58,856 bases of DNA, filler included, from Platydemus manokwari (GCA_037951405.1; 5 parts of 5 records of this genome joined end to end with filler, not necessarily neighbours in it), one strand, 5' to 3'; shown: positions 1-58,856, counted from the whole stretch's first letter. Notes: generated by a model from the letters alone, not told the origin. Numbers and translations: made by a program.

Positions 1-11602: not shown

Positions 11603-12540
11603 TGGCAATGTTGGAACACATTAAAGAAAATTTTGGAACACACAAACTACAAGAAGAATATGAAAAATATTGTTAAAACCATATTCAAGAGCGTCCCGAC
11701 ATTTTCAATGCCGTATTTTTAAGAGATCGCAAGAATAAAAATCGCCAGAAACGAAAGAGGAAGAAAGAGAAACGAAAATCAACAGAAGAAAGCTTTGGAA
11801 ATTGAAAAATATTTGAAAGAAAATATTTTGGAAATTGGAAACAATGTTCTAGAAAAACTCGATAAAGTATTTTCAGATAATTTTAAAGAAATATTGGAGC
11901 TCTTGAAACGAACATTGGAAAGCGAAAAAAAGTAAATTATTCGAAAATCAAAAATTAAAAATATATTGGAGGTCTTCTCAAATAATTAAAGAATCAAAAT
12001 AATTTCGAGGTCATATTATATTAAAAAGAATGTAACTACAATAACTATAACAGATTTTTATTTTTCGATAAATTTAATGGAATTGGCTAATGAATATCCG
12101 AAAACTGTGAGATTATCAATACCAATAAATTTTAAGATATTAAAGATATTTGCAAAAGGGATCTAGAATTCTGGAAAACTATAATCTAAAAAACTCGAAT
12201 CTGTTAATTTATTTAATTATATGTGATATTTTTAATTAATTGGTTTTCATTAGAATTGTGATGTTTTAATTTTTGTGTTGCTTTACAAAAACAAAAAACC
12301 AAAAAAGAAGAATAAATTCCAATTGCAATCTAATAATACGAGCCAGTCCTAAACAAGATATTGTAATCGCGTATAATTGTTTCTAGACATTCATTGCTTA
12401 TCTCACAACTTTATTAGTCCATTTCAAGTTAATTCGTACAGTTAAAAGTATTTTTGAACTATTATCTATCATCCCAAAACTATACTACAGAACACATATT
12501 TAGTTTGAAACCAATTTAACTAGAAACTAAGCAATTACAA

Positions 12541-14217
12541 ATGGCGAGGACACCCTATACGAAAGAATCAAGGCACATCATGACACCATGGAGAGGTTGA
12601 ATAATCATAGCTCATAATCTCAAGGGAAAATTAGCTGCAATGGAAATAAAGATGACAGAAATTCTGTCTCAGAAACCTCTATGAATACCGTTTCAGTATA
12701 CCAAGAAGTCAGGGATGGCTTGCATATCACGATTAAGGAACATTTATTAAAATCATGTGGAGAGCCATGAAGAAATGTAATATCACGAATAATCTGGATA
12801 GTATGAGGCATCTATTGGAAATTAGAGCTCAAATAGAAAGTCTATAAAAGTGAGAATCAACAAAGAAAAATTCGTAGAAATAAAAATATAAGAATTGCGC
12901 AAAGCTATCAGAACAGACACAGAATTAATTATAAAAGAACAGAATGACCAGCAAGATAATGAAGATAACCATTACATTTTAGAATATGTATTTAAAATAG
13001 AGGAATTGTAATACCAACCGAAAAATCTACCCATGCTGTCGATTTATATAGCCAGATCTCATGGGTAAACCAATTCATACTCCCACTTCGAATGAAAATC
13101 GGAAAACGAGGAAGAAGCCCAATCAAAAAGCAGATCCGAGGCTACTTCAATAAATCGATACGGCCACTGGGACGCGTATTTTTAACCCCTAATCCAATAG
13201 ACAATTATAAATTAAATAACAATTAGAACACAAACACCAATATCTCTCCATCTTTTCAAATCAGATTCCAACAATACAAACAGATGTAAAACCATTCCAA
13301 CAACGCAAACCCAAATCTAATAATCAATACAGCCAAATTTAATCAACATAAAGAAGAATCATACACTTATATATTTAACTGATCCATAAAACTTATACTT
13401 AAAACTTTAAATGGATTGACTTGTGTCACATTTTATTTTGCTTTAGTTTGAAGTGTTTAAATACTAATAATATTAACTTTATCATTATCGTGTGCATGAT
13501 TATGTTTTTTAAAAATTATCAATTTGTAAGGTTATTGTTTTAATTCTTTTAAATTGTGAATAGATTAAAACTAATGTGAGGCTACAAACTACAATTATAT
13601 GATTAAAATAACATACAATAATTAAATCAATTGAGATAGAATAGCGATTGTGATAATGAAATAGAAAGTAAAAATAAAAATTTAAAATAAATGGTGACAG
13701 TTTAAACGATAAGCAGTAATAGAAAAATGGTATATAAATACAGCATTTCTTGTGTACGTTCAGTACCAGCAATACTTGAGTAATAACAATTTATTAATAT
13801 ATCATTGTGTACGTTCAGTACCAGCAATACTAGCTGTAGACAAATAATTATTGCTAGAACAATCAATAATTTATATTAACTTTAACTTTTAGAGATTTCA
13901 GTAATCTTTAAGGTAACTTCATCCTCATACGAATTACCAAAGCCCTCTAGAACCAGTAAAACCAAACAAAAACAACTACCCAATATAGTTAATAAGTACA
14001 GATTCCGACGATTAAGTCGGATAGACTCAACAGTTGTTGAAAATTGAATTTACAATTTATATAGACCGATGGAGAATTTTCATCTTATACATAGTAGGAA
14101 TAGAAACAAGATAATAAACAAACTTACATATCGTTGAATTTTGATACACATACAAACCACAAGTACCAAGACTCAACAGTACGAATCTATGGTGTGTATA
14201 TAAACTACTTAAAATGA
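12541..14217 (+). pseudogene. Possible decayed double-jelly-roll major capsid protein gene
   Basis: LSRIDS (14012-14029) and VRIYGVYINYLK (14179-14214) resemble the C-terminal NFSRIDN and (V/L)RVYAxNYNxLR motifs of NCLDV-type capsids; upstream NQFILPL. Heavily broken, so motif-level inference only. Confidence 0.3.
13750..13831. repeat. Exact 27-bp direct repeat with 28-bp spacer
   Basis: TTGTGTACGTTCAGTACCAGCAATACT at 13750-13776 and 13805-13831. Confidence 0.9.
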
Positions 14218-17200
14218 ATCCTAGCCAAACTGCTTACTGTCCAGGAAAATCGTGCTAATCACCAAGAACATCAATAATTCCAAAATTAATTAATTCAATG
14301 AATAACCATATATTTTATCACAGACATCCCAAATGGGAAAAAGATACCAATTGTTAATAATTACTAATTCTCTGAAACTCCAAGGGCCTCGCTTATTTTA
14401 AATTATTTTTCATAAAAACCAAATTCGATCTTTTTTCCATCAATAATCAATAATTAAAAATCTATCAATTGAATTCATTCAACAAATCGCCAAAGTGAGT
14501 AACAAATACATACGAAAAATAATTGAGCATTGAAACAAATCATTAATAGAGAACGATGCGAACGATTATATTTTTTGCATAAAAGTTAATATAAAACGTA
14601 AGATGGACGATTGAAGTAGTACTGACAAATCGATTAGTAAATTAAATAAACTCAAAGATGGTACTTTTACATGGTGTTCTTATAATGCTTGTAAAATCTT
14701 GATTTTCAATTATCAACGATTTATTTTGTCTGTTACTGATAAAACTTGGTATTCCAAGGTCGGATATTCTGACGAAATCGACTCTGTGAGACTATACTTG
14801 TGTTCGTAGAAGACATATTGACAAAAGTTCATTTTTCCGAGTAAATTTAGAATCAATTTTGAGAACAATGCTATGAGAATACTCATTACCAAGGACAAAT
14901 TAGTCTAAATAAAGTGTTGAAACACTTTATGAGAACAAGTCGAGCCACCAAAATTCCTCAACAACTAGTTTTCAGAATACCAATTTTAAAAAATTTATCA
15001 TTAAAAAGAATTCAACACACCTGATTCACATAAAACGTTAACATCAAAGATCATTTAATTTAATTTTATTATATCTTAAGAATAGAGCTGGAGACCAATC
15101 AATTTTGATTCGACAATCCAACTCGGATATTAACGAATAACATAATTTTTACAGCGTGTCGGCTGTTTATATGTCACGGTTGTCAACTCGGAATTTTATT
15201 ATTATTACTAACAAAGACCAGAAAAACAAGAACATTAATAATTTATGTTTATGATGAGCCAAACAAGTAATCAATCAATTTGTTAAATCAAATAAGATCA
15301 TCTGTTGAGAATCGGGGTACCACTGCAATTCAAATCGTCTAAATATAAGTGTATAAAAATAATAGCATTATTTGATTAATATTTTAAAATCAATAGTGAA
15401 TTGAATAGAATGTTGGTGTATACAAACAAACACTTCCAATATTAGTTTTACCGATATAAATCATAAAATATTATGGAATATTCTTTGAAAAGATTATATT
15501 TATTTGTCTTATTTTACATCTATTTTTTATATTAGAATTTAATACTAGCCATCGGTGAAATACGGAATACCTTTGGAATTAGATGGATGAATTCGGATTA
15601 AAAAACAAAAAACACCTTAGTGCTTGTTATAATTTTGAATCGACCTATACTCCGAGTGACGAAGACTACAGTTATTTTCCGGTTTTATTACGATAGAAAA
15701 TTTTTATGTTATGGTAATAATTTTTTGGAATCTATTGTTTATATTTAAAACTTATTTGGATATTGACGATAGTAATAAAAATATTCATTGACCTAAAATA
15801 AATTAACCAGAATAAGAAATTATTCAACCATTATTAAAAGTTAATCTAAGAAAATAGTTTAAATAATTACCTATATAATTCACCTAACAAAAGAAAAACA
15901 CTCATTATTTTCCAGAAATAATAGTGAAATGTATTTAAACCAAAATTATTAATAAAACAAATAGATATTAAATCATGACATAAACAGGATAATCGAAAGC
16001 CTGTAATTTGAAAACCATTAGGAACACGTTAATTTCACAAAACAATTTACGCCTACATTGATTCAAGAAGTAGAAGAATTACCAGTAAAAGAAACAGACA
16101 CAGGTACAATCATCGTTCTTAATGAATCCATTTATCTTAAATTATGTGTTAATTAAAAATATTTTTATACTTTGTGATTTTTATATATCATGAATTCTGT
16201 GTTAATTAAAATATTTTCTGAAATATAAGTTCCAGCAAAACCATTGGTGTCCAATTAATCATCTACGTATTAAAATAAATAGAGCAAATAAATCTACATT
16301 GTATAATTTTCCATACAATTTAGAAATTAACACCAAATAAAGAAAATTAATTGCTATTCCAAGAGAGAATTTAACCCATTAATTTTAAAAATCACCAATT
16401 TTTCTTTACCAGCGTGAAAAGCGGATTTGATATAAATACCAACGCGGGGATATTCAGTAGCCCATTATTTCAAATCGAAAGGAAGAAATATTTGATTCAT
16501 TTAAACCTTGTTAGAGCCCTTATATTGTCATATCAAATTTATTTGTCTAAACTTTATAATTATTATATATTTTGAGGAACATATCGAACATAACAACAAT
16601 GTTAACAAACTCATCAGAGATCAAGCCCATCCAATATCGAAAATTATCAAATTCGATCCCAATTAAAACTCTGATTCCAAAATTTTAATAGCCTTTATTC
16701 AGTCAAATCCAATAATCCAATCATTAGTACTAATCATTGATTGTCAATCATCAACACACTTTATTGCAATTAAGATTTTAAAGGTAAAAATGAGATACGA
16801 TGAGACAGATTGGTTATATGAAAAAGAATGCATAAAAGTCGATAAGCAAATAGCACACTTCTGTCACTCCCATAATCTTCATATTATAAGTAGAGTGCGA
16901 GGTGAAAGAACAACAAATAATGTTTAATACACCTGGACTACTGTCATAGACCTCACTGAGACTGATATGGAAGTGTCGCAGATCAAAAGAGAGACTGATA
17001 AGAAAGAAAATGAGAGCACCCAAGTATCAAAGAGGTGGTGTCTAAAAGGAACAACAAAGTAATACCCTTTTATAAATATTTGACAAGCGAATATTATTTT
17101 TGTCAAAGTCAAACCAAGTTCTGTTCATAGCTATCTAATTATCTAAAGATTATCCATGAATTCGAACTCAAAAAACTATAACGTACCCTCATTTCATCAA

Positions 17201-18779
17201 TTATTAATATTTATATTGTTAATGTTTAAAGGTTCGTCAGTTAATCGAACAATATCTTTTCATTTATAATACTCAATTATTACTTATTAAAGCTTTGTTA
17301 TAAATTCTCTCGAGTGCCAATATATTTAAACAAATTCAAGTGACGAGGTACTTGTGCGATAAACTACTAAGTCCTTGCAACGACACTTGTTCGCTTATGA
17401 CAAAGTCTATGTTGTGAATATTCTGGTCTCATTGCAGACCGAATAAGAACTATATAAAAGAATTCTAATTTCATAAATGAAGATAAATTATACTGAAGTT
17501 TTTAATTTTATACGCATAATAATCTCTAGTCGAAGATTGATATTGTATTATTAGAAATATTTAGAAGGAAAACGATATTTTATTAGTTTCATTCCAAAGG
17601 GATCTCCAAAGGAAAATTGATATCACATTATTCTCATTTCAAGCGAACCTTTAGAAAAAAAATTATATAATAATTATTTATATAATTCTTAATTTTATTT
17701 ATTCACACGTGGTCTTCTACGTAATCTTCAACTATTATAATCCATTCTCCTTAATATTTTCAGATAGGAAAGATATATTTGTACATATTATATTGCTATA
17801 TAAGAAAAAAGTAGATGATTGCATTTCAAAAAAATTTTCAACATCCCATAAAAATTAAAATATCAAAAAGTTGATTTCAATTTATTTTTATCTTATTAAC
17901 TCATAGTTAAATTTTTGCTTATTGAAATTGCATTTTAATATTTATTAAAGGCACGAAGTTATTGAAATAAACTTTATTGTATATGTTAAGAACTGCTTTA
18001 TATATGCGTGTATATATGCGAATGTGTGTGTAAAATGCGAAATTACCAAAAGCTGTTAAGCTATTAGACGAAAAAAATTAAATTTCAATCTAAGCCAAAT
18101 TAAAGTCCAACATGGTTAATGAAAGCAACACATAAATCAATGACAAAAATATAATTAAGTATATTTGAAGTTAGAATGAGCGGAAACCAATAAGCAGAAA
18201 CCTTAAGAATAAAATGCGTTCTTAAAAATAAAACTATACTCTTAAAATTAACAATACAGTTAATTAACAATACAAAACAAAAATAATATTAATAAGTTAT
18301 TAATCCTACAATTATATATCCAGGTAATTTTATAAATAATTAAGAATTAATATTAATTTATTGTGGATCATTTTTTTCAGTACTGCGAATTTTCCCAAAT
18401 AATACCTCAATTTAACTTTTCTTTTTCCATCCTTAACTTTGCTGCAATAAAATAAACAAGCATAAAACAAGCTTGCAAAATTAATTTACTCCATTCATCA
18501 TGTCGAACACAAAAGTCAAACTTTGTTTATGAAAAACATAAATGCATTGAGTAAAATAATAAACATCGAAAAAGATTAATTAACTTTCAATTATCAATGG
18601 TTAGTTAAATTAATTTTTGAAAAATTTATTCATTTGGAATTGATGAACAAAAAAGGCAATTACCTTCATTAATACTTAAAGTTGTTTGGATAGTTTATTT
18701 GGAAACAATATTTTCTTTTATCTGTACATATCTATTTTAAAAGAATATTCTTCATGAATAAAATGTAATATTTGAAAAA

Positions 18780-20080
18780 CATTTCTCTGACAAAACCTCC
18801 ATGGCTCTATCTATTGATTCAATGTTTCAAAATGGTCCAGAAAAGAGAACAACTATAATGCTGTATTGATAGTTTTATTTGATACTAATCACTATTAAAT
18901 AATGTCCTTTTAATAATCATCCACCCAATGATTCTGATGATCAATGGTTATGTTTAAGAATTAATTTTGTACAAGACATTTAGGAGGATGCTAATACGTT
19001 AACACGAATGAACTATATTCTCAAAGCATGCCAAATATCGTATCAATAAGAAAATCTTCGTAATATATACAAATAATTAACTTTTTCTTATTTCAAAACA
19101 TATATCCTATATTACCATTGCGTATTTAAAATTAGAATACATGATTCCCATATGCAATTCTTAGTATCCTTTGAGAACCTATTTTGTTATTCCAATATGC
19201 AGAGGCATTCAAACTATTGTATACACCTAAAAGAAATTATGAAAACATAATTAATGAATTTCCAAACTCAAGCACAAAACTTACACACTCAAAAACTAAC
19301 CTATCAAAATCTTTTAAATGAAACAAACAGTGAGAATCTCATAATTAAAATAAATAAAAATATATGAAAAACTGAAATCATAAAATAAATAAAATAAAAC
19401 ATAATAAAAATAACTATTATGTTAAATGGATTATACATTCTTGAACATACGGCAAAAAGTAGTTTTATTCGTTAAATATAAAAATATCTAGTGTTAAATA
19501 ATGTCTAAGCTTAATACTTCCAAAAGAGTTAGTTCACAAATCGCAAGGGGAAATTAAATCAATTATAAAATCAATAATTTATACTAAATTCGATCTCCAC
19601 ACTGGTCAGCAAATTATGAAAATATCTAATCTCCATTACTTATAAATCAACATATAAAGACAGAAGCCAAACATCTTATGAGAATCCAAGATTATATACT
19701 TTAATAAATTTGAAAGCCAGTGCAAGTTATTAAGTGATAATGTAAATGTGATCCAATGAGTTTTATTAATGACAACGTGTTCCTAGTTTTTATAGTTTTC
19801 CCGTCTCAAGAGACTCATTTTATATGGAAGACCAGTGTATTCATTGTGAACCTTTTAATTTTGAGTCTTGTATAGTTGAAAGATTTGATCCAACATTTAA
19901 AAGTGTATTCTCATCCTTTTTTATTATATATTATTTTCCTTTTTCACAGAAACCAAACAACACGATATGCTATTTATGTCAAACTTGCTTCTACCGCTAC
20001 ATGTTAATAAGATTTTGAAAAGTCAAAGCCACTCTAAAAAGATGTTACGAGTAGTGGACGGGAATTGACGTAAATATTTG
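18780..20080 (+). mobile_element. Highly decayed protein-primed family B DNA polymerase (second Polinton-like type)
   Basis: LGG then YVNTNELYSQSMP (18995-19033; cf. motif A DxNSLYPxxM), then IYPILPLRI and KLEYMIPICN (19100-19158; cf. HPVLPxR..KLxFPLC), in the expected order. Boundaries approximate. Confidence 0.5.
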
Positions 20081-20444
20081 AAAAAATATCGACATTAAAA
20101 ATAAATATAGCCTCAAATTTTTTTTATTTTTTTGTCAATTTCAGAATTTAAATCGACTATTATTATGTTAAGAAATAATACCGATTAGTATAAAAAGAAT
20201 GCTTTATCGAATTTCCAATTAAAGTTTCAAACTTTTTGACCTTGGCTCATTTGGAAAATCTATATAATGTTGTGGGTCTCTATTTAAAATTCCCAAAGGC
20301 TTCACATATTAATTCATAGAGCTCAAATTCCTAAGGTCTGTAAAATTATGTTTACTGGATGTATTTAGTTTAATCAATATGAGCTAATATGTAATATATT
20401 AAAAAAGAAATTTAACATTCTAATTTAGCAATTTTATTAATATG

Positions 20445-20544
20445 NNNNNNNNNNNNNNNNNNNNNNNNNNNNNNNNNNNNNNNNNNNNTTAATTAATTAA
20501 NNNNNNNNNNNNNNNNNNNNNNNNNNNNNNNNNNNNNNNNNNNN
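20445..20544. other. Assembly gap with TTAATTAATTAA linker
   Basis: 100-bp N block with linker. Confidence 0.98.
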
Positions 20545-21084
20545 TGTTGTAACTTCCGATGGACATTACTTTGGATAACAGAATTGTACAAGATTTTCTT
20601 TAATAAACACTCAATTGTTCTCAAAAAATTCCGGTTTTTAAGTTATAGACCCAATACTATTCGAAAATTAACACCCTCCTCCTCATTCATGTATTTTAAA
20701 ATATTATCACTTGAATCTAAAATATATGAAATTATATTTTTATTTTCTAGAGAATGTTTAATGAATGGAACAAATTTAATAATATCACATGTATTATCAT
20801 GTAAATTATTTCATTATTATTAATCCTGTTTTATTTTTAAAATATTTATTACACACTGCACAATGAAATTCCAAATTGGGTTCATTCATTTTTAATGAAT
20901 ATTTTTTAATTATAAATATATTTATGACTTTAATATCTAATAAAACACAGAAATTACAATTAATTAACTTTATTTATGCATGGAGTAGAGAGAAAATGAG
21001 GGCTTTAGCTCAGATTCAGCACAAATTCGAATTTGGGGTGGGTCTGGGCTAGAACCTTCTTTTTCTATCTACTGGCATTCAAAA

Positions 21085-23186
21085 AGAAGTAATTAAAATG
21101 ATGTTGTTTTCCAATTATTGATGAAATTTGTCCTCTTATTCCCTGTTACATCATTTCATACATTGTTTAATCAGTAAATAACTCAATATTGGTTTCTTTT
21201 AATCCTGATTCCCATGTTAAAGATGTTATTGAAACATAATGAACAGGATCTTTGATTTATATAATTGGTTCTTAAAGATTCAATTGAGCCAGCTAATATA
21301 TTTACGTCTTGCTTTAAATATAAGACTATGTAATCCCATAATGTTTAACTATTGAATTTATTCCAAATATCTTGAGCTCTCTAATATTCTTCTTCTGTTA
21401 TTCCACTGAATTTTAATTCAAAATAAAAACTTTCTATTGAGGGTAATTTAATGTCATTTAATATTTTAAATGAACTTATATAATCATTTGGATAAATACG
21501 ATTCTCCTAAATAATTAAAAAAAATGTTCATAAACCTCTTTTTTTAATTCTAGAAATTCATCATCTTTCATTAATTTAGTTATCTTATCTAGGGAGTTTA
21601 GGAATAGTCTTAGTGGGTTTGTAAATCTCATACAGTCATAATTTAAGGAAATATAAATTTCTTTTGTTAATGGTAGTATTTTGATTGTAGTATTTTTAAT
21701 GATAGTATTTGTGGGTTTTATATGTTGAGTTGATGCATAAATTCGAGCTGTTTTATTTTTTGCAAAGAAAACACATCGATTTCTTGTTTTAACTGGTTTG
21801 AGTTATATTAGTTTAGGTAGTAGTATTTTGATCTCCTTATCATTATCCCATATTTTTGTAAGATCCTTTATCACTTGATAAAAATAATATTTCAATCCAT
21901 AATGAAAATATAATAAAAAATCTTTTAGTTTCCTCTATAATTGTTCTCTTTGAGATAATGATCATAATTAATAACTTTGATTATTGGTTCCACGATTGCA
22001 CTTGGATTCCTAATTTGTATTTCCCAACTTAAGTGACAAATATTTATTTTACTAATTTTCTTTTTCAATAAATACAATTAGTGGAATTATTATTGTGTAC
22101 TTTTAATTAAAATCGATTTTTATTTTCTACAATCCAGTTATAAAATTCCTTAATACAATTCTCTCCTTTAAATAATTTGTTTTCATTTTCTATTATATCA
22201 AGATATCTTGAAATTAATTTTAAATGAACACAAGAAGGAATTTGTTTGCTTATAATTTCAGTATTTTTTCCTCCTTGTCCTTGTTCTTTTGGAATATTTA
22301 CACTTTTTTCATCGGCAACCAATTTAAAAGAATATTTGGAATTTTTAAACCTTGGAATATTTTCATTATTAACCTTCTTACTTTACATAATTGTTTTTGT
22401 CATTTCTTTTCCATTTTTACCAAATATTCGTTGATTTTTGTCAAAACCAATTTCTTTTACAAAGTAAAACCAACATTTATCACTGACAGTTGTTTTTGAT
22501 TTGGTCTTAATTTTTAATTTAATTCTCCGCTCAAAAATTGTTCAAAGTTATTAATGAGACCATAATGTGTTACACCAATTTATAAATATAATAATTTGAT
22601 ACCTTGATATTCTATTTTTTCTAAAATTATAGATTGGAAATAATTTATAGTTTTTCCCGTTTCTTCTTCCCTATGTACATCTTTTAACCTTTAACCTTTG
22701 ATAAATTATCATCTAATGTCAGAGGAAAATATTTGATTATTTCTAATAATTGATCTTCCTTAATTTGCTCTTCATCGCTTTTTAATGCTTGATTTGAACT
22801 AAGTGCCATTGTATTGTCCCCTTTTTCAATTGCATTATTTTGTAAAATAATCTTAACACTTATTTGAAATTTAATGTTTAAATATTTATTTAAGAATTTG
22901 AAAATTCCATAAGATTCTTCTGAAATATGATTAATTTGATGTTTGTTGGTTGAGATATTTTTTTAATCTTATAGGTTTTGTAAATATCTTTCATATTTTT
23001 ATTGTTATGAATTGATTCTCCTTCATTATCTTTGACAAACAAAATTTGTTAGCGTTTAAAAACCGAGCTACGCTCATTTGTTATTTTATTACATTTTGCA
23101 ATATGCTTTTTGGATTTTTCGTGAGCTTTTAGACTCTGAATCGTTTTACAAGTTTAGTGGCAAATTTTGCGTTTATGCGCACACAT
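21085..23186 (-). mobile_element. Polinton/Maverick pPolB pseudogene, N-terminal two-thirds (copy A)
   Basis: C2H2-like KICH*TCKTIQSLKAHEKSKKH; THYGLINN; ADEK...FKGENCIKEF; CHLS(G)KY endonuclease-VII-like insert; ILPLTKEIYISLNYDCMRF; DPVHYVSITSLTWESGLKETNIELFTD*TMYEMM*QGIRG. Many stops and frameshifts. Confidence 0.85.
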
Positions 23187-23798
23187 TTTTAATATTTATT
23201 TTTTTATACAGTTTTAATTTTATGGTTTTCTAAATTGTTTTTTCAATATAATATATAAGTAGTAGTGTATGTTAGACCTATATCAATGCAATTATATCTC
23301 AATTTTGATCTGTTTTTTCAAATGTAATATCACTAACAAATTTGGTAAATTTTTGAAAATAGATTGCTTGATTTCCTTCTTAAATATATTAATAATCTGT
23401 AGGAACAACATAAAGTGAAAAACTAAAAACTTTGTATTTCTTTCATACTTCATTTTTATCAGGAATTTTTATGTAATTTATTATCATTAATATTATAAAC
23501 AGATTAATATTATTATCAACCTATTGCTCAACTTAAACCTGATATAATTAATGGAAATGAGGCTAATAACAGTTAATAAAGCCCACCAGACTTTTGTTTA
23601 TATATATATATATATGACTTATTTTAGAATTATGTTACTCTATATGCTTTTTTATGTCTCTTGAGATTTTGAAACTTGATTTTTCTCACTTGAATATTAT
23701 CCAATGAAATTTGAAATGATAGACCAATCATTAAATTCCAAATCAAATTAAAATATTTTATTAATATTTTACTTATTTTTATAATCTGATTATGACAC

Positions 23799-24692
23799 AT
23801 GCTGTATTTGTTGTTGTTTTTGATTGATTTTGTTGATTGTGATGATTTATTTTCTATTGACAATGCTTGTGTTAACAATCCAATGGAAACTCTTACAATG
23901 TTCTCCAAGATAAAATGTAGCATCTACTGTAGTTCGACCACATGTAGAGCATTTCAATTTGTTGAGGTGACATCGCAATGCTATTTGTATGAGTTTGGTG
24001 AAGTTTGTAAATCGAATTGTAACAAGACCACAATATTTATCAAAAACAAATTCAAGGATGAAGTAAGCTCATTTCCAATAACATTTACTTTAATATCTCC
24101 ATTTCAGAATTTCATAAAATCAAAAAGTGTTGCTTTTCAACTTTTAAATTGCGTGGAAGTCCCTTATGCCATTGGCGATCCTTCTGTTTTCAATATCATC
24201 AATAATCAGGCAATACCAATTCTCACCGATAATGATAACAAATTGATAATGGCTGTCGGATTTTTGAATTTCAGTAAAATGATAGTTGTTCCCAAGACTG
24301 AAATCGTAGAGAATATCAACAAAGTTGTAAAAAATGAGCGAATGATAAATAATTTCGTTACCTATCTGACAAACGGTGAATGCAGAAATTATTCCCTTTG
24401 CTACATCTCAATAGATGTTTATAAGAAGTATTTTGGAATAAAGAATCGAGTGATTGGAGTGAGTGATAACTCAATATTTGATTTAAATGACTTCATGTCA
24501 AATGTTAAAATTAATCACTGGCACATCATTTTTGGTGGAACTACGTGGTCAGGCAACATAGAGTCATATACAATAGAGCTGGTCAAACTTTATGGGATTT
24601 GTCTAACAAATATTGCAGGTAATTCGGATTTCCATATCAATCGAAACCTTTCTGATGACATTTTAAAATATGAAAACAATAATTGCATGTAG
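23799..24692 (+). CDS. Intronless secreted protein: PAN/apple-like domain plus TCAF/FAM115 N-terminal-like domain, 297 aa
   Basis: Intact 894-nt ORF in AT-rich DNA. Signal peptide; C..SKIKCSIYC....CRAFQF....QCYLY (PAN pattern). GDPSVFNIINNQAIPILTDNDNKLIMAVGF..SKMIVV and IIFGGTTW resemble the TCAF N-terminus (PSELLLIG..AFPV....GQVLIAAS.YG.GR.VV; LLIGGQAW). No HExxH motif. AATAAA not evident. Confidence 0.8.
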   Translation: MLYLLLFLIDFVDCDDLFSIDNACVNNPMETLTMFSKIKCSIYCSSTTCRAFQFVEVTSQCYLYEFGEVCKSNCNKTTIFIKNKFKDEVSSFPITFTLISPFQNFIKSKSVAFQLLNCVEVPYAIGDPSVFNIINNQAIPILTDNDNKLIMAVGFLNFSKMIVVPKTEIVENINKVVKNERMINNFVTYLTNGECRNYSLCYISIDVYKKYFGIKNRVIGVSDNSIFDLNDFMSNVKINHWHIIFGGTTWSGNIESYTIELVKLYGICLTNIAGNSDFHINRNLSDDILKYENNNCM

Positions 24693-25173
24693 AAAGTGGT
24701 TATCTTTCACAAAAATAATGTATTGATATTGCACTAAACATCTTTATGTGTTTTGCTTGAGTTTATTTATTATTTGATTTTTTGGTTATAAACTTTATTA
24801 TTATTAATAATTATTTTTATCATGATTAAATATTGACGAGAGGTTTAAAAATCAATTTTTCTCCTACTTAATTAAATTGCTACTATTATAATTATTCAGT
24901 GTTTTTAAAGTATTTTTTAGAAAAATAATATTTTAATAATTGTTTTTAAATCAATTATAAATTTTATTTATTTAAATTATTTATTATATATTTATTATAT
25001 ATTTTTTTAATATTTAACATTTTTCCAAATTTAAAAATGTAAAATTTACAATCAGTAAGACATGATTGTCAATACAACAAATCTCATTTACCAAATAATA
25101 AAACTTAACAGTACCAATGATGATTTTTTATCATTTGTATAATAGGTTTACCTATTTGTATATGTATATGAAA

Positions 25174-25266
25174 TAATAAAAGTACTTAAAATTTTTTATT
25201 ATTAATAAAAGTACCTAAAAGTAAGTTATATATTTTATTACATAATAAAAGTACCTAAAAGTAAGG
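25174..25266. repeat. Three dispersed copies of TAATAAAAGTAC(C/T)TAAAA
   Basis: Copies near 25175, 25203 and 25243, typical of transposon subterminal repeats. Confidence 0.65.
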
Positions 25267-26831
25267 ATTATTAGGTTTACCAATAAAATATAAAACCCTA
25301 AGTTATATATAATTAATTTAGAATAATGCATTTCCAAATGAAAATATTCGTCGATAATAAACTAAACTGACCATCTTTCATTGTATACCAGAATAATAAA
25401 AATTGTTGGAAGACATTCCCACAGGAATGATTATTGCAGAATTAAAGTGCATTTTGTATGAAAGAAAAAATGTTTTATAATCATTTTAAAACATCTCATA
25501 TTTAATGGAATAGTTGACCATAAAGTGAACTAACAACAACCATCGAATTATTATTTATCTAAGTTTTATAACAATACTGATTGTGCCTTTTAAAATGAAT
25601 TTTTGTAGATGATGTTTGTGTTGAAGATTTTATAAAAATGGAGACACAATATTACTGCAGAAGAATATTGAAGGCTTAGTTTAGCTTATTTATTTTGTAC
25701 TTTGTTGAAGGAAACAAAGTTATTATAATTTCTTCAATTAATAGAATAGCTGAGCATAAAATGAACGAACAACATTGGGTTGTATTGCCTAGTAAAAGTA
25801 TTCCCAAAAGATATTTTTTATAAAGTTTATAGCATATTATGAATTATCTTTTACAATTAATATTTATCCAAACTGCAATACAATGCTGAAACAATTACTT
25901 CGTTTTTGATTGTGTCTTTTCAAATGGATTTTTTAGATGATATTTTCTGTTGAACATTTTTAAAGATGGAGACGGCTGTAGAAATGTATTGAATGCTTAT
26001 TTTAAAAATCGCTACAATGTTATGTAAAAATGAAACAATGATGAGATTTATGAGAATCTTATCAATTAAAAGATTCTATTTGTGATGGGAAATCACAAAT
26101 ATGAAGAAAATAATATTTTGATATCATTTTATTGTTTTAAAGTGGTAAACATAATTTTTCAAAAAATAAACATTTCCTTAATAATTTAAATAAGCATTTA
26201 TTTCAATCTTGTATCTCTGTGTTTTGAATCGAAAAATATATAAACAATAATCTAGGTAATTGGAGCATTAGATTCCTGGGATCTTTCATTAATTTCTTTA
26301 TCACTTCTTTTAAAAAAATAATTCTAAAAATTTTGGATACCTTTCCATTTGCTTCTTATGTTAGAAAAAGGAGTCATCGCTAATTTTGAATTAAATGCAT
26401 TTCGACTTATTTTGACCAGTTTTTTTAAATAATAATTTTTAAATCGCTTGTGCATATAGTTTTTCATTCTAAAGAACTAAAATCTTTTCTCACAAAATTT
26501 AAATAAATAATCTACATAGATTTTTGCACTCAACAAATTTAAGACCCTTTTTTTAACTTAAGCCATGAATTTAATTTCTAAGTTATTACATTTTCATCAT
26601 CTTTAATGAAATTAATAAATTCGACAATAATAATAATAATAATTTTCAAATAAATGTTCATAGAATTAAACGAAGCCACAACAAAAAAATGTAAAAATAA
26701 ATTGTATCGTGAAAAATGAAAATAAATTTGAAACAAATGAAAATTTGGAACTGAGAGCTTAATAAGAAAAGTATATGAAATATTACCATTTACTGAGGAT
26801 ACTTATATTTTGTTTGATGATGGCTATATTG

Positions 26832-27066
26832 GTTGTTAGCTGCTACTATTTTAAAAAACCACACATTGAAAATAAACTGAAAAGTCAAGACGCAAACAAT
26901 CTATTCTATATCCAAATATTTAAACAAATAATTCTAATTTTACATTAATTTAATTTTTTATAAAATTAAAATGAATTTGAATGAATTTGAATAAAATGTG
27001 AATTAAAATTGTTTCGAATTAAATTGAATTTTAATTCAAAATAAATATCTCACATTGGCTGTATAC
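26832..27066 (+). repeat. Arm 1 of a ~230-bp inverted repeat (partner 30820-31055)
   Basis: Shared blocks such as TACTATTTTAAAAA..CCACA, AAAGTCAAGAC, AAATATTTAAACAAATA.TTCTAATTTTACATTAATTTAATTTTTTATAAAATTAAA and AAATATCTCACA recur in reverse complement. Confidence 0.85.
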
Positions 27067-28381
27067 ACTTTAAATATTAATTGAAAAGACATTAATAAAA
27101 ATTTAGAAATGAGTTTGATTTTTAGAAATAAAATGGAGATAATTATTTACAGAATTCAATCAATAAAAGAGTACCTGGATAATTTAAGGAATAATTTAAT
27201 GGTAAATTTTTAACAGAATGATTTGCTATAAGATCAAAATATATACAAAGAACTTTACAACAAACTAAAATTAAACCAAAGAAATCTCAGAGGAAGTAAT
27301 TAATAAAAGTATGGTGATGGCATTATTTAAAAATTATTTATTTAATAATGAAAATAATTATCGAAATGTTATATGAATGGGTTCTGATAGACATGATATT
27401 AAAGTATCAAAAACAAAGATATTAACTCGGCATAATTTCAATCAAAAGATATTTGTTTACGAGAATGGAATTAATACTTTGCTTTTCAATTATATTATAT
27501 TATTATTTTTTACTTTGATGTCACCTGATAACCTTGTTAACTTATGATTATGAAATTTTTAAATTTCTTGTAATTCACTTTAATATTTTTCTTCAAACTC
27601 TATAATGTGTTCCATTTTAATTCTTGATGAATCTTTTATTCCTGTTACTGTTTATTCCAGTAAATCTTTAATAATATCTTGAGACTTAATTATTTGTTCA
27701 TCAATCAATATATTGTCCGACAAAGCTTTTAGCTGCAATAAATATAATTGATCAAAACCATTGTTTAATTGATTCACAAACTTCTTTATAAATCTTTTTT
27801 CATCTTAATACCTTATTCAATATGAAAAGACTCTCCGATAACTGAATTTATTATTGTTAATAAAAATTTCCTATATCACGATATAGAGTAATAATTGGAG
27901 AATTTCCAGAATCAGAAAGACTTTGTAAAATTAGTTGTTAAAATACCTAAAATATTTCCTGATATCAAAATTGATTACTTTAAACCAATATCAACATTAG
28001 TCTATTTACTTCAAAATTTACTAAAGTACCTCATAAATTTTTCTAAAAATCCGTTTTCATTCAATGCTAAAGTTATTATCATTTACTTTTAATACATCGT
28101 TTTCAAAAATTAAAAGTCCAGAGCGCTTTCAGTACAAGATTTTAAAAGGATTCAAATAAATTTCATTTACATCTATGTTTTTTCTGAAATTGTAACGTTT
28201 CATATCTAGTATTTTTTATGAAATCATATGATGCTCTACCCATATGCGAATTTAAATGAACTCAAGCTTTTGTACATTTTAGTTATATTTATTTCAATTC
28301 ATTTCTTGGCTTTAGTTGCGCTAATTCTTTTTTTTTATAATTAGTTTCTAAATCTGTTATCTAAGGTTGTTTTACTTGATT

Positions 28382-28540
28382 TACTGATCCTGATATTGCT
28401 GGAAATGTAGCCAATAATGGTAAAAACCAATGACATTTTTGTATTAAAATCTTCTTTAAACGATATTTTCTATAATTTTTATTAGTTCATTAAATATCTC
28501 TTTAGTTATTTTTATTTCTTCACCATTATTGTATAAAGGT
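28382..28540 (-). pseudogene. Remnant of a Polinton/adintovirus small basic 'GGFLP' protein gene
   Basis: RKYRLKKILIQKCHWFLPLLATFPAISG matches the KKxLxQxGGFLPxL pattern (adenovirus protein X-like cleavage motif), with the GG mutated. Confidence 0.55.
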
Positions 28541-29948
28541 TTCTTCTTTCTATCTTTATTATTTGTTTTAAAAATTTGAATTCGTTGAGCAGTTTCTCCC
28601 CACTATTAATAATTTTTAAAATTCATATTTAAAAAATGTCAAAGAGACAATAATAATAAAACTCCAACGAACATTTGTTTTTATAGCAATCTTTGAACAA
28701 TAGTTCATCATCTTCTATAGTTTTTTCAAGTCAGTAATTAATTTTATAGTTATTTATATTTTTCCCTTATTATTATAAAAATATTTCTGATTTCCATCTT
28801 TTCCAATTTGTTTAAAAAATTTTCTTTCATTGAAAAGTTTCTCCCAATTATCACAAATTTTATAATTTATTTTAAAAAGATATCAAAGAAGTCTTTTTAA
28901 AAAATAAACTTTACATATTACATCAATAACAAATTTTAGAAGATCTTTTGACCTTTAATTATTGTTTCAACCGCTTTTTACTGTAATGCAACAATATGGT
29001 TTTAATTTTAAAATGGAATCTTTTTCATTTTCTACAGTTACAACACATCCATTTATAATTAATTTTCATCTTATGCATTTACATCAAAAGGTAAAATGAA
29101 ATAAAATTTTTGAAATTCTAGTATAATTTGTTGTATATTAATTTAAAATTCTTACATGAATTAAGAAATGCTAAATAAGGTTTTATACGATCATTTAAAT
29201 TGATTTAAAATTGCATTTTATTAGCTGGATAAGGAAAATAATTTAATCGCATTTTTAATGTTTTTGTTTTATTATTATTGTTATTATTTTGAATTAATTT
29301 TCTCCAATTCAATTTCAGAATCTTTACATCCGATTTTTTAATATTTTGATTCATTTATTTATATTTCTACTTGCCAAATTACCAGAAGTAGACCAAATAC
29401 AATATCAACTACGAGGAAAAAAGAAAAGAATAATCGAATCATTGAATAACACAGGGCCATCCAATAATTATTTTAATTTTTTATTAACTTTAATAATATT
29501 ATGTAATAATCACATCACAAACAGAAAATTTGTCCTCAAATACACGATATCCATGGAAATTCGCTTTTTTACAAGACCCATTATATGACAACAAATGCCC
29601 AGAAATCTTACAAATAGTTCAAATCTGGACAGGCGAAATTAGAAACAAGGTTTCAATAGACCCACCATCTGATGGCATCGCGTGTAGATGGGTATATGAG
29701 GTAAAATATAGGGTAATATAAAATTCGGACTGAGAAAAGGATATAATTCGACGGAATCGACACATCAAAATACGTTTGATAATCTTCGAACAGATATAAG
29801 ATATTTGTTATTGATAACATATTACGAAATGAAAGTAATAAGAGATGACTTGTATGATTTTAATCGGTATATGCAAACCCATCAAGACAGTGAAGTCGTG
29901 AAGTTCATTGAAGAAAGGAACAAAGTGCAAATTAAACTTACTTCAACT

Positions 29949-30076
29949 ACAATATCGATTTGATGAGAATGCACTGAAAACGAGAAAATTGTTACAAATG
30001 TATATCTTATAGGACTAAGATATACATTTGCAACAATGTTCTCGTTTTCAGAGCATTCTCGTCGAAGTGATATTGT
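29949..30076. repeat. 128-bp hairpin/palindrome (61-bp arms, 6-nt loop)
   Basis: 29949-30009 matches the reverse complement of 30016-30076 at 54/61 positions without gaps; loop TAGGAC. Confidence 0.95.
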
Positions 30077-30079
30077 CTA

Positions 30080-30795
30080 CCCAATTTTGATGATTATCCT
30101 CTGGTCGATTTTGGGCGAAATACATATACTCAATTTCTGATACTGTTATTTGATGTTCGTGCTGCTTTATAGTGTTCCTGCTTGTATTTAATTTTCAATC
30201 TAGCTTTTAGCCATAATTTTTCTTACATTAAGGTTTTTTAATCAACAGTTTCCATATACTGAGCTGTCCGTTCTTGGTAATTTAAATCGATTGGTATATT
30301 ATTCCTTCTTAGATAAATCATGTAAAACAGTGTTTCACTGGTTCCCTCGTGTACTGCATTTTGAGAACCGTATGGACGTGGGTTGATATATATATATACT
30401 ATTCTCGTAATGTCCTCCCAGTGTAGGGTGATAACATATTAATTAATGCCCCGTTAAATCTGTCGATAAACCCATCTGTTTGACGATGATAAAAGGTAGT
30501 GTTCGCGTTCATAATTCTAAATAGATCTGTAATAGCTTTAAATAAATCACTGAGGAAATTTGATCTTCAATCTCTCAATGTTTTATTCGATGTTTCCAAA
30601 CGAAAAAGAATATTGTCAAAGAAAATTTAAGTAACAGTTTCTGCTTTCTTATTTTGTATTGAAAATCAATCGGGCCATTTGATTAAGTAGTCACAGCATA
30701 CTAATATGTATTTTTTTTTCTATTTATCGTCTCCGGAAAAGGTCCAAAAATGTCCATTGTTGTCATTTTCATCGGGATTGCTGGATATGATAATA
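30080..30795 (-). mobile_element. Decayed Gypsy-type retroviral integrase core and C-terminus
   Basis: MDIFGPFPET..KYILVCCDYLIKW...KKAETV...RD*RSNFLSDLF...TTFYHRQTDGFIDRFNGALINML...AVHEGT; the rve motifs appear in order. Confidence 0.9.
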
Positions 30796-30819
30796 TATAA
30801 TGATAATAAATAATGAGCA

Positions 30820-31055
30820 ATATACAATGGGTTTGTGAGATATTTGATATGAATTAAATTTCAATTTAATTTGAAACAATTTAAATTTACATTTATTCAA
30901 ATTTTATTCAGATTTAATTTAATTTTATAAAAAATTAAATTAATGTAAAATTAGAAATATTTGTTTAAATATTTTGATTTAATAGATATTGATTGTGTCT
31001 TGACTTTATTGGTTTGATTTTAGTTTGTGGTTTTTAAAATAGTAACGACTAACAG
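30820..31055 (-). repeat. Arm 2 of the ~230-bp inverted repeat (partner 26832-27066)
   Basis: Reverse complement aligns with 26832-27066; lies immediately upstream of pPolB copy C. Confidence 0.85.
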
Positions 31056-31159
31056 AGTTGATAACAAATTAGATAAAAATAAATTCTAATTAACTTTAAA
31101 ATTAAAAAATTTTAAACAAACAAAAAAGTAAAATTAAAAAAAATATCTTTTAAATATTG

Positions 31160-33569
31160 GAGTGTAAATAACAAAGTTGTGAATAAACATCGAAAACTAT
31201 TCAGAATAGGATAGACATTACAAAAAATTGTAATGCCAATACGAAAAGGTAATATATTAATGACAGTTCCATTTATAATAGCAGCTGATATAGCGTGTGT
31301 TAATGAGATGAAAACTAATGTAGAAAAAAATGAGGTAAGAGCTAACAAAACCAGAGTTTTATGTAATCAAATACTTCTTGTATTTATTTAAAATCAATTT
31401 CTACATATCCAGATTTAATAAAGGATGAAAGTAAATTGTTTCAAAGTGAAAATTATACTAAAGATTTTATCAATTGTTTTGTGAGAAACGAAAATAGATT
31501 TCAAGCAAAATTAAAATCAAAATTTGTAATCGAAAACGGGTATATAAAAATATTACCCTTAGCGGAGGAGGCTTATATTTCATTTAATTATGATTGCATA
31601 AGATTCATAAATTCATTAAGATTATTTCAAACTCTTTACGTAACATAACTACATTTATGAAGGATGAAGAATTTATATAATTTTAAAAAAGCTTTTAGAT
31701 AACTATCGAATAATAAAAGAAAATGAATTTATCTAAACAATTATATAACATCACTTGAACAGATTAAATGATACAATTTCGCCATTAATTGAATGTTTAT
31801 ATGCCAAATTAGAATAAACTGGAATAACGAAACAAGAATATCAAAGACCTCAAATCATTTGGAATAAATTTAACTAAAGATTATATGGAAATATATAATC
31901 GTATATTTAAAACAACATGTAAAGTTTTTTAGCCAGTTCTATAGAAAGTTTCAGAAAAAAATGTATAATTAATAGAAATCCTCATGTTTCTTATACTTCA
32001 TTTGAATGAAAATTTAAAGAAACAAATATTGTATCAAACGATGTATGTAATGATGTAATAAGGAATAAGATTCGGAATTTCTTAAGTAATGCAAAAATAA
32101 TATGTTATAGCAAATAATAAATTTATTAATCATGAATGTGAAAACTCCAAATTTAGTGATCAATATGAGGAAAATAAATTATTAGAAAATAATATGGAGA
32201 AATTATTACATCAGGAATCTTCGATAGGAATAATTTATATATTGATGGTGATAAGTTATATGGTTGAGCATTGACTGAAACATTATCAAATTAAAAATTA
32301 AAATGCGCTGAACAAGTTGATATTAAAAAATAATAATAAATTAGATGGATTTATCTCAATATTAAATCGATTACCACTAAATTCAGAACAAAGAAAGATT
32401 TTGGAAGTTGTTTTAGGATGTAAAGAATTGACAAAATATTTTTCCATTAGCTCCAAAAAAGAAAGCATATTTAAAATTATTTAGTGAGAATCAAAAAGAC
32501 AAAATAAAAAGGGAAAAGATTACTCTAGCAGTGTTATCAATCTGTGATCAAGCAGATCAACAAAATCATGTTGAGGTGAATAGGAATCATTAGTTTTATT
32601 TAAAAATGATTATGAAAATAAAAAGGAACAAATCAGAAAAATCCATACATTTTAAGCTTTAAATTAGAAAAACAAAGAAAAAGTACCTGGTAAATTCAAG
32701 AATGAATTACTATACAACAAACAAAAATTTAAACAAAGAAGTCCCAAAGGACGTAATAAATAAAAACATGGTTATGGAATTGTTTATTTAATAATTAAAA
32801 TAATTATAAAGATATCATAAGAATAGGTTCCAATAAACATGATATTCAGGAATAAATATAATTTAATGAAAATGTGTTTAATTGCTTCACAAGCTTCTAT
32901 AAAAATCTTTATCTTTTAACAACCTTATCCAATATGAAATGACTCTATAAAACTGGATTTAGTAATTTTACAGTGTCAGAAATTATTTGTGAATTATTTG
33001 TTTAAATACCTCAAAACTCCACCAGGTATCGAAATTTAATATTTAAAACCAATATCAACTTTAGTCCATTTACTTTATAATTTAATATAGTGCCGCATTA
33101 TTTTTTCAAAAAACTCATTCATACAATTCTCAATCCAAAGGTTATTAACACTTACTTTTAATACATCGTTTTTTGTAAGTTCAAGAGTTTGGAAGACTTT
33201 TAGCATATGTTTTGACAAATTCATTAGGTTTTCCAAACTAATTGGTTTTTGACGGTAAGTTAATATATATCTCATTCAACACAGAAGGACAATCTCATTT
33301 TCATTCAATTCTAATATATCTCATTCAATTTTAATAAAGTTTAAAATATCATCTTTGAGACGGTTAATACGACTCGAAATTTGGATAATTTTCTATTAAT
33401 ATATATTTGGTATCTCATATTTCTTGATCGGATGAAGTTCTATTAATAATTATAAATTCCAGGAGATTACTCTTTGTTGGGTAATTTAGAAATATACTGG
33501 TCGACAAGATGTTTAACCCGGTCTTAATTAGTATACATTAAGGCGTTTTCCCAATTATTATTGTTGAAT
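31160..33569 (+). mobile_element. Polinton/Maverick copy C: internally deleted pPolB pseudogene plus convergent ORF remnant
   Basis: VPFIIAAD (Exo I); KILPLAEEAYISFNYDCIRFINSLRLF; motif A region IDGDKLYG*AL (~32240-32275); KILEVVLG; NKEKVPGKFKNE (~32670-32706). The minus-strand remnant at 32900-33275 is shared with copy B. Confidence 0.85.
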
Positions 33570-33669
33570 NNNNNNNNNNNNNNNNNNNNNNNNNNNNNNN
33601 NNNNNNNNNNNNNTTAATTAATTAANNNNNNNNNNNNNNNNNNNNNNNNNNNNNNNNNNNNNNNNNNNN
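33570..33669. other. Assembly gap with TTAATTAATTAA linker
   Basis: 100-bp N block with linker. Confidence 0.98.
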
Positions 33670-34550
33670 TTATGTTTAAATGATTTGGTAAAACAAAAAC
33701 TTTAAACAACTAAAAAACATGAATAACTTTTGACTCAGCCTAATAACTGTTCAAAATGTTCACCATCTTGCTCCAAACAGATATGGCTTCGTTTCCTGTA
33801 GCTTGAATAACATTTACGGACGACTTCTTGATTGATGTTTGTTACTTCATGTGAAATTGCTTCTTTAAATTTGTTGAGCTTTGTATAATTATTATGGGTT
33901 GCATACATTCGATTTTTAATATAGCTCCATAACCAAAAGTCCAATATTGTGAGGTCTGGAGATCTTGGTGACCATTTCTTTGGTCCTCTACGACCAATCC
34001 GCCGTTGTGGAAAATGTTGATCAAGTTATTATCGTGCTGGAATACTGAAATGTTGCGGGGCATCATTGTCCTGATACCAATGTTGATTGTCATTTTCAGT
34101 GAAGGAAAACAGCTCTTAATTTAAAACTGTAACATACCACGATTTGTTCATTGTTTCACGATTGATTTCATCTGACGATCTTCCTGGTAGCAACCTAGTG
34201 GATATGTTTCCAGTTTCTTCAAACTTCTGTTAACAATATTGCACTATTGGCCCAGCCGGTAGTGTACAATTGAAATGTTGTTGAAATTCTTGGCAAGCTT
34301 TGGCACTACTCTGGTACACCATTATATGGTTAACTTTAAACACTCTATCCATAACCGAAAATTTAACATCACCAGCTGCTTCCGCAATATTGTAATAATG
34401 CAACTGATTAATAAGAAATAAGAAATAAGGTACATTAATCAGTGAATAATAATTAATATCAATGAGTATAAATATAGGAGTATAAATTATATTGTGTTTT
34501 GTTGTTTTATTTTAGTTTTAGAGACGGAGACTTATGAATCGCATGGTATA
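33670..34550 (-). mobile_element. Internally deleted Tc1/mariner element, DD41D (rosa/Visitor) type
   Basis: 5' terminus TA-TACCATGCGATTCATAAGTCTCCGTC at 34550-34523; N-terminal HTH (KFEETGN); WYQDNDAPQH...FPQRRIGRRGPKKWSPRSPDLTILDFWLWSYIKNRMY with exactly 41 codons between the mutated second and the third catalytic D. The other end runs into the gap. Confidence 0.92.
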
Positions 34551-36277
34551 TTAGTATGATTCCAGTCGTGAATTTCATGATAAATAACTTGTATTACTAA
34601 ATTAGATTCGAATCAAACATTTATTCTTAATTTAACTCAAAGTTTAATGTGATATATTTTATAATCACAAAATATTTATTGATCTTTCAATTCTGACCCA
34701 CAATAATTTTATCGTTCTGCCCTTAGTTATGATTTTCTCAGCAGCTCTCATTCAAAGTAGTGATCAATTATGAGTTTCATTTCGTGGTCCAATCAAGACT
34801 GTAATTGTATTTATCAGTTGCATATGAGGAGGATTTGTAAATTTGAAACCCCGGATTAATTGATGGTGAACTTCTATCAAAAAACCCACTGTTAATCATC
34901 GCCTTATTTTGTGATTACATAAAAGTAAATGCTGGCCAATTTTAATGTTACGACTTAGTTTCATCTCTCATTGATATTGTTTAAAATATCAAATTAAATT
35001 AAATAATTTTATCCATGGTTCTTGTTGGCCTAAGACAGTTAATGATGAAGGAACTAAAGACTCTTTTAAAAATTTCCCCAAGAGCCCTTGTTACTAACGC
35101 TTTGAGGATCGAGCACTGTTATAGCTACAAAGATCGCTAAATTCCATGAAACTAGCTTTCATTGCTTTCATAAAATTTGCATATTTGAGGGCATCGGATT
35201 CAAGTTAAAGATGATATGTAAATTTAATAAGGATAATTGTTAGTAGAAAAAATCTTTAGTTGATTGATAAAGCAGGATAATGGAATTAATTAGAAGATAT
35301 AAAATGTTACCTATTTAGTTTCGCGGAAGATAACGACTGGAACAATTCTTGCTACTGTAAAGTTATAAGTTGTCACTTTACTTCTCTGAATTCATGTCTC
35401 TTTATCATCGATTTCTTCCTTGGGTATATTTCACCAGATTAATTTTCGTCCAATTGCTGTGTTTATTTTGAAAGGGTTTTAAATGAAGAGGTGTTACAAT
35501 AATTGGTATCTTCTGTTTATTTTAATTTTTGAATAAACTTGTTATATTATTTTTAGGTTTACTAATTGTTGTATAATTTTAGTGGTTTATTTATAAAATT
35601 ATCATCTAGTTCAAGATTATTAATAAAATTAATTCTCCTACGAATTATTTTTATTTAAAAATATCTTGTTATCATAACAATTATCGATACTAGAATTTGG
35701 TATAATTTAGATATAAAAAGTTAAAGACAAAATTAGTAGTGGTATTTATGAGCCATGGTTTTGTGCGTGAGATTTTATGTTTTTATTATGATAATTCTTA
35801 TTGAGAAACATACTGCATCAAATATTTTGATACCAGAACAGTGATTTGTGCTTCATAAACACTGTGAAGACATCATTAATCGTTGAGACTATTTCCAGGA
35901 ACGTTGCCATTGAAGAAGCTAGTGAGGTCCGCTGATGGCACAATTACTAATTTGAACATGTAACCGAGAAATCGTTCGATTTTTGGAAAATATTTGAATT
36001 TACCTCACTAAGACCCCACTAATAGACTAACTGATTTAACTCAACTTCATTAGAGCTTATTGTCATTGTCTTTGATTTTATTTCGTGACACTCTATCCTC
36101 ACTAACAAGGGGTTTCAATAGAAAAATTAATTTCTGGACAAATCAATCAATCTACGTGGTTTCGTATGGTTATTTATTTTTAATAATTTTATTGATCTGT
36201 CTATATTACCGGTTTACAGATTCATCGAAATATGATTACACCAAAATGGAAAATAAATAATCAAACTCACTTATCTA

Positions 36278-36340
<63 letters not shown>
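36278..36340. repeat. (ATT)n microsatellite, ~21 units
   Basis: Perfect trinucleotide run ~90 bp upstream of the Ig gene start. Confidence 0.97.
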
Positions 36341-36426
36341 TCAAATAACATTCCGCATAATATGATTACCAAATCGAGTTCATATTTGTTTTGATATTAT
36401 AAAAGGGTTCAACATTATTGGATCAA

Positions 36427-37724
36427 ATGGCACTATGTAAGAGAATGTACTTCCAAAATACTTTGTACGGATTTCTTTCATTTATCATTTGGTTTCAATT
36501 TATCATCTTTACTTGCGAATATAGTACTGTTAATAATCCTTTTCGTTTGATATATACTAGTGGATTTCCTCACGAACGTTCGAAACCATTCTTCATTTCA
36601 TTGAAAGTTGATGATTCCATTAAAAATGATTTTAACTCAATCATCCTAGTTAAATTTACCTCAAGAAATGGTATTGTTGCACTTTTTACTGTTTTTCGAA
36701 ATCTGAATGATGAATTAAGCAGTGGTTATGAAAGCAAGTATTTAGATCAGCATGGCATCATAAACAATGATTCATACTTAAATATGACTCTTAAATTTCA
36801 CCAAGAAGCTCATCTTGGAACCATTGAATTTATATATTGTCCACTGGGTCTGAGGTGTGGAAATATAAATAACAATGAAATTAATTTAATGAACATAATT
36901 TATCGTGATACAATACTAATAAGTGTTAAACCAAATATTAAGTTTTATATATCAGTTGAATCAACAAGATTGTCAACACCGTGCATTAATCAAACCACGA
37001 TAGTATATTGCAGTGCCTCCAGTGGATTTCCACTAAGTGCTGTTAATGTAAATTTCTCAAATAACGTAGAAGTTATATCCAAAACTTCGAGAAGTAATGA
37101 AGAACTGATCCTTCGCTTTCGTCCCAGAGTGGAAGATGATCGAATGAAAATATCGTGTTCATGGGGAAATCATAGCATTCAGAAGTTCCTAAGAGTTTAT
37201 CGTAAGTACTTACTGATTTTCAGGAATATTAAAATAACTTTTAAATATTATCAGATCATTCGAAATCCGTTGAAGTTAAACCTGATAGTTATCGATATTT
37301 GATACCTGGCAACATATTGACTTGCTCCAATACAGGCGGTGGATATCCAGAACCAGAAGTTCAATGGCTCATTTCAAATAATTCTTTAGCAGATATCAAT
37401 AGTTCTTTTAACATAACTTCACATAAAGGAAAGGCTTATCTTAAAATTTTAAAATCCGTTGAAAAAAACAGTAAATGGTCATTCACTTGTTCTGCTAAAA
37501 ATATTCTACCACCAAATATAGTAGGAGGGATAACAAAAGTGATAAATTTCGAAATTAATTCGTTTAAGAAAGAGATGCAAAAATATAATTTTCACAAATT
37601 ATATATAATATGTGTAACCATACCATCAATTTTATTCTTTTTATTTCTTTTATTTTCGGTAAATTTATACAAATTAAATCGAAACTATCGAATTCTAAAG
37701 AAGAGTATTCAACCAGAAAAGTAA
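36427..37724 (+). CDS. Type I membrane protein with Ig-like domains, ~408-414 aa, 2 exons
   Basis: Exon 1 from ATG 36427 (or 36445) to 37201, 53-nt intron gtaagt..tcag (37202-37254), exon 2 37255-37724; this joins the two ORF-track ORFs in frame. Signal peptide; Ig-like VYCSASSGFP...ISCSW and LTCSNTGGGYPEPEVQW...FTCSAKN; TM helix LYIICVTIPSILFFLFLLFSVNL; short basic tail; AATAAA after the stop. Confidence 0.88.
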
Positions 37725-38123
37725 CTTTATTTGATTGAATAAAATAAAAATAACTTTTCTTTACTTAGACATGACGAAGAACTCAAAAAGAAAATTTTTA
37801 TACAGAGATTAAAGAAATTCAACATTGATATAATAATATAAATATTAATAAAATATTGAAAACAAAAATAATTAATATATTTGATTTTTCTTATTTCTTG
37901 AATTGAATAATGTTATTGTTTGTGAATTGAATTCTATACATTTATTGCTTTTGTTTATAAATAAGATTACATTTAATTGACTTTTCATGTTATTTATACA
38001 CGAACATTAATTGATAATATTGTCTATATTAATAAACAAAAATTAGTATGTTTAAATAATATAATAGAATTTATAAATGGGGTTTTTATTTAAACATTTT
38101 CAAAATTCAAATTATTAGCCAAC

Positions 38124-41100
38124 ATGAAAGAAGAAAATAAAAAAAGAAAGAAGGAAGAAGATGGTAGATTGTATATATAGAATAATATGCAAATTAGATA
38201 ATTTATTTACAGATTATCAGTCTTGTAAATACAAAAAATCGGATGTACCCCAATCCTCTAGTCAACCCAAATCCAATAAATCGAGTGCTAACTTAACTCA
38301 TTTTCCAATGTCCGAAAGGCAGCAATATGCACTTTTGAAGCAAATGGAAGACGATTCATCCAACACTTATTATTCAAAGGGTAATTTTATATAATGATTT
38401 TGATTGTTTTTCGTATATGAAAATAATTCATATAAGAATAATCTAAATCAAAGTTTGTTTCATACTTTATTATTTAATTTATTTAATCTATTTGTCTAAT
38501 TTGTTGTCGGCTTGTAGTCGGTGTTCTGTGTATATAATTTGTGTAATACTTTTTGAACAGTACTCTTTACATTGATGAGTGTGGCATAAAATTGTAGAAG
38601 TGTTCCAATTTCCCTTACATTGCTCTATTTATAATTGAAGATTTTGGTTTCAAATGATATCTTTTACGTGTTTATAATTTCCAAGTTTCTTTCGCCTTGT
38701 TTTTAGAATAGAGTATCTCGAAAATATTTATATCATTTCAGATACTAACGGATTATTGTCAGGTGAATATTAATAAAATTTGTGAGTTTTATGGAACGGA
38801 TGTGCCCATAATATCTTTCCATGGTTGAGAGGAAACTGATGAACTAGTTGAATATAGAAAGTGCGAGTTAGAAACTCGCAAGGAACAAATTATGGAACTA
38901 TTGAATTGATGCTCTTTTCGATGCTGATGAGTGAAACTGGTCTGTGTTGTGTCTGTTAGAGTTGATAACGGTTCAATTAACAAATCATTATAACCATTAC
39001 AAAACCTGTGTTCCTATTATGCTTGATAAAACATTTTTTTATCGTGGTATAGAAATACTGCTTGTCTGAGGTGGAGAAGTATAATGTATCGTATTATTAA
39101 GGAATTTATATGCTAACAAGTGGCAAATAAGATTGAGTATTTTATATAAGTCGTATAATAAGTCAAAAAACATTATTACGGAGATAGAAAATACAATTTT
39201 ATTTGTTGAGGAATCCAATTTTTATCAGATTTCCAACGGATTATCATCGATATGCTACAATTTTATATAAATATAAGTGTTAATTTTTATGTATAATTTT
39301 TATTTAATTTCTGAAATAAATATTTCATTTAATTTTATTGAATTTCCAGATTTTGATTGAATTAATTTTTGTAATTTGGGCTGATTATTGGTTTTCATTT
39401 TCCTCAAGTATCTTACGGTTTAAATTGTTTACAGAGCAGACAAGTTCAGTGTAACCCGGTTAATAACACCTCATCCGTTCCAAGAAAATTAACGTTAATA
39501 ACTGTTTATTTATATTAATGAAATTTTAAACAACTAAGTCAATTTAATTTAAATTTATAATAATTAATTCGCCTATATCTAGGATTAGTTTTTGTATGAA
39601 CTAGAACTCTCAATCTATTTTATAGTTGTATTTGTTTCATTTATAATATCTTTATCACAACCAGAGTCAATAAAATTTAACCTCAATTATTAAAGTGAAT
39701 AAAATATTAAAAATAGGAAATTCAAAATTTTATCGATATGATGAATAGGTTTTTGTTGAGGTTTTGATATTAAATGAAATAATATTAACCGAACTTAACA
39801 ATATATGTCTAACAATAAGGATGTCTTTGTTATGAATTAATCTTTGGTTTCGAGTATAAATTTTTAGTTTTCGAAATCACATCAAGTCTTGTAGGTTAAT
39901 TGTAGCTTAATTAAATGCAAAATATTTGTCGAGATTAAAGTTTTCAGTTTAGTTTTATAAATCGAGAATACGAGATTTGACCGATAATTTCATTTTTCTC
40001 CGATGTACCATTTTGAAATGTATTCCATTATCTAAATCCCATGTATATTGTCGGTAAAAGTAGGACAGTTTAGTCACAACGCAATGTGGATTGGAAGTGA
40101 ATTGATACTTGTTCAGAAAACTTATTGGCAGAGATTACATTCATCATTCGAATTGTATTCATATTTCACTTCCAGATTGATCATTCATTTATATAATGTT
40201 TCATTGCGAAATCATGAGAATTTTTTTATGAATGTTTATTTGTGTTTAATGTTCAAACATTGTAGAATATTATTTATTCTCAGTAATGTTCTTTTTAATG
40301 ATATATTTGACAAAGTAAATTATATTAAGACTAAGTTAATTATAGAAGAACCTACACGGAAGGGGGTATGTATATCAATTAGATTGACCACAGCGCTGTT
40401 CAAATCACAATTTGAATTTAATACTTTAGAATTATTTCCTGTCAAAAAACGAAACTATTGGATATCTTGTGAGATAACAAGCGATATTTAACATATCTCG
40501 AAAATCGTTTACATGAAAATTTATACAAGTTAAGCTAATTTTCTTTTAAATTTATTGGGCTTCTTATCAAAACTCAGTCTGTTAAATTTTCCCTTTCAGA
40601 AATTCAAAGACTGAGTCCCATAGTTGATAATTTTTTTTATAAAATAAAACCTTGTCTATTACACTTAGAAAATCATTTATTCTCATTTGCAGGAATAAGA
40701 TTCTTAATCAATCTTTATTGAATATATATGTTTGATGATTTTGTGTCATGCTTGTCACAGTATTCAACTAGTTTAAATTGCAGATCTTAAAACCGGTTTA
40801 AAATTTGTCCAGAAATTAGTTAAATCGATATTACTAAATTTTAACAATGTCATATTGGAATTTCATGTAGGAAATCAGAATAATCGGTGTGGGTATGTTT
40901 GTCATAGAAGAATTAAAGGACGTTTATAAAGAAACTTATTTAATTTTTCAGTGAAGTTTCTTTATCAATCACAATAAGAGGAAAATCCGCAATAAATTCA
41001 ACATTAATATTATTCTTGAGATTTGAATAGAGTCATGAAAAATGATAGAAAATTTCGCGATTCTATTCACACTCATTCATCCATATAATCAGATGACACC

Positions 41101-42313
41101 GAGTTGTAGAAATTCTCTTAGATTCTATTTATACAATGCTAAAGTGGTCTTTGTGGACAGTAATTGTGAGCTAGAAAATTTACATTCACAAATGTCTGTT
41201 TTTTATTGGAATACCATCTATTATGGTATGCTAAAATTTCCAATAAAATATTCCCTTTATTAGTAAAATGGATCACCTAATTAGTGTTTCTTAAATATTT
41301 TTATCAATATCTTATGGTACTTTATTTCCACACTACATAATGATTAATTAAATGTAACACCTCATAATTATCTATTTTATCAGATTCTTTCTATTCTTTA
41401 TTTTCACATTTGTTCAATATAACTCGAACCTTAGAGATCTTATTAAGAGGAAACATTTCCATTAACCATATTTTTGTACGACACTGATTACTAAAACAAA
41501 GTTGTCTCAATACTCGTTGCTGGCGAAATAAGTTTTACAATACAATCATGTATTAAAAACTTTAACCGTAATTCGAATTGAAAATATTTTCGAGTTCAAT
41601 GAAATTGAGATTTTAATGCTACTAGAAACAGCCGAGAATTCATCCAATGTGGTATGCCACACAAGTGAAGGCTTGTCTTACAGCATTAGTACAACTGTTG
41701 CAACTTCATCACTTATGTCTAACCTAATAGGATCAGATAAGAAATTGCACAAACGAAACGGAGCAGGGGAAACGATGCTCATACAGATGGCTAAAAAAGG
41801 TGATCTAAATTCGATAAAAACTCTTATAGCCGACGGTGCCAACATAAATGAGCAGGATTATGCTGGATGGACAGCGCTTCATGAATGTTCCATTAGAAAC
41901 TATCCACACATAACAAATTATTTATTACAACATGGTGCCGATGTCAATTGCTGTGGTCTTCAAGGCGACACTGCTCTGCACGATGCCGTGAAAAACAATT
42001 GTCCAGAAGTTGTCAAAATACTTCTGAAATACGGTGGCGACCCGCTGAAAAGAAATGAAAAAGGAATTCGACCAATCGATCTCACCCAGTCTGACGAAAT
42101 TAGAAAATTACTCTGCGATGTAAGTAATAAATCAATTTGTTGTATTCTACTTACAAATTGAAGTTGTAATTTTATATTTTTTAAAATATTATTATTAAAT
42201 ATTATAATTATAAATATTTGGAAATTCAACATGAAATAATCAATTTTATAATTATTTAATTAAATAAATTATTTATTATTATTTTATTTTATTAATATTA
42301 AACTAATTCTTTG

Positions 42314-42353
<40 letters not shown>

Positions 42354-43737
42354 AATTATACGAATATTATTACACATTGTTATAAAATTATAAAATATTA
42401 CTTAATAATAAATATTAAAAAAATAAAAATTCGTTATCAAAAAGACATTATAAAAGTACAACTGAAAACATCATTTGCACTTTGTTTAACCGCCTATATT
42501 TTTAATTTTTTATTCAAAATGTATTGATTTTTAATAATTTTCTTTTTGTAAAATTATATTTCACACTATTAACGATTTATATATTATTCATTTTTATTTT
42601 TATTATCATTCGAGTTAATCAGCTTGACAATGGGTTAGAAACATGAATTGTATTTGGAAGTATTTTACGATAGATTTTTTATATTTATAATAATAATTTA
42701 TAATTTTATCAACCTTTGATAAGTGCTTCATGAAAACAAATTTGGATTTTCTACTGTGACATCTATTTTTTAAAATTAGATTTCTTGCTAATTCTTGATG
42801 GAAGAATGTTTCTTAAGATTTGTTTCGATTATCCAATAAAATGAAACATGCATTATGTAGACGTTGTGTTCAAATAGGGATTTGGATTTATTACATTTAA
42901 AATGCAATATAGAATTAAGTATGAAGTACAACGCAGGCCCCAGTAGGAAGTGATAATTGAATTGATTGAAATGTTTGTGTGTTCGAAATCGCTTAGTGTG
43001 CAAATCATGGAATGGTTTAATCAACATTTCATTCAGTATTGACGAGTTGGATTAAAAATGAAACCGATTAATGTCGGGTTATTTGTTTAGATATCTCATG
43101 GTTTGATCAGCAAACCGTAACCATTCGTGACTATTTTTAAAACGAAATCGTTTGTGATCTTTTTAGAGAATGGTTTTAATGTGGAGTTAATTATATAATT
43201 TTCAATTTCGGCTTGATCATTCGACCCAGTAGCTCATTTCATGTCCATGATAATATAATGATATAATTTATTATTTCGTTTATGTTTTGATTGGTTTTTG
43301 TTATCAAAATGCAATCAAAGTTCATGGTTCAGTTGGTATAAACAAAATTAAGCCTTATGACTTTGACCGTTGATATTATATTTGAATAAATATCATTTTG
43401 AATTTATTATTCTGTTTGAACAATTTTATTTCATGAATCCTCGAAATATATGAAATATAAATGATAATAATAATCATTATTTTTCATATTTTATCATTGT
43501 AGGTCATCAATTTTTCTAAAGACAAGAAACCAAAGCATCGCGATTCTACGCATTTTTCCATGGAAACCAATGTAAAGCAAGAATATATCAATGATCAAAC
43601 CAAACATTTAGCACATATCGACCAAACTAAGAATTACAAATCACAAGCTGTATCCTCTTCAGAATCATTTTCTGTCGATGAACAGTCAAGTACATGTTAC
43701 ACTGTAAATAATGATCGCCCAGAAACGAAAGAATCTA
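38124..43737 (+). CDS. ANKRD12: Ankyrin repeat domain protein 11/12-like (3' end unresolved)
   Basis: Phase-consistent exons 38124-38163, 38213-38380, 38742-38762 (21-nt micro-exon), 41626-42119 and 43503-43737. PMSERQQYALLKQM matches the ANKRD11/12 LSERQQ/KQxALLMQM motif, followed by ankyrin repeats KRNGAGET...DYAGWTALHE...GDTALHDA..N..EVVKILLKYGGDP. Probably co-orthologous to ANKRD11 and ANKRD12, so the symbol is indicative only. Confidence 0.88.
42317..42348. repeat. (AT)n microsatellite in an intron
   Basis: About 15 AT units. Confidence 0.9.
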
Positions 43738-45339
43738 GTAAGCATATGATTTCTTTTTAATTATAATATTATTATGATTAAGCTCTGTTTAATTCCACAG
43801 ACTCTTTGTTATTGTCAGTTATTTCATTTTCATTTAAACCAGATTAAAATTTTAGCTTCAAATTCGAATGACCATCAACGAATAAAAAATTTAAAATTAA
43901 TTATCGCCTTAATTGAAGCCATGAGAAAATCAGTTAAGATTTTGAAATTTCGTTTATTGCTTCCTGTTTTTGATAATGGTTTCGAACTATAATGAATACC
44001 ATTTCTTTGAAGCTTTGAATATCTAATAATATCTACATGAACTCTAGTTTGATTTATAATATTATTTTATTATTATATTTAATTGATCTTCTAATAATCT
44101 CCACTAAATATGCAACTATAAATATTGTTATAATCATATTCTTTCTTTTATATTATTAATAATATTAATAGTAATAGTTTATTTGCCTATATGCCTAAAT
44201 TTAAAAATAGTTATTATTTCTTGGTTTATTAATTTTATTAAATATTATTTTCAATATAAATATATAATTTTATAATCAATTGTTATCGAAAATGTCCTCC
44301 TGAACACAAATTTAATACAATTCAAACTGAGGACCCCACCAGCAAATAATTTCTGTTAAATTAAATGGGGTGATTTTCATTACAACTATCGTTCAATTAT
44401 TCGCTAAATATTTTAATAACTTCATTATTAATATAATTTAAGAGATTTTATAAAAAAACAAAGAAATGATTTAAAATTTGGAAAAGCAGCTGTTATGAAT
44501 AATAATGTCCGTACTTAAATAAATCATTTCTGAATCAAATCAAAATTAAGAATGAAAAATCATTAATAAAGATCTAAGTGACCCGATAAATATTGATTTA
44601 TTTGGAATTTGTTAAAGATACACAAAAAAACTCTTTACTGAAAGATAAAAGTGAACAACAATTTCAATGATTTTTGTTAGAGTTATCAGAAATTAGATGA
44701 CTAATGAATTGAATAGCAAGAATTCTTTGAATAGCATGGTGTGATTGATCAAATAAGCTTGTGTTGTGATATGAAAAATGTCAAGGTGCTTGATGGACAT
44801 ATTATTCCGTTTAATTTCATTAGTATTTAAGATATTTTTGTATGAGGCGCATAAAGTTTTAACAGTTAAACCCACTTGAAAATATCCCTTTTTAGGATTT
44901 AACCCTTTCAATACGACTTTTGGCCAGTGAAAATATTTTTGTATAACTGAACTATATGTGTTGCAAATAAATAAAGGAACATATTTACTTAATTTCAGAT
45001 TTTTAGGAAATATGGTTTTTTGAAAAAATGCCTTGGGACACATATGTACCTGCAGTAGTTTAATGCGAATATTTTTTGCATCAGTAATTTTGGAACATTC
45101 TCTGGGGCTAATGTCCGTGAGTTAATCAATCTCTGAAGTTCTGATGACCTACCGGGTGTAATGAATATTTATTTCTACTATTTATTAGCCTGGATCGCAT
45201 CTAACGTTAGTATGAAGATTAATTATGATTTGATATTTTAATTAAATGAAGAATGTGATAGCAAATATAACATATATCAGAGGTGGCCAACTTTTCATTT
45301 GAATAACATCTCACGCGACCGACTAAAATTGGATTCATA

Positions 45340-47035
45340 TATCATCTTAGAAAAGAAGACGAAATTAGAAAATATGCAAAATTAATGTGAACAAACGAGA
45401 AGATGAAAAAGAAAGGATGGGAAAAAGGATAATGAAAGAAGACTAAGTAGAAAAAAGTTACAAGTGATAAACAAAAAGTCAGGCTAATAAAGGAGAATGA
45501 AAAATAAACGGAAGTCCTACAACAAGTAACATCAAGAATCGAGATAAAGAAAATGTGCCATTCAGGAGAAAATGAATTAGTATATGAGAAGAAATAGTCA
45601 AAAATGGAGTAATATGGGGAATGTTAATAGTATCGCTAGAAATAATAAGTGAATGAGTATTTTATTATATTACTATCTAATAAAAATGAGAGAGAAAATA
45701 AGTTGATAGCAATGATGATACTGTGGGAATTTAGAACCAGAATGTTTCATAAAGGAAACTACTTTAAAGAATGGACAAGATTACCAGCAAAATTACTCTT
45801 GAAATTTATTGTAATTTAGAAGTCGTTACTGGAAAAGAAGCTAAGGAAGAAAGAATGTTTTTATTCCAAATAAATAGAGGTACTCTAGTAAAATGGTTTA
45901 GAGAGTGGGCAATTTTCAACATGGAAGACAAAGGACAATAATTCAACCAAGAAAAAACTAATATAAATTAAGACAGGGAAAATAAACGAATGGACTATGG
46001 ATCATACTGAATAACGATTAAGAAGAAATGAAATAACTATAGATTTGATCAGCAATAAAAAGCTTTATGATAGATAGCCTTGTCAACTATAGGTTATCAT
46101 ATAATTGGATGAAAATCAAATAGTTTATAAATGAAATAGAACAATAGAGCAGTGTAACTCAGTAATTATCGCACCCTACTACAAACAGAGATTCGTGAAA
46201 GAAGAAAAGCTAATAAACATTCTAAATCAAGATGAATTAAATAAGGTAGATATAATCATACATCAATTAAAACTCTGTGGAATTAGATTAGAAAACAATG
46301 AACAATTGATGATAAATGTGATAAATAGTGGAATATGTGGGATGAAATATCAGGAAGAAACGGAAGGCCATCAAACTCAAACTAAAATTCAAAAAATCAA
46401 GGTGGAAATTGGCAATTATGAGCCTTTAATTATTAAATAAAATTAACAACACATGCCACTATAATAATTCAATCAAAAATGAAAAAGAGAAAATTAGACA
46501 AAATATACAAACACCTTGAGTCAAAACCCGCTGGACAGACATTAGAGAATCGCATTGGTAAAAATAGAAATGAATCAAATAAAATAAGAAATATAATCGA
46601 TAAGGATAGCTTCCAAAAGATCATTATGATTTAAAGCGAAATGGAAGAAACACCTTATAAATCAATAATGATGCCATATTCGATAAAAAATTCAAATGTC
46701 TAAAAAATCAACAAAATAGTCGAGAAAAAAGGAGAACTAGAAATAAATTCAAAAGAACATGAAGAAGAAACAAATAATCAGAAGCAGTGGACTCAATTAA
46801 TACAGAAAACAGCCGAAGAACGAATGCAGGTGATAGCAAAGTGAATTAGAGTTTAAGTTTGATCATGGAAGTATTATCAATACAAGTATTACTATTAGAT
46901 GATGGTTGAGTAGTAGAATACACTTGTAGAAAATCACAATGGGAAAAAATGTGATGCTACTTTAGGTCACCGACATAATAGTAATAGCAATATCGTTAAA
47001 ATTATTGTGTGGAAGAATATATATGGACCGGCAAA
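45340..47035 (+). mobile_element. Very decayed LTR retrotransposon gag(-pol) remnant
   Basis: Purine-rich broken coding strand with gag-like LEPECF/KGNYFKEW, GTLVKWFREW and KLRQG...MDY. No intact catalytic motif. Confidence 0.4.
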
Positions 47036-47688
47036 AAAAATTTCTCTTTTCTACGTCGATGAAATCTTATCAAAATCTAAAAAATACAATTTAAAACATT
47101 TATATGTGAAAATTGTATGTGCAATTATACTAAAAGTGTTAACAAACCATAACAGGGCCTAAGCATAGTTTCCATCAGCTTCAATGACACTCTGGAGATG
47201 ATGTAAATAATTTTGAAACTCGCTTGTGAGCTTGGCCTATAATATTGACTTAAAATATTGGCGAAAATCATTGATCACCTCTCCTGAATTACTGAAATTT
47301 TTTCCACGTCGGTAGCAATCGTAGTTCCTGGAGATAAAGCTTTCTATGATGTTTGTGTAGGGGCAAGCAAAAAAATTTCGTTTTTATCAATAAGAAAATA
47401 TCTGAAGATCAAAGTTATAATTTTCTAGATAGATATTTCTTAGGTAAATTTTCTAAGGTAGATCATTAACAAAAATGGAAAGTTCAAGATTTAAATTTAA
47501 ATAAATCGATTAGAGTTGGTTATATGATTTAGCTATTCTACCTTCTCTTTCTGATGTCGGAATTTTTCCAGCAATTAATGTATATGCAGGGGTAAGAATT
47601 GGCTCATTCACAACAATGGATTATGTTATTACAGGAACATTTTATATTGGATTAAGTAGTAAAAAGAAAAGGCTTTATACGGAAGTTT

Positions 47689-48017
47689 GTGAGGCAATTA
47701 AGCATTAATTCATTTATACTTAAAGCTTTGAAGGATAATATATTGACTAATGAAGAAATAATTGAAGTATATCTTGGTGTTTCAATTGGATTATTTAAAA
47801 AGTGGATTGAATTCCAATCTAAAGATGGTATGAAATTGGAAAATCAAGGTTCTTATCGGCATTTATATCATGTAATTCCTTCGATTTAATAGTTAAAAAT
47901 GAAGATATAGATATTCAAAATCATTTAGAACATCTTATACTATTCATGTTTTTATGCAGGTATTTTATTAACACAAATTGTTATAACGCTGAACATATTA
48001 TTCCTCGAAGTACAGTC
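47689..48017 (+). pseudogene. HNH-endonuclease-like fragment of the type found in Polintons and large DNA viruses
   Basis: EVYLGVSIGLFKKWIEFQSKDGMKLENQGSYRHLYHVIP resembles YLGCS..F..IE.QF..GM.W.NYG..WHIDHIIP. A second NAEHIIPRS motif abuts the gap. Confidence 0.6.
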
Positions 48018-48117
48018 NNNNNNNNNNNNNNNNNNNNNNNNNNNNNNNNNNNNNNNNNNNNTTAATTAATTAANNNNNNNNNNNNNNNNNNNNNNNNNNN
48101 NNNNNNNNNNNNNNNNN
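48018..48117. other. Assembly gap with TTAATTAATTAA linker
   Basis: 100-bp N block with linker. Confidence 0.98.
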
Positions 48118-51100
48118 AATTATGTATTCAAGATCTGTACGTAGACCGGTTACCTTCTATCTATATATATAGAAAATTTTAATTAATTAATTAAATAATA
48201 ATTAAAATAATAAAACGTTATTATTTTCAAAAAAAAGAATTTCTATATTTTCTCATTTTTTGCCGACTAAAATATTTTTATAAAACCCATAAAAAATTCT
48301 CCAAATTGGCCCAAAATATTTAAAATGGATAATGGAAATCAGAATTCAATTATTTGCAATAAGATTGGGTCGGTCCAGATAAATTTAAATAAATATTGCA
48401 AAGGCAAAACCTTGCCGATTACCATGTTCCATGAATTGCTTAACGAAATCGATTGATAAACTAAATCAAAATAAACTAATTATCTTAACAAAATTATGCC
48501 CATTTGAATATTATTTGATTAATATCAATGGATATAAAATATATTTAAATTATGACAATGTTTTTGTTTATTTTCTGCTTGGAAGATTTTTGCTGAAAAT
48601 AAATAAATAGCCCTGGAGTAATTTTTAATTTTTACTGAAAATTTCTACTCAGATCTTGAAATAAAAATATCATTCATAAAATCATATTTTTTGAGTTGAA
48701 ATTCAAATACATAAAAACAAAATTGAGAGATTTTTATTTAATTTATATTAAATTTGGTCATTACATATGAAAACCACATTTAGTAAATCGATATAAAATC
48801 CACAATTGTTTTATGTGAAATTATAAATTTCCCATTAAATACAAATACAGTGGAAAACATTGATTGATATATTATTAAACAACAATAAACTGAACAGTGA
48901 ATTTTTCTTTCATATTTTCATTTCAAAAACAAACCGAAATCAACCGAATTTGAGAAACATAACGATGCCCCACAACTGGTATTAACTGAATGGTTGCTTT
49001 GGGAATTATCTGAAAATAATTTCGCATCATTTCCTGAAGTTGCCGTTGTTTAAATACTAATTTAACATGCGGAATTTAATCTTAGTAATAAACATTGGTA
49101 ATTCCTTTTTCTATATCAACTGATCAATTTCCATACAATTAAATGAACTATTTAAACAAATGAAATATTTAACCAACTATATTAAGCAAAATTAAAAATC
49201 ACTAATAATAATAAACATAATAATAATGTTTATTTATAAAAAGTACTTTATTGAAAACGAAGATTTGTCATAACAACACGGATATTTATAAAAATAATAT
49301 TAATATTTTTAAAAATAAGAATTATTAATATTTTATAATGATGCTTGACATGGTAATTAGGCTAATAGTAATAGTAAACCATTTGTATTGATGATAAATA
49401 TAAGTTATAAATAAAAATATAACATCAACGTAATAATTATAAACACAAATTGTAGTATCGGTGAAGATAAATCTTAAATGTCACAATATAGTTTACATTA
49501 TTATTTAAAAGTTTCAGAAAATAGATTGATGTGTTATTTCCTATGAATCAATCTTTCGTTTTAATTCTTAAATGTGTTTGGTACAGGAATAATCTAAAAT
49601 AATAATATTAAATCATGTAAAATTTTTTCAAAAGTTCCAGGCCTTTCAAAAAATCGTAACCACAAATTAAAATACAAATATGCTTGATAAATCCCAAAAA
49701 TAGAAATAATAAATTAATAAATACATAAATAGAATCATAAAGCAAGGGATACTAAAAATAATATAAAAATACAAAAATAAGCGAAAAACCAATAGGTTAA
49801 AAAAGAAACAGATAATAATATATAAAGAGAAGTATGACGCATAAAAGCGCCTATAAATTATTTAGCTTAAAAAATTCAATAATTCTTATCAGCCTGTAGA
49901 TCATCGATTTAATTGTAAGTGGAACTATTTTACCAATTCAACACAAAATTCCAATAAACACGTGTCATATTTTTAAATCGAGAAATCCCATACATATGAG
50001 ATATTATTTCAATGTGTAGTTATTATCGGTTGGGGAATTATATTTATATATAATTTTCCAACCAGAAGCACAGAAACCAGAAAGAAACAAAAGAGGAGAT
50101 AAATGTCCGTAAAGCGACTAAAGAAAAATTTACTTCATGTTTTTACTATAATTTGTAGTCTTATAAAATAGTCCTCATTGTTAATACCAAGGTCTTGAGC
50201 CTGCCCAACCACTATTTAATTAAATTTTAAACTTATCAATGTAATCATCCTCTGTCTGTGTAGTTGCCGGACTGCTAGGTCCCAACTATCGTCAGTAATT
50301 GTTAGGACCTTGCATTTCTCCGCAAAAAAGACTTGTAACATTATCACAAAACAATAGAAACTAATTAATTGGATTTTAATCATTATCCATGGTTATCTGT
50401 TAATCGTTATTGTATTAACTCTTGTACGTTATTCATAATTGTTATTATATATTTGAATTTTAGAGCAATTATATATTTTAGTATTTATCACCTTATTTAT
50501 TTATATTTAAACTCACTTTCGTCATTTATTCCATTGTCTTTTGGAGTTAGGCTTATAAGAGCTTATTTATCAGTATGAAACCTTCTGAAGTTTGGAACTA
50601 AGCAAAACCAAACAAATGGATACATACTAAATTTAAATTTTTTGTCCATTGAAAATAAAAATTTATTCTTTTGCCTAAATATGTGTAAATATATAATGTT
50701 GTGTAATTCTCATTCAAATACTTATTATAATTATATTTATAATATAATTACAAAAATAGAAATAATAATTTAATGCAAATAATAATGATGATACAATGAC
50801 ACTGACAATAATAATCGAAATAATTATGATAATATTAATATTATTCTATAACGAAAATGGCAATCATTAAAGTATTGGGAATGGGAGAAATGGTGTGTAT
50901 AATAGTAATAAGGATTAATATAACATTTTTACCTCTCAAATAATTGGAAAACAATGATCTAATCGGCTTTTTTAAGTTTAACATACAAATTTTATAACCT
51001 CTACAGTTCCAAAGTCCGAAGTCGAAGAGTAACCGCCGTTACTGCTTTTATAATCATTAGTACAGTGATCTTGTATATCTCTGAATTTTATTTACCCCTT

Positions 51101-54100
51101 CATCATATTCCCGAAACTATGATTGGGATTTATGACTTTTGAAATAGATGATTTCAATAAAATCGGTTTCCCACTTTATTTTTCCTTTGATTGGTCAATG
51201 TGTGTTTAAAACTTGGTCTATGCATATATGCATGTGATTGTCAAAAATAAATGTTCCTAGTTGTCAAAGGTCCTGTTGCTTTGTAATTGTCTTTCTCTGT
51301 CTTCAATAGTTATATGTCCAATATTATTATTTTACAACTCGAGCGTTAATAGAAATGGTATTATTACTATTTACAATGTTATTATATTGACATTAATAAT
51401 AATGGGCATAATTAAAATAACAAACTAATATCTATTTACAATCAATCAGTATAGCTACTAAAAGGTTTCAATGTTTGACTTTTAATGATAAATCGGTTAG
51501 ATTAAAAAGTTTCGATGGATAATAGGCTAGAATATAATTATACCATAACAATTATTATCGACACTAGTTATGAGGACATCAACTGTCAATAGAAATAATT
51601 ACAATTCTGAATCATAAACACTTATAAATGACTTTATTCAAGGTCAAAAATTTATTTTTCATATTTAAAAATATATGTATGTAATTTTATTCCTTCGAAA
51701 ACAATAATTGTTTTCGTCAATGTTTTAAGAGGAATGATAATACGTTTTCAAGGAGAACACATTTTATTAAACAATATATTTCCCAAGAAACTTACATTTT
51801 TAAATGGCATTGACAATTTCATTTTCGTTGGGCTCTGAATTTTTATTACATAATATGACAAGCTATTTGAATATATCTTGAGAAAGGACACCAGACTTAA
51901 AAATCTTTTAAAAATGCCGCTTTTGGGAAGGTGAATTCTGCTTTGTAATATGAATACAAGTTGTGATCGGTTTAGCTCTTTTCAATCAATAATATTAATA
52001 AAGAAATTCTTTAAGATTTTCTATTTAATTAAAGACTGAATTAATGGGATATTTATTTAATTAAAATATTTTTAAGGAGTACAATATTTTAAATTAACAT
52101 TACCTTCAATGGATTCTAGCAGTTGAAATATTTTTTAAATATTTATACATCATAAAGTTATCTGCTCCACTCAAAACAATTTATTTATCAAATAAAAATA
52201 CAAGATCTCCAATTGATAGTTAGATATTTGTTTGGATATTTTCATTATTCATACACACTTGAACAAAATCAATTTAAAACCAACCCTAAGGCATCAGATG
52301 AAATGAATCACAAAGTTTTATAATCTTTCCAAAATAATACTGTATGTAGCACAGGTGGCTTATGATTTGTTTTTCTTTCAGATTTTCATTTGAATAGACA
52401 AACCAGCATGGTATGCACTTTATACTTTTATTTTCAGCGTCATTTGAAAATTTGATATGGAACATATTGAACCAATTAAATATTCCGTGTATAAGTGATT
52501 TTAGGTTAATTTTACCTTTGATTTACAAATTGTGACTTTGATTTTTGGATTTTTTATAGACAAATGAAATTGAAAAAAGTAAGCCATTTTTCAATAATAA
52601 ATAAGAATAAATTAATTAGATGTACATTTTATGAAATTATTTTTGTAAATTTTTAATATATTTTTTAATATAAGAATCATGTAATGATCAATTTAGGTTT
52701 CCTATGTAATTTTAAATATTTAACTTAAAGGGATTTTTAAATGAAACGTTAAAAGATTGTTTATATCGACATTAAATAATAGATATTTGATTTAATGCCT
52801 ATCAATTAATTTGAAAAATGAAAAAATTCATCATGTCTGCTACAAATGGAACCTGTTGTAGAACCCGAATGAAATCATAATAAGTTCAGGAGGCACAGAG
52901 ATAGGTGATAAAAAAATTGGATAAAATGGTTATACATTCCATTAAAGCACACCTGAGATTTACATCGTAAATCGCTGAAGATTAGAATAAATACGAAATA
53001 GATCTACATTTAAATTCTTCACAGGCGTGTATAGCTCAAACAAATCTCTTATGTGAAATCCTCCAAGATTAGATTAAGAGTCTGATATCGTAATTTAGCA
53101 TTTAATGTTGACCATGATTAAGAAGTGGTATATTCAAACCGATAAAGAATGTTGAATGAAAAAATTAAACGAAATTAATTCCCCGATGCTTAAGATTTTA
53201 AATTTCATTTGGGAATTCAAAAACCATTTTTTAAATGAAACAAATATTTTTCTGTTTTATCCGAAATCTTAATCAAGGCCAAATAATTTTGTCTGAAATT
53301 TTAAATCGATAAATAAGAAAAATCTGTACCAAACAAGAAATCTAGATCACTAATTTATATGTGGTAATTATTTGTATAATTAAAATTACAAGATTTATCA
53401 TCTCGTTTTGTTAGAAACTCATTAATCAACACAAACATATTGATTTCAATCTATCTGAATGAAAGCTAATCATAAAAATCTTTAATACAAGCTAAATCAA
53501 ACATCTTCGCCGAAGCAAAACATAAAATCAATTTTCGATATTTGGATCAGTAAAGCTTTGAATTATGAAATCTATGATTCGACATTTAAAATATATACAT
53601 TTTTAATATAATTTTATGTTTGGATTCCGTTGAGCAAACGCATTGGCTTATTGAGGTGGAAAATTAATTGTATTTAATCATACTTAATTTTGCTGTTTTT
53701 AAAAAATGTTTCAACGAGTTGATGAGTGTACTTGTCTTTATGAAATAAATAAAATCTTATCAACAAAAAATATACCAATGTTTACTACAATACATTATTT
53801 CTTGAGTTAAAAAACTTGTCCTTCAAATTGATTATAATCATTTATTCCTGAATGAAGACCAATTTAGCTGAATTGTCTGTAAAATAAAAATAATAATTTA
53901 TAATTAATTAGACTAATAGATGGAAATTAAATTTATTAAGTGCAATAATTCAGTAATGAATAAAAACCATTTTTGTACAAAAATATCAAAAAATTATGAG
54001 CAAATGATTATTTTGGTGTGCATATACTTCTTGAAATGACGAACTTCAAATATCTCAATATTAAAATGATAATATCAGTTCAATTAATATTAATAGCTCA

Positions 54101-57100
54101 TATTGAAAATAAAGAACTATTCTGCATAATTTATAAGGTTTGTTTTGTAAGTAAAAATCAATATTCTCCAAATTAAAAAGAATAATGAGAGAAATATAGA
54201 CAAACATCTGATTCATTACTTTGAATTTGCTAAACATAAAATAAAGACAATTATAAAACGATTTATTAATTCGAAGAAGATTTTTGTTGTTGTTTTTAAT
54301 TTAGAATACAGTACAAAATTTGTCTAAAAATATACAAGCTAATAATTGATAAAGTGAGTAGAAATGCAACAATAATTCATAAGATATTTTGTTTATATGA
54401 ATAAGTAATTAAATCCGTCATTTGGAGTAGGTGAAAGTTGTATCCAATTGGTCACAAGCATCTGTTGTGATTTGCTCATAAATTTCTTATCAGCATATAT
54501 CAGTTTCTTTCAACTTTGTTCTAAAATTTTTTTAGCAACAGTATTTTAGAATCTTTAGATCAATTAGTTTCTAAATTTCTAAGATAACAATTAAAAAGTA
54601 GGTTAAATAGGCCTATTGAAAATAACAGTGACCCCCATAAAATCACTTGTATATAATATGAATCCATATGATAAACTGAAGAAAGTAATTAAATATTTTC
54701 CATTCAATTCTTGTAAGTTTTTCTACAAGAAATTGTTTATATTTCTCATTATTAATCGACACAATTATGTCACTATAGAGGCAAGTTATCTCACCATTAA
54801 AGGTAAATTAAGAATTAATTACCAGAATAGTGTTAAATATAATCGAGTTATCAAACATTAATCACCCCGGGCAATGTGCCGATTATCTTTTATTGAAATT
54901 TGTTTAAGGTTTGTATAAAATAAAAAATAAATAATGGCTTGAACTGCATTAACCCCAGAAATTTTTGAAATGAGTGATATTGTGACAAAAGGAAAAGCTA
55001 AATATCCTCTAATAGCAACAATGTAACAAAGGGATCGTTGGTGTGAAATTTTAAAACCAATATTTACTTTAATTAATATGATATTTAGCTTGTGGCATTT
55101 TCATAATTGACTCATTAATTATTCGAATGAATAGCTTTAGAATAGAATTGGAAAAAAGGGAATATATTACAACAATTGAATCGATTAATTTTATTTTTAT
55201 TTCAAATCTTTTTATCAAAGACAATTTCTTATTTATATAATATCTCATACTAACCAAAAAGCCTATTTTGATAAAATGAAACTTTAAATTGATTAAAACA
55301 AGAAATGAAATAAAACCATTGGCATTTTAATAAATGATTAACCATATCAAATGATGTTAAATCATTATAAAATTGATCAAATTCGTTGGTGGCTCAATCT
55401 TGAATTTCTGGATTTGAAGATGAATTGTTATTGTTTATTGAATTTTTTGACTATTTCTAGCGGAAATTGTTTCCAGGCCATATCTCATATTCATAAATCA
55501 TCAATCAAAATTCGTTTTACAGCCAAGAAAAAATGCCAATTAAATTAATTAATCAAATGATGATTATTTTACTGTCTAAGAACAATAAATGAAATTGAAA
55601 AATATAAATAAAATGAAACTCTTTGATATAAAGTAAATGGTTGTGATGTTCTTTTCGGAACATTTTTGTAGAGCCTGAATTTAATTTTGATGATTAGGTC
55701 AGAGTTTTTATTTCATTTTGAAAAAGTTTACTAAATTTCTTTTAATTTTACCAGAAACAAATTAAATTCAATACTTATCTGGTTTTATGGTTCAAATTAG
55801 AGAAATTTATCTCGACTCTCATTTTCTAAACAAGTCAAAATCGGGAATATTTCATCAAATCTTTACCTAAAAATTAAATTAATTTATAAAATAGATTTCC
55901 TTTTAATTTCTTATGTTTCTATCATTTCTAAATATCTTCATTACCGGATTAAACCTTCTAAGTTTGTTTTCATAATATTTAAATGCTTAATCCAATTATA
56001 TTATGCTTACAAGCTTTTTAATCTTTCTTTTTGTTTCTTTTTTAAAACTACATAATAGCATATATAAGAAAATGCTTTGTTTATTATTATTATTAGCTCA
56101 ATAATTATTTGAATCAATAAACTATATTATCGTTTGATCTAAGTCAAGGAGTTCTCAAGATTCTTTTGGTTTTCGTTTTAAAGTATTTATAAAAATATTC
56201 CGTGAAACCCGGTAATTCGAATGTATTTCCTTTTCAGTGTTTTCGTGGAGCAGTATTTTTTCACTATCGCCTCCCAAATAATATTGTAATCTGAAAAGAA
56301 GCATGTAGCTCAGATTTCTATGAATCAAGATTGGTTTTCATGTTGATATTATATTATAGAGAATATGATACACAAATAAAAAAAAGATTAAGAACATTTT
56401 CAAAGCTTTGTTTTTTTAATAGATTATATATCCATATTAATCCAGTAATGCTCTACTCATTGGTAGTGTGTTTGTTCATCACACGTAGAAGGATTTTTGT
56501 TTGAAAAAATATTGAAATTTTCGGTCAACAAAACCTTTAACAAGTCCTTATCTATCAACGAAGTTGTGAAGTTGATGTCAACGAAAAATAAACTCGAATG
56601 TAGTAACAAATTCCAAAATACGATTTATATCATTCATTCAGTTCTGTGAAATTAAATTTGCAGTGTCAGTTCCAAGTTTTTTGTCTGTATATCTCTTTGC
56701 ACTTCTTTCGTAGTGCTAGAAAATTTTATATGTATCCCTTTGCACTTTGATATTTAAGATTCAGTTATCTTCATTTAATAATTGTCATTAAAAATAAAAT
56801 ATCGATCCTAAATTATGAATGATAATAGTGTTTGCTAGGTTAGCTTATATTTGTGATTAATTTGCATTGATTTGATCCAGGTCCATTTTAAGAGGTTCAG
56901 TAATTAAATAAAATACAATTGCAAAATTTGATTTGATATTAACAACACACATACATACTAGAAATTTCAAGTAGCTTAAGGAAGAAATACGGCTTGATTT
57001 GTTACAGATAATTATTAAAAAATATATAATGAAACAATATATAAAAATATGGTTTATTTATTATTAGATTTTAACTACGCACTAGATGTATATTGATTTA

Positions 57101-58856
57101 TTTAATTTCTTTCACCTGGTAATTTCTTTTGAAGGCATTGTGGATTATTTAAAAGAAAAATGTTCGTAGTACTTCTGAAAATTTAAATGCAAAGTAAAAT
57201 ATATCACATAGTTATGTAACATCTGGATTGTATATTTCAAAATTCTAAGCAAATTCATTCAACGAACTCTTCATCTGAATAGCAATGCATCTCATTGACA
57301 TTCTCAATGTTAATCATTGACAATCACTGTCAAATAAAACATCAAAATGTCAAAACATTGTTCAATAAATATTCTAATTCGCTCCCATTTCATGTAATAT
57401 TGGTAGTAATTTCCAAAAATTTTATTTTATTTTCACAATTTAATTCTTATATATTTATAATAGCTGACATTTTTCGATTGTTACCTTCTTTTAAGTTGTT
57501 TTTAAATGTAATAGCTATTTTTTAAAATTTTGTTTTAAAAAGATTTTTGAAAACACAATAAATTGCAAGATTATTTTCAAATGATTTAATCCAAGAAATC
57601 ATTATCCATTTTCAAATAGAAATTGTAAATACTTTGATTATTCAAACACGAGTATGTAAAATTAAATTTAAAAAAATAATTAAAAAAATGTAAATCAATA
57701 TTCTCAGAAAAATTCTAAATGAAAGTCATCAATAATTAACTTTAATAGAAATATTAAATTGTATAGATTATTCTGGAACAATTTGTTTAAATGAATCAAT
57801 TTAATAATATGTGCAGGATCACCATATAAAGAGTCCACCAGTATTTTATGGTCGATAAACTCTGCATCTGTGACAATTCTTTGTTTCATTATTCTGACGA
57901 CCAGACTTTTTTAGTCGGTAATTTCTGTCGTCGTTTTTTTAATTTTCGGGTGCTGATCTCGTTGCGATCTGATAATTGACTTGGATGTTAATTGTGAATC
58001 TGAGTTGACGATTTTTTTAAGTATACAGATTGTTATTGAGGTTAAGGTTAAAAATACTAGAAACATACACGTATATACATATATATGTGTGTATGTATAA
58101 TTTTTATGAGATATCTTGAATTGCAATAATTGTCATCGACAATCTGTAAATGATAATACATATAAGTAAAACGAACTCAAGTATAACATTTATTATAGAA
58201 TCTCAATGTCACTGAATTGAACAAAATAGGAGCTTGATTCACTTGTTTAGATCCTGAAAGGTTTATTCAATGAAAATAATGGTAATGTAAGTGAGATTAT
58301 GAAATAAAATAAAATTATTGAGAGGTGTGATAAATTCCAACTTTAAATCTTAATTTTATTAATAATTTTTCATTATTTTTATCATTTTTAATTATTTTGA
58401 ATTGCAACTATTAATTGACAAATGAATTTCTATACAACCATAATTATATTACTGTTATTTAACTATTGAATTTCTATTATTTGTGTTGATTTTAAATTAT
58501 TATTCAATATTTATATTTATGATATTTACCTAATGGCATGTGGTGTTGAAACTAGAATAATAGAGATTTATGAGATTTAATTATAAAATTATAATGAAAA
58601 TCAATAATTTCTCAATAACTGGTTTTATGTTGACAATGAAATTGTCTTATCATTGAAATTCGTTGGAATAAATGGATTTGATTTGATTCTCAAGACTTAA
58701 TTCTCGATGCGTGAACTTTTTGGAGTATATAATTCAAACAAAATCCTAGATAAAACAAGAAAATTTGTTTAAGAAGATTTATTCGAATAAATGTAAAACT
58801 ATGAAAATCGTTAAAGTTCAAATTTTGGCACTATCAAAAGACTCAAAATAGCTGTT

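Follow-up and report, generated by a model that had tools for sequence, protein, structure and literature searches.

Introduction

Polintons, or Mavericks, which include the adintoviruses with a PF21738-type capsid, encode a pPolB, an RVE integrase, an ATPase, a protease, and both double- and single-jelly-roll capsid proteins (PMC4028283, in excerpt). Degraded endogenised copies of these elements occur widely in the germlines of animals; adintovirus proteins that are conserved but have no known role have been named Adintoc (PMC8502044, in excerpt; section 3.2 for the naming). The major capsid proteins of the Nucleocytoviricota (NCLDV; PF04451) form a second point of comparison. Among the 81 NCLDV capsid ORFs carrying NFSRIDN that we collected from 80 IMG/VR loci, this motif is followed near the end of the protein by a Y-A/G-x-N-Y-N strand, which lies 17-44 residues after SRID in 76 of the 77 capsids in which it was found.

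Here we describe a locus of Platydemus manokwari (GCA_037951405.1). The window, by which we mean the whole stretch of DNA analysed, has 58,856 nucleotides, filler included, and joins five parts of the genome that are not necessarily neighbours. Its second part (10498-20444) is the entire contig C1186211, of 9,947 bases and 28% GC. The assembly itself amounts to 911 Mb and is AT-rich and fragmented; genes in the vicinity appear to be of animal type. A first-pass annotation of the interval 11610-16560, hereafter the block, had proposed a fossil endogenous DNA virus, read as a single run of co-oriented broken ORFs with an NCLDV-type capsid and, further along the contig, a distinct pPolB. The block is ordinary genomic debris and not a new virus. 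It is, with a probability that we put at roughly 0.8, a patchwork of old repeats containing one relic of a Polinton accessory gene, in which the capsid motifs are likely to be chance readings. The locus consists of independent repeat families and holds a broken 228-aa ORF; the family of this ORF is linked to Polintons elsewhere in the genome, and the capsid-like motifs are not conserved.

Repeat composition of the block

Searches of the genome with the DNA of the block revealed dispersed repeats of 65-86% identity, which together span 69% of 11610-16560 (Table 1). A total of 248 loci were compared with the contig and 136 of them matched, but only three of the 136 had DNA matches to two or more segment classes, and the order and orientation of segments seen in the window were found at none. 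The single co-oriented 5-kb viral block thus dissolves into separate repeat families that are not co-linear at other loci. One locus, L094, counts against this mosaic reading, since a protein-level copy of family A is followed there by a piece of family BC, oriented as in the window.

Table 1. Features of contig C1186211 in window coordinates
Feature	Position	Strand	Remarks
Young high-copy short repeat	10498-10705	.	about 36 scored copies, 89-97% identity over query 1-208; contig start, outside the block
LTR-retrotransposon gag-region fragment	10713-11557	+	78-86% to L381-L383; adjoins left edge of the block
Family A, decayed remnant of an all-helical ORF of 228 aa, likely a Polinton accessory gene, with 3' spacer	11597-12298	+	frameshift-aware score 374, control maximum 60
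Family J, small unclassified dispersed repeat	12283-12534	.	4 copies, 68-82%
Family BC, unclassified old repeat	12715-13998	+	K/E-rich ORF remnant at about 12.7-13.2 kb, then non-coding tail
Family D, decayed ORF family (560 bp or more) of which the 3' part is present	14010-14178	+	apparently beta-rich; LSRIDS is an off-frame reading
VRIYGVYINYLK reading	14179-14214	+	non-repeated DNA (uncovered run 14179-14309), directly after family D homology stops
Family E, final codons plus 3' flank from a multicopy host gene resembling CD225/dispanin	14310-14694	-	68-81% to L022-L035
Family F, short repeat	14686-14882	.	86-89% to one other contig, C1208543
Family G	15237-15306		repeat segment from DNA searches of the genome
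Family H, non-coding dispersed repeat of about 370 bp	15490-15746	.	at least 15 scored copies, 77-86%
Family I, unclassified low-copy repeat	16129-16570	.	74% to L113 and L115
Candidate very decayed pPolB exonuclease-region remnant	19124-19304	+	best sub-profile z 3.6, equalled by 6 of 150 shuffles; outside the block

The + strand is indeed A-rich, as had been reported, with A at 0.36-0.46 and T at 0.24-0.39 depending on the segment. The succession of decayed + strand ORFs holds at 11.6-12.2 kb, where alone one frame is clearly poor in stops (5, the other two having 12 and 15); support is weaker at 12.7-13.2 and 14.0-14.18 kb. A continuous frame over 12.5-14.2 kb was not recovered, because 13.2-14.0 kb contains 16-33 stops per frame and a different repeat occupies 14.0-14.18 kb. 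Copies of family BC stop on the right at a common point near 13995, the one in the window has suffered an internal deletion, and a search among the copies for an intact BC ORF found none. Likewise, what had been taken for an ORF at 15.5 kb is the family H repeat, in which codon periodicity is absent (p 0.75).

Co-orientation fails at 14.31-14.69 kb, where homology to a CD225-like gene, covering its 3' end and flank, lies on the minus strand. This gene has 18 matches in the genome, family E shows codon bias (p 2e-4), and the ORF at L022 matches CD225 (PF04505, E 1e-4) below the curated cut-off; the window holds only a fragment of it. The block had also been described as free of recognisable retroelements, yet the gag fragment abuts it directly. 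This fragment, again only part of its source, shows a third-position excess (p 6e-4) and carries a CX2HX4HX4C-like knuckle; the related ORF at L382 matches Retrotrans_gag (PF03732, E 0.004), also below the curated cut-off. Finally, TGTG does not mark spacers but is scattered over coding and non-coding parts alike. It occurs 18 times in the block (3.6/kb), compared with 8.4 +/- 2.8 occurrences in mononucleotide shuffles and 3.1/kb in other genomic DNA (238 loci).

A Polinton-linked gene family

Family A has 116 matches in the genome, and one uninterrupted 228-aa copy is present among the scored matches (L084, protein P0002). The window copy covers residues ~18-223 and is broken by stops and frameshifts, its first 17 codons being missing at the junction with the gag fragment. 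Codon bias is still pronounced (p 2e-12), but this copy is dead.

A Polinton integrase, ATPase, penton or pPolB is found on 18 of 54 contigs with family A; these comprise 13 of 34 contigs (14 of 35 loci, two on one contig) and, in a further set that is more diverged, 5 of 20. Among the control loci, which are the loci of the other repeat families, the figure is 2 of 76. That 36 of the 54 contigs lack such a core gene counts against reading family A as a Polinton gene. A layout nevertheless recurs. The family A gene converges on the end of the integrase gene (L127, L140, L096, L138, L139, L089, L095 and L371), or it precedes a repeat ORF, the ATPase, PW and the penton; at L414 the order is A, ATPase, PW, penton. 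The PW and penton labels are our own assignment, made from position. Among the contigs most similar in DNA to the window copy are L051, which has an ATPase, and L095 and L423, which have an integrase.

The stretch 11597-12298 is therefore likely a broken Polinton accessory gene. It resembles the Polintons of this genome in that they carry the same gene, placed convergent with the integrase and upstream of the ATPase, PW and penton. It differs from them in that the locus keeps this accessory gene only; no integrase, ATPase, protease (one query), capsid or TIR was detected.

Capsid-like motifs at 14.0-14.2 kb

The two motifs that had suggested a capsid are present: LSRIDS is read from 14012 and VRIYGVYINYLK at 14179-14214. 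They do not belong to one ORF. The Tyr of the second motif is at 14188, which is 57.7 codons after the Ser of SRID, so that the two motifs lie in different frames, and two stops separate them in the SRID frame. Likeness to an NCLDV major capsid protein is confined to an SRID reading of four residues and a loose downstream Y-x4-N-x-L-K, whereas frame, spacing (58 versus 17-44 codons), flanking motifs, conservation and profile signal all differ. Neither the upstream QPxGTxNF nor the downstream SGMGG that flank the capsid motifs was found in the window, and upstream of SRID lies the non-coding tail of another repeat, family BC.

Neither motif is read in any of the 18 genomic copies of family D DNA, 3 of which are poorly aligned; the copies share 0-14 of the 36 bases of the second motif. 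Moreover, the third-position excess of the family D copies falls outside the SRID frame (p 4e-4 and 4e-3). An intact copy of family D was sought in vain, and PDB, Pfam and protein searches returned no match. As family D appears to be coding and yet matches nothing, it may conceivably be of viral origin.

Frameshift-aware alignment of the interval 13951-14260 with a profile of the 81 NCLDV capsids gave a score of 45, compared with 43.9 +/- 7.0 for shuffles, 121 of 300 of which scored as high. For larger intervals the observed score was reached by between 1/30 and 17/80 of the shuffles, and the best matches mostly ended away from the motif region. When capsid tails were decayed artificially, this approach detected them at a replacement rate of 30%, usually at 40%, and lost them at 50-60%, a calibration that is optimistic because the test genes were also in the profile. 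Capsids found in the genome (93 matches) are of the usual PF21738 type of Polintons, and a frameshift-aware profile built from them scored 90 in the block against a control maximum of 107; a true Polinton capsid relic at 28.5-30 kb of the window scored 238. PF04451 had no match in the genome, the controls being silent as well. Neither motif frame retrieved a capsid from the PDB by phmmer at E<=10. Scanning X-read frames against Pfam gave nothing relevant; this counts for little, as evident pPolB and capsid relics in other parts of the window escaped the same scan.

pPolB and other Polinton hallmarks on the contig

The distinct pPolB said to accompany the block at 18.8-20.1 kb was detected neither by hmmsearch nor by tblastn; the clear relics of pPolB that hmmsearch listed all lie in a different stretch of the joined DNA. 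The genome contains pPolB elements (25 matches). A profile built from 49 pPolB relatives had no signal over 18.6-20.4 kb as a whole. Its sub-profiles had a mean z above that of 150 of 150 shuffles, although their matches were not collinear, and the weak best signal fell at 19124-19304. No further copies of the 18.9-19.35 kb frame were found in the genome. The segment at 19.1-19.3 kb may be a very old pPolB remnant; it is not a distinct polymerase.

Proteins of this genome, namely pPolB, capsid, penton, ATPase, integrase, protease and RT, gave background scores against the block by tblastn and frameshift-aware alignment. No A32/FtsK ATPase, penton or capsid was detected at the locus, in-genome proteins scoring at shuffle level against it. 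There is no RVE integrase match in the contig, nor an integrase tail after the window's family A, and one distant query for an adenain-like protease (L070) gave no signal. Inverted repeats in the contig are short AT-rich pairs of at most 37 nt, none of them TIR-like; with a contig of 9,947 bases, the ends of an element may fall outside.

Origin of the locus

Of the proposed fossil DNA virus, what survives is the descent of 11.6-12.3 kb from a Polinton-linked gene family; the capsid, the single block and, beyond a weak signal, the pairing with a distinct pPolB are not supported. That the locus is a Polinton-like virus whose major capsid is of NCLDV type and ends at 14.2 kb is very improbable. 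Both motifs do occur in the order expected from NCLDV capsids, which close with NFSRIDN and then the Y-A/G-x-N-Y-N strand, and the pair is rare: a pattern written after the fact to describe it was met in 2 of 1000 local shuffles and not at all in 688 kb of loci, which counts against chance. We give this rarity less weight, the pattern having been tailored to what was seen and candidate pairs being presumably many in a window of 59 kb. Against such a capsid stand the wrong spacing and differing frames, the missing QPxGTxNF and SGMGG, the absence of the motifs from 18 of 18 homologous copies, the separate non-coding repeat upstream, profile scores equal to those of shuffles and the lack of a PDB capsid at E<=10. 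The capsid-like motifs are likely chance readings.

Somewhat less remote, but still improbable, is the idea that a single, very old Polinton makes up the entire contig, with family A on the left, pPolB at 18.8-20 kb and later insertions between, and with D, BC or I as unrecognised Polinton genes. It would account for the Polinton linkage of family A, for a weak pPolB remnant that shares contig and strand with it, and for the coding appearance of family D and of the left part of BC on the + strand. Yet Polinton core genes sit beside 0 of 15 loci of family D, 1 of 24 of BC and 0 of 2 of I (as well as 0 of 4 of J), and reference copies of D, BC, H, I, J and E have no match in 96 Polinton-related loci (342 kb). 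In addition, the integrase tail is absent after family A in the window, no TIR-like repeat is present and the pPolB sub-profile matches are not collinear.

A patchwork of repeats, likely assembled through successive insertions and deletions, with one accessory-gene relic remains our preferred reading, and its history may be pictured as follows. A Polinton would have integrated here long ago. A gag-bearing LTR element on the left would then have cut it down toward a single accessory gene, and unrelated insertions or deletions would have trimmed the right side. Host-gene and repeat fragments would have piled up, all parts decaying neutrally.

The locus is in itself of little weight, as decayed Polinton fragments amid repeats are common in animal genomes. 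It does call for caution, given that AT-rich repeat debris can yield short readings that look like capsid motifs. Had an NCLDV-type capsid been carried by a Polinton-like virus of animals, it would have borne on the origin of giant viruses; this locus does not support such a virus.

The family A protein

The AlphaFold (AF2) model of the family A protein is all helix with a pLDDT of 93, which means that the protein is not a capsid. Fifty-five relatives were retrieved at E<=0.001, all unnamed and without a common Pfam family; the ten that were looked up sit on contigs of 0.9-2.1 kb. The family A gene itself has no Pfam match. A word-index protein search and searches of the Atlas at full length, of viral contigs and of phages gave no match, nor did a search of metagenome contigs with the family A protein P0003. 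With the model, Foldseek was empty at E<=0.001 and VIA at Z>=8. In the literature searched, no paper evidently describes family A, the supplement of PMC8502044 having been searched by word only, and the excerpt of PMC11161782 does not mention a protein like it. Family A may be among the Adintoc proteins of PMC8502044.

For the C-terminal domain, the best-covering structures are Raf1 (Z 6.1, rmsd 5.5, 90 residues aligned) and Spo0J (Z 5.9, rmsd 3.7, 90 residues aligned). They are tied with unrelated entries at this level but are the sole ones to extend over most of the domain. An Atlas cluster of the DUF1016/YhcG type gave a TM of 0.60, below the bar for naming, and 2 of 50 family A members matched DUF3102, with a best E of 0.012. 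All scores against ParB/Spo0J HTH, DUF1016_N, DUF3102 and Raf1 N-terminal helical domains lie within the range of common helical arrangements, and we treat them as a lead and not as membership. These concordant leads, none above background, hint weakly at a ParB/DUF1016_N/DUF3102-like HTH. On the predicted structure, intact family A could, at somewhat less than even odds, combine a coiled-coil with a ParB/DUF1016_N-like HTH and would then bind the DNA of its element. More doubtful, as a joint proposal, is that family A represents a widespread and so far undescribed Polinton protein of this kind (55 unnamed clusters, no Pfam) and that family D is perhaps a second viral structural gene.

Family A, with its confident all-helical model and no annotation, provides a marker gene for this group of Polintons. 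If the HTH were real, it would connect the Polintons of animals with a DNA-binding module of phage or plasmid type, which may serve in handling the Polinton genome.

Polinton groups in the genome

The genome of P. manokwari hosts several coexisting Polinton groups. Matches to the PF21738 capsid number 93, those to Pox_A32 33 (E<=0.1) and those to pPolB 25, one of the latter (contig C1601075) being an open frame of 1213 aa. Clear relics of decayed Polintons are also present in the third stretch of the window. Several are fragments of pPolB, with E down to 3e-21; a capsid of PF21738 type matched at E 7e-13, and one further piece is pX/PZ-like.

Polinton relics and an open frame in the third stretch of the window
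Feature	Position	Strand	Character
Decayed Polinton relic	21250-22900	-	clear profile match
Decayed Polinton relic	27200-27500	+	clear profile match
Decayed Polinton relic	28181-29339	-	clear profile match
Decayed Polinton relic	31400-32000	+	clear profile match
Open frame, 298 aa	23796-24692	+	hydrophobic N-terminal stretch, Cys-rich segment

A Pfam search with the 298-aa frame gave nothing at E<=0.01.

A densely coding contig

Contig G000:C444443 (24,255 bp; loci L069-L071) is densely coding, with long open frames and a high GC content (45-48% vs ~27%). It encodes a pPolB (PF03175, E 2e-15), a P-loop ATPase and an adenain-like protease (Peptidase_C5, E 8e-7), together with three long tandem ORFs that are paralogous (24-33% identical) and found no match in Pfam, PDB, NCLDV-capsid or Polinton-capsid comparisons. 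Comparison of the contig ends revealed no repeat common to both. In appearance the contig is an almost complete virus of an unusual kind, resembling Polintons or adenoviruses, and it may be exogenous; it is of greater interest than the block at 11610..16560.

Junctions and other repeats

In two loci, L093 (G000:C1716566) and the window (11557-11597), the start of family A, a helical ORF that is probably a Polinton accessory gene, is directly replaced by a gag zinc-knuckle fragment; in L093 both form a single open frame. The junction in both loci is probably a coincidence. A 27-nt perfect direct duplication (13750-13776 and 13805-13831) lies at the deletion point of the window's copy of BC, an unclassified old repeat. 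Finally, L022 (G000:C1590077) and other loci represent a CD225/dispanin-like gene family with open and many broken copies, which have >1 kb of sequence in common.
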